Virus record (IMG/VR): IMGVR_UViG_2627854066_000006
Direction: 5' to 3' (one strand)
Length of the DNA: 44,766 nucleotides
Source: a virus
Lineage: Duplodnaviria > Heunggongvirae > Uroviricota > Caudoviricetes
Every line of letters starts with the position of its first letter. Positions within the stretch are counted from its first letter, which is position 1. The translations under genes and the position numbers were made by a program. The notes beneath the pieces were generated by a model. That model was not told the origin of the DNA. It did not search any database and saw nothing but the letters and a program-made list of their open reading frames with translations. Below are positions 1 to 44,766 of the stretch, in pieces.

Positions 1-798
1 TTAATGAACATTCGTCGCCGAAAACGAGTCTGTATCATTAGCGTGATGCAGTCTCTGCAAAGGATCTTGTTGATAAAATTGACAGAAACGTTGCCACAAT
101 GAAGGGAAACGAGGAGCAAAAAGTTCTGGGGCGCTAAAGAAATATTCAGAAAGTACGGCAAAACATTCAGCAGGATCACTGGCAGCATAAGCATCAATGC
201 TCGCCGCATTCTCACCAACTAATTCGATTTCTTCCTGAATGTTGTTCATTGCAGCATGAAGATCGTGTTCCCAGCCAGCAACCTCACGCAACGAAATAAA
301 GGGAACTCCGCTGGCGCGATCGCCGTTACGGGTGTCCAGCTTATGAGCGACTTCATGAATAATCAGGTTAAAACCAGATGCATCAAAAGAATCTTGTATA
401 TCCAACCAGTTCAAAACGATAGGCCCTTGCTGCCAGCTCTGACCTGACTGAACAATACGTTGGTTATGCACCAGACCGATATCGTCTTCCCATTCATCAT
501 CGACCACAAATGGCGCAGGATAAATTAAGACTTCATGAAAACCATCCAGCCATTCCAGTCCTAACTCCAGAACGGGCAGGCAAAATAGAAGTGCTATCCG
601 GCAGCTTCTTAATGAATCCAGTTCAAAGCCCTGTAAAGGAACAAGCCGCTTTTGCTGTAAAAAACGTTCGGCAAGAGTGACTAATTTGCTTTGTTCCTGT
701 TCCGTCAGACCCGTTAAAAGGGGGATCGATAGTGCTTCCTGCCAGGGAAGGGCAGTTTGATGTGCTGATTCTTGTACTTTCCAGGGCCACTTAATCAT
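1..798 (-). CDS. mtfA: Mlc titration factor MtfA (host gene flanking the prophage)
   Basis: ORF 1..837 (-); product from [24 protein letters not shown] matches recalled E. coli MtfA/YeeI. Start set at the internal Met (MIKWPWK). Divergent from serU as in E. coli. Confidence 0.88.
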
Positions 799-891
799 CG
801 TTTTGCTCGCAAACTCGTCACTTGAACAAAATTGCACGGACAGGGACTGTTAAAATGCCAAATTTCCTGACATCATGGCAACCATCTGAAC

Positions 892-981
892 GGAGAGATG
901 CCGGAGCGGCTGAACGGACCGGTCTCGAAAACCGGAGTGGGGGCAACTCCACCGGGGGTTCAAATCCCCCTCTCTCCGCCA
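892..981 (+). tRNA. serU: tRNA-Ser, anticodon CGA, long variable arm, 3' CCA encoded
   Basis: GGAGAGATGCCGGAGCGGCTGAACGGACCGGTCTCGAAAACCGGAGTGGGGGCAACTCCACCGGGGGTTCAAATCCCCCTCTCTCCGCCA: acceptor stem pairs with the 3' end, anticodon loop CUCGAAA, class II variable arm. Integrase gene lies immediately 3'. Confidence 0.9.
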
Positions 982-1033
982 AAATTCAATCACTTACACA
1001 TCATTAAGTCAGTGACAAAAATCACACTTGGAA

Positions 1034-2059
1034 TTACTTGGAATATTTTCTTGGAATATTTTCAGGTAACGGGACATCAAGTGTTGGTGAAACTTTAACC
1101 TTCCTGTCATAGATTAGCACTTGCCCTTCGGTTTTGTGACCAGAGAAAAGTTGCTTATCCCGGCTGCTTCCTTCATAGTCTGAAATTCCTTTCGCCTTCA
1201 GATCATGAAAGGTGAAGTCGGTTAAAATACCTGAAATTTTTCCAGCACGATTTCTTGCATCTACCCACATTTCGTTAAAGCCTTTGTACATATATCGGTT
1301 GCCGTATTGATTGCTGATCACATAGGCAGATTTTGGTAACTGTTTTGCTTTTTCGATCGCTGCCTGTAATCGTGGACTCCATGCTTTTATCTGTTTTTTT
1401 CCGGTTTTCCCTTGCTGGATGAATATCCCGTTGTTTCCAATCTGTTCCCATTTCAGCGATAACACATCGGAAACCCTCGCTGCACACAGATAGGCAATTT
1501 CCATTGCGATAAAAACAGGAAGAGGTGCAACGCTTAATACTGCCTGGTATTCTTTGTCGGTTACATATCGTTCGCGGTTTTTGGCCTTGAATTTACTTAC
1601 ACCTGCACATGGGTTAGCCTTCACGTACCCTCGCTCATACCCCCAACTGTAAACACGGGACATACTGCTTTTTTCATGGTTGGCTTGCGTTTTACTCTGC
1701 TCCCCTCTTTTGTCCATGTATCGACGGATGTGTTCTGGTTTTATGGAATCCGCTGGTACCTTACCGAATACGGCAAGCAACTTTTTTTGATGTTGCAGAT
1801 AATCTTTTTGTGTTCTTGGACTAAGGTCACTGTAATAGGCGCTGGCGAGGAATTTTTCCCACAAGCGACCGAATGTCATTGCACGATCGCGATTATTTAC
1901 AGTTTCCTCATACTTTTTCCATAAAGCAGCTAAACCATCCTTGATGGCGGTTAGTGTGACAGATTCTCTGGATGTTGGTTTCCATACATAACTATATTTA
2001 TTTGGGTATACATTTGGAGGTAATTTTTCGTGTTCAGGATTTTTCCTTCGTCTTCCCAT
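1034..2059 (-). CDS. int: Phage tyrosine integrase
   Basis: 341-aa ORF next to the tRNA 3' end; C-terminal region (HDLKAKGISDYEG...QLFSGHKTEGQVLIYDRK) resembles tyrosine recombinase catalytic motifs. Classic tRNA-int arrangement. Confidence 0.85.
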   Translation of the reverse strand: MGRRRKNPEHEKLPPNVYPNKYSYVWKPTSRESVTLTAIKDGLAALWKKYEETVNNRDRAMTFGRLWEKFLASAYYSDLSPRTQKDYLQHQKKLLAVFGKVPADSIKPEHIRRYMDKRGEQSKTQANHEKSSMSRVYSWGYERGYVKANPCAGVSKFKAKNRERYVTDKEYQAVLSVAPLPVFIAMEIAYLCAARVSDVLSLKWEQIGNNGIFIQQGKTGKKQIKAWSPRLQAAIEKAKQLPKSAYVISNQYGNRYMYKGFNEMWVDARNRAGKISGILTDFTFHDLKAKGISDYEGSSRDKQLFSGHKTEGQVLIYDRKVKVSPTLDVPLPENIPRKYSK

Positions 2060-2262
2060 CAGATCGCACCAAAATTCGGCTCTACCTCGCGTGGTGGTAA
2101 AGTTTTATTGCAGGTAAATAGATCCCGGCTGACAATCGGTTTGCCACTACGATTGGTATAGAACGGAAGCCCGTTTTCCATTAACCATTTTCGCTGGTGG
2201 CTTGCATATTTGCAGCCCGTTAATATTAGCAATTCATCTTCGGTTAAAAATAAGCTGCTCAT
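2059..2262 (-). CDS. xis: Putative excisionase / recombination directionality factor
   Basis: 67-aa ORF directly upstream of int in the same operon, overlapping the int start. Assigned by position and size only. Confidence 0.5.
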   Translation of the reverse strand: MSSLFLTEDELLILTGCKYASHQRKWLMENGLPFYTNRSGKPIVSRDLFTCNKTLPPREVEPNFGAI

Positions 2263-2320
2263 AGCTATATCTCATAACCGCCGCTAACTATATACGGTTA
2301 GCGGCAATTAGGGTTGAACA

Positions 2321-4762
2321 TTAAAAATCAGCCTGACTCGAGATCAGTTTTTGCCAGATAGCTGAAACGTATTTTGCCTGGTAACGAGCGTCATCAAGTG
2401 CATTATGGCGCTCACCTTCGAATGGAATAGCCGTTCTGGCATCGAAGTCTATGGCTTTCCCCAGCTCAACGATTGTGCGTACATCGCGATCGTTGTAGTA
2501 ACGCCACGGGCAGGGGATCCCCTGCCGTTCGTATGAACGGCGCAAAATCGTGTTGTCGAAGTTGGCTCCATTTCCCCAGACCTGAACAAAAAATTCACCG
2601 GAGTTTTCGTCGATAAATTCCCGCAATTGTAACAGTGCATCATCTAACGGGATTTCATCGGTCATAATGGCAGATTGCGCTTCGCGTGATTGCTTAAGCC
2701 ACCATTTAATGGTGTCCCGATCAATGACTCCGCCAGCAGTTTCCAGATCGATAGTCTTACTAAATTCCGGTCCCATATCTCCGGTTTGCGGATCGAAAAA
2801 TATTGCACCTATTGAGATGATCGGGGCATCAGGATTTTTTCCCATGGTTTCAAGGTCGATCATTAGATGGTCACACGTCCTGCTGGTGGATGTGATTTCG
2901 TGATGACCGGTCACCTTAATTGAGTGATCTGCCGTCTCGCCAGTTTTATTATCGCTGGCGTGATGCTGATTGCCGCCAGGGTTCTCCTTGTGTGGATGTT
3001 CAGCGCCTTCCATTTCCTCCGGATCATTTTCCTGAACTTCAACCTGATTCTCTTCATCGAATGTTTCCTGGTATGTTGCGTCGCCCATCACCGCGCCACA
3101 ATCAGGGCAGTTGCCGCCACCGCTCTGACCGCAGGCGGTGCAGACTTTTTCCGGTTCCTGTTGCGCTACTGGTTCGGATTGTTTCGTTTCTGGCTCGTTT
3201 TGTAACGCATTTGGGCTATTTTGTTCCGCTTTTTGGTCGTTCCGTTCCGATTCATGCTGGTTCTGGTTCACAGAATCGCGAGTCTGGATCCCCTTGACCC
3301 ATTTCGGATCATTAGGGTCGCTAATCCCCTCAACAAATTCACCACGCGATACAGCAAGTAACTTATCGGCGTCAGGCTGGCTGATATTGGCTGCCTGCAT
3401 AATTTTGTTTACTTCGTCAGCGGTGACTTTTACTTGGTTAGCGGAACTCACCTGCGACTGAGCATCCAGCGACTGCGCGTTTTGGCCATGTTCAGTTGTA
3501 TCCGGTTCCATTGTTTCAGTTGTTGCCTGTTCACCTGCCATTGCGTCAGATGGTTGTGGTTTTTCTTCTTCTGTTTCACGCTCAGTAACCACCTCGCGGT
3601 TAATTTCTTCCAGGATATCTTTTTCCGGCGTATGCCGGGCAGCTGTGAGAGTTTCCTTGCTGGGGTTCTCGTGATCAGTTTCCGTCAAATAGGCGTTGAT
3701 ATACCCCTGAAGGCGTCCCGGGTAGTGATAAAATTCAGGGTGTGCGCTTCGGATAAGTGCAAAAATAGCGGCGCGGGAATAGTCCAGAATACCCGGGGTT
3801 GCACGAAGTGCTGCGGACCATTCTTTGAACGGACTTTCTTTGTTCAGGACTACTTCTTTTGCGCGACGATAAACGCTGCCCGGAATTTCATAAATATTAA
3901 AATCCATCGGAAGTGTGGCTGCTGCAATCTCCACATCCAGTGTGTCGAGGGTGTGTACTAAATTCGGATTGCGATCGGTTTTGTTCCCACCGCCAGCATT
4001 AGCACCGGAAGCCGTGCGGGTGATGCGTGAAACACGATTTCCTTTCATCCACTCTTTTGTCAGCAGACCCCGATCAGTGTAGTCAGCGTCCAGGTATGCT
4101 TCGAAAAAAGCAGTTATTAGTCCCAGGTCTGAATTACCAGGATTAGGGAAAACTTTGTCAGTGTCACGAACCAGTTTGTGGAGGTCGCGAATCTCCAGCG
4201 AGTCGAGCAGACTGGTTTTATGCGAAATAGCCAGGGCAGTAACAGCCGGTAGTTCTTCAGCCCGTGCAATGTGTAATGCCTGGAGTTCGTCGCGTGAAAC
4301 GTGCGTTACTGGTTTTTCGCTGCCGTGTTGAGCAAGCCAACGAATGGGCAGTTCCTGACCGGAGACAGGCAGAAGCATGCTCTCCTCAATCTCAGCCATG
4401 TCTTCGCCGTTGATGTTGGTATTGTCAGTGCTGGCTGGTTTGTCCTGAACAGAGGGGGAAGGGCCGATAAATGTCATTGTGATGCCATCTTTCCCGCCTT
4501 TTTCATAGCGGTTGCAGAATTCAGTATCAAACACGCCTTCTGGCGGAAGGTCGTCAACAACGGGCAAATTGACGCGGACGGGTTTTTTAAAGTCGTCTTC
4601 ATCATAATCGTTGTCATCCATTGCGGTAATGCAGCGGGAGATTGCAACAGATAATTTTTTTGCTGTAGTCCAGTAAAAACCACCTTTAATTCCTAGGCGT
4701 TTTCTTACTTTGTCATTTTTTGCTTCGCAATATAGTGCAAATTCTTCTTTATCAGTGCTCAT
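2321..4762 (-). CDS. Putative phage exonuclease (C-terminal DEDD-type 3'-5' exonuclease domain, central CxxC...CxxC zinc ribbon, acidic N-terminal region)
   Basis: 813-aa ORF. C-terminus MIDLETMG...[11 protein letters not shown]...[11 protein letters not shown]...HNALDDARY resembles DnaQ-like exonuclease motifs [20 protein letters not shown] zinc-ribbon motif. Sits where recE/exo sits in lambdoid early-left operons. Confidence 0.65.
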
Positions 4763-4855
4763 TATTGGTAAACCTCATCACAGATTTAAGGGTGAACAAA
4801 TCTCTGCCATTGCTGACATATAAGAATGAAACTGGATATTTATTACGGTGCTGTT

Positions 4856-5047
4856 TTAAAGACCTGCCGGGATTTCGTTATTATCCTGGTGAATAACTTT
4901 ATCGACCGGATAACAGTTGCCTGGAATTTTCTGTTCGGTTGCTGCTGCCATACATTCCTGCATTGTTCTGTGAACACTGACTGCAATATCAACTGGCTCT
5001 CCGGAAACAAGAAAAACCGTCAGAATAAGTGCAAATACTGGATTCAT
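4856..5047 (-). CDS. ydfD: YdfD-like small protein with N-terminal hydrophobic segment (Qin ydfD homolog, reported lytic when overexpressed)
   Basis: 63 aa from internal Met MNPVFALILTVFLVSGEPVDIAV...; ATGA overlap with the dicB stop. Matches recalled K-12 YdfD size and position. Confidence 0.6.
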   Translation of the reverse strand: MNPVFALILTVFLVSGEPVDIAVSVHRTMQECMAAATEQKIPGNCYPVDKVIHQDNNEIPAGL

Positions 5048-5232
5048 TGTGCACATCCTTTTGGCATCAGACGTAAACGGGCCAGCATTGAAACAATGCA
5101 TACTTTATTTAATAACTCCCGTTCGTGTTTTCTTTTGTTAATGGCATCTTCAGTAAATACAGGATTACTGATAGTGACACCAATTTCAAAACAACCTTCA
5201 GACGTATTAACGTTTGGTAATAACGTTTTCAT
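5044..5232 (-). CDS. dicB: Cell division inhibitor DicB
   Basis: 62 aa MKTLLPNVNTSEGCFEIGVTISNPVFTEDAINKRK...CIVSMLARLRLMPKGCAQ, matching recalled K-12 DicB almost residue for residue. Located downstream of dicF as in Qin. Confidence 0.8.
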   Translation of the reverse strand: MKTLLPNVNTSEGCFEIGVTISNPVFTEDAINKRKHERELLNKVCIVSMLARLRLMPKGCAQ

Positions 5233-5401
5233 TATCGCGCCCTCAACAATGAGTTTTGTGATGCGGTGCCTGGTGCCTCCAGGTGACGTTAACCAGTTAA
5301 CAATTAACGCCGGATACAGAGAATCCACCCATAACACTGTTTTTGGTTTTAACTGTTCCGCGTGCGCTTAGCCGCATTCACCGCATCACAAAATTCACTT
5401 T

Positions 5402-5459
5402 AAAAAGGGCGGCAGAGCAGTCACGGAGTAAAACTGATACCGCCAAACGTCACCAGAAA
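5402..5459 (-). ncRNA. dicF: DicF small RNA (ftsZ-targeting sRNA of the dicB operon)
   Basis: Minus-strand sequence TTTCTGGTGACGTTTGGCGGTATCAGTTTTACTCCGTGACTGCTCTGCCGCCCTTTTT matches recalled dicF and ends in a GC hairpin plus U-run. Lies between ydfC and dicB. Ends approximate. Confidence 0.75.
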
Positions 5460-5799
5460 ATTGATAACAGAGGGCGTTGCAGCGGGGTTGTCACTTAAGC
5501 GTATGGTCAACCTGACAACCAGGTGTCCTCAACGGGGAAGGAATAACCCCGCCATACTTACCGCCGCGCCATTTCGCGGAGTGCCACAACCGGAAGCGCA
5601 CGGCCGACGAAAATTTAACGACAGGCTATCTATGAACCAGCTACCTCGCCGTGCGCTTTCGCGTTATGGTCTGACTTTTCATGGAAATATCCTTTCAGTA
5701 AACTGTCAGTGCCGGATGCTCACCCGTGTCCGGCGCACGCACTCCACCTCACCCGTGGAGAACTCCTTAATTACCAACCTTAGCTTCGTTGGTTAGCTA

Positions 5800-6018
5800 T
5801 TAACGCGGGTATGTAATCATTCTGGCAATGCTTAATGCCGCTGCTTTTTCCAGCCTGGTGATATCCTGCTCCAGAGCGGACAGATTTTCAGCCTGCTTAG
5901 CCCTGGCTTCATTGGCCCATTTCAGATCCTGCGCTGCATTAATTTTCTGGCGCATCCACTCATAAAGTTCATCATCGGTATAATCTGGCGCGATGATGAC
6001 GGGTTCTCGTTTCTGCAT
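5800..6018 (-). CDS. ydfC: YdfC-like small protein
   Basis: 72-aa ORF MQKREPVIIAPDYTDDELYEWMRQK... with GAGGA RBS 7 nt upstream; position matches Qin ydfC. Confidence 0.6.
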   Translation of the reverse strand: MQKREPVIIAPDYTDDELYEWMRQKINAAQDLKWANEARAKQAENLSALEQDITRLEKAAALSIARMITYPR

Positions 6019-6047
6019 ACTGATTCCTCGCGGTGTTGCTTCGCTTA

Positions 6048-6176
6048 TCAGCCGTTAGATTTTGCCGAGCTGGAAAGCGCCTGTTTAAACTCACTGAAGC
6101 TGAGAGCTTCTTCGCCTTCGGCAAGGCCTTCGAAGTATTCTTCGTAAGCCTTTTCCATGATTGTGTCGAAATCCAT
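6048..6176 (-). CDS. ydfB: YdfB-like small protein (42 aa)
   Basis: Hand-translated (below the 60-aa track cutoff): MDFDTIMEKAYEEYFEGLAEGEEALSFSEFKQALSSSAKSNG. AGGTGGG RBS; start 1 nt after the ydfA stop. Confidence 0.5.
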   Translation of the reverse strand: MDFDTIMEKAYEEYFEGLAEGEEALSFSEFKQALSSSAKSNG

Positions 6177-6177
6177 A

Positions 6178-6333
6178 TCACCCACCTGAATTTCTTTCCA
6201 GCCAGCGACGCGCTCCAGATTCGGTTTTAAACGTTTTGCTTTTGGTATACGTCATTGCGGTGAACGTACCGTCCTGGTTGGGGAACACGCCACATACCAG
6301 AGATTCGCTGTTGCCAAGATTGATAGTATCCAT
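6178..6333 (-). CDS. ydfA: YdfA-like small protein (51 aa)
   Basis: From the internal Met of ORF 6178..6414: MDTINLGNSESLVCGVFPNQDGTFTAMTYTKSKTFKTESGARRWLERNSGG. GAGGT RBS. First gene of the ydfABC-dicF-dicB-ydfD operon. Confidence 0.6.
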   Translation of the reverse strand: MDTINLGNSESLVCGVFPNQDGTFTAMTYTKSKTFKTESGARRWLERNSGG

Positions 6334-6512
6334 GCTGACCTCATTTCCCCTTAACGCCGGGGTAGCGGAACAAAAACCTGCTGCATAGTTATTAAAGTTG
6401 AACCCTGCCGTCATGTTCTTACGCCTCGGGCTGGCTACTTAACCCCTGACCACTGCCTGGTAACTCGAAGTATTGCCCTGCATTCTGTGGGGCGGGGGGG
6501 GGCAGGCATATA

Positions 6513-6553
6513 ATGTACTTTGCGTTCATTGTTGTAAAGTACTTTTAGTACAT
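6513..6553. promoter_or_regulatory. Operator-like palindrome upstream of the ydfA-dicB operon
   Basis: ATGTACT (6513-6519) and its reverse complement AGTACAT (6547-6553), with inner GTACTTT / AAAGTAC repeats. Same ATGTACT core as the repressor/cro intergenic region. Confidence 0.35.
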
Positions 6554-6628
6554 TCTGTGTGTAAAAAAATGAGATGGGATAAAGTGAAGCACAAACCCGG
6601 AGGAAGGCGCTACCGGATTTATGCTGGT

Positions 6629-7048
6629 TTAAGAGGCTTTTTGTTTTTTCTTTCGTGCTAACTCTTCGTAAATTGCATTGTACTTCTGTTTTTTCTCTTC
6701 AAGAGTTTTTAAAAGTTCATCTGTCTCACTGTCAGGGAGCTCGTCCAGAAGGTCAATGATGATTTTTTGTCTTGGATTTAACTCCTGATAGAAACGTACC
6801 TGTCCACTTTCTTCTGTATCCTCTCCCAAAAGATAGGTTGGTGTTGTTCCTATTAGTGTTGCTAATTCCCTTAATTTCTCCCGGCGAGGAATTGTTTCGC
6901 CATTAAACCATTTGCTAACCGCTTTTGGTGTTAATTTCATTCGACGGGCAATTTCTGCCTGCCTTCCATGTTGTTCATAACCAGCGTTTTCACAGGCTAG
7001 CGCAAGCCTACTGGCGAACTCTTTACGCGCTTTATCTTCATGAACCAT
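6629..7048 (-). CDS. DicA-like HTH repressor (XRE family, no S24 peptidase domain)
   Basis: 139 aa; HTH segment QAEIARRMKLTPKAVSKWFNGE; C-terminal IIIDLLDELPDSETDELLKTLEEKKQKYNAIYEEL resembles recalled DicA LLELFNALPESEQDTQLAEMRARVKNFNKLFEEL. Divergent from the cro-like gene. Confidence 0.8.
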   Translation of the reverse strand: MVHEDKARKEFASRLALACENAGYEQHGRQAEIARRMKLTPKAVSKWFNGETIPRREKLRELATLIGTTPTYLLGEDTEESGQVRFYQELNPRQKIIIDLLDELPDSETDELLKTLEEKKQKYNAIYEELARKKKQKAS

Positions 7049-7072
7049 AAGTTCAATGATATTCGCTCTTGA

Positions 7073-7111
7073 ATGTACTGTCAGTTCTGTTATAGCATGT
7101 ACTCAAAGTTC
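7073..7111. promoter_or_regulatory. Candidate operators in the divergent repressor/cro promoter region
   Basis: Two 15-bp direct repeats, ATGTACTGTCAGTTC (7073-7087) and ATGTACTCAAAGTTC (7097-7111), in the 79-bp gap between the divergent genes. Confidence 0.4.
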
Positions 7112-7127
7112 ACATTGTGAGGGTGAT

Positions 7128-7382
7128 ATGAACCAGAAAACACTTGAAGATGTAATCAAAACTGTTCGCGTTGCTGTTGTGGCCGACGTTTGTGGTGTCA
7201 GCCAAAGAGCAATCTATAAATGGATGGATAACGGAAAATTGCCTCGCACAGAATATACCGGCGAAACAAATTACGCTGAAAAAATCGCTCTTGCATCAAA
7301 CGGATTATTTTCTGCCGATGCAATTTTAACTATTGGCAGGAATAAAACTACTACGAAAAAGCTGATGGGAGTTGATTCATGA
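7128..7382 (+). CDS. Cro-like / YdaS-DicC-like HTH regulator
   Basis: 84 aa from MNQKTLEDVIKTVRVAVVADVCGVSQRAIYKWMDNGKLP; GAGGGTGAT RBS; divergent from the repressor. Confidence 0.7.
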   Translation: MNQKTLEDVIKTVRVAVVADVCGVSQRAIYKWMDNGKLPRTEYTGETNYAEKIALASNGLFSADAILTIGRNKTTTKKLMGVDS

Positions 7383-7804
7383 AAATCAAGCATGAACACA
7401 TCCGCATGGCGATGAATGCCTGGGCGCATCCGGACGGCGAAAAAGTACCGGCTGCGAAAATTACCAAAGCGTATTTCGAGCTGGGAATGACGTTCCCGGA
7501 ACTGTATGACGACAGCCATCCGGAAGCCTTGGCTCGCAATACCCAGAAAATTTTCCGCTGGGTAGAGAAAGACACCCCTGATGCAGTTGAAAAAATTCAG
7601 GCGTTGTTACCAGCGATCGAAAAGGCAATGCCACCTTTGCTGGTGGCCAGAATGCGCAGCCACAGTTCAGCTTATTTTCGGGAGCTGGTGGAGACGCGGG
7701 AGCGATTGGTGAGAGACGCTGATGATTTTGTCGCAGTGGCAATCGCCGGTTTCAATCAGATGAACCGTGGTGGCCCGGCAGGAAATGCTGTGGCAGTACA
7801 TTGA
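7379..7804 (+). CDS. YdaT-like (CII-like) regulatory protein
   Basis: 141 aa; ATGA overlap with the cro-like gene; resembles Rac YdaT in size and position (MKIKHEHIRMAMNAWAHPDGEK...). Confidence 0.6.
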   Translation: MKIKHEHIRMAMNAWAHPDGEKVPAAKITKAYFELGMTFPELYDDSHPEALARNTQKIFRWVEKDTPDAVEKIQALLPAIEKAMPPLLVARMRSHSSAYFRELVETRERLVRDADDFVAVAIAGFNQMNRGGPAGNAVAVH

Positions 7805-7875
7805 CTGACAATAGCCATATCGAATCGCTTCCGGCAACTCGTGAGTAAAAAGATTCGGTATCAGAAGAGGTGAGT

Positions 7876-8946
7876 ATGGCTAACGCCTGGCTCAGATTAT
7901 GGCATGACATGCCAAATGACCCTAAGTGGCGAACAATTGCCAGGGTGTCAGGGCAGCCAATTGCAACAGTGATGGCAGTGTATATCCACCTCCTGGTGAG
8001 CGCGTCACGAAATGTCACGCGAGGTCACATTGATGTCACGACAGAAGATTTGGCAAGTGCGCTCGACGTGACAGAAGAGGTAATTGATTCAATTTTGCAG
8101 ACGATGCAGGGGCGGGTACTTGATGGTGATTTAATCACTGGATGGGAAAAACGCCAGGTGCTTAAAGAGGACAACGGCAATATTTCGCAAACCGCAAAAT
8201 CTCCTGCAGAGCGCAAGAGGGCGCAGCGAGAGAGGGAAAGAAAGCAGGAACAAAATGGCGATTGTCACGGCGCGTCACGAAATGTCACGCACATGTCACG
8301 ACGAGTCACGACAGATAAAGATACAGATAAAGATACAGATCAAGAAGATCAAAACACTATGGTCCATGGCGTAAAAAACGCCACGAACCAGGCAGGGGAT
8401 GTTCAGACCGTCAATCCTGGTCAGCCAGCAGGCACGACACCGGAAGCCGATTCAGCGTATGCGCTGAAAGCCGATTCGGGCGCTGTGCAGCAGGTGATGA
8501 CCGCAAGGCCGGAGCAATCACACCAACTGCAGCAGCCTGAAGCCGATTCCGCCATTCAGCGGGAAGCCGATCGGGTAGTCCCGGAAAACACCGGGCAGCC
8601 TGTGGGACGAGTAGATTATCCGGATGTGTTCGAACAGGTCTGGCGGGAATACCCGTTGCGTGCTGGGGCAAACCCGAAGAAATCCGCTTTCAGTGCCTGG
8701 AAGGCCAGATTACGCGAGGGGGTGCCACCAGAGGCCATGCTGGATGGTGTGAGGCGTTACGCAAGATACCTGGCGGCTACCGGGAAAACGGGAACGGAAT
8801 TTGTTCAGCGAGCGACGACGTTTTTTGGACCGGACCGGAATTTTGAGAACCCTTGGTTGCTCCCGGTAAGCGGCACGAACAACCAGCGTTGTGTGAATCA
8901 TATTTCTGAACCGGATAACGAAATTCCGCCGGGCTTCAGGGGGTAA
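7876..8946 (+). CDS. Phage replication initiation protein (lambda O-like organisation, internal origin)
   Basis: N-terminus MANAWLRLWHDMPNDPKWRTIARVSG; repeat-rich linker (DKDTDKDTD, EADSA repeats); iteron clusters inside the gene. No P/DnaC-like loader gene follows. Confidence 0.65.
   Translation: MANAWLRLWHDMPNDPKWRTIARVSGQPIATVMAVYIHLLVSASRNVTRGHIDVTTEDLASALDVTEEVIDSILQTMQGRVLDGDLITGWEKRQVLKEDNGNISQTAKSPAERKRAQRERERKQEQNGDCHGASRNVTHMSRRVTTDKDTDKDTDQEDQNTMVHGVKNATNQAGDVQTVNPGQPAGTTPEADSAYALKADSGAVQQVMTARPEQSHQLQQPEADSAIQREADRVVPENTGQPVGRVDYPDVFEQVWREYPLRAGANPKKSAFSAWKARLREGVPPEAMLDGVRRYARYLAATGKTGTEFVQRATTFFGPDRNFENPWLLPVSGTNNQRCVNHISEPDNEIPPGFRG
8004..8310. repeat. Iteron arrays (GTCAC[G/A], 10-11 bp phasing) inside the replication gene; putative ori
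   Basis: Four copies at about 8004, 8014, 8024, 8035 and five at about 8264, 8274, 8284, 8295, 8305, followed by AT-rich tandem AGATAAAGATAC repeats (8311-8350). Confidence 0.6.
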
Positions 8947-8986
8947 GTGTTAATTTCTGGTCATGAGGTAATTTTCAGGAGGGCTT

Positions 8987-9412
8987 GTGGCAAAAGTATT
9001 TACACAAGAAGAGCGGGAAAAAATTAAGAGGCAGGTTGTTGAACTCGTGCGCCTGAGCGGGCGCGAGACGTTACGACAACTGGAAGCGAAAACAGGTGCG
9101 ACAAGATATCTGATGAGTGTTCTCGCCAGAGAGCTGGTTGCCAGTGGCGATGTATACAATTCTGGCTACGGGTTATTCCCGTCTGAACAGGCGCGTAAGG
9201 ACTGGCAAAATGCCCGCAAAAAACTCTCAAGGGCAAAGGTGAAGAAACCTGCAGTGGTTGATCCGGACCTTATCTGGTCGTTACCAGACGGCGAAATACG
9301 CCGCTACGACAGGCGCCTGAATATAATCTGTCGCGAGTGCCGGAAGAGCGAAGCTATGCAGCGTGTACTGGCATTTTATCAAGGAAATGTTAGGTATTTT
9401 AGACGTTACTAG
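8987..9412 (+). CDS. Hypothetical phage protein
   Basis: 141-aa ORF with GTG start and CAGGAGGG RBS; basic C-terminus; no family recognised. Confidence 0.5.
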   Translation: MAKVFTQEEREKIKRQVVELVRLSGRETLRQLEAKTGATRYLMSVLARELVASGDVYNSGYGLFPSEQARKDWQNARKKLSRAKVKKPAVVDPDLIWSLPDGEIRRYDRRLNIICRECRKSEAMQRVLAFYQGNVRYFRRY

Positions 9413-9565
9413 ATTAAAGAGCATTAGTTCAGATGTGAATTGACATTTTCATGGCGCAGGGTAGAGCCAGCGTGGTTGTCCGCTTTGCGTCAAAACCAGA
9501 TATTACCAGATTTAGACATATATTCCCGATAGCCCTGCTCTGATGCTACACTCTGTGCTATTTTC

Positions 9566-10252
9566 ATGACCCCAATAAAAATATTTATGACTATTGCTGA
9601 TTTCAAACGGCCTAAATTGGAGCTCCCAAACGGGGCAAACAAACTACTACTGCACTCTTGCTGTGCTCCATGTTCCGGTGAAGTGATGGAGGCGCTTCAG
9701 GCCTCGGGAATCGACTACACCATCTTTTTCTACAACCCGAACATTCATCCTCAGAAAGAGTATTTAATTCGTAAGGATGAAAATATTCGCTTTGCTGAAC
9801 AACACGGCGTGCCGTTTATCGATGCTGATTACGACACCGACAACTGGTTTGAACGTGCCAAAGGAATGGAATGGGAGCCTGAGAGGGGGATCCGTTGTAC
9901 CATGTGTTTTGACATGCGTTTTGAGCGGACAGCGTTGTACGCTGCTGAAAATGGTTTCAGTGTGATCAGCAGTTCACTGGGCATTTCACGCTGGAAAAAT
10001 ATGCAGCAGGTTAACGAGTGTGGGCGGCGAGCTGTTGCGCATTATCCGGGTATGGTGTACTGGGATTATAACTGGCGCAAGCAGGGCGGCTCGTCCCGTA
10101 TGATTGAAATCAGCAAGCGCGAAAAATTCTATCAGCAGGAATATTGTGGCTGTGTGTATTCTCTGCGCGATACCAATCTACACCGCAAATCTCAGGGACG
10201 CCCTCTTATCAAAATTGGCCAACTCCACTACGGAAAAGAAGAGAAGGAGTGA
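9566..10252 (+). CDS. QueH-family (DUF208) epoxyqueuosine reductase-like protein
   Basis: [18 protein letters not shown] and EYCGCVYS cysteine motifs in QueH-typical order and spacing. Start may be the second ATG at 9587. Confidence 0.7.
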
Positions 10253-10489
10253 TTTTATGGATCACCTTTCTGATTGATTTCATATTGGCGAGGTGACGTG
10301 AGTTAAGTAGAATGGCTGCGGGTGCTTGAGGCTATCTGTCTCAGGCATGAACACTGAAAGGCAGATAGAGAAAAGCCCCAGTTAACATTACGCGTCCGGC
10401 AAGACGCTTAACATTAATCTGAGGCTCAATCTATGAACGGCAAATCTAGGTTAGCCTCTTACGTGCCGAAAGGCAAGGAGAAGCAGGCT

Positions 10490-10645
10490 ATGAAGCAGCA
10501 AAAGGCGATGTTAATCGCCCTGATCGTCATCTGTTTAACCGTCATTGTGACGGCACTGGTAACGAGGAAAGACCTCTGCGAGGTACGAATCCGAACCGGC
10601 CAGACGGAGGTCGCTGTCTTCACAGCTTACGAACCTGAGGAGTAA
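10490..10645 (+). CDS. hokD: Hok/Gef-family type I toxin
   Basis: 51 aa MKQQKAMLIALIVICLTVIVTALVTRKDLCEVRIRTGQTEVAVFTAYEPEE, as recalled for HokD/RelF. In-frame upstream extension to 10433 (mok-like leader). Confidence 0.8.
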   Translation: MKQQKAMLIALIVICLTVIVTALVTRKDLCEVRIRTGQTEVAVFTAYEPEE

Positions 10646-10712
10646 GAGACCTGGCGAGGGAGAAATCCCTCGCCACCTCTGATGAGTCAGGCATCCTCAA
10701 CGCACCCGCACT

Positions 10713-10740
10713 TAACCCGCTTCGGCGGGTTTTGTTTTTT
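10713..10740 (+). terminator. Rho-independent terminator downstream of hok
   Basis: ACCCGC-TTCG-GCGGGT hairpin followed by TTTGTTTTTT. Confidence 0.55.
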
Positions 10741-10812
10741 CCTGGCATTCTGGTTTACAATTCGCACGTCAGCCTGAACACCTGACACCTGCTGCGCCAG
10801 CAGAGAAAACAG

Positions 10813-11085
10813 ATGGCGCACAAAACCAAATTTCACAATTCTGATACCGACCTTGCCATCCGGCATGAGCGGCGTTCACACGCATTTAAAACCGACTGGT
10901 ACCAACACCCACCATGTACTGAAGAACAGGCCGAATGGCTAATTCATAACTACAGCAGACGCGGATACGAGATTAAGAAAGCCCTCAGCCTCGATTATCG
11001 TCACTGGATAATCTATGTCAGGCTCCCTTATTCCGAACGCCCACCGCGCCCATCCCGCACATACCAGCAACGGATCTGGAGGTAA
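10813..11085 (+). CDS. Hypothetical small protein (Rem-like position)
   Basis: 90-aa ORF between hok and the DUF968 gene; no family recognised. Confidence 0.4.
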   Translation: MAHKTKFHNSDTDLAIRHERRSHAFKTDWYQHPPCTEEQAEWLIHNYSRRGYEIKKALSLDYRHWIIYVRLPYSERPPRPSRTYQQRIWR

Positions 11086-11158
11086 CGTGCGGATATTACT
11101 TCGACCTGTTCTGGTACCGGAACTCGGGCTTGTGGTCCTTAGGCCGGGCTGTGAATCC

Positions 11159-12136
11159 ATGCAAGTATTTCATAACCCTCGAGTGCTGGTGGAGCCTGAA
11201 CCGAAAAGCATGCGTAATCTGCCGTCCGGGGTCGTTCCTGCCGTTCGCCAGCCGCTGGTGGAAGACAAAACATTGCTGCCGTTTTTCAGTAACGCACGGG
11301 TGATTCGTGCTGCTGGTGGTGCTGGTGCATTGTCTGACTGGCTGTTGCGCCATATTAAATCCTGCCAGTGGCCACACGGCGATTATCATCACAGCGAAAC
11401 CGTCATTCACCGTTATGGTACCGGCGCAATGGTGTTGTGCTGGCACTGCGACAACCAGTTGCGTGACCAGACATCCGAATCACTCGAGCAACTTGCTCAT
11501 CAAAACCTGTCAGCATGGATGATTGACGTCATCGGTCACGCAATAAGCGGTACGCAGGAGCGTGAATTATCTCTGGCTGAATTATCCTGGTGGGCGGTCC
11601 GCAATCAGGTGGCGGACGCGCTACCGGAAGCGGTATTACGTCGTTCGCTGGGGTTGCGTGCGGAAAAAATCCGCTCAATGTACCGTGAAAGCGACATCGT
11701 ACCGGGAGAGCAGACCGCCACCAGCATACTGAAACAGCGCACAAAAAATCTTGCGCCGCTGCCTCACGCCCACCAGCAACAGAACCCACCACAGGAAAAG
11801 ACGGTGGTCAGCATTGCCGTTGATCCTGAGTCTCCGGAATCTTTCATGAAACGACCTAAACGTCGCCGCTGGGTTAACGAGAAATACACACGCTGGGTGA
11901 AGACACAGCCGTGTGCGTGTTGTGGTAAGCCAGCCGACGATCCCCATCACCTGATTGGTCATGGTCAGGGCGGAATGGGGACAAAATCTCACGATATTTT
12001 CACGCTACCGCTGTGTCGGGAGCATCACAACGAGCTTCATGCGGATCCTCTGGCGTTCGAAGAAAAGCATGGTTCTCAGGTTGATTTAATTTTTCGTTTT
12101 CTTGATCACGCCTTTGCAACTGGCGTGCTTGGGTAA
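11159..12136 (+). CDS. DUF968-family protein with C-terminal HNH-like zinc-binding motif (YdfU-like)
   Basis: C-terminus CACCGKPADDPHHLIGHGQGGMGTKSHDIFTLPLCREHHNELH; usual neighbour of rusA. Start uncertain: the ORF is open from 11015 and overlaps the upstream ORF in another frame. Confidence 0.6.
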   Translation: MQVFHNPRVLVEPEPKSMRNLPSGVVPAVRQPLVEDKTLLPFFSNARVIRAAGGAGALSDWLLRHIKSCQWPHGDYHHSETVIHRYGTGAMVLCWHCDNQLRDQTSESLEQLAHQNLSAWMIDVIGHAISGTQERELSLAELSWWAVRNQVADALPEAVLRRSLGLRAEKIRSMYRESDIVPGEQTATSILKQRTKNLAPLPHAHQQQNPPQEKTVVSIAVDPESPESFMKRPKRRRWVNEKYTRWVKTQPCACCGKPADDPHHLIGHGQGGMGTKSHDIFTLPLCREHHNELHADPLAFEEKHGSQVDLIFRFLDHAFATGVLG

Positions 12137-12148
12137 AAGAGGTGACTG

Positions 12149-12481
12149 ATGCTCATAGATTTGGTTTTACCTTACCCGCCGACGGTGAACACTTACTGGC
12201 GACGCCGTGGCAGCACATATTTTATCTCGGAGGAGGGAAAGCGTTATCGCCGGGCTGTGGCGCTTATTGTTCGCCAGCAGCGGCTGAAATTAAGCCTGTC
12301 CGGAAGGCTGGCGATAAAGGTGATTGCAGAGCCACCGGATAAGCGTCGTCGCGACCTGGACAATATCCTGAAAGCACCGCTGGATGCGCTGACGCATGCG
12401 GGAGTGTTAATGGACGATGAGCAGTTTGATGAAATCAATATCGTTCGTGGTCAGCCAGTATCTGGTGGACGTCTGGGGTGA
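12149..12481 (+). CDS. rusA: Holliday junction resolvase RusA
   Basis: LVLPYPPTVNTYWRRRG...PDKRRRDLDNILKAPLDALTHAGVLMDDEQ matches the RusA motif pattern. C-terminus ends at ...GGRLG, about 10 aa shorter than recalled K-12 RusA. Confidence 0.8.
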   Translation: MLIDLVLPYPPTVNTYWRRRGSTYFISEEGKRYRRAVALIVRQQRLKLSLSGRLAIKVIAEPPDKRRRDLDNILKAPLDALTHAGVLMDDEQFDEINIVRGQPVSGGRLG

Positions 12482-12518
12482 AGATTTACCCCATAATGCA
12501 TTAAGAGCAGGTCAAAAA

Positions 12519-13340
12519 ATGAAACTGGAAGATTTACCGAAATACTACTCCCCAAAATCCCCTGGCCTGACCGATGCATCGGCCTCAACGTCAAAAGATG
12601 CGCTGAGTATCACTGATGTGATGGCCGCGCAGGGCATGACACAGAATCGGGCTGAGATGGGTTTTTCTGCGTTCCTGGGGAAAATGGGCATCAGTATGAA
12701 TGACAGGGCGCGGGCAACAGAATTACTGGCAGATTATGCACTCAGTCGGTGCGATCGTGTGGCGGCGTTGAGAAAACTTCCGGCAGAAATAAAACCGGTA
12801 GTGATGCGCATTATGGCTTCGTACGCTTTTGAGGATTATGCCCGCAGCGCAGCGAGTAAAAAGCAGTGCCCTTGTTGCTATGGGGAAAAATTTATTGAAA
12901 GCATAGTTTTTACAAACAAGGTCCAGTATCCGGATGGTAAGCCGCCGGTATGGGCAAAGTGTACGAAAGGTGTGTATCCGTCTTACTGGGAAGAATGGAA
13001 AAAAGTCAGGGAGGTGGTAAAAGTTGCGTGTCCGGAGTGTGGCGGAAAGGGTGAGGTTTCCACCGCCTGTAAGGATTGCCGTGGGCGTGGTGTCGCCATT
13101 CATCGTGAAGAGTCGGTAAAACGTGGTATGCCTGTTATCAGAGACTGCCAGCGTTGTGGTGGTCGTGGCTATGAAAGACTACCATCAACGGAGGCATTTA
13201 ATGCCATACGCAAAGTGACGAGTGCTATCACGCTTGATACGTGGAAAAAATCAGTGAAACGCTTTTACGATACGTTGGTGGTTCGGTTTGACATTGAAGA
13301 GGCATGGGCGGAGCGGCAGTTAAAGAGGGTAACGCGATAG
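12519..13340 (+). CDS. Putative late-gene antiterminator Q-like protein with four CxxC(xGxG) zinc-finger repeats
   Basis: 273 aa from the internal Met with AAGAGCAGG RBS; motifs CPCCYGEK, CPECGGKGE, CKDCRGRG, CQRCGGRG. Sits between rusA and the lysis region. Q assignment is positional. Confidence 0.5.
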   Translation: MKLEDLPKYYSPKSPGLTDASASTSKDALSITDVMAAQGMTQNRAEMGFSAFLGKMGISMNDRARATELLADYALSRCDRVAALRKLPAEIKPVVMRIMASYAFEDYARSAASKKQCPCCYGEKFIESIVFTNKVQYPDGKPPVWAKCTKGVYPSYWEEWKKVREVVKVACPECGGKGEVSTACKDCRGRGVAIHREESVKRGMPVIRDCQRCGGRGYERLPSTEAFNAIRKVTSAITLDTWKKSVKRFYDTLVVRFDIEEAWAERQLKRVTR

Positions 13341-13620
13341 TATCGTTGATTTTTCCCGAATCTGTGTTAAATTCGCCCTAACGATGGGCGTTTTATGCCT
13401 GACGTTAGAGGAATTTTTACAGCCCGCCTCCGAGTGGGCTTTTGTTGATCGTAAAAACAGTATGTATGGTATCTAACAATAGGTGATTCCTGCTTTGATG
13501 CAGGATGTGGATATGATACTGTATGTTTGTACACTATCAATATGATCAAATAACCAGTAACCACTTTAAATGAATTGGTATTAAATTAGACTCTTCCCTA
13601 CTTCATTTGGATAAGAGTTT

Positions 13621-14661
13621 ATGGTTTCTGAAACTGTAACGATTACGTTCTATAAAATTCAAAAATGTGGTTACTACCGTTACGGTGTTGTAAGCCCTGC
13701 ATTTGGTGGTTGTGACGAGTTGCTCACAGATCTTGCTTTATGGGCAGAAGGGAAAAAACTCAAACAGACAAAGACATATGAAGCAAATGATGAGGTTTTA
13801 CCTGCTTATCTTCTGGATATGAAACGTGCTGGTGACAATGTGGTTTTGTTGCTCTGGAATGAGGTTCCTTCTACAGATCAAAGTGTTCCATCGGTTCAGG
13901 AAGATACAGAATTTGGTACGGACCCAACAGTAATACTTAATTCAATCCAGAAGGGAAGTATTCCTGGTTTTGCTACTTACTTTTGGTTTATTCCATCCAT
14001 GGATTTAGTGGCTAGCATCAAGTTTAACCATGCTTTGACGGGACAGAAGGCGATGCAATGCTATCTCTATCATTTTTTAAAACAGTCATCAAGCCACGTT
14101 GTGGCGGAAAGTGTGGAGAAGGAAGATGGCACGCATGAGGTGGTTATCAAGGGCTATAAAATTAACCCAACAGATGATGTGCTGCCAAAGAAAAAACACT
14201 ATCCACAGTTCGTAGCTGGTTTAGTAAGAAATCCTGGTAAACATGAAGTTATTAGGCAGAATGCTAATATTGTTTCTAAAATTGAAAAGGTTGTTGAACT
14301 TGATGTGTCAAAACCTGACGAGTTTAGCCTGTGGCAAAAACTATTGATTAATATGAATATTAGCCATCCACAAACTGCAAATACCTCAACAAAAATTAAA
14401 TATGAACTTTCTCCGAATGTTGATATTGATGACATCGAGGGGATGATTGATGATTGGAATAAACATAGCGATACAAACTCTTGTGATTATGGTTTTGTAT
14501 TTAAAGGAGATCCAACGACATATTGGCTCAGTCGTTCATTAGCACGAACCAAATTCCACTTGAATTTGGAGCGACAGGACGCCGAGTTTGTGTCCTCGGA
14601 ATCTCTTCTTTCTGAACTTGTAGGCAAAAGGGAGCTCATATTACGCGAGGCGGGAATGTAG
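13621..14661 (+). CDS. Uncharacterized 346-aa soluble protein; first gene of an AT-rich two-gene moron
   Basis: Long ORF in a low-GC block (roughly 35-40% versus about 50% in flanks); no TM segments; no family recognised. Stop TAG abuts the next ATG. Confidence 0.65.
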   Translation: MVSETVTITFYKIQKCGYYRYGVVSPAFGGCDELLTDLALWAEGKKLKQTKTYEANDEVLPAYLLDMKRAGDNVVLLLWNEVPSTDQSVPSVQEDTEFGTDPTVILNSIQKGSIPGFATYFWFIPSMDLVASIKFNHALTGQKAMQCYLYHFLKQSSSHVVAESVEKEDGTHEVVIKGYKINPTDDVLPKKKHYPQFVAGLVRNPGKHEVIRQNANIVSKIEKVVELDVSKPDEFSLWQKLLINMNISHPQTANTSTKIKYELSPNVDIDDIEGMIDDWNKHSDTNSCDYGFVFKGDPTTYWLSRSLARTKFHLNLERQDAEFVSSESLLSELVGKRELILREAGM

Positions 14662-15171
14662 ATGAAAATCTTAGGTGGAATTTTTCTTATGGTCGTTCTG
14701 ATTTTTTCTGCCTATTTTGGGAAGAATGTTCCCTTCTCATCCCAGTGGCCTCTTTATGAGGCCCTGCGAACTACAGCATCCATTATCTTTGCAGTTGTGG
14801 GAGCTTGGTTTGCGATAATCTATCCTGAACGATTAAAAAAATCATTTAGAGGTGGCAGTTCAGCGAGTGAATCTAATGGCAGTGGGATTACAAGGTTATT
14901 TACACCAATTGTACATTCTACTGCTATTTTAGCATCAGTTTTAATTATTGGCGTTGTTGCGCCATTAGTAAAACAGATACCGTTTTTTATAGATCACAAG
15001 GACATTTTTAGGGGCGCGTCATATGCCATTTTGGTTTTTTTAACTTTATGGCAACTGTTGACAGTAATTTATAGTCTCATTGGTCCTGATATGGTTAAAA
15101 GACATAACTCGTTCCAAGAGAGAGAGAAAGATGCTGCTAATTCTATATTACCTGTCAATAAACGCAAATAA
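14662..15171 (+). CDS. Uncharacterized 169-aa membrane protein (four predicted TM helices, charged C-terminal tail); second gene of the moron
   Basis: Hydrophobic segments ILGGIFLMVVLIFSAYFG, TASIIFAVVGAWFAIIY, STAILASVLIIGVVAPLV, ASYAILVFLTLWQLLTVIYSLIG; terminator follows. Confidence 0.65.
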   Translation: MKILGGIFLMVVLIFSAYFGKNVPFSSQWPLYEALRTTASIIFAVVGAWFAIIYPERLKKSFRGGSSASESNGSGITRLFTPIVHSTAILASVLIIGVVAPLVKQIPFFIDHKDIFRGASYAILVFLTLWQLLTVIYSLIGPDMVKRHNSFQEREKDAANSILPVNKRK

Positions 15172-15266
15172 CATTTAAGTTAGTAAATTCGTTTCTTGAG
15201 TCGAGTCGCCATGTTGATGGTTTTTTATTTATTATAACGAATAACGGGTTCTTTTGATCATTTTAT

Positions 15267-15289
15267 CCGCCGTACTAGGCGGTTTTTTT
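15267..15289 (+). terminator. Rho-independent terminator after the two-gene moron
   Basis: CCGCC-GTACTA-GGCGG hairpin followed by TTTTTTT. Confidence 0.55.
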
Positions 15290-15462
15290 ATTCAGAATTT
15301 TGTTTCTTTATGGCTCGCTACGGCGGGCCTTTTTCATATCCGCGCCACGTCCGGCGTACATCGCATCAGATAACACCACACAAAAGGCATCTGCGGGTGT
15401 CTTTGACGGGGTGTTTTTTACGGGCCGCTGGTGGCCCTTTTTTATTTACAGGAGAAAAAAGT

Positions 15463-15855
15463 ATGTCTGAACCCTTATCCGGTTCCGGCACGGCTGCGGC
15501 GCTCGGTGGGGCGACGGTATTCGGGCTGTTTACCGGAACGGATTTCGGGATTGTGTTTGGTGCGTTTGCGGGAGCGTTGTTTGTGGCAACAATGCCGCAG
15601 GCGCTTTCAGCCTGGCGTGTGGCGGCGCATTTTCTTGTGTCGTTTATTATCGGTGTGCTGGGTGCAGAGGTTCTGGCATCCTGGCTGGTAAAGCATACAG
15701 AGTTTGACGGTGCGCCTGTCGACGCACTGTGTGCAGTGCTGGTGTCAGTGGTGTCGGTGAAGATTCTCTCGTTCATCCACCAGCAGGATATTGCATCACT
15801 GGTGTCCGGTCTGTTCTCCCGCCTGCGGGGCGGAGGAGGCGGCAATGTTAAGTAA
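15463..15855 (+). CDS. Putative holin / lysis membrane protein
   Basis: 130 aa from the internal Met with AGGAGA RBS; hydrophobic glycine-rich segments; first gene of the lysis cluster. Confidence 0.5.
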   Translation: MSEPLSGSGTAAALGGATVFGLFTGTDFGIVFGAFAGALFVATMPQALSAWRVAAHFLVSFIIGVLGAEVLASWLVKHTEFDGAPVDALCAVLVSVVSVKILSFIHQQDIASLVSGLFSRLRGGGGGNVK

Positions 15856-16120
15856 CCTTCCCGGATTGCTGAATGTGGCGTTATGCACGGTTATCGTGCT
15901 GACGCTCTTTTTTTATCGTCGTCGTGACTCCAGACACAAACCATTGATGTCATGGCTGGCCTGGCTGCTGATGCTGTTGTATGCCTTTGCGCCCCTCAGC
16001 TATCTGTGTGGTCGCCCGTTAGCAACGGGCTGGCTGGAAGTGTTTTTTAATCTGCTGTTCTGCGTGCTGGTGATACGCGCGCGCGGGAACGTCACAAAAA
16101 TTTTTCCATTGTTGAGGTGA
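15845..16120 (+). CDS. Putative holin-like membrane protein
   Basis: 91 aa from the internal Met, two to three predicted TM helices (LLNVALCTVIVLTLFFY, LAWLLMLLYAFAPLSYL, VFFNLLFCVLVI); overlaps the upstream stop; immediately precedes the endolysin. Confidence 0.5.
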   Translation: MLSNLPGLLNVALCTVIVLTLFFYRRRDSRHKPLMSWLAWLLMLLYAFAPLSYLCGRPLATGWLEVFFNLLFCVLVIRARGNVTKIFPLLR

Positions 16121-16122
16121 AT

Positions 16123-16500
16123 ATGTCGGGTAAATTCAGATTTAGTCGTCGCAGCGAAAAGAATCTGGAGGGCGTTAAACCACAGCTGGTTGCTGTAGTT
16201 CGCCGTGCGCTGGAGCTGACGGAGGTTGATTTCGGTATTACGGAAGGCCTGCGCAGTAAGTATCGCCAGAAACAGCTGGTCGCGGAAGGGAAAAGCCAGA
16301 CCATGAACAGCCGCCACCTGACCGGTGATGCAGTGGATGTTGTGGCCTACATTGGCAGCCTGGTGTCATGGGACTGGCCTCTGTACGAGAAAATCGCGCA
16401 GGCATTTAAGCAGGCTGCCGCAGAGCTGGGAACTGCCATCGAATGGGGCGGGGACTGGAAAACACTGAAAGACGGACCTCACTTTCAGTTGAAACGCTGA
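16123..16500 (+). CDS. Endolysin, peptidase M15 family (L-alanyl-D-glutamate peptidase type)
   Basis: 125 aa; MNSRHLTGDAVDVVAY...WGGDWKTLKDGPHFQL is typical of M15 zinc peptidase endolysins; GAGGTGA RBS. Confidence 0.75.
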   Translation: MSGKFRFSRRSEKNLEGVKPQLVAVVRRALELTEVDFGITEGLRSKYRQKQLVAEGKSQTMNSRHLTGDAVDVVAYIGSLVSWDWPLYEKIAQAFKQAAAELGTAIEWGGDWKTLKDGPHFQLKR

Positions 16501-16514
16501 TAACCAGGTGTGTT

Positions 16515-16700
16515 ATGAGCAGAAAACACTGGACACACAGAATGCCGCGAACGGCGGCGAAATGGGCACTGGTAGCGATACTGGTGCCTTTTTTATTGGC
16601 GGGATGCGTTAGCCTGGATAAGGCACGCCAGTTTTTTGACGCTGCTTCTCAGGCCTGCCAACTGATTGATGGCATCCGGCAGTGTATGCAGCGAGGTTAG
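16515..16700 (+). CDS. Small lipoprotein (lipobox LLAGC); possible spanin-like remnant
   Basis: 61 aa with signal peptide and lipobox, in the Rz/Rz1 position after the endolysin. No full-length i-spanin gene is present. Confidence 0.4.
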   Translation: MSRKHWTHRMPRTAAKWALVAILVPFLLAGCVSLDKARQFFDAASQACQLIDGIRQCMQRG

Positions 16701-16746
16701 ATAAAGTGAACTCAATTCATCCTCGCATATTTATTCAGGAGGAAAT

Positions 16747-16881
16747 ATGTTTCTTTTCCCAAAGATTTTTAATATTGCTATGAAGTCAAAATTATTAAAA
16801 ATTCTCAATAAAAAACCTGAGGGCGCAGTTGATAATACGGGAGCGTTTTACTTAAAAGGAAATATTACATACACCAGATAA
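16747..16881 (+). CDS. Hypothetical 44-aa protein in AT-rich islet
   Basis: Hand-translated MFLFPKIFNIAMKSKLLKILNKKPEGAVDNTGAFYLKGNITYTR; AGGAGG RBS 5 nt upstream. Confidence 0.3.
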   Translation: MFLFPKIFNIAMKSKLLKILNKKPEGAVDNTGAFYLKGNITYTR

Positions 16882-16909
16882 AGAAAAGGGGGGAGGTTGC
16901 TCCCTCCCC
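16879..16909 (-). terminator. Hairpin terminator for the minus-strand gene of the AT-rich islet
   Basis: GGGGAGG-TTGCTC-CCTCCCC hairpin; on the minus strand it is followed by TTTTCTTTAT. Confidence 0.4.
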
Positions 16910-16933
16910 GCTCCTGTAAACGATGGATTCAGA

Positions 16934-17143
16934 TTATATCTTTGGGTTGAAATTACTATATAAGCTGGCCTCTTCATTAAGCCCGACGCCTTTTAGATCT
17001 GCAATGAATGAATCACGCTGTTCTGGAGGTAGTTTAGCCAATAATATTCCAATCGTAACTTTTAAACGGGAAATTTCTAAAGCTACGTCAGAAATGGTTT
17101 CAACCTTTGTTGTTACATTTAAATTTATATTAAAGCTTGTCAT
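16934..17143 (-). CDS. Hypothetical 69-aa protein in AT-rich islet
   Basis: From the internal Met of ORF 16934..17173 with AAGGA RBS; followed by the hairpin terminator above. Confidence 0.4.
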   Translation of the reverse strand: MTSFNINLNVTTKVETISDVALEISRLKVTIGILLAKLPPEQRDSFIADLKGVGLNEEASLYSNFNPKI

Positions 17144-17564
17144 TGTCATTCCTTTTGCGGAGCCGTTAGCCAAGGCTCTTATTCATTGTTCACACAGTGT
17201 CCGATCACTGGAGGGCTGAGGTTGTATTTTAACAATGGATAAAGCGCATAAAAACCAGGATATTCAACCAGTAAGCGACAAAAGGAGTATTGTCCACAGC
17301 ATTACAGCAGCCCTTCCGTTGAACTGACCCCATAAAATCGGAAATTGTTTCTGCTGACTCTCCATTTTTATTGGATGGGCGGTTGTGTGGGGGTCATTCA
17401 CTGGTGCTGAGCATCGAAACGAATGCAAATCGCTGTCGTGAATTGCTTGATGAAACAATGCAGCTTGTCAATGAACATAATCAGCACGCTGTGGCGGCGG
17501 GACTGAATGCAATACATGTTATCCCCGAGAGAGAAACGTTTTAATCGCTGGAGAACGAAGTTCC

Positions 17565-17915
17565 ATGCCATCACGAATCCCCCGCGCATGTCGTAAGCGA
17601 GGCTGCGCAGGCACAACAACAGACAGTTCGGGCTACTGCGATAAACATTGGGGTGAAGGCTGGGTGCAGCACCAGCGCGGACTGAGCCGCCACCAGCGTG
17701 GCTATGGCTCGAAATGGGATGCCATACGTGCGCGCATACTGAAGCGTGATAATCATCTGTGTCAGAACTGCCTGCGCAATGGGAGAGCTGTTGAAGCCAG
17801 AACTGTGGACCACATCATTCCGAAAGCTCATGGTGGCACGGATGCAGACAGTAACCTGCAGAGTCTGTGCTGGCCCTGCCATAAAGCAAAAACAGCGCGC
17901 GAACGCATCAATTGA
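17565..17915 (+). CDS. HNH endonuclease (terminase-associated)
   Basis: CxxC...H...N...H...CxxC pattern (CQNCLRNG...VDHIIPKAHGGTDADSNLQSLCWPCH) immediately upstream of the terminase genes. Confidence 0.8.
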   Translation: MPSRIPRACRKRGCAGTTTDSSGYCDKHWGEGWVQHQRGLSRHQRGYGSKWDAIRARILKRDNHLCQNCLRNGRAVEARTVDHIIPKAHGGTDADSNLQSLCWPCHKAKTARERIN

Positions 17916-18062
17916 TAACAGTTCTCATCTGTAGGGGAGGGGCGGGGCAAATCTCTGCCGCCCTGGCTGCTCAGTACCGCCGCCTGACCCTTCCTCACAT
18001 CGCCGCAGGTTCGAAAACTTTTTTTGGAAATGTGAACAAACGATTGATAGGTAAGACCGATT

Positions 18063-18545
18063 ATGTCAGGACCTCCGAAAACCCCGCCACGCCTGCATTT
18101 GATACGAGGCAACCCCTCAAAGCGCCCCGTTAAAGACCCCAAAAAAACCGCTAAAAAGGATGAAAAAGGTCTTCCTAAAATTCCGCAGCATTTAGGGGCA
18201 CAGGGGAAGTACTGGTTCAGGCGAATGGCGGAAGAGCTGAATGCGGAAGGGATCATTTCTCAGCTTGATGCGCGTGCGCTCGAGTTGCTGGTGGAAGCCT
18301 ACACCGAATATCGGCATCACTGCGAAACACTCGATGTTGAGGGGTATACCTACCGCACGGAAACGCAGAGCGGTGATGTACTGATTAAGGCGCACCCCGC
18401 GGCGGCAATGAAAGCGGATGCCTGGAAGCGGATCCGGGCAATGCTTGCAGAGTTTGGTATGTCACCGGCAAGCCGGGCTAAAGTAAATATCGCCGGACCG
18501 GATGATGTTGATCCGCTGGCGGAGCTTTTAAAAGCGAGAGACTGA
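18063..18545 (+). CDS. Terminase small subunit (P27-family like)
   Basis: 160-aa basic protein directly upstream of, and overlapping by ATGA, the terminase large subunit start. Confidence 0.7.
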   Translation: MSGPPKTPPRLHLIRGNPSKRPVKDPKKTAKKDEKGLPKIPQHLGAQGKYWFRRMAEELNAEGIISQLDARALELLVEAYTEYRHHCETLDVEGYTYRTETQSGDVLIKAHPAAAMKADAWKRIRAMLAEFGMSPASRAKVNIAGPDDVDPLAELLKARD

Positions 18546-20301
18546 TGGCAAAAGTGGCTGACGGGATCCGCTACGCCGAACGTGTTGTTGCAGGAGAAAT
18601 TGTTGCTGGCGAATTTGTCCGCCTGGCCTGCCAGCGTTTTCTTGATGATCTGAAGTACGGCGAAGAGCGGGGGATTTATTTCAGCGAACCCGTGCGCAGC
18701 ACATCCTGAATTTCTACAAATTTGTGCCTCATGTAAAAGGGGCGCTGGCAGGCCAGCCCATTGAGTTGATGGACTGGCATGTATTTATCCTCATTAATAT
18801 TTTTGGTTTTGTCATTCCGCTGGTCAATGAAGAGACCGGGGAAGTTGTCATGCGCAGCGATGGCAGCGGACATCCGGTGATGGTGCGCCGGTTCCGGACG
18901 GCGTACAACGAAGTCGCCCGTAAAAACGCAAAATCAACTCTGTCATCGGGTATCGGCCTGTATATGACGGGGGCAGATGGTGAAGGCGGAGCTGAGGTGT
19001 ATTCAGCCGCAACCACGCGTGACCAGGCCAGAATCGTGTTTGAAGACGCCAAAAATATGGTCAGAAAAGCCCGGTCGACACTCGGGCGGTTGTTTGATTT
19101 CAACAAGCTGGCGATTTACCAGGAGCAGAGCGCATCAAAATTTGAACCGCTTTCTTCGGATGCAAACAACCTGGATGGTCTGAACATCCACTGCGCCATT
19201 ATTGATGAGCTGCATGCACATAAAACCCGTGACGTGTGGGACGTTCTGGAAACGGCAACCGGTGCCCGTCTGCAGTCCCTTTTATTTGGTATCACCACGG
19301 CAGGGTTTAACAAGGAAGGGATTTGTTACGAGCAGCGTGATTACGCCATCAAGGTATTGCGTGGCTATAACAGCGACGTGGAGGGCGCGGTAAAAGACGA
19401 CTCCTACTTTGCGATTATTTACACCCTCGATGAGGGAGATGATCCGTTTGATGAAACGGTCTGGCAGAAAGCGAATCCCGGCCTGGGCATCTGTAAACGC
19501 TGGGATGATCTGCGTCGCCTGGCGAAAAAAGCGAAAGAACAGGTCTCTGCGCGGGTGAATTTTTTTACCAAACACATGAATGTGTGGGTAACAGCAGAGT
19601 CTGCCTGGATGGACATGATTAAGTGGGAGAAGTGCGAATACATTGCCCCACGACATGAGCTGAAAACGTATCCCATGTGGGTCGGCGTTGACCTTGCTCA
19701 TAAGATTGATATCTGTGCGGCGGCAAAACTCTGGCGAACGGATAACGGGCATGTTCATGCCGATTTTAAATTCTGGCTTCCGGAAGGACGGCTGGAACGA
19801 TGCTCGCGGCAGCAGGCAGAACTTTACCGGAAGTGGGCGGAGATGGATAAGCTGATTCTGACGGATGGTGATGTTATCGATCATGCTCAGATAAAAAGTG
19901 ACTTACTGGAATGGATTGGTGGTGAAAACCTCAGGGAACTGGGATTTGACCCGTGGAGCGCGATGCAGTTCAGCTTGGCACTGGCTGAAGAAGGGATACC
20001 GCTGGTGGAGGTTCCGCAGACGGTTCGCAATCTGTCAGAGGCCATGAAGGAAACGGAATCACTGGTCTATGCCGGGCGTTTCCATCACAGCAATCATCCG
20101 GTCATGAACTGGATGATGTCTAACGTTACGGTAAAACCGGACAAAAACGACAATATCTTCCCGAATAAATCCACGCTGGAAGCCAAAATCGACGGCCCTG
20201 TTGCGATGTTTACAGCAATGAGCCGGATGCTGGTCAATGGTGGTGAACCGGAGCTGGATCTGTCTGAACATCTGGTCAGCGTGGGCATCCGCTCGCTTTA
20301 A
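18545..20301 (+). pseudogene. Terminase large subunit interrupted by a -1 frameshift near 18690-18708
   Basis: ATG at 18545 reads MAKVADGIRYAERVVAGEIVAGEFVRLACQRFLDDLKYGEERGIYFSEPVRSTS then stops. The rest of the protein (...AQHILNFYKFVPHVKG..., 525-aa ORF 18724..20301) is in the -1 frame. Confidence 0.7.
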
Positions 20302-20312
20302 CCGAGGTCATT

Positions 20313-20494
20313 ATGTTTCTGATAATTCTCGCGCCACTGGTGGGCATGCTGGGTGCGCTTTTGCTGGCGTATGGTGCCTGGCTGATTTATCCCCGGCGGG
20401 TTTTGTTGTTGCCGGGGTGCTGTGCCTGTTCTGGTCGTGGCTGGTGGCGCGATATCTCGACCGTACACAGCCGTCTGTCGGCGGAGGTAAATAG
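20313..20494 (+). pseudogene. Small two-TM membrane protein gene between terL and portal, apparently frameshifted
   Basis: Frame 1 has RBS GAGGT + ATG and encodes [26 protein letters not shown]...; frame 2 continues ...[32 protein letters not shown] and stops in a TAGTG overlap with the portal start. Frames switch near the run TATCCCCGGCGGG. Confidence 0.3.
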
Positions 20495-21318
20495 TGTTCT
20501 TTTCGGGATTATTTCAACGAAAAAGTGACGCGCCGGTGACCACGCCAGCAGAGCTGGCGGATGCCATCGGGTTGTCTTACGACACCTATACCGGAAAGCA
20601 GATCAGCAGTCAGCGGGCCATGCGACTGACGGCGGTTTTTTCCTGCGTCAGAGTGCTGGCAGAGTCGGTCGGGATGTTGCCCTGCAATCTGTATCACCTG
20701 AACGGCAGCCTGAAACAGAGGGCCACCGGCGAACGTCTGCATAAGCTGATCTCCACGCATCCCAATGGCTATATGACGCCGCAGGAGTTCTGGGAGCTGG
20801 TGGTCACCTGTCTGTGCCTGAGGGGAAACTTTTACGCCTACAAAGTGAAAGCATTTGGCGAAGTGGCTGAACTGCTGCCCGTCGATCCCGGTTGTGTGGT
20901 ACCGAAGCTTAACAGTCGCTGGGAGCCGGTCTATCAGGTCACATTCCCGGACGGTTCCACGGATGTACTGAGCCAGGAAGATATCTGGCATGTGCGCACG
21001 CTGACGCTGGACGGTCTGGTGGGACTGAATCCCATCGCCTATGCCCGCGAGGCAATATCGCTGGCAGCAGCGACCGAAGAGCACGGGGCCAGACTGTTCA
21101 GCAATGGTGCGGTGACGTCCGGTGTGTTGCGTACAGAACAGACGCTGTCGGATCAGGCTTATGAGCGCCTGAAGAAAGATTTTGAGGAGCGTCACACCGG
21201 GCTTGGCAATGCTCACCGCCCGATGATCCTTGAGATGGGGCTGGACTGGAAGTCGATGGCGCTGAACGCCGAGGACAGCCAGTTCCTGGAAACCCGCAAG
21301 TTTCAGCTTGACGTATAG
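20494..21318 (+). pseudogene. Portal protein (HK97 family), N-terminal fragment; gene disrupted by IS91-family insertion
   Basis: GTG start with GGAGG RBS; 274 aa ending ...ETRKFQ then LDV-stop from IS sequence. The C-terminal 143 aa resume at 23017. Confidence 0.75.
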
Positions 21319-21481
21319 GAAATTGAAAAACCAGACGATACCGCTGTCCACGCCTTATGCCACGTGAGCCTTTCTGCTTTTCCCTCCACTCCGGTGGTTT
21401 CTCTCTCTGCATGGTCGATTTTTATACCGTAACAGGCTGTTTTTTATACCTGCACCGATTCCCGGGCACACTTAGCCTGTG

Positions 21482-22690
21482 TCAGGCCGGCATATACCTC
21501 AGCAGACTGATATCCCGCGCGTTTTTCTTCAGCCCTGATACATTCAGCCCCGCAATGGCCCGGCGGTATACCATCCGGCCGCCACACAGCACGCATTCGA
21601 ACGGGTCACGACTCAGGAACTGTTTCACCATTTGTGCATAGCACACTTTCGCCACTGGTTCCGGCTTATCCATCCCCAGAGCACGGTACACCTGCGGCAG
21701 CTTCTCTCCACACACCCGGTTGGCAAGGAACCCGAAGTATCTCACCATCTTAAAAAACTTCTCCGGGATGTGCTGTTTCAGCCTCGCGACCAGCTCCCGC
21801 TGTGTCAGCGTTTCCGTCGCCGTTTCTCCCGTTTTGTGGTCCAGGTAACGGAAGCTCAGACTCGCTCCTCCGTTGTAATGCGCCAGCCGGGAAGCCGCTA
21901 TTGGTGGCTTCTTCAGATAACGACCCAGGTAGCGTGCCGTATTCCGCCCTCCGGCTGTCTTCTTCGACATGTACACATGCCAGTATTTTCCGCCGGCTTT
22001 CAGCACCAGGCTTCTCCACTGTGATTCCGTCGTGATATGTGACAACGATTCCGGCATCGCCAGACCTTCTGACCACGCTTTCAGAAGCAGCTGCCGCATA
22101 TTCCACATCCACCGCGAACGCATCGCGTCTTTCAGGAAGCTCAGCTTTTTCCAGTGTCCGTGTTTATTCAGACCTCCGCAGGTCACTGACACATGCACAT
22201 GCGGATGCCAGTTGAGACGACGGCCATACGTATGGATGGCGCAGAAGATACCGGGTTCCAGACCCCGTTTCCGGGCTGCATACAGCAGATTCTCCACCGC
22301 CAGACGGCACACGTCATTCAGCAGCCAGCGGTTGCTTTCGAACACCGGCCACAGCGTGTCCGGCAGGGTGAAGACCAGGTGCACCCAGTCGCAGTCAGGA
22401 AGACGATTCAGCTGTGTCGCTATCCACAGGTCTGTGGCCTTTTTTCCGCAGGACGGGCAGGCACGGCTGCCACATGAGTTAGTGACGTATCTGACGTGGG
22501 GGCACTCAGGTTTATCGCAGTTGTATTCCTTCACACCCAGTATCCGCGTGCCGCAGGCCAGCATTTTTGTGACAGCCTCAACCTCGATATCGCGCAGGCC
22601 GCCCGCATCCAGGAAGGATGTCCAGCACTGGTTGGCTGTGAACAGGCGTTTCAGCGGTCGGGGCTGAAAATCACCACCACTTCGGGTCAT
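21482..22690 (-). CDS. tnpA: IS91-family transposase
   Basis: 402 aa with N-terminal zinc-binding cysteines (CDKPECPHVRY...CGSRACPSCGKK) and HUH motif region HTYGRRLNWHPHVHV. Confidence 0.75.
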   Translation of the reverse strand: MTRSGGDFQPRPLKRLFTANQCWTSFLDAGGLRDIEVEAVTKMLACGTRILGVKEYNCDKPECPHVRYVTNSCGSRACPSCGKKATDLWIATQLNRLPDCDWVHLVFTLPDTLWPVFESNRWLLNDVCRLAVENLLYAARKRGLEPGIFCAIHTYGRRLNWHPHVHVSVTCGGLNKHGHWKKLSFLKDAMRSRWMWNMRQLLLKAWSEGLAMPESLSHITTESQWRSLVLKAGGKYWHVYMSKKTAGGRNTARYLGRYLKKPPIAASRLAHYNGGASLSFRYLDHKTGETATETLTQRELVARLKQHIPEKFFKMVRYFGFLANRVCGEKLPQVYRALGMDKPEPVAKVCYAQMVKQFLSRDPFECVLCGGRMVYRRAIAGLNVSGLKKNARDISLLRYMPA

Positions 22691-22943
22691 CCGCCTTCAT
22701 CTCCGCTTCAGTTTCGTATAAATCAAAACGACGGCAGGTATGGCAGAACGTGACGTATTCGTACGGTGAATCCGGGTACATTTTGTGGAAGGTTTCCCAG
22801 AAACAGACCGTACAGGAGGGATGACCGGCGATAAAGTCTGTAAATACAGACTGATAAGGGTGATTATTGGCCCTGGCGACGGCTTTCAGAACCTCTTTCA
22901 CCATTCTGGTGTGGACTTTCTGGTGCTCCAGGTTGTGTGACAT
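22671..22943 (-). CDS. IS91-family small accessory ORF upstream of tnpA
   Basis: 90-aa ORF overlapping the tnpA start, as in IS91-type elements. Confidence 0.5.
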   Translation of the reverse strand: MSHNLEHQKVHTRMVKEVLKAVARANNHPYQSVFTDFIAGHPSCTVCFWETFHKMYPDSPYEYVTFCHTCRRFDLYETEAEMKADDPKWW

Positions 22944-23016
22944 GGGAACTCATTCTGGATGGTTACTCTGAAAGCTCATATTCTGCCACACCACGATTTG
23001 CAGCCGCCAGGCTGCC

Positions 23017-23448
23017 GTGGTTCAAGAAATCTGTCGTCTGTTCCGGGTGCCGTTGCACATGGTGCAGAACACCGATCGCGCCACCTTCAACAATATCGAA
23101 GAGCTGGGGTTGGGATTTATCAACTATTCACTGGTGCCGTATCTGACCCGCATCGAACAGCGGATCAACACCGGACTGGTACGAAAAAGTAAGCAGGGCG
23201 TTTATTACGCCAAATTTAACGCCGGGGCGTTACTGCGCGGGGATATGAAGTCCCGTTTTGAAGCCTACGCCACCGGGATCAACTGGGGAATTTACTCTCC
23301 CAATGACTGCCGCGACCTGGAAGATATGAATCCGCGTCCCGGTGGTGATGTCTATCTCACACCGATGAACATGACCACGAAACCCTCCGATGGCAGTAAA
23401 GCCGGTAAGCAGAAGGATAACGCCAATGCAGACGAAACAACGTCTTGA
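23017..23448 (+). pseudogene. Portal protein, C-terminal fragment
   Basis: Resumes VQEICRLFRVPLHMVQNTDRATFNNIEELGLGF...; in line with the N-fragment if the IS is removed. Confidence 0.7.
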
Positions 23449-24076
23449 TGTACCGCTGAGTCTGAAATCTGTCAGTGACTCCGGTGAGTTTGAAGGGTAT
23501 GGCTCCGTCTTTGGTGTAAAGGACAGCCACGATGATGTGGTGATGTCCGGGGCATTTGCTGCTTCCCTGTGGGCGTGGAGTGACAGAAAAGCGTTACCTG
23601 CGCTGCTCTGGCAGCACCGCATGGATGAACCCATCGGTGTTTACACCGAAATGAAGGAAGACGATGTCGGGCTTTACGTCAGGGGACGGTTGCTTATTGA
23701 TGATGATCCCCTCGCAAAACGCGCACATGCACACATGAAGGCCGGTTCGTTAACCGGCCTTTCTATTGGGTACGTCCTGAAAGACTGGGAATACGACCGG
23801 AGCAAAGAAGCCTTTCTGCTGAAAGAAATCGACCTCTGGGAAGTCAGCCTGGTGACGTTCCCGTCTAACGACGAGGCGCGGATCAGCGACGTCAAGAACG
23901 CACTGGCCCGCGGGGAAATCCCCGAACAGAAAAAAATCGAAAGAGTCCTGCGTGATGTCGGACTCTCCCGTACCCAGGCCAAAGCATTCATGGCCGGGGG
24001 CTATGGCGCACTGTCCCTGCGCGACGCTGAGGATGTGGGCTCTGCACTGAATGCACTGAAAAATCTGAACTTCTAA
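23426..24076 (+). CDS. Prohead protease (HK97 family)
   Basis: 216 aa between portal and major capsid, overlapping the portal end. Confidence 0.7.
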   Translation: MQTKQRLDVPLSLKSVSDSGEFEGYGSVFGVKDSHDDVVMSGAFAASLWAWSDRKALPALLWQHRMDEPIGVYTEMKEDDVGLYVRGRLLIDDDPLAKRAHAHMKAGSLTGLSIGYVLKDWEYDRSKEAFLLKEIDLWEVSLVTFPSNDEARISDVKNALARGEIPEQKKIERVLRDVGLSRTQAKAFMAGGYGALSLRDAEDVGSALNALKNLNF

Positions 24077-24090
24077 TCAGGAGAAATACG

Positions 24091-25296
24091 ATGGCGGTAG
24101 ATATTAAAGATGTCGAACAGGTCGCGCAGGAGCTGCAGCAGAAGTTTGACGACTTCAAAGCAAAGAACGACAAGCGCGTGGATGCGATTGAGCAGGAAAA
24201 AGGCAAACTTGCCGGGCAGGTGGAAACCCTGAACGGGAAACTCAGCGAGCTGGAAAACCTCAAAAGCGATCTTGAAAAAGAGCTGCTTGAGCTGAAACGT
24301 CCGGCAGGTGGTGCGCAAAATAAACTGGCCACCGAGCATAAAGAAGCGTTTGTGGGCTTCCTGCGTAAAGGCCGTGAAGATGGTCTGCGCGATCTGGAGC
24401 GCAAGGCATTACAGGTGGGCACCGATGAAGACGGCGGCTATGCCGTGCCGGAAGCACTGGATCGCAACATTCTCACCCTGCTGAAAGATGAAGTGGTGAT
24501 GCGCCAGGAAGCCACGGTGATCAGCGTTGGTGGTTCCGACTACAAAAAACTGGTGAATCTGGGCGGCACGGCTTCCGGATGGGTTGGCGAGACTGACGCG
24601 CGCTCCCAGACTGCCACCTCAAAACTGGGCCTGATTGAACCTTTCATGGGGGAAATCTACGGTAACCCGCAGGCCACCCAGAAAATGCTGGATGATGCCT
24701 TTTTCAACGTGGAAGCATGGATCAACAGCGAGCTGGCAACCGAATTTGCCGAACAGGAAGAAATTGCCTTTACCACCGGCGATGGTACCAAGAAGCCGAA
24801 AGGGTTCCTGGCGTATGAGTCCACGGATGAAACAGACAAGGTCCGGGCGTTCGGCAAACTTCAGCATATTGTATCCGGCGAAGCGACGGCGGTGACCGCA
24901 GATGCCATTATCAAACTGATTTACACGCTGCGTAAGGCACACCGCACTGGCGCGAAGTTCATGATGAACAACAACAGTCTGTTTGCCATCCGTCTGCTGA
25001 AAGACAGTGAGGGTAACTATCTGTGGCGTCCGGGGCTGGAGCTGGGGCAGCCGTCCTCTCTGGCGGGTTACGCTATCGCTGAAAACGAACAGATGCCGGA
25101 TATTGCCGCTGATGCGAAAGCCATTGCATTTGGTAACTTCAAACGGGGTTACACCATCGTTGACCGTATCGGTACCCGCATTCTGCGTGATCCGTACACC
25201 AATAAACCGTTTGTCGGTTTTTATACCACCAAGCGCACCGGCGGCATGCTGGTCGATTCGCAGGCCATCAAACTGCTGAAGATTGCAGCGGCGTAA
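24091..25296 (+). CDS. Major capsid protein (HK97 fold)
   Basis: 401 aa with N-terminal coiled-coil delta-like region (QELQQKFDDFKAKNDKRVDAIEQEKGKL...), directly after the protease. Confidence 0.8.
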   Translation: MAVDIKDVEQVAQELQQKFDDFKAKNDKRVDAIEQEKGKLAGQVETLNGKLSELENLKSDLEKELLELKRPAGGAQNKLATEHKEAFVGFLRKGREDGLRDLERKALQVGTDEDGGYAVPEALDRNILTLLKDEVVMRQEATVISVGGSDYKKLVNLGGTASGWVGETDARSQTATSKLGLIEPFMGEIYGNPQATQKMLDDAFFNVEAWINSELATEFAEQEEIAFTTGDGTKKPKGFLAYESTDETDKVRAFGKLQHIVSGEATAVTADAIIKLIYTLRKAHRTGAKFMMNNNSLFAIRLLKDSEGNYLWRPGLELGQPSSLAGYAIAENEQMPDIAADAKAIAFGNFKRGYTIVDRIGTRILRDPYTNKPFVGFYTTKRTGGMLVDSQAIKLLKIAAA

Positions 25297-25347
25297 TCAT
25301 TCAGGGGGCGCAGAAGTGCGCCCCCTGTTCTGACAGGTGAAAGAATC

Positions 25348-25536
25348 ATGATCCTGAAACAAGATCTGAAATGGTCACCGGACGGTATGCGTGTTGAGAT
25401 TATTCGGGCCGGTGAGTATGAAGATAAAGAATTACCCGAACGGGTACGCGAAATTGCCACTGCAGCTGGGATTGTCTCTGATAAGAGAACTCCTGTTGCG
25501 CGGGGGGCTGATAAGTCTAAAAAACAGCATTCATAG
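25348..25536 (+). CDS. Hypothetical small head-region protein
   Basis: 62-aa ORF with GGTGAAAG RBS between capsid and connector genes. Confidence 0.4.
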   Translation: MILKQDLKWSPDGMRVEIIRAGEYEDKELPERVREIATAAGIVSDKRTPVARGADKSKKQHS

Positions 25537-25547
25537 AGGTTGCCCAA

Positions 25548-25853
25548 ATGATGCCCACTCTGGAAGAGCTTCGTGTTCAGTGCCGGATTGATGATGACAA
25601 TGAACAGGAGAATTCTCTTCTTATGATGTATCTGGCTGCTGCCAGGGAAGAGGCTGAAAAGTTTTTAAACCGGACGCTTTACGATGAAACTGTTTCTGAG
25701 CAGGATACGACCGGGCTTGTAATAACACCTCTGATAAAACTGCGTCTTATGCAACTGGTTGGCTACTGGTACGAGAACAGGGAAATGCAGGATGCAGTGC
25801 CTGATTTTTTCTATACCGGACTGCGGATGTATCGATTTCATCCCGGAACATAG
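25548..25853 (+). CDS. Head-tail connector (gp6-like)
   Basis: 101-aa acidic protein in the conserved position after the capsid gene. Confidence 0.6.
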   Translation: MMPTLEELRVQCRIDDDNEQENSLLMMYLAAAREEAEKFLNRTLYDETVSEQDTTGLVITPLIKLRLMQLVGYWYENREMQDAVPDFFYTGLRMYRFHPGT

Positions 25854-25861
25854 GAGGATTC

Positions 25862-26200
25862 ATGCAGGCAGGAAGATTACGTGATCGTGTGGTTATTCTG
25901 AATGCCACCACCGTTCGGTCTCCGTCAGGGCACCCTGTGGAAACAATGACGGAGGGGGCAACCATATGGGCAGAAGTTAAGGGGATCAGTGGCAGGGAGA
26001 GAATATCCGGAGGCGCAGAAACTGCTCAGGCTACAGTGAGGGTCTGGATGAGATTCCGGCGAGATGTAACAGCAACTTCATGTCTGAAAGTGCTGACTGG
26101 TGCATTCAAAGGCGCGATTCTGAGTATAGACGGTCCGCCGATACCGGATGCTCGTGCCACACGGCTTGAGATACTCTGTTCTCAGAAGGGGAATGTGTGA
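25862..26200 (+). CDS. Head closure / head-tail adaptor protein
   Basis: 112-aa ORF, next gene in the head-tail joining order. Confidence 0.55.
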   Translation: MQAGRLRDRVVILNATTVRSPSGHPVETMTEGATIWAEVKGISGRERISGGAETAQATVRVWMRFRRDVTATSCLKVLTGAFKGAILSIDGPPIPDARATRLEILCSQKGNV

Positions 26201-26646
26201 TGGATTTCAGTCTTGATTTTTCAGGTCTGGCGGATATTGCACGGGATCTGGAGACGCTCAGCAGGGCAGAAAACAATAAGGTACTGCGCGATGCCACCCG
26301 TGCCGGTGCTGAAGTTATGCGGGATGCAGTTGTTGAACGTGCGCCGGAGCGAACCGGGAAACTGAAGAAAAATGTGGTTGTTCTCACTCAGCGTTCAAAG
26401 CGTCGGGGGGAAATTATCTCGGGTGTCCACATTCGTGGACGGAACCTGCGAACCGGAAACAGTGATAACAGCATGAAAGCCAGTGATCCCCGAAATGCGT
26501 TTTACTGGCGCTTTGTGGAGCTGGGAACGATAAACATGCCCGCGCATCCGTTCATTCGCCCGGCTTTCGATACGACAGAGGAACTGGCAGCACAGATTGC
26601 CATACAGCGAATGAATCAGGCTATTGATGAGGTCTTAAGTAAATGA
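26197..26646 (+). CDS. HK97 gp10-like head-tail joining protein
   Basis: 149-aa ORF overlapping its neighbours by 4 bp. Confidence 0.55.
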   Translation: MMDFSLDFSGLADIARDLETLSRAENNKVLRDATRAGAEVMRDAVVERAPERTGKLKKNVVVLTQRSKRRGEIISGVHIRGRNLRTGNSDNSMKASDPRNAFYWRFVELGTINMPAHPFIRPAFDTTEELAAQIAIQRMNQAIDEVLSK

Positions 26647-26987
26647 GAGAGACCACACTGTATTCCCTGCTGTCTCAACTGGCCGGAGGACAGGTTTATC
26701 CTTATGTGGTCCCGCTGACGGAGGGAAAGCCTGCGGTATCTCCGCCATGGCTGGTATTTTCTGTGGTGTCTGACACTGCGTCTGATGTGCTTGATGGTCA
26801 GGCTGAATCCAGAATTACCGTGCAGATCGATGTCTGGGCAACAGTACCTGATGACGCAGATGATATCCGTGAGCAGGCGCTTGATGCGGTAAGGCAACTT
26901 GCACCCTCCGTTATTTCTAAAACTCAGGGTTATGATCCTGATTCCCGTCTGAGCAGAGCCACGCTTGAATTTCAGGTAATAGCCTGA
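26643..26987 (+). CDS. Tail completion / terminator-like protein
   Basis: 114-aa ORF immediately before the major tail gene. Confidence 0.5.
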   Translation: MRETTLYSLLSQLAGGQVYPYVVPLTEGKPAVSPPWLVFSVVSDTASDVLDGQAESRITVQIDVWATVPDDADDIREQALDAVRQLAPSVISKTQGYDPDSRLSRATLEFQVIA

Positions 26988-27008
26988 GGTCGTTAATGAT
27001 TTTACCCA

Positions 27009-27034
27009 CCCGCCGCTGGCGGGTTTTTTATTTT
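27009..27034 (+). terminator. Hairpin plus T-run between head-tail joining genes and the major tail gene
   Basis: CCCGCC-GCT-GGCGGG followed by TTTTTTATTTT. Confidence 0.45.
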
Positions 27035-27046
27035 CAGGAGACGAGT

Positions 27047-27096
27047 ATGTCCTCTAATTTTGAGCGTTCGCAACTGACGAAAATTATGATTTCGTC
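27047..27096 (+). pseudogene. Major tail protein, 5' fragment (first 16 codons) cut off by IS66-family insertion
   Basis: AGGAG RBS then ATG; MSSNFERSQLTKIMISS... runs straight into the IS left inverted repeat. Confidence 0.7.
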
Positions 27097-27177
27097 GTAA
27101 GCGTCGTCTCAGCACCGTCTGGCAGATCCTGAAATTCCTGAGAGAATAGTGGACACCAAATATGGTGGACGCTATCC

Positions 27178-27582
27178 ATGAAATCATTAACCGCAGTGCG
27201 TAAAAAAAGCCCTAATTATCCCGTTGAGTTCAAAATCAAAATGGTTGAACTCTCGCATCGACCAGAGATCTCCGTAGCGCAACTCGCTCGTGAGCATGGG
27301 ATCAACGATAATTTGCTGTTCAAGTGGCGCCAGTACTGGCGCGAAGGAAAACTACGTCCTCCTTCAACAACAGAAAACAACGTGCCTGAGCTGCTCCCGA
27401 TAACACTTGATGCCGAAGATGTTGTCCCTACAACCTCCCCCCGGTCACAACCTGTAGCTACTGCGACACCTGAATCACTCAATATCAGCTGTGAAGTGAC
27501 GTTCCGGCACGGATCACTCCGTCTGAATGGTGCCATCAGTGAAAATATCCTGAACCTGCTGATACGGGAGCTCAAACGTTGA
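27178..27582 (+). CDS. IS66-family accessory protein TnpA (orf1)
   Basis: 134 aa, first gene of the three-gene IS66 arrangement. Confidence 0.75.
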   Translation: MKSLTAVRKKSPNYPVEFKIKMVELSHRPEISVAQLAREHGINDNLLFKWRQYWREGKLRPPSTTENNVPELLPITLDAEDVVPTTSPRSQPVATATPESLNISCEVTFRHGSLRLNGAISENILNLLIRELKR

Positions 27583-27926
27583 TCCCATTACCATCAGGGA
27601 CAAAGATCTGGCTGGTCGCTGGCATCACCGATATGAGAAACGGCTTCAACGGCCTGGCGGCAAAGGTGCAGACGACGCTGAAAGACGATCCGATGTCAGG
27701 TCACGTTTTTATCTTCCGTGGGCGTAATGGCAGTCAGGTAAAGCTCCTCTGGTCTACCGGCGATGGACTGTGTCTGCTGACCAAACGGCTGGAGCGCGGC
27801 CGCTTCGCCTGGCCGTCAGCCCGGGATGGCAAAGTGTTCCTCACACCGGCACAGCTGGCGATGCTGCTGGAAGGTATCGACTGGCGGCAGCCTAAAAGAC
27901 TGCTTACGTCCCTGACTATGTTGTAA
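27579..27926 (+). CDS. IS66-family accessory protein TnpB (orf2)
   Basis: 115 aa, overlapping orf1 by 4 bp; MIPLPSGTKIWLVAGITDMRNGFNGLA is typical of IS66 orf2. Confidence 0.75.
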   Translation: MIPLPSGTKIWLVAGITDMRNGFNGLAAKVQTTLKDDPMSGHVFIFRGRNGSQVKLLWSTGDGLCLLTKRLERGRFAWPSARDGKVFLTPAQLAMLLEGIDWRQPKRLLTSLTML

Positions 27927-27974
27927 GCCTCTTTATCCTGGTCGACGCTGAATGAGCCTGGTAATATACCCGGT

Positions 27975-36558: not shown

Positions 36559-39500
36559 ATGGGCAAAGGCAGCAGTAAGGGGCATACCCCGCGCGAAGCG
36601 AAGGACAACCTGAAATCCACGCAGTTACTGAGTGTGATCGATGCCATCAGCGAAGGGCCGATTGAAGGTCCGGTGGATGGATTAAAAAGCGTGCTGCTGA
36701 ACAGTACACCGGTGCTGGACAGTGAGGGGAATACCAACATCGCCGGTGTCACGGTGGTGTTCCGGGCAGGTGAACAGGAGCAGACACCGCCGGAGGGATT
36801 TGAATCCTCCGGATCCGAGACGGTGCTGGGTACGGAAGTGAAATACGACACGCCGATCACCCGGACCATCACGTCTGCAAACATCGACCGTCTGCGCTTT
36901 ACCTTCGGTGTGCAGGCACTGGTGGAAACCACCTCAAAGGGGGACCGGAATCCATCGGAAGTCCGCCTGCTGGTTCAGATACAACGTAACGGTGGCTGGG
37001 TGACGGAAAAAGACATCACCATTAAGGGCAAAACCACCTCGCAGTATCTGGCCTCGGTGGTGGTGGGTAACCTGCCGCCGCGCCCGTTTAATATCCGGAT
37101 GCGCAGGATGACGCCGGACAGCACCACAGACCAGCTGCAGAACAAAACGCTCTGGTCGTCATACACCGAAATCATCGATGTGAAACAGTGCTACCCGAAC
37201 ACGGCACTGGTCGGCGTGCAGGTGGACTCGGAGCAGTTCGGCAGCCAGCAGGTGAGCCGTAATTATCATCTTCGCGGACGCATTCTGCAGGTGCCGTCGA
37301 ACTATAACCCGCAGACGCGGCAATACAGCGGTATCTGGGACGGAACGTTTAAGCCAGCATACAGCAACAACATGGCCTGGTGTCTGTGGGATATGCTGAC
37401 CCACCCGCGCTACGGCATGGGGAAACGTCTTGGTGCGGCGGATGTGGATAAATGGGCGCTGTATGTCATCGGCCAGTACTGCGACCAGTCAGTGCCGGAC
37501 GGTTTTAGCGGCACGGAGCCGCGCATCACCTGTAATGCCTACCTGACCACGCAGCGTAAGGCGTGGGATGTGCTCAGTGATTTCTGCTCGGCGATGCGCT
37601 GTATGCCGGTATGGAACGGGCAGACGCTGACGTTCGTGCAGGACCGACCATCAGATAAGGTGTGGACCTATAACCGCAGTAATGTGGTGATGCCGGATGA
37701 TGGCGCGCCGTTCCGCTACAGCTTCAGCGCCCTGAAGGACCGCCATAATGCCGTTGAGGTGAACTGGATTGACCCGAACAACGGCTGGGAGACGGCGACA
37801 GAGCTTGTTGAAGATACGCAGGCCATTGCCCGTTACGGTCGTAATGTCACGAAGATGGATGCCTTTGGCTGTACCAGCCGGGGGCAGGCACACCGCGCCG
37901 GGCTGTGGCTGATTAAAACGGAACTGCTGGAGACGCAGACCGTGGATTTCAGCGTGGGTGCTGAAGGGCTTCGCCATGTACCGGGCGATGTCATTGAAAT
38001 CTGCGATGATGACTATGCCGGTATCAGCACCGGTGGTCGCGTGCTGGCGGTGAACAGTCAGACCCGGACGCTGACGCTCGACCGTGAAATCACGCTGCCA
38101 TCTTCCGGCACCACGCTGATAAGCCTGGTTGACGGGCAGGGGAGTCCGGTCAGCGTGGAGGTTCAGTCCGTCACCGACGGCGTGAAGGTGAAAGTGAGCC
38201 GTGTTCCTGACGGCGTTGCCGAATACAGCGTGTGGGGGCTGAAGCTGCCGACGCTGCGCCAGCGCCTGTTCCGCTGTGTGAGTATCCGTGAGAACGATGA
38301 CGGTACGTATGCCATCACCGCCGTGCAGCATGTACCGGAAAAAGAAGCCATCGTGGATAACGGGGCGCACTTTGACGGCGACCAGAGCGGCACGGTGAAC
38401 GGTGTCACGCCGCCAGCGGTGCAGCACCTGACTGCCGAAGTCACCGCAGACAGCGGGGAATATCAGGTGCTGGCGCGCTGGGATACGCCGAAGGTGGTGA
38501 AGGGGGTGAGCTTTATGCTTCGCCTGACCGTGGCCGCGGATGACGGCAGTGAGCGGCTGGTCAGCACGGCCCGGACGACGGAAACCGCATACCGCTTCAC
38601 GCAACTGGCGCTGGGGAACTACAGGCTGACAGTCCGGGCGGTAAATGCGTGGGGACAGCAGGGCGATCCGGCGTCGGTATCGTTCCGGATTGCCGCACCG
38701 GTAGCACCGTCGCGGATTGAGCTGACGCCGGGGTATTTTCAGATAACCGCCACGCCGCATCTTGCCGTTTATGACCCGACGGTACAGTTTGAGTTCTGGT
38801 TTTCGGAAAAGCGGATTACCGATATCAGGCAGGTTGAAACCACAGCGCGCTACCTTGGCACGGGGCTGTACTGGATAGCCGCCAGTATCAATATCAAACC
38901 GGGCCATGATTATTACTTTTATATCCGCAGTGTGAACACCGTTGGCAAATCGGCATTCGTGGAGGCCGTCGGTCGGGCGAGCGATGATGCGGAAGGTTAC
39001 CTGGATTTTTTCAAAGGCGAGATAGGGAAAACCCATCTGGCTCAGGAGCTGTGGACGCAGATTGATAACGGTCAGCTTGCGCCTGACCTGGCTGAAATCA
39101 GGACGTCCATTACGAATGTCAGCAATGAAATCACGCAGACCGTCAATAAAAAACTGGAAGACCAGAGTGCGGCAATCCAGCAGATACAGAAAGTTCAGGT
39201 TGATACAAATAATAACCTGAACAGCATGTGGGCCGTGAAACTGCAGCAGATGAAGGACGGACGCCTTTATATTGCGGGTATCGGAGCCGGTATTGAGAAT
39301 ACGCCAGCAGGTATGCAGAGTCAGGTGCTTCTGGCTGCTGACCGGATTGCGATGATTAATCCTGCGAATGGCAACACAAAGCCGATGTTTGTTGGTCAGG
39401 GCGATCAGATATTCATGAACGACGTGTTCCTGAAACGCCTGACGGCTCCGACCATTACCAGCGGCGGTAATCCTCCGGCATTTTCCCTGACACCGGACGG

Positions 39501-40038
39501 GCGGCTGACGGCGAAAAATGCCGATATCAGCGGTAACGTGAATGCGAACTCCGGGACGCTCAACAACGTCACGATTAACGAGAACTGTCGGGTTCTGGGA
39601 AAATTGTCCGCCAACCAGATTGAAGGCGATCTCGTTAAAACAGTGGGCAAAGCTTTCCCCCGGGACTCCCGTGCACCGGAACGGTGGCCATCAGGGACCA
39701 TCACCGTCAGGGTTTATGACGATCAGCCGTTTGACCGGCAGATTGTTATTCCGGCGGTGGCATTCAGCGGCGCTAAACATGAGCGGGAGAATAACGATAT
39801 TTATTCGTCATGCCGCCTGATAGTACGGAAAAACGGTGCTGAAATTTATAACCGTACCGCGCTGGATAATACGCTGATTTACAGTGGTGTTATTGATATG
39901 CCAGCTGGTCGCGGCCACATGACGCTGGAGTTTTCGGTGTCATCATGGCTGGTAAATGACTGGTATCCCACAGCAAGTATCAGCGATTTGCTGGTTGTGG
40001 TGATGAAGAAAGCCACCGCAGGCATCAGTATTCGTTGA
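36559..40038 (+). CDS. J: Tail tip / host specificity protein J
   Basis: 1159 aa; [38 protein letters not shown]... matches recalled lambda gpJ through most of its length, diverging in the C-terminal receptor-binding region. Confidence 0.9.
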
Positions 40039-40107
40039 AATTGTTATAACCCATATAAGGGCGCCAGAAATGGCGCCTTTTTTATTGCAGAAAAGCGAGA
40101 GGTAATT

Positions 40108-40707
40108 ATGCGTAAAGTTTGTGCAGCCATTTTGTCCGCAGCCATCTGTCTGGCCGTATCCGGTGCGCCTGCATGGGCGTCTGAGCAGCAGGCCACGCTG
40201 AGCGCAGGGTATCTTCATGCCCGTACGAACGCTTCCGGCAGCGATAATCTGAACGGGATTAACGTGAAATACCGTTATGAGTTTACGGACACGCTGGGGC
40301 TGATTACGTCATTCAGTTATGCCAACGCTGAAGATGAGCAAAAAACGCATTACAGCGATACCCGCTGGCATGAGGATTCCGTGCGTAATCGCTGGTTCAG
40401 CGTGATGGCGGGGCCGTCTGTGCGCGTGAATGAATGGTTCAGCGCGTATGCGATGGCGGGTATGGCTTACAGCCGTGTGTCGACTTTCTCCGGGGATTAT
40501 CTCCGCGTAACTGACAACAAGGGGAAAAAGCACGATGTGCTGACCGGAAGTGATGACGGTCGCCACAGCAACACGTCTCTGGCGTGGGGAGCTGGCGTGC
40601 AGTTTAACCCGACCGAATCCGTGGCCATTGATGTCGCTTATGAAGGCTCCGGCAGTGGTGACTGGCGCACTGACGGGTTCATCGTGGGTGTTGGTTATAA
40701 ATTCTGA
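40108..40707 (+). CDS. lom: Lom-like outer membrane beta-barrel protein (Ail/Lom/OmpX family)
   Basis: Signal peptide MRKVCAAILSAAICLAVSGAPAWA, alternating beta-strand pattern, C-terminal ...GVGYKF; position after J as in lambda. Confidence 0.85.
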   Translation: MRKVCAAILSAAICLAVSGAPAWASEQQATLSAGYLHARTNASGSDNLNGINVKYRYEFTDTLGLITSFSYANAEDEQKTHYSDTRWHEDSVRNRWFSVMAGPSVRVNEWFSAYAMAGMAYSRVSTFSGDYLRVTDNKGKKHDVLTGSDDGRHSNTSLAWGAGVQFNPTESVAIDVAYEGSGSGDWRTDGFIVGVGYKF

Positions 40708-40771
40708 TTAGCCAGGTAACACAGTGTTATGACAGCCCGCCGGTTCAGGCGGGCTTTTTTGTGGGGTGAAT

Positions 40772-43700
40772 ATGGCAGTAAAAATTTCAGGTGTACTGAA
40801 AGACGGCACAGGAAAACCGGTACAGAACTGCACAATCCAGCTGAAAGCAAAACGTAACAGTACCACGGTGGTGGTGAACACGCTGGCCTCAGAAAATCCG
40901 GATGAAGCCGGGCGTTACAGCATGGACGTTGAGTACGGTCAGTACAGCGTTATTTTGTTGGTGGAGGGATTCCCGCCGTCACATGCCGGGACCATCACCG
41001 TGTATGAAGATTCTCAACCCGGTACGCTGAATGATTTTCTCGGTGCCATGACGGAGGATGATGCCCGTCCGGAGGCACTGCGCCGCTTTGAACTGATGGT
41101 GGAAGAGGTGGCGCGTAACGCGTCCGCAGTGGCGCAGAACACAGCAGCCGCGAAGAAGTCAGCCAGCGATGCCAGCACATCAGCCCGTGAGGCGGCAACC
41201 CATGCGACTGATGCTGCAGGCTCAGCACGTGCAGCCAGCACATCAGCCGGGCAGGCCGCGACGTCGGCTCAGTCAGCGTCTTCCAGCGCAGGAACGGCAT
41301 CAACAAAGGCTACTGAAGCATCAAAAAGTGCTGCCGCTGCAGAGTCCTCAAAAAGCGCGGCAGCTACCAGTGCCAGTGCCGCGAAAACGTCAGAAACGAA
41401 TGCGGCAGCGTCACAAAAATCTGCAGCCACTTCTGCATCCACCGCGACCACGAAAGCGTCAGAAGCTGCCACCTCAGCCCGGGATGCGGCGGCCTCAAAA
41501 GAGGCAGCGAAATCATCAGAAACGAGCGCAGCCTCGAGCGCCAGCAGCGCAGCTTCCTCGGCAACGGCGGCAGGAAATTCCGCGAAGGCGGCAAAGACGT
41601 CCGAGACGAACGCCAGGTCTTCTGAAACGGCAGCGGGACAGAGTGCCTCAGCTGCGGCAGGCTCAAAAACAGCGGCTGCATCATCTGCCAGTGCCGCGTC
41701 AACAAGTGCCGGGCAGGCCTCAGCCAGTGCCACCGCTGCCGGAAAGTCGGCAGAAAGTGCTGCATCGTCTGCTTCAACAGCCACAACGAAGGCTGGCGAA
41801 GCCGCTGTACAGGCCAGCGCAGCAGCGAGGTCAGCTTCCGCAGCGAAGACATCCGAGACGAACGCGAAAGCGTCGGAAACCAGCGCAGAATCCTCAAAAA
41901 CGGCTGCCGCATCATCCGCCAGTTCGGCGGCGTCATCGGCATCATCGGCGTCTGCTTCAAAAGATGAGGCGACCAGACAGGCGTCAGCAGCGAAGGGCAG
42001 CGCCACGACGGCATCCACAAAGGCGACAGAGGCTGCTGGCAGTGCGACAGCGGCAGCACAGAGCAAAAGTACGGCAGAATCCGCAGCAACGCGCGCTGAG
42101 ACAGCGGCAAAACGGGCAGAGGATATTGCATCCGCCGTGGCGCTTGAGGATGCGAGCACGACGAAAAAGGGGATAGTACAGCTCAGCAGTGCGACCAACA
42201 GCACTTCCGAGTCACTGGCGGCAACGCCAAAGGCAGTAAAAGCAGCCTATGACAATGCAGAGAAACGTCTGCAGAAAGACCAGAACGGCGCTGATATACC
42301 CGATAAGGTACGCTTCCTGAACAACATTAACGCGGTCAGTAAAACAGACTTTGCTGATAAGCGTGGTATGCGTTATGTGCGGGTTAACGCTCCTGCAGGT
42401 GCAACATCTGGAAAATATTACCCTGTTGTTGTTATGCGTTCTGCTGGCTCAGTAAGCGAACTGGCATCAAGGGTCATTATCACCACGGCAACGCGAACCG
42501 CAGGCGATCCGATGAATAACTGCGAGTTTAACGGATTTGTTATGCCTGGTGGCTGGACTGACAGGGGGCGTTATGCTTATGGAATGTTCTGGCAATATCA
42601 AAACAATGAACGAGCCATCCACTCAATAATGATGAGTAATAAGGGCGATGATTTGCGCTCTGTGTTCTATGTTGATGGCGCTGCTTTCCCTGTTTTTGCG
42701 TTCATCGAAGATGGCCTGTCAATATCCGCACCTGGTGCTGATCTCGTTGTTAATGATACGACCTATAAGTTTGGGGCAACAAATCCAGCGACTGAATGTA
42801 TCGCGGCGGACGTTATCCTTGATTTTAAGAGTGGGCGTGGTTTTTATGAGTCCCATTCGTTAATCGTTAACGATAACTTGTCGTGCAAAAAACTTTTTGC
42901 CACAGACGAAATTGTAGCGCGTGGTGGTAATCAGATTCGAATGATAGGTGGGGAGTATGGTGCATTATGGCGTAATGATGGCGCTAAAACTTACCTGCTG
43001 CTTACCAATCAAGGTGATGTTTATGGTGGCTGGAATACATTAAGACCGTTTGCTATTGATAACGCAACCGGCGAACTGGTTATTGGAACCAAACTGTCCG
43101 CAAGTCTGAACGGTAATGCATTAACAGCAACAAAGCTGCAAACGCCAAGACTGGTTTCTGGTGTTGAGTTTGATGGTTCCAAAGATATTACTTTAACCGC
43201 CGCGCATGTGGCTGCTTTTGCCAGAAGGGCAACGGATACATATGCCGATGCGGATGGTGGCGTTCCCTGGAATGCCGAATCAGGCGCTTATAATGTCACC
43301 CGCTCTGGCGACAGCTATATTCTGGTTAACTTCTATACCGGAGTCGGAAGTTGCCGGACCCTGCAGATGAAGGCGCATTACAGAAATGGTGGTCTGTTCT
43401 ACCGTTCTTCAAGAGATGGCTATGGTTTTGAGGAAGACTGGGCAGAAGTTTATACCTCGAAAAATCTTCCACCAGAAAGCTACCCAGTCGGCGCACCAAT
43501 CCCGTGGCCATCAGATACCGTTCCGTCTGGTTATGCCCTGATGCAGGGGCAGACTTTTGACAAATCTGCCTACCCGAAACTTGCTGCCGCTTATCCGTCA
43601 GGCGTGATCCCTGATATGCGTGGCTGGACGATTAAGGGCAAACCTGCCAGTGGTCGTGCCGTATTGTCTCAGGAACAGGACGGCATTAAATCGCACACCC

Positions 43701-44185
43701 ACAGCGCCAGCGCATCCAGTACGGATTTGGGGACGAAAACCACATCGTCGTTTGATTACGGCACTAAATCCACGAATAACACCGGGGCGCATACGCACAG
43801 TCTGAGTGGCTCTACGGGGTCTGCCGGTGCTCATACTCATGGTAATGGTATTCGTTGGCCAGGAGGCGGCGGTTCTGCGTTAGCATTTTATGATGGCGGT
43901 GGGTTCACTTATGTCAAGGATTCACAGTATCAAGTAAGCCCGGGGACTTCTTCCAGTAGATCGTATTATCAACGTATTCAGACACAGTCAGCAGGTGCTC
44001 ATACCCACTCGCTGTCTGGTACTGCAGCAAGTTCTGGCGCACATGCACATACTGTAGGTATTGGTGCGCATACGCACTCGGTTGCGATTGGCTCACATGG
44101 ACACACCATCACCGTTAACGCTGCTGGTAACGCGGAAAACACCGTCAAAAACATCGCATTTAACTATATTGTGAGGCTCGCATAA
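40772..44185 (+). CDS. stf: Side tail fibre protein Stf
   Basis: [26 protein letters not shown]... N-terminus, long Ala/Ser/Thr-rich repeat region, C-terminal GAHTHS/HxH repeats ending ...[18 protein letters not shown], matching recalled lambda Stf. Confidence 0.9.
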
Positions 44186-44766
44186 TGGCATTCAGAATGA
44201 GTGAACAAGCACGGACCATAAAAATTTATAACCTGCTGGCCGGAACTAATGAATTTATTGGTGAAGGTGACGCATATATTCCGCCTCATACAGGTCTGCC
44301 TGCAAACAGTACCGATATTGCACCGCCAGATATTCCGGCAGGCTTCGTGGCTGTTTTCAACAGTGATGAGGCATCGTGGCATCTCGTTGAAGACCATCGT
44401 GGTAAAACGGTCTATGACGTGGCTTCCGGCGACGCGTTATTTATTTCTGAACTCGGCTCATTACCGGAAAATGTCACCTGGTTATCCCCGGAAGGGGAGT
44501 TTCAGAAGTGGAACGGCACAGCCTGGGTGAAAGATGCAGAAGCAGAAAAACTGTTCCGGATCCGGGAGGCGGAAGAAACAAAAAACAGCCTGATGCAGGT
44601 AGCCAGCGAGCATATTGCGCCGCTTCAGGATGCTGCAGATCTGGAAATTGCAACGGAGGAAGAAACCTCATTGCTGGAAGCCTGGAAAAAGTATCGGGTG
44701 TTGCTGAACCGTGTTAATACAACAACTGCACCGGATATTGAATGGCCAGTAGCACCTATAGGGTAA
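44185..44766 (+). CDS. tfa: Tail fibre assembly protein Tfa
   Basis: [54 protein letters not shown]... matches recalled lambda Tfa; ATAATG overlap with the stf stop; complete with stop at the window end. Confidence 0.85.

Follow-up and report, generated by a model that had tools for sequence, protein, structure and literature searches.

Does the leftward strand of this viral DNA carry a complete Qin-type dicBF operon that is still able to act, and under whose control does it stand? We analysed the whole window, a 44,766-nt stretch of a Caudoviricetes record (IMG/VR IMGVR_UViG_2627854066_000006), and the features of E. coli K-12 in the MG1655 annotation were mapped onto it. We consider it very probable that a lambdoid prophage sitting at tRNA-Ser(CGA)/serU by mtfA has this locus as its early-left (PL-equivalent) operon, which carries the Qin dicBF cargo, is repressed by a helix-turn-helix (HTH) protein and has K-12-like processing and products.

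Composition and integrity of the dicBF module

Positions 4771-6371 (minus strand) of the window aligned to K-12 Qin 1648470-1650070 without gaps, at 95.8% identity and with 67 mismatches over 1601 nt. Based on the ORF list and an Rfam scan, the minus strand of 4856-6414 holds ydfA, ydfB, ydfC, dicF, dicB and ydfD (Table 1), and the complete leftward set described in an earlier note on this DNA was recovered in all its parts by alignment, Pfam and Rfam. The same note took the reading frames to be intact, which agrees with the ungapped alignment: the five protein ORFs are all open and full length, with 0 frameshifts over the 1601 nt. The module is real, and a chance match is of no concern.

Table 1 Features of the dicBF module, its control region and the prophage edge, in window coordinates.
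Feature	Position	Strand	Description
tRNA-Ser(CGA)	892-981		Window tRNA at the prophage edge (serU)
ydfD	4856-5047	-	63 aa; Pfam DUF1482, 87.9 bits, above gathering; small lysis protein
dicB	5044-5232	-	62 aa; Pfam PF05358, 135.4 bits (gathering 27), residues 1-62/62
STnc100-like structured leader	5255-5395	-	Rfam RF02076, 38.8 bits (gathering 47); E 2e-6 on 2 kb
dicF	5407-5459	-	Rfam RF00039, 76.7 bits (gathering 48), model positions 1-52/52
Structured RNA domain (pre-DicF domain)	5472-5592	-	About 120 nt, immediately 5' of dicF; no Rfam family
Predicted long hairpin	5594-5658	-	11-bp perfect stem, 5648-5658/5594-5604; MFE fold
ydfC	5800-6018	-	72 aa; 71/72 identical to K-12 YdfC
ydfB	6048-6176	-	42 aa; 42/42 identical to K-12 YdfB, 1 synonymous difference; no family score
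ydfA	6178-6333	-	51 aa; Pfam DUF1391, 96.6 bits, above gathering; 46/51 identical to K-12, 5 substitutions
Predicted PL-like promoter	6510-6551	-	Sigma-70-like; -35 TTTACA 6538-6533, -10 CATTAT 6515-6510
Operator-like sites	6515-6527, 6539-6551		GTACTN4GTWC; bracket the predicted promoter
Short HTH repressor	6629-7048	-	139 aa; HTH_3, 37.9 bits; DicA-like class
Operator-like sites	7075-7087, 7099-7111		GTACTN4GTWC; between the repressor and Cro-like genes

Whether the dicB and dicF matches might be weak was settled by alignment to K-12. The dicF sequence, its seed included, is identical to K-12 b1574 at 53/53 positions, and DicB is identical at 60/62 residues (Q36H, I44V); a protein identical to the latter is named DicB in RefSeq. 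YdfD retains 57/63 K-12 residues, with 6 substitutions, and has a hydrophobic N-terminus as read from the sequence (MNPVFALILTVFLVSG). No family was matched by YdfC in the Pfam search.

The genes had also been described as chained by short gaps or overlaps. This held for ydfA-ydfB (1 nt), ydfB-ydfC (29 nt) and dicB-ydfD, where the ydfD ORF overlaps the dicB stop by 4 nt, but not around dicF, which is flanked by non-coding spacers of 340 nt (ydfC-dicF) and 174 nt (dicF-dicB). Two ORFs in the longer spacer, one of 111 aa in antisense (5461-5796, plus strand) and one of 36 aa (5491-5601, minus strand), were considered as hidden genes; their pN/pS of 0.30 and 0.44, respectively, against 0.12-0.33 for the real genes, is a weak test.

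The start of ydfA is most likely at 6333 and not, as had been assumed, at 6414. The ATG at 6414 opens a longer ORF of 78 aa, whose extension lies outside the K-12 homology, which begins only at 6371, 38 nt ahead of the ydfA ATG. In L039, a relative that shares the immunity region, the frame from the upstream ATG stops after 4 codons. The 51-aa form is the one annotated in RefSeq, and a GAGGT motif is found 5 nt upstream of the ATG at 6333. A 78-aa YdfA is thus unlikely, given the extension beyond the K-12 homology and the stop in the relative.

The occurrence of the module was profiled by a megablast search in 5426 complete E. coli genomes, with a query of 1559 nt. A match was detected in 4764 of them, with at least 80% query coverage in 2313, and the matches fell at a median of 2 places per genome (maximum 10). 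At least 10 records, that is 10 of the 25 matches listed, contain copies that are 100% identical, on which the RefSeq labels are ydfB, ydfC, dicB, DUF1391 and DUF1482. The module is very common and is carried in the prophages of most E. coli. Published work already covers the dicBF module together with its toxicity, processing and spread across E. coli prophages, and the copy here is an ordinary one.

Expected activities of the gene products

The processing, targets and toxicity of the copy here are inferred from K-12; with an identical dicF and nearly identical proteins, this copy would be expected to act as its K-12 counterpart does. Following the K-12 literature, DicF would repress ftsZ and also xylR, pykA and manX. 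DicB, which in K-12 works with MinC and, in addition, keeps out phages that enter through ManYZ (PMC10448788; PMC6832061), would bring MinC to the septum and block division, and would likewise block the entry of phage DNA that depends on ManYZ. YdfD lyses cells through the inhibition of IspG (PMC8835842), and the YdfD encoded here would be expected to inhibit IspG and cause lysis in the same way. Induction of the operon in K-12 resulted in no growth on plates and a drop in viability of about 100-fold, mainly via DicB (PMC5069750). That the copy here would be lethal if derepressed, as the earlier note held, is a reasonable inference, with DicB and YdfD being 2 and 6 residues off the tested K-12 proteins.

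The main role of the module may instead be protective, with DicB at a low level or in a subpopulation of cells excluding phages that use ManYZ, and DicF retuning metabolism, a reading to which we give somewhat less than an even chance. Transient induction in K-12 guards against lambda, and about 1% of cells show spontaneous firing of dicBp (PMC6832061, PMC10448788); most E. coli genomes retain the module, often in several copies, which also speaks for such a role. However, the sequence does not tell the protective role from the toxic one, the two roles are compatible with each other, and a different repressor may give a different leakiness.

It is far less probable that the module is a decaying relic, with ORFs that are open by chance and with products that are never expressed or are inactive. 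The prophage itself is probably defective, which would suit a relic. The portal gene is interrupted by an IS91-family transposase (21482-22690, opposite strand), which probably leaves the prophage without the ability to form particles, and PGAP marks the integrase of the identical locus in CV839-06 as frameshifted. Pooled pN/pS relative to the window, calculated across viral contigs, was 0.24 for ydfA, 0.12 for ydfB, 0.33 for ydfC, 0.21 for dicB and 0.25 for ydfD, values that speak for selection on the genes; the spacer control ORFs lie near these gene values (0.30-0.44), which would also leave room for a relic, and because of this nearness the ratio separates genes from structured non-coding DNA weakly at such divergence. 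Against decay, none of the five full-length ORFs has a frameshift, dicF does not differ from the functional allele of K-12, the module is present at 97% identity in the isolated phage Tritos, and the predicted promoter with its operators is intact and conserved. We regard a relic as quite improbable, and return to an operon that is intact and probably repressed.

Control region and prophage setting

The control DNA upstream of the module is unrelated to K-12 dicBp and gave no alignment with it. A PL-like promoter with 9/12 consensus matches was predicted there by a promoter scan, which over 2.8 kb reported 5 promoter-like sites vs 4.3 in shuffles, i.e., no excess, leaving the prediction weak by itself. 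The C-tract just downstream of the predicted -10 is 2 nt shorter than elsewhere, a change that is unique to the window and counts against the main reading. The operator-like motif GTACTN4GTWC was found at 4 sites in the immunity region, vs 0.28 expected in the whole window, and the sites form pairs 24 bp apart, one pair in the PL-like and one in the PR/PRM-like region. Of the pair at the predicted promoter, one site adjoins the -35 and the second extends over the -10. Phage Tritos retains all four sites. That the control region is heterologous and the operator motif enriched is directly established, as are the identity and intactness of all parts of the module.

The repressor encoded next to the promoter shares 29% identity with DicA over 112 aa (E 5e-15), and no peptidase domain was found in it by Pfam. 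Being short and without a peptidase domain, it is assigned to the DicA/Gifsy class, whose members escape cleavage during the SOS response (PMC10448788). No LexA box (CTGT-N8-ACAG) was found in the window. In K-12, DicA represses dicBp and Rem relieves this repression (PMC10448788); a tblastn search with K-12 Rem found no homologue in the window (best E 0.48). The OL/OR-like arrangement of the sites suggests that the 139-aa protein silences the operon. In the lysogen, it would probably bind the paired GTAC-N5-GTWC operators over the -35 and -10 and keep the operon silent, and once repression is lifted a polycistronic RNA would be transcribed from the promoter at 6510-6538.

The window represents an almost complete lambdoid prophage, which has genes for integrase, terminase, capsid, tail tip and tail fibre, and in CV839-06, with its identical locus, the prophage adjoins tRNA-Ser and mtfA. 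The Cro-like HTH protein has no similarity to DicC, and a YdaT-family protein is encoded beyond its gene. At the other end of the module, the Qin homology ends 8 nt short of ydfE. The position of ydfE is taken by a protein of 813 aa that combines an N-terminal Exonuc_VIII domain with an Rv2179c-like exonuclease domain and in which no similarity to ydfE was found.

The Qin dicBF operon of E. coli K-12 (ydfABC-dicF-dicB-ydfDE) has the same gene order, an identical dicF and proteins that are 90-100% identical, whereas the window prophage is without ydfE, dicC and rem, has its own promoter, operators and repressor, occupies the serU site rather than the Qin position with its flanking genes (ydfE, intQ, rem, relBE) and keeps most structural genes. 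The term Qin-type, used in the earlier note, suits the cargo but not the promoter, operators, repressor, Cro-like gene, downstream gene or integration site. That the locus is the Qin prophage itself, i.e., the K-12 orthologue under DicA/DicC and Rem, has almost no likelihood: the shared gene order and the 95.8% identity of the cargo favour it, but it is refuted by the homology boundaries (only from 38 nt before ydfA to 8 nt before ydfE) and by the integration site abutting tRNA-Ser(CGA) and mtfA, and it is further opposed by the divergent repressor, the Cro-like protein unlike DicC, the lack of a Rem homologue, the unrelated exonuclease in place of ydfE, and the terminase, capsid, tail-tip and tail-fibre genes (with the portal gene split), Qin being without most head and tail genes (PMC10448788).

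A close counterpart of this lambdoid prophage operon is the early-left region of phage Tritos (OV696610): at about 97% identity it matches the window in immunity region, operators, dicBF cargo and the layout of the exonuclease, and dicF is annotated in it. Tritos differs in having another integrase and excisionase and in being deposited as a phage genome, and the window differs in the IS91-family insertion in its portal gene. The annotation of dicBF copies should not assume control by DicA and Rem, as recombination joins this cargo to different immunity regions.

RNA architecture around dicF

The terminator hairpin that had been attributed to DicF was recovered by folding: the 3' hairpin has a free energy of -15.9 kcal/mol and is followed by UUUUU at 5402-5406. 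The dicF terminator was not listed by a consensus terminator scan, and the Rfam structure and the fold served instead. In K-12, dicBp gives one operon RNA, from which RNase III generates a 190-nt DicF and RNase E the 53-nt form, and the 190-nt species depends on RNase III (PMC10448788). A 190-nt species ending at 5407 would start near 5596, within the 3' strand of the predicted long stem at 5594-5658. A cut by RNase III fits here because the predicted stem contains this start, and the hairpin is a candidate RNase III site. RNase III would be expected to cut near 5594-5658, and RNase E within the AU-rich sequence that directly precedes dicF, releasing the ~190-nt species and the 53-nt DicF, both of which would end at the intrinsic terminator.

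The structured domain immediately 5' of dicF (hereafter, pre-DicF domain) matches the 5' portion of the 190-nt DicF form described in the literature, and no family matched it in the Rfam scan. In BLAST searches against phages, window 5468-5590 was more widely shared than the operon genes, with identities of 88.6% in Ayreon, cdtI and Stx2c phages, 87.0% in 2H10, 81-85% in one Salmonella phage and one Actinobacillus phage, and 76-81% in P1 and P7. In P1 and P7, the domain is located ~45 nt downstream of the C1-controlled Pban and is partly annotated as a 'dicF-like region'. It was detected in more than 100 viral contigs (at least 120 stretches in a motif scan), where it is followed by about 10 classes of tail, of which canonical DicF is the commonest, and each tail class ends with a GC-rich hairpin and a U-run.

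For this domain we propose a structure of five helices, including a pseudoknot (GUAUGG/CCAUAC). Across 57 distinct sequences, 96.3% of cells were paired in the model, vs 31-56% in slid controls, and 8 pairs were changed on both sides vs 2.2 +/- 1.2 in shuffles, with none of 500 shuffles reaching 8; these sequences are closely related, the structure was derived from the same set, and the 5' strand was partly fixed by the search pattern. The covariation is support for the five-helix model, not proof of it. A covariance model built from the alignment (R1) scored 146 bits at 5472-5592, the one copy in the window, and found no match in the HK022 early region and none in Rac-SA53. HK022 was also absent from the best 60 of 61 records in a BLAST search of the domain against the phage collection. 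An identity by homology with HK022-type put RNA, for which paired putL/putR copies downstream of PL and PR would be expected, was considered and rejected, given the single copy in the window and the lack of an R1 match in the HK022 early region.

The spacer between dicF and dicB contains a second structured element. Its match to the STnc100 family spans model positions 21-154/206, and we call it STnc100-like only, because the E-value is significant yet the score is below the curated cut-off. The whole 174-nt spacer folds at -63 kcal/mol (z -4.96), with 0/200 shuffles as stable. The same leader directly precedes kilR in Rac-SA53 and tciA/terB in P1/P7, and its comparison across these revealed compensatory changes both in the CCUGG hairpin and in the stem that closes the element. 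STnc100 RNA is known to be associated with prophages (bioRxiv 10.64898/2026.05.13.724894; PMC12370729), and no paper linking it to dicB was found in a limited literature search. An RNA that reads through the DicF terminator would carry this highly structured leader ahead of dicB and ydfD.

The Rac kilR region and the P1/P7 ban operon resemble the window in their non-coding skeleton, with the STnc100-like leader before a division-inhibitor gene (kilR, tciA/terB), and differ from it in their protein cargo. P1/P7 further share the pre-DicF domain just downstream of a repressor-controlled promoter and have another tail where DicF would be, whereas Rac-SA53 is without the domain and has a weak DicF match of 41 bits.

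The conserved RNA architecture around dicF is the only lead here with some novelty. One tentative explanation, which we hold to be possible but rather unlikely, is that the 'spacers' beside dicF are portable RNA modules: a pseudoknotted domain with a variable single-stranded tail and terminator, and an STnc100-like leader directly before the first host-killing gene (dicB, kilR or tciA), together forming a lambdoid/P1-like cassette that launches various sRNAs. If true, such a cassette might also control terminator read-through into the toxic genes. Conservation reaches further for the non-coding parts of the operon than for its genes, and the conserved RNA offers a testable way into how DicF-type sRNAs arise and how transcription proceeds past the DicF terminator to dicB.

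Structured RNAs on either side of dicF

The RNA domain preceding dicF, the small RNA of the Qin-type ydfABC-dicF-dicB-ydfD operon, has covariation support for its structure, and the modelled fold may include a pseudoknot; no Rfam family covers it. The domain is common to many phages, among them P1/P7, in which it lies just downstream of Pban, and the phage copies are followed by differing sRNA-like tails. The spacer RNA between dicF and dicB matched Rfam STnc100 below threshold (38.8 vs 47 bits). The same element is found directly before other division-inhibitor genes, namely kilR in Rac-SA53 and tciA/terB in P1/P7.

Features of the window.
Feature	Position	Strand	Details
tRNA-Ser(CGA)	892-981	+	directly adjoins integrase ORF
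Integrase ORF	1009-2059	-	341 aa
Exonuclease-domain protein	2321-4762	-	813 aa; N-terminal Exonuc_VIII, C-terminal Rv2179c-like 3'-5' exoribonuclease domain
dicF-dicB spacer RNA	5255-5395	-	very stable, multi-helix; z -4.96
Conserved structured RNA domain	5472-5592	-	~120 nt; directly 5' of dicF
Sequence difference	6480-6505	-	just downstream of operon promoter's predicted -10; CCTGCCCCCCCCCGCCCC
Promoter-like site	7048-7084	-	CTGACA, 17 nt, TATCAT; 10/12 matches
sok antitoxin RNA	10320-10495	+	Rfam, 111.9 bits
IS91-family transposase	21482-22690	-	402 aa; Y2_Tnp + Zn_Tnp_IS91
IS009 RNA	44528-44726	+	Rfam, 225.6 bits; within tail-fibre region

Predicted operon and repressor promoters

At the differing site by the predicted operon promoter, all relatives sharing the window's immunity region (the repressor and surrounding control DNA) read CCTGCCACCCACCCCGCCCC or CCTACCACCCAC(C/T)CCGCCCC, whereas the window has a C9 run and is 2 nt shorter than every one of them, which could reflect a true variant or a sequencing error. 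The promoter-like site upstream of the DicA-like repressor gene ends 7 nt ahead of the ATG at 7048, and this spacing suggests that the predicted repressor mRNA is leaderless, in parallel with the leaderless lambda cI mRNA from PRM.

Gene content and prophage state

The tRNA gene is likely the attachment site. The integrase ORF is, at its end, 25 nt shorter than the PGAP integrase span in the identical locus of strain CV839-06, where the gene is labelled frameshifted; hokD is annotated beside the sok RNA in that locus. The exonuclease-domain protein occupies the position held by ydfE in K-12 Qin, to which it is unrelated. The transposase interrupts an apparent portal gene (flanks 20494-21318 and 23017-23448, + strand), and the prophage is therefore probably defective in particle production.

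Follow-up and report, generated by a model that had tools for sequence, protein, structure and literature searches.

The prophage sequence analysed here very probably contains an iteron-type replication origin that is bipartite, lies inside the initiator gene, and is similar to the lambda origin within gene O in its working but non-homologous to it. From sequence comparison, we consider it likely that positions 8004–8390 of the window (the whole stretch of 44 766 nt that was analysed) serve as the lytic replication origin of a lambdoid prophage, inside the gene that codes for the initiator. An origin inside an initiator gene is a textbook principle, and the interest lies in the variant seen here, with its bipartite layout, short iterons and DnaT-like domain, rather than in that principle. 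The features that characterize iteron origins, namely helix-phased direct repeats, an adjoining weak duplex and the initiator gene in cis, are all found in this region:

7876–8946, plus strand: initiator gene (356 aa) from the ORF list; ATG at 7876 with a GAGG Shine-Dalgarno sequence
7876–8160, plus strand: N-terminal winged-helix domain (residues 1–95), the presumed iteron-binding domain
8004–8040, plus strand: iteron array 1, four direct GTCAC(G/A) copies starting at 8004, 8014, 8024 and 8035
8067–8072, minus strand: inverted tenth iteron copy (GTCACG), 33 nt past the last direct copy of array 1
8257–8604, plus strand: predicted disordered interdomain linker (residues 128–243; pLDDT < 50)
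8264–8310, plus strand: iteron array 2, five direct GTCACG copies starting at 8264, 8274, 8284, 8295 and 8305
8311–8362, plus strand: A-rich, purine-skewed repeat and candidate DNA-unwinding element (ACAGATAAAGAT ×2.9, then GATCAAGAAGATCAAAAC)
8360–8390, no strand assigned: imperfect 13-nt inverted repeat (TGGTCCATGGCGT / ACGCCACGAACCA) with a 5-nt loop, directly 3′ of the A-rich stretch
8647–8943, plus strand: domain similar to the C-terminal domain of DnaT (residues 258–356), found by comparing the family profile with PDB

Phased iteron arrays in the initiator gene

All repeat elements are located within the ORF at 7876–8946, which has an in-frame GTG at 7870, upstream of its ATG. On the plus strand, nine copies of GTCAC(G/A) form two arrays with steps of 10 or 11 nt; the arrays are 260 nt apart from start to start, which leaves a spacer of ~230 bp. 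Our motif count thus agrees with an earlier note on this DNA, which had described nine copies at 10–11 bp spacing in two clusters about 260 bp apart. The inverted tenth copy at 8067–8072 had been overlooked there.

Across the whole window, GTCACR has 43 matches, with 44.9 ± 7 expected by chance, and 10 of the 43 fall inside 307 nt. Since the total is at chance level, the signal is the clustering of the motif and not its abundance. When all 5-mers on both strands of the window were searched for chains of more than two copies at 10/11-nt steps, only GTCAC and TCACG were found (chains of 5 and 4), while among 200 sequences randomised with a first-order Markov model, 168 had a longest chain of 2 and 32 one of 3. 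Array 2 is the longest phased chain of the 44.8-kb window. A helical phase shared by the two arrays is tentative at most, with Rayleigh p-values from 0.02 to 0.07 (unique distances, uncorrected).

The repeats are DNA-level elements that have been selected as DNA. The iteron motif is present in all three reading frames, where it encodes ASR, VT, GH, CH and MSR, and resampling of synonymous codons gave nine copies in none of 20 000 samples, with a mode of 1–2. Because all three frames are used and resampling never reaches nine copies, the repeats are not a side effect of the encoded protein. Conservation is confined to the 6-bp core, with almost no information carried by the spacers between cores. 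Array 1 corresponds to residues 43–55, the loop ASRNVTRGHIDVT between helices 29–45 and 56–63, and array 2 to residues 130–145, CHGASRNVTHMSRRVT, where the disordered linker begins. The suggestion in the earlier note that the encoded protein segment is an interdomain linker holds for VTTDKDTDKDTD, which falls in the predicted disordered segment (pLDDT < 50 at residues 128–243), and fails for array 1, which is in a loop of the winged helix. All nine copies are kept in 66 of 69 near-identical Escherichia coli loci from an IMG/VR scan (80 near-identical loci, too alike to inform on divergence).

An A-rich stretch and an inverted repeat next to array 2

AT-rich tandem repeats had been noted to follow the iterons, and tandem-repeat analysis had been proposed as a check. 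Tandem Repeats Finder reports both elements: a 10/11-nt period at 8263–8313, and the 12-nt unit ACAGATAAAGAT ×2.9 at 8311–8345 with 95% matches. The whole A-rich stretch (8311–8362) is 70% AT, 54% A and 71% purine, and encodes TDKDTDKDTDQEDQN (residues 146–163). It includes the 40-mer at 8315, whose duplex is less stable than any other in the gene or in positions 6500–10300: its dG is −43.4 kcal/mol, while the gene averages −57.2 (sd 3.7), and it ranks within the top 0.13% of the window. The stretch is unstructured in the single-stranded DNA fold and has two GATC sites (8338 and 8347).

The inverted repeat at 8360–8390 forms a hairpin in the single-strand DNA fold of 8300–8400 (z −4.0), and in lambda, too, an inverted repeat comes after the AT tract. 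It is partly kept in homologue L003, in homologue L002 its place is taken by the palindrome GCGCACGTGCGC, and hairpins after the A-rich stretch are modestly enriched across homologues (z < −2 in 10 of 36). The bottom strand of the 12-mers (GATCTGTATCTTT) matches the oriC 13-mer GATCTnTTnTTTT at 11 of 13 positions, but we discounted this likeness because about 11 equally good matches are estimated to occur in the window by chance. Searches for host-factor sites yielded neither an IHF site nor a plausibly placed DnaA box with up to one mismatch. The promoter and terminator scan returned nothing above the level of shuffles, and the Rfam and tRNA scans had no match in the origin region.

Conservation across homologous genes

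The earlier note had made its proposal depend on conservation of the repeats in homologous replication genes, and about 50 homologues indeed keep both the arrays and the A-rich repeat. These make up ∼50 of the 57 informative homologues from Gamma-, Beta- and Alphaproteobacteria, and agree in layout and in position along the gene, with phased arrays of one 5-mer at about +117 to 165 and +345 to 430 from the start codon. Seven homologues have no clear arrays, only 2–3 degenerate copies, or another layout. Chains of at least three copies occur at both sites in 37 loci, and the motif is identical at both sites in all 37. By the same 3-copy criterion, L103, L114, L120, L125, L129–L132, L136 and L137 have a chain at the array-2 site but none at the array-1 site. 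Copy number is 4 versus 6 in array 1 and 3–6 in array 2, and the array-1 loop grows with it: L002 has six copies and 7 extra amino acids, and L145 and L147 have many more.

Comparison of the homologous sequences shows that the repeat motif co-varies with the initiator N-domain, with at least five motif classes. By N-domain clade, we found GTCACG, GTAACG, GAACGC, GCAACG, GTGAC and GACGC, and the encoded peptides change along with the DNA motif (e.g. VT to AT, SR to QR and CH to CN). The inverted GTGAC is retained in 19 of 23 homologues of the GTCAC class. The valine codon at this site is GTG in 20 of 20 cases versus 30% elsewhere (Fisher p 1.7e-10, inflated by kinship), and L103 retains GTGAC through Cys-Asp instead of Val-Thr.

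In nearly all homologues, (GATAAA)n or (GATACA)n follows array 2, across hosts with gene GC contents of 42–69%. The (GATAAA)n stretch consists almost entirely of AT-rich codons: within it, GAT makes up 98% and AAA 93% of the respective codons, compared with 49% and 53% elsewhere; in genes with a GC content of at least 0.58, GAT reaches 97% in the A-rich stretch versus 37% elsewhere. Fisher p-values for such comparisons are inflated by the phylogenetic relatedness of the loci and by the copying of codons along with each tandem repeat. We had expected the reading frame of the hexamers to rotate, yet it is mostly the same one (43 loci versus 5 in another). A D-K/D-T peptide linker therefore adds to the conservation of (GATAAA)n, and since most hexamers do not rotate through frames, we relied on the codon-choice test for this element.

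The arrays stay with the N-domain while C-domains and downstream partner genes are swapped. In relatives, the downstream partner is absent, lambda-P-like, DnaC-like or DnaB; L002, which has another C-domain, has a gene for replication protein P. An O157 prophage gene has the same C-domain with an N-domain of no detectable similarity (hhalign probability 0.1%), and in it two arrays of another motif (AAGGGGCTT) are arranged in the same layout and followed by (GAACAG)n. Carriers of the family include a siphovirus, a podovirus, a Detrevirus and various prophages, with differing terminases. The N-domain family counts 1014 cluster representatives at E ≤ 1e-10, and of 5426 complete E. coli genomes, 2651 contain related sequence, 1647 of them at ≥80% coverage. 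The probable origin is of a widespread type. Record annotations call the gene ‘hypothetical’, ‘replication protein O’ or ‘primosomal protein I’, and never mark the origin.

Domain composition of the initiator

The initiator matches phrog_3729, ‘replication initiation protein’ (E 2e-257), and belongs to an NCBI protein cluster named ‘phage replisome organizer’ (P0001, 5786 members). Its N-domain is a winged helix that resembles those of ‘replisome organizers’. The match of PF09681 to this domain has an E-value of 0.01 and 16.2 bits (cut-off 23.3) and covers profile positions 1–118 of 121; at E ≤ 0.1, PF09681 matches one of seven diverse family members. Phage_rep_O gave no match even at E ≤ 1, with either the whole protein or the N-domain, so that the parallel with lambda drawn in the earlier note stands as a functional likeness and not as homology. 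The expected recognition helix (residues 67–77, EEVIDSILQTM) is acidic and hydrophobic, which speaks against the origin reading. DnaD-type N-domains, whose main role is oligomerisation, are a close fold match to the initiator N-domain. Inspection of the homologue alignment revealed no residues that set iteron specificity. The linker holds a 36-nt direct repeat (8440–8475 and 8536–8571, repeat family D2).

By profile comparison, residues 258–356 are a homologue of the DnaT C-terminal domain. The family profile of this segment matches PDB entries 6aep (E 2.7e-8), 2ru8 (3.8e-6) and 9zbt (E. coli DnaT, 1.4e-5), and the alignment spans the whole domain, corresponding to DnaT residues ∼90–179 in 6aep and 103–179 in 9zbt. 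The last 17 amino acids, VNHISEPDNEIPPGFRG, nearly match the DnaT C-terminus, and this tail is the only part that matches DnaT in a single-sequence search (E 0.003). Identity with full-length DnaT (primosomal protein I) was ruled out by the winged-helix N-domain together with the NCBIfam DnaT equivalog NF002770, whose score of 19.2 bits falls far short of the cut-off (201) and whose match is confined to positions 156–179.

Gene neighbourhood and dependence on the host

As the earlier note had stated, no helicase loader gene follows the initiator; the next genes encode DUF977 and QueH. Searches with Pfam or PHROGs detected no phage loader or DnaB-type helicase among the screened ORFs of at least 130 aa in the early, late-regulatory and packaging regions, which precede the ORFs from 26197 on (late structural region). 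Phage Tritos has a gene 98.9% identical to the initiator gene, and its TRITO_36 begins at the same ATG. The 46-kb Tritos genome has no annotated helicase or loader. This phage yields virions and has been purified from plaques on MG1655 hsdR- (PMC9928086). The earlier note had left open whether the module depends on host factors or is incomplete. Because Tritos forms plaques with the same loader-less module, we favor host dependence and reject incompleteness. The DnaT-like C-domain suggests the route by which host factors would be recruited. The portal gene of the prophage in this window is split by an IS91-family element, so this copy of the putative origin may never fire productively.

Proposed mechanism of initiation

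In the mechanism that we propose, the winged-helix N-domain would bind the 6-bp GTCACG cores, as suggested by their co-evolution with this domain at the DNA level. Because the cores recur once per helical turn, the bound proteins would be aligned on a single face of the DNA. They would then oligomerise along each array and probably bridge the ∼230-bp spacer, in a structure like the lambda O-some or in a looped complex. The strain would open the adjoining (GATAAA)n, which includes the weakest duplex of the region. The C-domain, homologous to the DnaT domain that binds single-stranded DNA and forms filaments, may capture the opened strand and recruit the host DnaB–DnaC helicase and loader, directly or via primosome proteins, from which it would follow that a phage loader gene is not needed. 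Transcription from the early rightward promoter would pass through the origin, as in lambda.

A more specific reading, which we put forward tentatively, is that the initiator is an origin-targeted DnaT mimic, delivering a DnaT-type domain to the melted (GATAAA)n for DnaB–DnaC loading. The winged helix would be parked on two arrays written into its own reading frame, and the C-domain would form a restart-type single-strand filament that marks the helicase-loading site. Loading would then take place at a defined origin without DnaA, PriA/PriB fork recognition or a phage loader.

Alternative explanations for the repeats

The origin proper could be smaller, consisting of array 2 and the A-rich stretch, perhaps with the inverted repeat, while array 1 and the inverted copy form a control element. 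Such an element could act by autorepression, by a roadblock of initiator transcription or translation, or by restraining firing through ‘handcuffing’, in the manner of the additional plasmid iterons at P1 incA or F incC. This division would account for the position of array 1, ∼230 nt from the unwinding element and without a lambda counterpart, for the restriction of the inverted copy to array 1, and for the ten homologues that, by the 3-copy criterion, have a chain at the array-2 site alone; in all homologues, array 2 alone adjoins the A-rich stretch. Work on lambda points both ways, in that two iterons beside the AT tract suffice in vitro, whereas the extra iterons of Stx phages are required for replication despite being far from the AT tract (PMC7466680). 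The presence of the same motif in both arrays at 37 of 37 loci, from Alpha- to Gammaproteobacteria, is a strong constraint for a mere modulator, and a lytic origin has little obvious need of copy-number control. We regard a purely controlling array 1 as rather unlikely.

It is improbable that the arrays are only operators, for the initiator or for a neighbouring regulator (YdaS/YdaT-like), and that the true origin lies elsewhere. The winged-helix fold of the N-domain is also seen in CRP/FNR and MarR regulators, and on the minus strand the iterons read GTGACA, similar to a −35 hexamer, with one weak promoter-like match at 8288–8261. Promoter-like matches are, however, no commoner than in shuffled sequences. 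The arrays keep with the N-domain while upstream regulators vary, the protein is fused to a DnaT-type domain, and the conserved, minimally stable A-rich stretch that always adjoins array 2 would be superfluous for an operator. In addition, GTCAC clusters in the Tritos genome occur only at the two arrays, which leaves this plaque-forming phage without any further cluster.

Still less probable is that the repeats are binding sites for a different system that acts on DNA, be it a host nucleoid protein, partition or packaging (pac/cos). Phased short repeats do occur in terminase-binding and centromere-like sites, but the arrays here co-vary with the surrounding N-domain and hold their position in the gene while the rest of the phage and the terminases differ, and the terminase genes of the window are 10 kb away from the arrays. 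One common host protein is unlikely because the repeats span three proteobacterial classes and five or more motif classes.

The least probable and largely refuted explanation is that the repeats have no sequence-specific function, having arisen by slippage in a tolerant loop or linker or in a repetitive peptide, with (GATAAA)n as microhomology for the exchange of N- and C-modules: the variable copy number in both arrays, their location in a loop and a disordered segment, the module junction that maps to 8333–8351 inside the A-rich repeat, and the hexamers lying mostly in the D-K/D-T frame would fit, but slippage would give identical units where only a 6-bp core is kept, the period of 10–11 nt is not a multiple of 3 and rotates the motif through frames, codon choice is forced towards the motif and upholds the lone inverted copy (in L103 with another amino-acid pair), one motif per genome occupies both arrays and differs between clades, and a recombination role of (GATAAA)n is compatible with the origin reading without being a substitute for it.

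Comparison with known replication systems

The related literature that we found consists of work on lambda and Stx phages, SPP1, SaPIs and plasmids. In the literature searched, we found no description of these in-gene repeats and no experiment on binding, unwinding or autonomous replication in this family, which does not prove that none exists, and no paper that joins GTCACG with iterons or a replisome organizer with DnaT. The iterons of a paper on Pf-5 were set aside as belonging to an unrelated island.

In lambda and Stx phages, the origin occupies the central part of gene O and comprises an AT-rich tract and four to six iterons of 19 bp, to which the N-terminal part of O binds (PMC7466680). 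Similar to these phages, the putative origin here lies inside the initiator gene and would be transcribed from the early rightward operon, the repeats are followed at once by an AT-rich tract that codes for the linker between the domains, additional repeats make the protein longer (by 13 aa in Stx O and by 7 aa in L002), and N- and C-terminal modules are swapped between phages. In contrast, the initiator has no sequence relationship to O, and its 6-bp cores, one per helical turn, differ from the 19-bp units with internal symmetry in lambda. There are also two arrays ∼230 bp apart, one of them in the region coding for the DNA-binding domain, plus an inverted copy, and the C-domain is DnaT-like rather than P-binding, with no P-type loader gene following.

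In SPP1, oriL lies in gene 38, which encodes the ‘replisome organizer’ G38P (PF09681), a protein that has been compared to PriA (PMC6316719). [quoted passage not shown] The SPP1 sets are 13 kb apart, however, compared with 260 bp within a single gene here, and SPP1 has the loader gp39 and the helicase gp40, whereas the present module has neither and ends in a DnaT-like C-terminal domain.

SaPIs have penta- or hexanucleotide iterons that are read by the winged-helix domain of Rep, in two sets flanking an AT-rich region (PMC9371898). The 5–6 bp iterons in two sets, some of them inverted, the AT-rich melting region and the variable copy number are shared with the arrays described here. The SaPI iterons are located downstream of rep rather than inside the initiator gene, their AT region is between the sets rather than after the second array, and SaPI Rep is a self-loading helicase.

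In the preprimosome, the C-terminal domain of DnaT docks on PriA, and its filament on single-stranded DNA marks the helicase-loading site (PMC13377028). This domain is represented in PDB by 6aep, 2ru8, 4ou7 and 9zbt, and its C-terminal ...SEPDxxIPPGFRG is nearly identical in the initiator. The N-domain of DnaT, the proposed recruiter of DnaB/DnaC, is replaced in the initiator by the winged-helix, putative origin-binding domain, and targeting would be by iteron sequence, in contrast to the fork structure (PriA/PriB) that targets DnaT.

Iteron replicons such as P1 oriR/incA, F, R6K and phage P4 ori/crr have the cognate initiator in cis and two separated clusters, which the initiator can pair. 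Their repeats are 17–22 bp long (an octamer in P4) and mostly outside coding sequence, and the main task of the second cluster is to control the copy number of a replicon that is stably maintained.

Implications for annotation and phage replication

The conserved layout provides a rule for annotating such prophages: two arrays of one 5–6-mer in steps of 10–11 nt, at ∼130 and ∼390 nt from the start of the gene, with (GATAAA)n behind them. The family also offers matched initiator–iteron pairs for GTCACG, GTAACG, GAACGC, GCAACG and GTGAC, as natural variants of specificity. It illustrates overlapping codes with unusual clarity, as a DNA-binding motif dictates protein sequence: the iteron rotates through three frames in the loop of a folded domain, and the loop length tracks the copy number. 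The DnaT-type domain, together with a plaque-forming module that has no loader, points to a testable phage route into the host restart machinery and has a bearing on the transfer of DNA from DnaT to DnaB/DnaC. If the initiator is truly a DnaT mimic, origin-dependent initiation would be tied to the restart primosome in a family of at least ∼1000 sequence clusters, which would then be a simple, sequence-addressable system in which to study the recruitment of DnaB/DnaC by DnaT.

Phased iteron arrays within the initiator gene

The nine copies of GTCAC(G/A) reported by the earlier note lie in two phased clusters inside the coding sequence of the initiator gene, and we found a tenth, inverted copy that was absent from its list. 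Tandem Repeats Finder recovers a 10/11-nt period at 8263-8313 and 2.9 copies of ACAGATAAAGAT at 8311-8345.

Repeat features of the initiator gene (ORF 7876-8946)
Starts 8004, 8014, 8024 and 8035, + strand: iteron array 1, GTCAC(G/A)
8067-8072, - strand: inverted iteron copy
Starts 8264, 8274, 8284, 8295 and 8305, + strand: iteron array 2, GTCAC(G/A)
8311-8362: A-rich stretch

The hexamer shows no overall excess in the window (43 matches versus 44.9 +/- 7 in shuffles), and it is the clustering and phasing, rather than the number of hexamers, that constitute the signal. No 5-mer other than GTCAC/TCACG, on either strand of the 44.8-kb window, chains more than twice in steps of 10/11 nt; for GTCAC/TCACG the chain lengths are 5 and 4, while the longest chain in first-order Markov randomisations (n=200) reaches only 2 or 3. 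Conservation is limited to the 6-bp core in 177 units taken from 23 genes of the GTCAC class, with G as the sixth base in 86-87 % and nearly no information in the spacers of 4-5 bases; the invariance of GTCAC among these units is circular because GTCAC positions served to pick them.

Conservation of the bipartite layout

The earlier note made conservation in homologous replication genes a test of its reading. Scanning one genome per species gave 59 loci, drawn from Gamma-, Beta- and Alphaproteobacteria together with a few metagenome-assembled genomes of odd binning. Arrays were detected in them by blindly seeking whichever 5-mer formed the most links of 10/11 nt. Two arrays were found in about 50 of the 57 informative loci, located, relative to the start codon, at about +117..165 and +345..430. 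Both arrays of any one genome always have the same motif, which varies between clades (GTCAC, GTAAC, GAACG(C), GCAAC, GTGAC, GACGC), so that at the level of sequence the phased DNA repeats co-vary with the N-terminal domain (N-domain). The encoded peptides track the DNA, ASRNVTRGH becoming AS-NATERGR or ATQGNADATRGN, and the loop lengthens in whole iterons, by up to ~25 extra residues in two loci (L145 and L147). An E. coli prophage, L002, with an N-terminal module (N-module) 87 % identical to that of the window, carries six array-1 and five array-2 copies, followed by ACAGATAAAGAT.

Iterons in more distant phages (amino acid identity of the N-domain)
Aeromonas phage pAEv1818, 71 %: GTCACG, two arrays, inverted copy 33 nt after array 1
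Pseudomonas phage phi1 (Detrevirus), 69.5 %: GTCACG, two arrays, inverted copy 33 nt after array 1
Spring-water podovirus, 48 %: CGAACGC, then (AAG)n
Ralstonia phage Firinga, 38 %: GCAACG

Seven loci fall outside the two-array pattern. Three low-GC loci have only 2-3 degenerate copies followed by (GATAAA)n, no arrays were found in a Microcystis phage locus, and one locus was rejected as a spurious match. The other two, from Serratia and Pantoea (L128 and L138), lack array 1 and contain palindromic (A)CTACGTAG-type repeats at ~+326..+390 of the gene, an inserted domain of ~100 aa and a (GATACA)n stretch displaced to ~+700, which by sequence resembles a rearranged form of the origin.

An O157:H7 prophage (L003, NZ_CP038328) shares the C-terminal module (C-module) at 93 % identity, and similarity between its N-domain and that of the window is undetectable (hhalign probability 0.1 %). 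Its arrays (L003 2652-2955) match the layout of the window in 10-11 nt steps, with AAGGGGCTT two or three times at ~+188..209 and three times at +444..466, then (GAACAG)n. Judged by their sequence, these arrays are a second, independent iteron family, and with an unrelated N-domain sharing the layout, the bipartite arrangement would be either very old or convergent.

Selection on the iterons at the DNA level

The motif occurs in each of the three frames of the initiator ORF, as gcG TCA CGa (A-S-R), GTC ACG (V-T) and gGT CAC (G-H), further as tGT CAC (C-H) and atG TCA CGa (M-S-R), and a peptide repeat cannot be the source of the 10-11 nt period. With the protein fixed and synonymous codons redrawn 20000 times, GTCAC occurred 0-8 times in the first 480 nt (mode 1-2) and the observed 9 was never reached (0/20000), a conservative result since the codon usage table took in the initiator gene itself. 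The inverted copy of array 1 could be kept by protein constraint, as it falls within the conserved peptide LDVT; against this, its valine codon is GTG in 20/20 GTCAC-class genes versus 30 % for valines elsewhere in these genes (Fisher p 1.7e-10, without correction for relatedness), and one gene retains its GTGAC via Cys-Asp. This codon pattern identifies the inverted copy as a selected DNA element.

The A-rich stretch

The 40-mer from 8315 has the lowest duplex stability in the gene and in the early region 6500-10300, intergenic DNA included (dG -43.4 kcal/mol, the gene averaging -57.2 with sd 3.7; within the top 0.13 % for the window). Nearly all homologues, of any iteron class, have (GATAAA)n, (GATACA)n or (GAGAAG)n after array 2, with 22-46 % GC and 55-90 % top-strand purine in genes of 42-69 % GC, and a minimally stable A-rich sequence beside array 2 is thus a conserved feature at the sequence level. 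Unlike the iterons, these hexamers are mostly read in a single frame (D-K/D-T in 43 loci versus 5 reading QIREEEIR), so that a peptide linker accounts for part of their conservation. Codon choice in the (GATAAA)n-type repeats nevertheless shows selection for A+T in their sequence: GAT makes up 98 % of Asp codons in the repeats and 49 % elsewhere in the same genes (97 % and 37 % in genes with GC >= 0.58), and AAA makes up 93 % and 53 % of Lys codons, p-values for these shares being inflated by the non-independence of tandem copies and related loci.

The A-rich stretch is unstructured as single-stranded DNA, and a hairpin lies just beyond it, at 8360-8390 (z -4.0 for 8300-8400); family-wide, hairpins 3' of the stretch are modestly enriched (z < -2 in 10/36 loci). 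It contains two GATC sites (8338 and 8347). In many homologues (L005, L093, L095, L098, L101, L103, L108, L112, L113, L126 and L144) a C-run motif, ACCCCCCTTA or AAACCCCAC, lies just 3' of (GATAAA)n, 30-50 nt past the last iteron of array 2, and three others (L091, L107, L131) have a common hairpin-forming element, CTCACTACGTTCGG. These elements may be DNA signals or may encode a Pro-rich hinge; the window has no C-run. We give no weight to the likeness of the bottom-strand 12-mers at 8317-8341, GATCTGTATCTTT and TATCTGTATCTTT, to the oriC 13-mer consensus GATCTnTTnTTTT (11/13 and 10/13 positions), since an estimated ~11 matches this good would arise by chance across the window.

Initiator protein and its partners

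The initiator matches phrog_3729, 'replication initiation protein' (PHROGs, E 2e-257), belongs to an NCBI cluster of 5786 members named 'phage replisome organizer', and has no Pfam match above threshold. [quoted passage not shown]

Segments of the initiator in the AlphaFold2 model
Residues 1-95: confident N-domain
Residues 110-126: basic helix
Residues 128-243: disordered stretch
Residues 245-332: confident C-terminal domain (C-domain)
Residues 344-356: terminal tail

The earlier suggestion that the repeats encode an interdomain linker holds for array 2 and the A-rich repeat, which in this model encode the beginning of the disordered linker, and fails for array 1, which is predicted to encode the winged-helix loop between helices 29-45 and 56-63. 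The linker also contains a 36-nt direct repeat (8440-8475 and 8536-8571, 75 % identical, 96 nt apart) encoding PEADSAYALKAD and PEADSAIQREAD; many homologues have 324 rather than 356 aa and L003 is without one copy, marking the region as indel-prone.

With a profile of 30 family members, residues 258-356 align with the DnaT C-terminal domain (6aep, E 2.7e-8; E. coli DnaT, 9zbt, E 1.4e-5). The final 17 residues (8893-8943), VNHISEPDNEIPPGFRG, are a near-copy of the DnaT terminus (INSVSEPDNHIPPGFRG in 6aep), conserved to DnaT far above the remaining domain, and perhaps represent a docking peptide copied by the phage. Within the preprimosome, PriA is the docking partner of the DnaT C-terminal domain, whose filament on lagging-strand single-stranded DNA marks the helicase-loading site; the mechanism by which DnaB/DnaC are then recruited is still unknown, and no role is described there for the extreme C-terminal tail (PMC13377028). 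Fusing a DnaT-type domain to one that binds an origin could plausibly bring DnaT activity to a fixed sequence.

In megablast comparisons with E. coli genomes, the gene splits at 8333-8351, within the A-rich repeat: the match is confined to nt 1-464 (N-module) in some genomes and to nt 482-1075 (C-module) in others, and the conserved (GATAAA)n may also serve as microhomology in module exchange. Neither a helicase nor a loader gene follows the initiator; the earlier note had remarked on the missing loader. The partner is likewise missing in phage Tritos; it is lambda-P-like in L002, a DnaC/IstB-like ATPase in L003 and pAEv1818, DnaB in Firinga and a large 'P' protein in phi1. Despite these varying partners, the arrays stay with the N-domain in every case, which suggests that the N-domain reads them and that the C-domain serves as an adaptor to the loading machinery.

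Tritos, a prophage of LF82, has a 98.9 % identical initiator gene followed by the same DUF977 gene; it has no GTCAC cluster outside the two arrays, and its 46-kb record has no annotated helicase or loader. Its virions arise spontaneously, and it was plaque-purified and propagated on MG1655 hsdR- (PMC9928086). The loader-less module thus suffices for plaque formation in a near-identical phage, and of the two options raised earlier, dependence on host factors stands and incompleteness does not.

Prophage context

The window is a lambdoid prophage adjoining mtfA and tRNA-Ser, the latter being the likely attachment site. Integrase, RecE-like exonuclease, DicF, cI-like repressor, Cro/YdaS-like, YdaT/cII-like and initiator are followed by DUF977, QueH, hok/sok, DUF968/HNH and Q, then by lysis, terminase, portal, protease and capsid genes. 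QueH is an unusual passenger (tRNA modification), and Tritos has another gene at that place.

Features of the window (RNA features from Rfam/ARAGORN)
1-837: mtfA
892-981, + strand: tRNA-Ser(CGA), beside the integrase
5407-5458, - strand: DicF sRNA
6629-7048, - strand: cI-like repressor
9566-10252: QueH (epoxyqueuosine reductase), early region, directly 3' of the replication module
10320-10645, + strand: hok/sok toxin-antitoxin locus (Rfam/ARAGORN), hok ORF 10433-10645
21482-22690, - strand: IS91-family transposase, 402 aa (Y2_Tnp + Zn_Tnp_IS91), adjoining the portal gene
44528-44726, + strand: IS009-family RNA match, close to the window end

The portal gene is split by the IS91-family element: it ends at 21318 with 274 aa and matches just the first half of portal profiles (region 20494-22690). 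The large terminase ORF (18724-20301) starts at profile position 194 and may be truncated too. Virion production by this prophage is probably defective, and with its portal gene split, this copy of the initiator and origin may be a relic; its origin elements are intact.

Proposed mechanism and comparison with known systems

The sequence evidence supports the earlier interpretation as a replication origin, with the corrections described, and we consider it likely that the arrays are an iteron origin bound by its own initiator. N-domains would bind the iteron cores along one helix face and oligomerise, bridging arrays 1 and 2 and melting the A-rich stretch, one strand of which the DnaT-like domain would coat to recruit host DnaB-DnaC. 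That array 1 is a control site outside the melting complex is possible though unlikely. A role of the arrays as operators only is improbable, binding by another protein still more so, and slippage without function, or a recombination junction alone, the least credible; all three fit poorly with the motif co-variation, the codon evidence and the linkage with the unwinding element.

The likeness to the lambda ori-within-O arrangement (PMC7466680) drawn by the earlier note extends to functional layout and not to family membership. In both, iterons and an AT tract lie where the initiator gene encodes its linker, and in both families extra iterons make the protein longer; the putative origin of the window differs in its repeat type, its two arrays, the lack of O homology and the absence of an adjacent P gene. 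SPP1 G38P/oriL (PMC6316719) is similar in idea, and the N-domain possibly shares ancestry with G38P, but the window module is without the phage loader and helicase. Hexamer iterons presumably read by a winged helix also recall SaPI origins (PMC9371898). GTCACG-type arrays or the bipartite layout are undescribed in the literature searched, which left most subscription journals outside, and an earlier description may exist. The DnaT-mimic mechanism, if true, would raise the significance of the finding.

Follow-up and report, generated by a model that had tools for sequence, protein, structure and literature searches.

Escherichia coli does not synthesise the corrin ring de novo, and because its epoxyqueuosine reductase QueG is cobalamin-dependent, the queuosine (Q) status of this species has so far been regarded as B12-dependent. 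QueG is a cobalamin/[4Fe-4S] enzyme (PMC4646009, PMC5175355), and in E. coli cobalamin dependence has been demonstrated for the final step of Q synthesis (PMC4646009, citing Frey 1988; PMC5175355). QueH is a non-orthologous enzyme for the same step (PMC11130926). The window analysed here, i.e. the whole stretch of 44,766 nt deposited as IMG/VR record IMGVR_UViG_2627854066_000006, is a piece of E. coli chromosome in which mtfA and a tRNA-Ser gene (892-981) are followed by a Qin-like lambdoid prophage. Within this prophage lies an ORF that the initial annotation took for a QueH homologue. The locus raises the question of what a second type of epoxyqueuosine reductase would be doing in a temperate phage of a bacterium that has QueG.

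The prophage ORF belongs to the QueH family

Two versions of the gene have to be distinguished:

9566-10252, plus strand: longest queH ORF in the ORF list, 228 aa, starting at ATG 9566
9587-10252 (stop included), plus strand: likely queH coding sequence, 221 aa, based on homologue N-termini, allele comparison and PGAP (WP_000150294.1)

The prophage ORF is a genuine member of the QueH family. In a search against the QueH/DUF208 profile, which the initial annotation had named as a check, the protein matched Pfam PF02677 (QueH, DUF208) with E=1.1e-65 and 221.5 bits (cut-off 23.5) over profile positions 1-174 of 175. PF02677 was the sole Pfam family matched, and there was no match to a QueG model. 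With phmmer, residues 27-203 aligned to T. maritima QueH (PDB 7lc5) at 30-31% identity (E=7.8e-22). An AlphaFold2 model of the protein, built from 13 sequences, was of moderate confidence (pLDDT 71, pTM 0.74), and its top five PDB matches in Foldseek were all QueH, with 7lc7/7lc5 first (E ~5e-10, TM 0.55/0.68). Together with the cysteine motifs described below, these matches bear out the family assignment that had been made from the sequence alone. RefSeq already names the protein QueH (WP_000150294.1, start 9587) and lists it in about a thousand genomes. A search of NCBIfam gave no matching model for the protein, so PGAP's use of the QueH name must rest on other evidence.

ATG 9566 was rejected as the start codon. 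The N-termini of 12 close homologues line up with M8 (the Erwinia protein starts MTNPAFKRAKLELP), and the codon equivalent to 9566 is ATT in the divergent prophage allele of strain ST70, with ATG 9587 invariant among the alleles compared. Homologues, alleles and RefSeq all point to ATG 9587 (M8), and queH probably starts there and encodes 221 aa. Residue numbers given here nevertheless follow the 228-aa ORF. Among the PHROGs, the protein matched phrog_3217, labelled 'unknown function', which spans residues 41-228 only. The CCAPC motif at the N-terminus is missing from the PHROG 3217 model, and a probable reason is that the genes of many phages seem to have been called from M41, an internal ATG at window position 9686.

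The predicted iron-sulphur ligands are complete

The initial annotation had rested its case on three cysteine motifs, and all three were found, at residues 28-37, 111-115 and 192-199:

9653-9676, plus strand: HSCCAPCS codons, within the 10-residue motif 28-37; C32, C33 and C36 correspond to T. maritima C9, C10 and D13 in the 7lc5 alignment
9896-9910, plus strand: CTMCF codons (CxxC; C111, C114), residues 111-115, invariant in 13 close homologues
10139-10162, plus strand: EYCGCVYS codons (CxC; C194, C196), residues 192-199, invariant in close homologues

The full ligand set CC-x2-(C/D), CxxC, CxC is therefore present (C32, C33, C36, C111, C114, C194 and C196), and all seven residues are invariant in the 13 close homologues. 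Conservation reaches well beyond these relatives, as judged from about 150 representatives of a library clustered at 50% identity and aligned to the close-homologue profile. Among the representatives covering each position, C32 is Cys in 118/119 and C33 in 119/119, C111 is Cys in 137 and C114 in 133 of about 142, and C194 is Cys in 77/78 and C196 in 78/78. Position 36 is Cys in 114 of 119 and Asp in four, with the prophage protein having the majority Cys form.

The PDB holds C9S and D13N mutant structures of T. maritima QueH, which implies that these positions are mechanistically important. Li and co-workers reportedly found in 2021 that T. maritima QueH binds a [4Fe-4S] cluster and an adjacent iron. 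From the ligand residues and the absence of other domains, prophage QueH is predicted to bind a [4Fe-4S] cluster and an extra iron and to have no need of cobalamin. It shares with the T. maritima enzyme (PDB 7lc5, 7lc7, 9deu) the whole domain, the fold and the CC..C/D, CxxC and CxC motifs, but differs in having Cys in place of Asp13, in a C-terminal tail some 25 residues long, found also in its close gammaproteobacterial homologues, and in being encoded by a temperate phage instead of a chromosome. Overall, the prophage protein is very probably an active QueH.

queH is cargo in a variable slot of lambdoid phages

The prophage left arm carries, in order, an integrase, a large 3'-5' exonuclease gene, dicB, DicF, ydfC and ydfB. 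The DicF sRNA was located at 5407-5458 on the minus strand (76.7 bits), and its occurrence with dicB, ydfC and ydfB makes this arm Qin-like. Repressor and cro-like genes, YdaT and a replication-organiser-like ORF (7870-8946) come next, and then DUF977 (8987-9412), queH, sok/hok, DUF968, RusA and antiterminator Q, with lysis, terminase, portal, head and tail genes in the right part. In agreement with the position first proposed for it, queH lies past the replication genes and ahead of hok. Its immediate neighbours delimit the slot:

8987-9412, plus strand: DUF977 gene, left edge of the cargo slot (Pfam PF06163, E=4.4e-28)
10320-10645, plus strand: hok/sok (hokD-type) toxin-antitoxin, here the right-hand boundary of the slot (Rfam sok 10320-10495, 111.9 bits; mok/hok ORF 10433-10645; hokD in PGAP)

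This copy of the prophage is defective. Relative to the prophage of strain E7, to which it is otherwise 99.97% identical, it has a 1.7-kb insertion of an IS91-family element (21312-23020) that encodes a 402-aa transposase (Y2_Tnp + Zn_Tnp_IS91; 21482-22690, minus strand). The element leaves the portal gene in two pieces, 20494-21318 and 23017-23448, and the prophage should therefore be unable to form particles. The E7 annotation marks the integrase as frameshifted.

Between the replication genes and hok, queH is a cargo gene in a variable slot. Homology to phages without queH (mEp460, Tritos and Stx phages) restarts at about 10255, directly past the queH stop, and in mEp460 the slot is filled by an oppositely oriented, unrelated gene of 1.35 kb instead. 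In each of the five contexts inspected, queH was preceded by a DUF977 gene, either adjacent or with one small ORF between. Other E. coli queH prophages have differing replication modules (O-like, or YdaU/YdaV), and their genes downstream of queH vary between hokD, a DUF1971 gene and a KwaB-like gene. The isolated temperate phage HannyBb (45 kb) has a queH copy, 95% identical over the 228-aa ORF and annotated 'hypothetical protein', in the same slot between a Ren-like/DUF977 gene and mok/hok. Carriage in a lambdoid prophage, in an isolated phage and in a variable slot confirms that queH is phage cargo, as had been suggested. In IMG/VR, at least 191 contigs encode a relative. Outside E. coli, most tblastn matches bearing a 'phage' label lie in either short faecal contigs without annotation or 'phage' records of very large size, and these were set aside as evidence of phage carriage.

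The slot also raises the question of whether QueH might serve in conflicts between phage and host or between phages, by acting on 7-deazaguanine-modified DNA or by altering the Q/oQ status of anticodons exposed to anticodon nucleases such as colicin E5-type toxins (oQ, epoxyqueuosine). In strain 7/2 (L088 4896-6535), a hypothetical protein and a 'Kiwa anti-phage protein KwaB-like domain' protein are encoded directly downstream of queH in place of hok, so the slot after DUF977 also gathers defence-type cargo, and both the modification of phage DNA and defence systems make use of 7-deazaguanine chemistry (PMC6884629, PMC13639016). Against such a role, QueH keeps the ligand set unaltered and has 78-86% identity to its housekeeping counterparts, and PADLOC-DB gave no match for QueH or the four neighbouring proteins. 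The prophage contains no further queuosine/7-deazaguanine gene, with no DpdA/TGT, QueC, QueD, QueE or QueA partner, and a DNA-modification cluster was accordingly dropped as a candidate. We know of no oQ-type base in DNA. The phage preQ0/G+ clusters resemble queH in being phage-borne and in their queuosine/7-deazaguanine metabolic neighbourhood (PMC6884629), but their FolE, QueD, QueE, QueC and DpdA modify phage DNA, whereas here there is a lone, Q-specific last-step gene predicted to act on tRNA. We consider a conflict role highly improbable and return to tRNA maturation as the preferred function.

queH is an accessory gene that always coexists with queG

queH was detected in 995 of the 5426 complete E. 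coli genomes (18%), at 1017 places and with no more than two copies per genome. At least 80% of the gene is present in 985 of these 995 genomes, and 707 carry a version that is at least 99% identical. The carriers include O157:H7, ST131 and APEC strains. queG was found in 5426/5426 genomes, and prophage queH is therefore in every case an addition to QueG, never a substitute for it. The premise of the initial annotation, that the chromosomal enzyme of E. coli is the cobalamin-dependent QueG (PMC4646009, PMC5175355), thus holds throughout the species as sampled. QueG (YjeS) and prophage QueH share their predicted reaction and substrate, the conversion of oQ34-tRNA to Q34-tRNA (PMC4646009, PMC5175355, PMC11130926), but the two are non-homologous and differ in cofactor, and QueG is encoded by a core gene (5426/5426) whereas queH is accessory (995/5426). 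Coexistence of the two enzymes has been described in other bacteria: S. aureus has both QueG and QueH, whose differential expression was ascribed to cofactor availability (PMC13443448), and S. pyogenes and S. suis also have both (PMC12632869).

queH may have been captured together with its promoter

Prophage QueH is 78-86% identical to chromosomal QueH of Erwinia, Photorhabdus, Providencia, Proteus, Serratia and other Enterobacterales, and its identity to the copies in Pseudomonas, Stenotrophomonas, Sphingomonas and Neisseria is 75-80%; by sequence comparison, QueH is a very constrained enzyme. Chromosomal proteobacterial QueH proteins (Erwinia, Serratia, Photorhabdus, Providencia, Proteus and Rahnella; Sphingomonas, Stenotrophomonas and Neisseria) are thus alike over their full length (75-86%), and several genera share a similar extended -10-like motif, but their genes occupy a locus that is syntenic within the genus. 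Indeed, the queH loci of Serratia, Erwinia, Rahnella and Dickeya are each syntenic within the genus, as expected of housekeeping genes. Among 80 species-representative loci, a lambdoid context was shared only by E. albertii (100% identity), and in E. coli and E. albertii queH was found only in lambdoid prophage context. The nearest non-prophage relatives, in Scandinavium, Kluyvera and Enterobacter, are 88-92% identical and lie at non-syntenic chromosomal positions.

In Enterobacter sp. ECC-175 (L010 1270-6669), a chromosomal queH that is 89% identical lies just downstream of ORFs, the N-termini of which we take to be MnmA- and Icd-like. Since icd serves as an integration site of e14-type lambdoid prophages, the ECC-175 gene may be a prophage remnant.

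Two features upstream of queH bear on its expression:

9413-9586, plus strand: upstream intergenic region, with no riboswitch (Rfam) and no terminator-like site (scan)
9544-9552, plus strand: extended -10-like motif TGcTACACT, candidate queH promoter, conserved and ending about 34 nt ahead of ATG 9587

The block CTCTGATGCTACAC (9538-9551, around TGcTACACT) is the same, base for base, in four of the five prophage alleles compared, while that of strain 7/2 departs from it by one base (T to C). It is kept even in ST70, the flanks of which are unrelated. Upstream of chromosomal queH in Scandinavium, Kluyvera, Enterobacter and Symbiopectobacterium, the form TGnTA(C/T)A(A/C)T occurs 32-35 nt from the start codon in surroundings that are otherwise dissimilar, and Brenneria queH has a similar motif further upstream. 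As the motif is conserved across unrelated flanks and in chromosomal copies, we infer that queH was captured with its native promoter. This suggests that the gene brought its own promoter, which would make transcription independent of phage early transcription possible. No -35 element could be recognised at the candidate promoter, and the site went undetected in a strict consensus scan. No Shine-Dalgarno sequence was found ahead of ATG 9587; the phage and Enterobacteriaceae clade is without one, whereas queH of Serratia and Erwinia has one. A cobalamin or other riboswitch upstream of queH was also considered and rejected, with nothing in 9350-9586 in Rfam at the gathering threshold or at E<=1.

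Downstream, the terminator scan found none between the queH stop at 10252 and the hok terminator at 10714-10731, and without its own terminator queH is not a textbook self-contained moron. It resembles the lambdoid morons (lom, bor, hok/sok) in its variable slot, its absence from related phages and its candidate promoter, but differs in being without a terminator and in its product, a tRNA-modification enzyme in place of a surface, virulence or exclusion factor. Most queH expression could instead come from read-through of the early-right operon.

Such read-through would also fit an auxiliary role in the lytic cycle in place of lysogenic conversion, in which queH is transcribed with the delayed-early right genes after induction and Q is completed on host tRNAs, tuning NAU/NAC decoding in late phage genes. 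The orientation of queH is that of the early-right operon, there is no terminator-like site between DUF977, queH and hok, the gene is located upstream of the Q antiterminator, and it is kept by the viable phage HannyBb. However, the conserved native promoter-like motif favours autonomous expression, and queH is intact in defective prophages such as the one in the window with its IS91-family insertion in the portal gene and that of E7 with its frameshifted integrase. The short lytic period would also leave little time for re-modifying the tRNA pool. We regard a lytic-cycle role as unlikely, and favour expression of queH in the lysogen.

Prophage queH is under purifying selection

Full redundancy with queG on paper raises the possibility that queH is a neutral hitch-hiker, i.e. 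a chromosomal gene gained by illegitimate recombination, carried along as successful prophages spread, and of no benefit to phage or host. That the same slot accepts many unrelated genes, and that no phenotype is known for oQ versus Q, would be consistent with this. Pairwise Nei-Gojobori comparison of five prophage/phage alleles gave dN/dS of 0.05-0.09 with dS up to 0.45. The low dN/dS together with the high dS indicates enzyme-like purifying selection over a long residence in the phage gene pool, which argues against a neutral passenger. In agreement, at least 80% of the gene is kept in 985/995 genomes, and the promoter-like motif has been kept while the flanks were replaced. A neutral origin and spread is thus quite improbable in our view. 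Instead, we propose with moderate confidence that QueH is a conversion function that is expressed by lysogens and affects their fitness.

A proposed B12-independent route to Q in lysogens

In the model that we propose, queH and its own extended -10 promoter would have been captured from an enterobacterial chromosome, and the gene would now travel as stand-alone cargo (a 'moron') in the slot of Qin/lambda-like temperate phages. Without recourse to cobalamin, prophage QueH would reduce the oQ34 epoxide in host tRNA-Asp, -Asn, -His and -Tyr and so yield Q34. Since QueG is cobalamin-dependent and E. coli has no de novo corrin ring synthesis, prophage QueH would give the cell a second, B12-independent way to finish Q, and it would serve as a backup for QueG chiefly under cobalamin shortage or after the loss of cobalamin uptake. 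There are good grounds to expect such a B12-independent route in lysogens. The combination as a whole, a functional epoxyqueuosine reductase that was captured with its promoter, moves as stand-alone cargo and provides a second route to Q without B12, we consider likely.

What the host would gain is less certain. To our knowledge, no physiological difference between oQ-tRNA and Q-tRNA has been established, which makes the benefit conjectural. The strong purifying selection on a 'redundant' queH suggests that the oQ-to-Q step has physiological value. It is a tenable but tentative reading that a last Q step independent of B12 is disseminated by temperate E. coli phages as a lysogenic-conversion trait, the oQ-to-Q step having a real fitness value by which selection on the gene is maintained.

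In a 2019 survey of 7-deazaguanine genes, QueA, QueG and QueH were reported as absent from the viruses analysed (PMC6884629), and our literature searches on phage- or prophage-borne QueH found no paper describing one. The family and its reaction are known and the RefSeq name has already been given, and it is the phage setting that appears to be undescribed in the literature searched. If the proposal is true, about one in five E. coli strains would finish Q whatever their cobalamin supply, e.g. in B12-poor niches or upon loss of the BtuB receptor, and queH would be without precedent as a phage gene devoted to the maturation of an anticodon modification of host tRNA within the Q pathway. It would also offer a natural means of asking how oQ and Q differ. 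With a mobile, selected and B12-independent QueH present in 18% of complete genomes, Q/oQ status would come to differ between strains, which would be relevant to studies of tRNA modification, to codon-biased translation and to the host's queuine supply. PHROG 3217 ('unknown function') and the HannyBb gene ('hypothetical protein') could both be annotated QueH.

Further features of the prophage

The only tRNA gene within the window is the tRNA-Ser attachment site. Related queH prophages have tRNA arrays downstream of Q, either Ile-Lys-Thr-Gly (L001 16661-16970) or Thr-Gly (L086 8279-8432). A link of queH to phage-encoded tRNAs was dropped, as the Ile, Lys, Thr and Gly tRNAs of these related prophages are not Q-tRNAs. 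The antiterminator Q-family ORF in the window (12417-13340, plus strand) has a sub-threshold match to a DnaJ-type CXXCXGXG zinc finger (28.5 bits; cut-off 32.7). The longest Q ORF overlaps the end of rusA, and the start given by PGAP is further downstream. Just past hok, a sub-threshold Rfam match to isrK, an Hfq-binding sRNA, covers 10654-10735 on the plus strand (27.8 bits, gathering 50; E=0.0012), and its 3' end is the terminator-like hairpin at 10714-10731. Near the right end of the window, past the tail-fibre genes, the Rfam family IS009 gives a full-length match at 44528-44726 on the plus strand (225.6 bits).

Follow-up and report, generated by a model that had tools for sequence, protein, structure and literature searches.

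A mobile two-gene prophage cassette of the PDC-M18 family as a candidate RexAB-like exclusion module

Two adjacent genes located between the Q antiterminator and the lysis genes of the window (the whole 44,766-nucleotide stretch of viral DNA analysed here) encode members of the PADLOC family PDC-M18. We propose that this module, referred to as genes A and B, is a mobile phage-borne cassette that acts as a RexAB-like exclusion or abortive-infection system, an explanation that we rate as having about an even chance of being correct. The family itself was already known: it is catalogued as PDC-M18, and a distant member has been noted as a possible RexAB homolog (Rousset et al. 2022). New in this analysis are the LexA boxes carried by the cassette in Enterobacterales, the finding that more distant members are instead placed behind a CI-type repressor (the position of rexAB in lambda), and the location of about a quarter of loci directly upstream of lysis genes.

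Gene A (positions 13621-14661, + strand) starts with ATG and encodes 346 amino acids, and gene B (14662-15171, + strand) starts with ATG and encodes 169. The stop codon of A (TAG, 14659-14661) abuts the start codon of B (ATG, 14662-14664), and this TAG|ATG junction (14659-14664, + strand) fits the translational coupling proposed in the first-pass annotation of this DNA. Cassette boundaries were set by megablast against 5,426 E. coli genomes and delimit a mobile unit at 13444-15257 (+ strand), comprising its own regulatory region, A, B and a short 3' UTR. The GC content of this unit is 0.378, compared to 0.514 for the whole window and 0.52-0.55 for the flanking genes. A Q antiterminator (PF03589, E 6e-52) lies 5' of the cassette, and two holins (PF16931, PF05449) and an M15 endolysin lie 3' of it, which agrees with the earlier description of a discrete AT-rich block between Q and the lysis genes.

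The prophage type carrying the cassette is Rac-like lambdoid, and its repressor is 6.5 kb from the window copy of A-B. A hok gene is also present on this prophage. The full 13341-15300 region was matched at 80% coverage or more in 33 of the 5,426 complete E. coli genomes, and the regulatory region of the cassette was matched in an equal number (33/5,426). The position had been regarded as a cargo slot, and other E. coli prophages do hold different cargo there, namely ompC with AraC and tRNA-Gly, or a DNA methyltransferase with tRNAs. The Q-to-lysis gap is thus a general cargo hotspot.

The flanks of the cassette were examined for transcription signals. Directly 3' of the Q stop codon, in flank common to other prophages, lies a candidate PR'-like late promoter (13346-13373, + strand; TTGATT, a 16-nt spacer and TGtTAAATT, read from the sequence). 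It scores below the promoter-scan threshold, the region is common to many E. coli prophages with the same Q gene, and it may function as the late promoter. Two terminator-like hairpins were identified on the + strand by a terminator scan (13374-13390, and 13421-13440 followed by a T-run), and segment 13365-13450 folds at -30.3 kcal/mol (z -3.56). These hairpins (13374-13443) are a candidate PR' leader and tR', and their effect would be to shield the cassette from late transcription as long as Q is inactive. The left flank (12400-13443), hairpins included, is common to prophages without the cassette, and homology stops at approximately 13443. With Q active, late transcription modified by it should also read through a cassette in the Q-to-lysis slot.

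Downstream, the terminator scan identified an intrinsic terminator (15267-15289, + strand; CCGCC..GGCGG followed by T7; z about -3.6), which the first-pass annotation had included in the module. The terminator itself is real (15267-15282; z -3.61), but as the right-flank match to prophage RM10740, which has different cargo, begins at window position ~15258, we assigned it to the shared pre-holin flank and not to the cassette. A search for Rfam families across 12800-16000 returned only sub-threshold noise.

Upstream of A, a consensus scan found no strong sigma-70 promoter on the + strand, and candidate promoter elements were named from cross-species conservation only. A TTGATG sequence ('CTTG' motif; 13495-13500, + strand), conserved across Enterobacterales cassettes in alignments, may serve as the -35 element. 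A conserved TGgTATTAAATTAG (13576-13589, + strand), 33-45 nt before the A start codon, is a candidate extended -10 element, and its TATTAAAT core is near-invariant in an alignment of seven Enterobacterales cassettes.

The same region contains two LexA-like sites. In the E. coli copy, LexA (SOS) box 1 (13517-13536; TACTGTATGTTTGTACACTA) is degenerate, with CAC for CAG, and LexA-like box 2 (13540-13559; ATATGATCAAATAACCAGTA) is weak, with ATG for CTG; these changes are fixed in 32 of 33 E. coli genomes. No LexA-like site in the window scores better than box 1, which has a heterology index of 6.6; the index of box 2 is 13.4, and both values are approximate. A perfect CTGT-N8-ACAG was found at the box 1 position in nine of ten other Enterobacterales genome lineages, and all 18 viral contigs of the Enterobacterales clade have a perfect box. 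Y. ruckeri has a degenerate box 1 and Providencia none that is evident; each has a perfect box 2 (CTG-N10-CAG) instead, and box 2 is also perfect in Pantoea, Y. massiliensis and many viral contigs. The boxes in Enterobacterales cassettes lie at -71 to -107, and all ten of the other genome lineages have at least one perfect box, with a background rate of 0.025 per 300 bp. In Enterobacterales, one or two LexA boxes overlap the proposed cassette promoter, which should accordingly be SOS-inducible, and the cassette may be under LexA control. In the E. coli copy, where neither box is intact, regulation is probably leaky or constitutive. Distant clades are without LexA boxes and are linked to cI instead.

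No recognisable family had been reported for either protein when the sequence was first read, a statement that had to be withdrawn. Both A and B match PADLOC PDC-M18A and PDC-M18B models, respectively, over their full length, and no other defence model was matched in PADLOC. Protein A matches six A models in total, among them PDLC04496 (E 1.6e-196) and PDLC04494 (E 1.1e-138 over residues 1-343), and B matches PDLC04500 (E 3.4e-75) and PDLC04499 (E 8.7e-68).

Protein A is cytoplasmic and acidic (pI 5.45, 346 aa), with no TM segment and no catalytic motif. [quoted passage not shown] No nucleotidyltransferase appeared in the fold search and no CD-NTase or cyclase model was matched in PADLOC or Pfam, consistent with the previous judgement that CBASS and Pycsar are unlikely. 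Sequence comparisons with RexA were uniformly negative. A did not match Pfam RexA (PF15969) at E<=10, the PADLOC RexA model was matched by lambda RexA but not by A, and hhalign of the A family against a 29-sequence RexA family alignment gave a probability of 0.4%, with nothing significant against lambda RexA alone. Pfam, NCBIfam and PDB hmmsearch likewise gave nothing significant for RexA or RexB homology of A or B. As sequence profiles detect no homology, we claim a relationship between A and RexA at the fold level only; on the basis of that fold, the module is most likely a distant cousin of the RexA/RexB exclusion system.

RexA and RdgC, the known members of this fold, bind DNA non-specifically, and A, which is probably dimeric, may do the same. 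The median pI is 5.7 in the A family and 6.7 in the RexA family. The acidity of A counts against DNA binding, although the median of the RexA family is itself only 6.7. Overall charge was dropped as a test of DNA binding, being uninformative when the RexA family is near neutral.

Protein B (169 aa) is basic (pI 10) and a predicted inner-membrane protein. Hydropathy gives four hydrophobic segments (residues about 1-25, 33-57, 76-110 and 115-143) and the AF2 model has four long helices (pLDDT 73), as expected from the earlier four-TM assignment. Loop 2 and the C-tail are K/R-rich, and loop charges predict an N-in/C-in topology. The TM2 motif QWPL(F/Y)EALRTTASIIFAVVGAW.AIIYPERLK is extremely conserved, with invariant columns in a 51-sequence alignment, and the B family comprises 355 clusters at 90% identity. 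Conserved polar residues inside a predicted membrane helix would suit a channel, and B may form a pore. Comparison of B with lambda RexB by hhalign gave a probability of 0.1%, and no Pfam or PADLOC RexB match was found. We rejected the identity of B as a holin, as its comparison with Pfam holin families gave only sub-threshold noise, its PHROGs entry (phrog_37654) is of 'unknown function', and true holins are present downstream.

PDCs are unpublished putative candidates that are mostly unvalidated (PMC12988326). PDC-M18 is 'system #4' of the P4 satellite hotspot, according to Domainator 2024, and Rousset et al. (2022) described that system as having 'weak homology to RexA... might be a distant homolog of RexAB'. 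The family contains about 750 representatives at 50% identity in gamma- and beta-proteobacteria, phages and satellites. Lambdoid prophages whose Q genes belong to three unrelated families carry it, as do Mu-like and other prophages, and members also occur in the defence hotspot of P4 satellites. Gene A is directly upstream of B in all 28 genome loci and in 52 of 53 viral contigs, a recurrence beyond chance. The two genes overlap by 4 nt (ATGA/GTGA) or lie less than 10 nt apart in most of the 28 genome loci, and likewise in most of the 52 two-gene viral contigs. Mean identity is 35% for A versus 48% for B, and B is the more similar protein in 294 of 300 locus pairs, so A diverges faster.

The gene neighbourhoods of genome loci were read from Pfam and PHROG annotations; a phmmer search for Q or holin homologs near 29 genome loci found none. 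About a quarter of loci are directly upstream of lysis genes. Holin, endolysin or spanin genes follow the cassette directly in E. coli, Providencia, Hafnia, Serratia, Y. ruckeri and C. violaceum (Mu-like), as well as in loci L007, L014, L016 and L017, and in viral contigs no class of protein is encoded next downstream more often than lysis proteins. The cassette adjoins holin genes in many unrelated phages. Sites unrelated to lysis were also occupied, including the P4 psu-int hotspot, a tail-gene moron slot by Arc/Ant, positions beside type I R-M genes and positions adjoining cI. In loci L013 (90 nt), L030 (179 nt) and L028, the cassette is closely preceded by a same-strand gene for a CI-type HTH+S24 repressor, and an HTH/CI-like gene is upstream in 14 of 28 distant viral loci.

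An exclusion or abortive-infection pair had been suggested from the gene architecture. It is the best-supported reading of this putative defence pair, given the PDC-M18 match, the RexA fold and the carriage by prophages and P4. The sole assayed PDC-M18 member, the distant P4 variant pFR81, gave no anti-phage activity: carried with its native promoter and challenged with eight coliphages, it was among the no-activity systems (Rousset et al. 2022). Its proteins are 21% (A) and 25% (B) identical to those of the window. LexA repression in the absence of SOS is a possible cause of negative native-promoter assays in the Enterobacterales LexA-box clade; it cannot account for the P4 result, since the assayed P4-type variant has no LexA box. 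The cassette of the window may be active against phages.

The mechanism that we envisage is modelled on lambda RexAB and P. putida RexABpp, and by analogy with these systems A would be the sensor and B the effector. The cytoplasmic and probably dimeric A, with its RexA/RdgC fold, would detect a feature of phage infection, probably phage DNA or a protein-DNA intermediate, and would then activate B, the four-TM protein of the inner membrane. The proportion of A to B would be fixed by translational coupling. Activated B would oligomerise to form a channel or pore, membrane potential and ATP would collapse, and phage development would stop. Expression would be driven by the promoter supplied by the cassette, with Q-modified late transcription reading through as well. 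Against this reading, LexA control and a Q-dependent late position are no less compatible with a role in prophage induction than with that of a lysogen sentinel.

We weighed several other explanations against the RexAB-like one. The roles of the two proteins might be reversed, as in Kiwa, with B sensing adsorption, DNA ejection or envelope stress and A clamping phage DNA without killing the cell, so that phage replication or late transcription would be blocked; we regard this as unlikely. Kiwa also consists of a 4-TM sensor (KwaA) and a soluble dimeric DNA-binding protein (KwaB) (PMC11785009), the non-specific DNA binding of RexA and RdgC is compatible with such a role for A, and the faster divergence of A would fit a target of phage inhibitors such as DNA mimics. 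However, A has no DUF4868/KwaB or Kiwa model match and is acidic, and the gene order is the opposite, with the soluble gene first. In addition, it is the membrane protein that acts as effector and arrests growth in RexAB and RexABpp, the nearest precedents in function, and the extreme conservation of polar TM2 residues in B suits a channel.

The cassette may instead serve a function of the phage itself and not defence, such as lysis commitment or timing, or stabilisation of the lysogeny-to-lytic switch as by lambda RexA. In the lysis variant, B under the control of A would collapse the membrane potential and trigger the adjacent holins. We consider this reading distinctly unlikely. In its favour, the cassette is directly 5' of lysis genes in many hosts, its downstream neighbours in viral contigs are most often lysis proteins, and LexA boxes and a Q-dependent position would both time expression to SOS and induction. 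Lambda RexA and RexB are also reported to assist the lysogeny-to-lytic transition (bioRxiv 10.1101/2021.04.19.439022; PMC11077077). However, the cassette also occupies lysis-unrelated sites (P4 psu-int, the Arc/Ant tail moron, type I R-M and cI), and B matches no holin family. As the Q-to-lysis gap is a general cargo hotspot, adjacency to lysis genes may be positional only.

Equally improbable in our estimation is a Rex-like device that is deployed when the prophage itself goes lytic and is not a lysogen sentinel, its expression being set by LexA and Q-dependent late transcription. A would monitor DNA status in the induced cell and gate the B channel, and the membrane potential would then collapse, protecting virion production from superinfecting phages and satellites. 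Alternatively, the collapse would fire the neighbouring holins, making the pair a lysis trigger that senses DNA. Under this explanation, LexA control would have been relaxed secondarily in the E. coli lineage.

In E. coli, LexA boxes are well known to control small proteins that depolarise the membrane, as with tisB, hokE and dinQ. An SOS-induced membrane toxin (of the TisB, Hok or colicin-lysis kind) or an addiction module, in which a toxic B is regulated or neutralised by A and the pair promotes dormancy or element retention and not phage sensing, would share this control and is consistent with the LexA boxes conserved in the Enterobacterales clade, the tight A-B translational coupling and the hok gene on the same prophage, but it is very improbable, as A is large (346 aa), conserved and of RexA fold, unlike known antitoxins, distant clades are cI-linked without LexA boxes, and PADLOC lists the family as a defence candidate that is abundant in the P4 defence hotspot.

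A RexAB-like assignment is of interest as what triggers RexA and how RexB acts are long-standing questions, some 70 years after the rII experiments. A sizeable family (about 750 representatives at 50% identity) is now placed within the RexA structural class, and it offers comparative handles beyond lambda: a near-invariant polar TM2 motif in B, a fast-evolving soluble A, strict translational coupling, and two regulatory designs (cI-linked and LexA-box). For annotation, the label PDC-M18 / RexAB-like can replace 'hypothetical protein' for these genes in the 33 complete E. coli genomes, out of 5,426, that carry them.

The module was compared with known two-gene systems. Identity with 'Hydrolase+3TM' (Rousset et al.) was rejected because protein 1 of that system is a HAD hydrolase. 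The Rex-like pairs of actinobacteriophages (Sbash gp30/31, CarolAnn gp44, Toast gp42) consist of RexA-like DNA-binding proteins of 337-372 aa, similar in size to A, with membrane partners, and exclude other phages; they come from another phylum and are likened to A by description only. Kiwa resembles A-B in pairing the four-TM KwaA with the soluble dimeric DNA-binding KwaB, dimerisation and DNA binding being predicted for A, and the P4 hotspot harbours both systems. Sensing in Kiwa falls to the membrane protein and action on DNA to the soluble one (PMC11785009); its defence does not work through membrane collapse. Its TM gene comes first, the reverse of A-B, and A and B have no DUF4868 or Kiwa match in Pfam or PADLOC; we rejected Kiwa membership on these two grounds.

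The P4 variant of PDC-M18 likewise has two genes, for a soluble protein and then a 4-TM protein, but it resides in a satellite and has no LexA box, whereas the window copy is in a lambdoid Q-to-lysis slot. In P. putida prophage P1, the validated RexABpp system (PP_5643/PP_5644) includes a RexApp with a 98% HHpred match to RexA (Sci Rep 2026), compared to less than 1% in the A-versus-RexA profile comparison. RexApp binds DNA, and its overexpression leads to RexBpp-dependent membrane permeabilisation (Sci Rep 2026), a precedent in favour of the RexAB-like explanation. The RexApp and RexBpp termini, taken from published primers, and the mutated RexBpp residues had no match among the PDC-M18 sequences compared, and RexABpp is probably a separate lineage.

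Lambda RexAB, which excludes T4 rII and other phages by depolarising the membrane, shares with A-B the RexA fold and a four-TM partner encoded directly downstream on the same strand, an arrangement conserved in approximately 80 loci of the family. The four TM helices of B and their N-in/C-in charge pattern are also found in lambda RexB and RexBpp. Lambda RexAB differs in having no detectable sequence homology to A or B, and A is acidic and 67 residues longer than lambda RexA. Lambda rexA and rexB are separated by a 15-nt gap, whereas the A and B genes overlap or abut. Finally, lambda RexAB lies in the immunity region under PRM, co-transcribed with the cI repressor, whereas the window copy belongs to the late region, with LexA and Q as its candidate regulators.

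Gene A (13621-14661, plus strand) encodes a 346-aa protein and gene B (14662-15171, plus strand) a 169-aa protein, with the TAG of A (14659-14661) directly abutting the ATG of B. GC content is 0.378 over 13444-15257 versus 0.52-0.55 in adjacent genes. By Pfam, the 5' neighbours are DUF968, RusA and a PF03589 Q antiterminator, and the 3' neighbours are two holins (PF16931, PF05449) and an M15 endolysin. ORF positions, junction, GC drop and neighbours all agree with the first-pass annotation of an abutting, AT-rich two-gene block between Q and the lysis genes, and the module is real. The soluble and small multi-pass partners described there were likewise recovered, as A has no TM segment and B has four hydrophobic segments.

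The whole window is a Rac-like lambdoid prophage that carries an integrase, a RecE-like exonuclease, an HTH_3-only repressor, YdaT, QueH and Hok, followed by head and tail genes. The repressor candidate (6629-7048, minus strand, 139 aa) has no S24 autocleavage domain and is paired with the YdaT-family protein (7379-7804, plus strand) in a Rac/CP-933P-type switch. Further cargo in the early-right region comprises a QueH epoxyqueuosine reductase (PF02677, E 1e-65; 9566-10252) and a Hok/Gef toxin (E 3e-23; 10433-10645). Directly past the lysis genes, a second AT-rich block (16600-17400, GC 0.385-0.41) contains only small ORFs, such as 16934-17143 on the minus strand, annotated as hypothetical in a related genome; the block may be a further cargo slot.

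Cassette boundaries were placed where flank homology begins or ends in megablast comparisons with 5,426 complete E. coli genomes. The left flank, consisting of the Q gene and ~100 nt, is common to thousands of prophages and stops at ~13443, with two terminator-like hairpins (13374-13440) inside it. Right-flank homology restarts at ~15258, and the cassette therefore extends over ~13444-15257. The terminator at 15267-15282 (z -3.6), previously counted as part of the module, falls instead in the common pre-holin flank. Between the same flanks, one prophage carries ompC, AraC and tRNA-Gly, and another a DNA methyltransferase and tRNAs. The cassette was found in 33 of the 5,426 genomes, always annotated as two hypothetical proteins, and 32 of these 33 share 100% identity in its regulatory region. 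In E. coli CP61_Sichuan (NZ_CP053730.1, 2835416-2838636; hit H14) the match is in two pieces over 3.2 kb, and an IS3-family transposase annotated within the split indicates that the cassette there is interrupted by an IS element. The Q-proximal leader (13365-13450), common to many prophages with the same Q, has an unusually stable predicted fold (-30.3 kcal/mol, z -3.56) and a terminal hairpin and T-run; it probably represents the PR' leader and tR', the target of Q.

Neither protein matched Pfam or NCBIfam. The earlier view that they have no recognisable family did not hold in PADLOC-DB, where A matched PDC-M18A (E 1.6e-196; 1e-138 with the full-length model) and B matched PDC-M18B (E 3.4e-75); neither hit a model of any other defence system. 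A and B thus belong to PDC-M18. Searching with the A profile gave 749 representatives (50% identity), each a single-domain protein of ~330-375 aa; the B family has 355 clusters (90% identity). In PADLOC, the PDC label covers unpublished, putative defence candidates, mostly unvalidated (PMC12988326). The sole mention of PDC-M18 that we found in the literature, in Domainator (PMC11754643), identifies it as 'system #4' in the P4 satellite hotspot (Rousset et al. 2022); this P4 system is not the validated 'Hydrolase + 3TM' system. Rousset et al. noted weak RexA homology and suggested that it might be a remote RexAB homologue. Table S2B of Rousset et al. 2022 lists pFR81 ('RexA + 4TM') among the tested systems without activity found. 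The P4 variant shares only 21% (A) and 25% (B) identity with the proteins of the window, so its negative test says little about their subfamily.

The AF2 model of A, built from a 55-sequence alignment, was confident (pLDDT 89.4, pTM 0.80). Comparison of the A family with a 29-member RexA family by hhalign gave a probability of 0.4%, a relationship undetectable by sequence, and we therefore assign A to the RexA fold and not to the RexA family by sequence. Most invariant residues of A are aromatics or glycines, and they form no catalytic signature. A is acidic (pI 5.45), but the RexA family itself is near neutral, so overall charge is uninformative on DNA binding. Loop 2 and the C-tail of B are rich in K/R, which predicts an N-in/C-in topology, and the AF2 model of B consists of four long helices (pLDDT 73). 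Residues invariant across gamma- and betaproteobacteria (including F25, Q28-W29-P30, E33, R36, T38, Y54-P55 and R57) map to TM2 and the beginning of the cytoplasmic loop. Against RexB, hhalign returned a probability of 0.1%.

The best reading, to which we give roughly an even chance, is a RexAB-like exclusion or abortive-infection pair. By analogy with lambda Rex and P. putida RexABpp, A (RexA/RdgC fold) would sense a phage DNA intermediate or a protein-DNA one and activate B, a translationally coupled, putatively channel-forming 4-TM effector, and the resulting collapse of membrane potential would halt phage development. RexApp of the validated P. putida system is a DNA-binding protein; when it is overproduced, cells are permeabilised in a RexBpp-dependent manner. 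The opposite, Kiwa-like polarity, with the membrane protein as sensor and the soluble protein acting on DNA, is rather unlikely.

Coupling of the two genes extends across the family. Among 29 species-representative genome loci, all 28 with upstream sequence have an A homolog immediately 5' of B, usually with a 4-nt ATGA/GTGA overlap, and B follows A in 52 of 53 viral contigs, the exception being truncated. In 294 of 300 locus pairs, B is the better conserved protein (mean identity 48% versus 35% for A). The pair is phage cargo. It lies between Q and lysis genes in E. coli, Providencia and Y. ruckeri (PF03589 Q), Hafnia (PF06323) and Serratia (PF06530), that is, beside three unrelated antiterminator families and differing holin and endolysin families. 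Elsewhere it is directly 5' of the endolysin (Mu-like prophage, Chromobacterium), in a tail-region moron slot adjoining Arc/Ant (Citrobacter), past a primase (Pectobacterium) or in P4 satellites. Top neighbours in a flanking-ORF census were CI/LexA-type repressors, CII-like, Rha and Ant proteins; holins, endolysins, spanins and two type I R-M loci were also present. Lysis proteins were the most frequent 3' neighbours in viral contigs. In a Yersinia ruckeri prophage with A-B (L052), an Acb2/Tad1-hairpin family gene (8791-9072), of an anti-CBASS/Thoeris sponge family, lies directly past the lysis cassette, placing defence and counter-defence cargo on one phage. In Providencia stuartii (L038, 12135-15841), an AIPR (abortive-infection) gene and a P4-like GPA primase adjoin the degraded lambdoid prophage with A-B, suggesting an abutting satellite or defence islet.

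Aligned Enterobacterales upstream regions contain a canonical LexA box, CTGT-N8-ACAG (e.g. TACTGTATATTTATACAGT), ~100 nt 5' of the A start codon, often a second CTG-N10-CAG ~25 nt further 3', and then a conserved -10-like element (TATTAAAT). Each of the ten other Enterobacterales lineages examined has one or more perfect boxes at -71 to -107, as do 18/18 non-E. coli viral contigs with an A sharing >=48% identity with that of the window (background 0.025 per 300 bp). Because the boxes accompany the cassette in whatever surrounding element, they are part of it. Both window boxes are altered in an invariant triplet, with CAC for CAG in box 1 (13517-13536) and ATG for CTG in box 2 (13540-13559); box 1 is the top LexA-like site of the 44.7-kb window (approximate heterology index 6.6, indicative only). 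From these motifs we infer SOS control in relatives, weakened in E. coli. The window repressor candidate's lack of S24 makes SOS input through CI self-cleavage unlikely, and LexA-type boxes on cargo are more notable for it. The top sigma-70 match in 13200-15600 (13513-13540, minus strand; TTGATA, 16-nt spacer, TATCAT; 10/12) overlaps box 1 and points back at Q; it could be a divergent/antisense promoter or a mere by-product of the AT-rich palindrome. In Rosenbergiella gaditana (L005, 5950-6998), A is in two ORFs (75 and 274 aa), apparently through a frameshift, with B and the LexA box intact.

Neither the P4 variant nor 27 of the 28 distant viral loci (<=42% identity) have the box; in 14 of all 28, a same-strand HTH/CI-like gene lies 5' of A. 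The one distant contig with a LexA-type box (TGCTGTATAAAAATACAGCA), L092, has it at -30, not about -100, which may be an independent gain of SOS control. A role for the phage itself, in induction or in the timing of lysis, is suggested by the LexA boxes, the Q-dependent location and the recurring adjacency to holins; we regard it as unlikely. That the pair is an SOS-induced membrane toxin or addiction module is very unlikely.

A-B is probably a defence cassette. The module was already catalogued and its Rex-like nature suspected; new here are confirmation at the level of the RexA fold for A, family-wide coupling with asymmetric conservation, recurrent pre-lysis placement, and the division between LexA-box and cI-linked regulation. 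A-B resembles RexAB in fold and architecture but not in sequence. The window copy also differs from it in genomic position, whereas some relatives do not: in two loci a full CI-type (HTH_3 + S24) repressor ends on the same strand 90 nt (L013) or 179 nt (L030) 5' of A, reproducing the lambda cI-rexA-rexB layout.

Follow-up and report, generated by a model that had tools for sequence, protein, structure and literature searches.

A portal gene of the HK97 type lies in two pieces in the 44,766-nucleotide stretch of viral DNA analysed here (IMG/VR record IMGVR_UViG_2627854066_000006, hereafter the window), which raises the questions of what separates the pieces, where exactly the intervening DNA begins and ends, and how it came to be there. 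The upstream open reading frame (20494..21318, plus strand) matches positions 2-224 of the Pfam family Phage_portal (PF04860) as well as TIGR01537. The downstream frame (23017..23448, plus strand) matches Phage_portal positions 224-321, and the two fragments together make up the whole portal profile once, in a single frame. The gene is interrupted by an element of the IS91 family, 1713 bp long, with its transposase encoded on the minus strand.

Two joins of the fragments keep both the frame and the length of the portal gene: removal of 21307..23019, which leaves GTTC at the junction, and removal of 21311..23023, which leaves CTTG. Under the first join the element would start with a fixed CTTG and would have been inserted 5' of a GTTC target on its right-hand side, which is upstream of tnpA. 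This arrangement maintains the frame, yields a gene of 1242 nt, and aligns with the intact portals of 1095 E. coli genomes as one ungapped piece, the best match being 99.7%; GTTC is, moreover, a known target of the IS91 family. However, this join produces two mismatches to the intact gene, located exactly at the C/G positions of the tetranucleotide, whereas the other join produces none. Upon excision of 21311..23023 in silico, the resulting gene of 1242 nt was found to be identical at 1242 of 1242 positions to the gene of WP_000466247.1, and the reconstructed protein of 413 residues is identical to WP_000466247.1. The intact portal gene of E. coli SCU-115 reads TTTCAGCTTGAAGAAATC across the site. 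All four intact loci that were fetched carry the CTTG allele and none (0/4) carries GTTC.

The same distinction is made by other copies of the element. These were compared at 13 independent other sites, in E. coli, Shigella, Acinetobacter and a Lachnospiraceae MAG. All 13 start with ACGTATAGG, and every copy with a captured ter end finishes with GCCGTGGTTC, followed by unrelated flanks. The four nucleotides ahead of the initial ACG vary among the copies (GTTC, n=8; CTTG, n=3; GTAC, n=1), while the GTTC past GCCGTG is constant. In one plasmid-borne case (L016) two copies are arranged head to tail, and the GTTC of one copy is the target of the next. GTTC has also been placed at the ter end in the literature, where it "matched the last 4-bp of terIS of IS1294" (PMC5043248). 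The assignment of the element to 21307..23019 is thus extremely improbable.

Because the starts and ends are fixed in the other copies and the four preceding nucleotides vary, the insertion sequence is assigned to 21311..23023, with its genes on the minus strand. The target tetranucleotide, 5'-CTTG, occupies 21307..21310 (plus strand), consists of native portal bases and abuts the oriIS end. The terminal 5'-GTTC at 23020..23023 (plus strand) is the cleavage tetranucleotide of terIS, constant in all copies, with variable flanks beyond it. The plus strand around the insert accordingly reads ...AAGTTTCAG CTTG ACGTATAGG......GCCGTG GTTC AAGAAATC... The 5' part of the portal gene, native through CTTG (20494..21310, plus strand), is identical to the intact gene in SCU-115. 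The 3' part (23024..23448, plus strand; Phage_portal positions 224-321) resumes at 23024 with AAGAAATC and is likewise identical to the intact gene. A target site duplication is absent, since excision of 21311..23023 leaves no extra or missing portal base.

The original prediction had already recognized a portal gene split by an element that makes no target duplication, and both points are borne out, the split by the profile matches of the fragments and by the rebuilt gene (1242/1242), the lack of a duplication by a rebuilt portal that neither gained nor lost a base. Alignment to an intact portal, proposed there as a check, confirms a clean single insertion whose flanks rejoin in one continuous frame. 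It was also foreseen that the exact ends would need alignment, and alignment did shift them: the ends first given, 21310-23019, were off by 1-4 nt from those fixed by exact restoration of the portal. The GTTC on the right had been taken for the target, and is rather the last 4 bp of terIS. Similarly, the portal had been described as stopping after ...ETRKFQ and resuming at VQEICRLFRV. The interruption is real, but the "VQ" (GTT CA.) is built mostly from the terminal GTTC of the element, and the intact protein reads ETRKFQLEEICRLF (KFQLEEICRLF), not KFQVQEICRLF. The locus provides a worked example for annotation: the ends of IS91-family elements are easily misplaced by 4 bp, because the target and terminal tetranucleotides are alike and both joins are in frame.

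The element has two unlike ends, a terIS with a subterminal hairpin and an oriIS situated downstream of tnpA, and its plus strand reads 5'-oriIS...terIS-3'. The oriIS terminus, ACGTATAGGAAATTGAAAAACC (21311..21332, plus strand), contains a motif common to the relatives. On the tnpA-sense strand this end reads ...TTTCAATTTCCTATACGT, and the motif AAWTTCCTAnnCGT is found in IS91 and three other relatives, in which it is followed by CAAG, GAAC or CGAG (CTTG, GTTC or CTCG on the transferred strand). The imperfect hairpin of terIS (22990..23021, plus strand) has the arrangement ACCACG-ATTT-GCAGCC-GCCA-GGCTGC-CGTGGT. It folds as DNA with -14.3 kcal/mol (z -2.26), and its stem finishes 2 nt short of the element end. 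The hairpin core GCAGCC..GGCTGC is kept in IS91, in the shorter variant B described below and in the related elements L018-L020. On the tnpA-sense strand of the relatives, GAAC (CGAG in IS91) stands ahead of the core, with unrelated flank beyond. At the ori end, repeat scanning and folding revealed no convincing hairpin, and there is no inverted-repeat pair within either of the terminal regions scanned (21290-21490 and 22930-23040). A promoter scan of the element found no sigma-70 consensus promoter and is uninformative.

This architecture conforms to that published for the IS91 family, in which the target tetranucleotide adjoins oriIS and the inserted strand is antisense to tnpA (PMC13181058). 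The cleavage tetranucleotide of terIS is GTTC in IS801, IS1294 and IS1294b, and CTCG in IS91 (PMC13181058). The insertion in the window agrees with this description in having its target beside oriIS, a GTTC cleavage site at terIS and an insertion of the bottom strand.

The transposase gene tnpA (21482..22690, minus strand) encodes a Y2 HUH transposase of 402 residues, and its coordinates and length match those of WP_000198533.1 as annotated in copies that have 0/1713 mismatches to the element. The protein contains the motifs HPHVH at residues 162-166 and YLGRY at residues 254-258, which fit the HUH motif and the pair of catalytic tyrosines that are typical of Y2 transposases. It matches the Pfam families Y2_Tnp (PF04986, 2.8e-57) and, at the N terminus, the zinc-binding Zn_Tnp_IS91 (PF14319, 2.1e-22). 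Its score against the NCBIfam model NF033538, "IS91 family transposase", is 311.9 bits, the cut-off being 125, which places its homology in the IS91 family and in no other IS family. A second open reading frame of 90 codons (22671..22943, minus strand; WP_000019163.1) precedes tnpA and overlaps its start by 20 nt. The early description of an IS91-type HUH transposase accompanied by a small ORF on the opposite strand is therefore upheld by these matches and by the minus-strand frames.

The affiliation of the element within the family follows from its plasmid copies. Of 5426 complete E. coli genomes, 138 contain full-length copies, defined as those covering at least 80% of a junction-spanning query; these copies are spread over 213 records and are located mainly on plasmids. 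Plasmid copies L012, L013 and L015-L017 differ from the element at 0 of 1713 positions. Two members of the family are relevant here, IS1294b (Yassine et al., cited in PMC5043248 and PMC13181058) and IS1294 (Tavakoli et al. 2000). Strain 746 has an identical copy on plasmid p95, with an ISEcp1 remnant and then blaCMY-2-blc-sugE coming after it; exactly 372 bp lie between the element's end and that of the ISEcp1 IRR. The published structure is [quoted passage not shown] (PMC5043248). Because an identical copy sits in this published 372-bp ΔISEcp1-blaCMY-2 context, the element in the window appears to be IS1294b, a name given here by the blaCMY-2 context and by a TnpA identity of 97% to a sister variant, not by an ISfinder reference. 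IS1294b has the same terIS ending in GTTC and, like the window element, neither inverted repeats nor a target duplication, and no difference was detected in the element itself. The target of IS1294b is listed as 5'-GTCC (PMC13181058), whereas the target in the window is CTTG and other copies have GTTC, CTTG or GTAC. The element is already known; the novelty is limited to the site of insertion in a prophage portal gene, and that site is unremarkable.

The sister variant, variant B (L021), is 1688 bp long and is probably IS1294 proper. It shares with the window element the 28 nt of the terIS end, the ori end and the target rule, and the two elements are 94.5% identical over 1353 nt, from tnpA codon 10 to the oriIS end. 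However, the stretch from the ter hairpin to tnpA codon 10, which is 332 nt long in the window element, is replaced in variant B by 307 unrelated nucleotides, and the 90-aa ORF is missing. The window-type element looks like a mosaic with an L018-like element.

The window element also resembles IS91. Both have a Y2 HUH transposase with a zinc-binding N terminus, an oriIS/terIS architecture, CTTG/GTTC targets and the same gene order, in which a small ORF lies upstream of tnpA and overlaps it; the 17-nt hairpin core GGCAGCCTGGCGGCTGC is identical in the two. Nevertheless, there is hardly any chance that the element is IS91 itself or an isoform carrying orf121. IS91 proper is characterized by a TnpA at least 95% identical to CAD30457.1 and by an orf121 with a 1-nt stop/start overlap (PMC13181058). 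The TnpA of the window element is 34% identical to IS91 TnpA, the latter being taken from an element annotated as "IS91-like element IS91 family transposase" with a 121-aa upstream ORF. The 90-aa ORF has no detectable homology to Orf121 (BLASTP E 0.038 over 48 residues; hhalign probability 0.7%), and it overlaps tnpA by 20 nt, not by the single nucleotide of an ATGA overlap. Finally, the ter tetranucleotide is GTTC and not the CTCG of IS91 (PMC13181058).

A unit-length copy of this IS1294b-type element was, very probably, inserted by rolling-circle transposition directly 3' of CTTG in the portal gene of an E. coli prophage, as judged from the junctions and the related copies. The recipient would be a lambdoid prophage whose head is of the HK97 type and which is integrated beside mtfA, at tRNA-Ser, in an E. 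coli chromosome. The transferred strand would be the plus strand of the window, 5'-CTTG/ACGTATAGG...GCCGTGGTTC/-3' (slashes mark the junctions). Its oriIS end would have been joined to the CTTG of the target, and the element would close with its own terIS hairpin and GTTC, the outcome being neither a target duplication nor a deletion. Knowledge of the family suggests that cleavage and joining would be carried out by the Y2 HUH transposase, and that the inserted copy may have come from a plasmid. The head-to-tail tandem in L016 is compatible with rolling-circle transposition by way of a single-stranded circle.

Termination at terIS is missed by IS1294 and IS1294b in 1-14% of events (PMC13181058), and for that reason one might consider a one-ended product, in which foreign DNA arrived together with the IS. 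It can be virtually dismissed, as the insert is exactly 1713 bp long and identical to unit-length copies, and the host sequence restarts directly past GTTC. The same frequency of missed termination makes it possible that the present copy could mobilize the DNA on its right, namely the 3' end of the portal gene and the protease and capsid genes, by reading through terIS.

The window starts in mtfA and the tRNA-Ser gene (892-981) and continues into the lambdoid prophage, which has dicB/ydfC-type early genes, a small terminase of the P27 family, an HK97-type head and a lambda-like tail. In two E. coli strains from poultry, E7 and GPEC1258, the chromosome contains this prophage (identity about 100%) with both flanks of the insertion contiguous and the site empty. 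The flanks meet between positions 2802524 and 2802525 of the E7 record, and do so likewise in GPEC1258. Because these strains carry virtually the same prophage with an empty site, the insertion must be very recent. Plasmid p1258b of GPEC1258 carries a copy identical to the element, and a hop from plasmid to chromosome is plausible. The locus would thus represent a very recent transposition into the chromosome of a plasmid-associated IS that mobilizes resistance genes.

The exact junction was absent from viral and metagenome contigs in a search with a 31-nt exact pattern, and it was not found among the 5426 complete E. coli genomes, where coverage of the junction-spanning query never exceeded 94%. 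Comparison with E7 over 43 kb showed nine substitutions and, in the window, seven single-base deletions; the latter are in homopolymers and mark the assembly as error-prone in a manner typical of long reads. Together, the lack of a second occurrence and the quality of the assembly could be taken to mean that a plasmid-borne copy of the IS was misplaced into the prophage by the assembler. However, an insert of 1713 bp with canonical junctions is beyond what homopolymer-type errors can produce. The two junctions conform exactly to the canonical form, with the insert located 3' of CTTG, of unit length and flanked by intact host bases, which is unexpected of a misjoin. Such an artefact is very unlikely, and a genuine transposition is the preferred interpretation. 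A frameshift in terL at 18689 was considered as a second lesion of the prophage and was downgraded, being a probable homopolymer sequencing error.

In the interrupted gene, the truncated portal ORF runs through two element-encoded codons (D and V) past 21310 and reaches a stop at 21316-21318. The portal protein would therefore be truncated after residue 272 and end in two foreign residues, and its function, and hence capsid assembly, would be lost. Without a portal, the prophage would presumably be unable to assemble DNA-filled heads. Precise loss of the element could possibly restore the portal gene, because the insertion neither gained nor lost bases. Reactivation of mcr-1 together with loss of IS1294b has been reported (Zhou et al. 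2018, cited in PMC6694793).

The prophage was already defective before the insertion of IS1294b. A tail gene that APEC 102026 has in intact form is interrupted, roughly 16 codons from its start, by an ISEc22 of 2454 bp flanked by an 8-bp duplication, ATTTCGTC; the window and E7 have this lesion in common. The insertion into the portal gene is a further inactivating hit on a decaying prophage, and an ordinary event. The integrase is annotated as frameshifted in E7.

The 90-aa ORF of the element is a side result that may be new, and it is the sole part of this analysis with wider interest. IS91 is said to be unique in its family in carrying an extra ORF (PMC13181058), a statement that is qualified by the present observation. 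In all annotated copies inspected, RefSeq labels the product of the ORF "hypothetical protein" (WP_000019163.1), and a search of Pfam and NCBIfam gave no match, PHROG giving only sub-threshold ones. Three diverged elements, whose TnpA is 53-57% identical to that of the window element, have a homologue of 77-90 residues in the same place, overlapping the tnpA start by 17-20 nt. These homologues are 60-71% identical in amino acid sequence, with a dN/dS of 0.11-0.18. The ORF is, by this comparative measure, a real gene under purifying selection. An AF2 model of the protein consists of four helices (pLDDT 78), and comparison of the model with the PDB gave no significant fold match.

A profile search of 1.84 billion representatives retrieved 110 proteins of the family, about 80 residues long, with E ≤ 1e-3. 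The pattern FW...YP...CxxCxxFxL is conserved among them, and none is assigned to a Pfam family. The genomic contexts come from a small sample of seven distant members with informative contigs. In three of these the gene directly follows that of a Rep_1 (PF01446) rolling-circle initiator, with overlap of the rep stop in two cases, and in one of the three an IS91-type tnpA is also present 207 nt downstream (L034). Another distant member is 0.5 kb from a Rep_1 gene, and two have no HUH gene nearby on their contigs. The contexts suggest, within the limits of this sample, that the family consists of accessory proteins tied to HUH rolling-circle enzymes.

In rolling-circle plasmids of the Rep_1 (pUB110/pC194) type, members of the family adjoin the initiator as the 90-aa ORF adjoins tnpA here. 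However, such plasmids are replicons and not insertion sequences, and in them the ORF comes after rep and not before tnpA. We consider it possible, though with somewhat less than even confidence, that the 90-aa ORF encodes a functional accessory protein belonging to an undescribed helical family of about 80 residues, marked by FW...YP...CxxCxxFxL, which partners HUH rolling-circle enzymes. If the ORF, like Orf121 in IS91, does modulate initiation or termination, an accessory gene would not be confined to IS91, and the shared partner would be a remnant of the descent of IS91-family elements from plasmids. The Rep_1-associated members sit on small contigs of about 2.7-6 kb, and three of the contigs with family members have terminal overlaps, suggesting circles of about 2.7-3.1 kb.

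The IS1294b type of element is, as judged by sequence comparison, a mosaic relative to its 1688-bp sister variant (L021, taken to be IS1294). The 332-nt ter-proximal segment (window 22664..22995; element positions 29-360 in the tnpA sense), which comprises the 90-aa ORF and the first nine codons of tnpA, has no relation to that variant. The motif AAATCGnnGTGTGGCAGAAT, situated directly past the hairpin in the IS1294b type, is shared with more distant elements, and in those compared (L018-L020) the corresponding ORF is 60-71% identical to the 90-aa ORF.

The 90-aa ORF (window 22671..22943, minus strand) belongs to an unannotated family of proteins of about 80 aa, having 110 representatives. The loci concerned are L026, L027, L031, L032 and L034. 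Distant members are found on small, apparently circular contigs, where they adjoin Rep_1 rolling-circle initiators. In locus L034, the family member has a Rep_1 gene on one side and, on the other, a tnpA of the IS91 type.

Two loci carry head-to-tail tandems, formed by IS1294b copies in plasmid p72 of E. coli 746 (L016) and by IS91 copies in a plasmid of E. coli W25K (L022). In both, the ter tetranucleotide of one copy directly joins the ori end of the next.

A second insertion sequence, the 2454-bp ISEc22 (IS66 family, encoding tnpA, tnpB and a transposase), occupies window 27097..29550 and is flanked by the 8-bp target duplication ATTTCGTC at 27089-27096 and 29551-29558. It interrupts, about 16 codons inside, the gene for a 234-aa tail protein, which is uninterrupted in APEC 102026. 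The same insertion is present in E. coli E7, a poultry strain carrying this prophage with an empty portal site. The portal insertion thus struck a prophage that was already defective.

Compared to E7, the window has seven single-base deletions, at 6494 (two bases), 12475, 18689, 20391, 30721 and 30749, every one of them within a run of G or C. The deletion at 18689 breaks the large terminase gene, terL, into 18545..18709 and 18724..20301; the gene is unbroken in E7, GPEC1258 and SCU-115. The confinement of all seven deletions to G or C runs suggests that they arose as homopolymer errors in long reads and are not genuine frameshifts.

The prophage integrase gene (window 1034..2059, minus strand) adjoins tRNA-Ser(cga) (892..981); its counterpart in E7 carries a frameshift annotation. 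In the GPEC1258 chromosome (L024, record 193206-194129), which comes from another poultry strain, IS903B lies beside the small terminase gene of an otherwise identical prophage. Because this insertion is missing from the window, the latter is not a direct descendant of GPEC1258.
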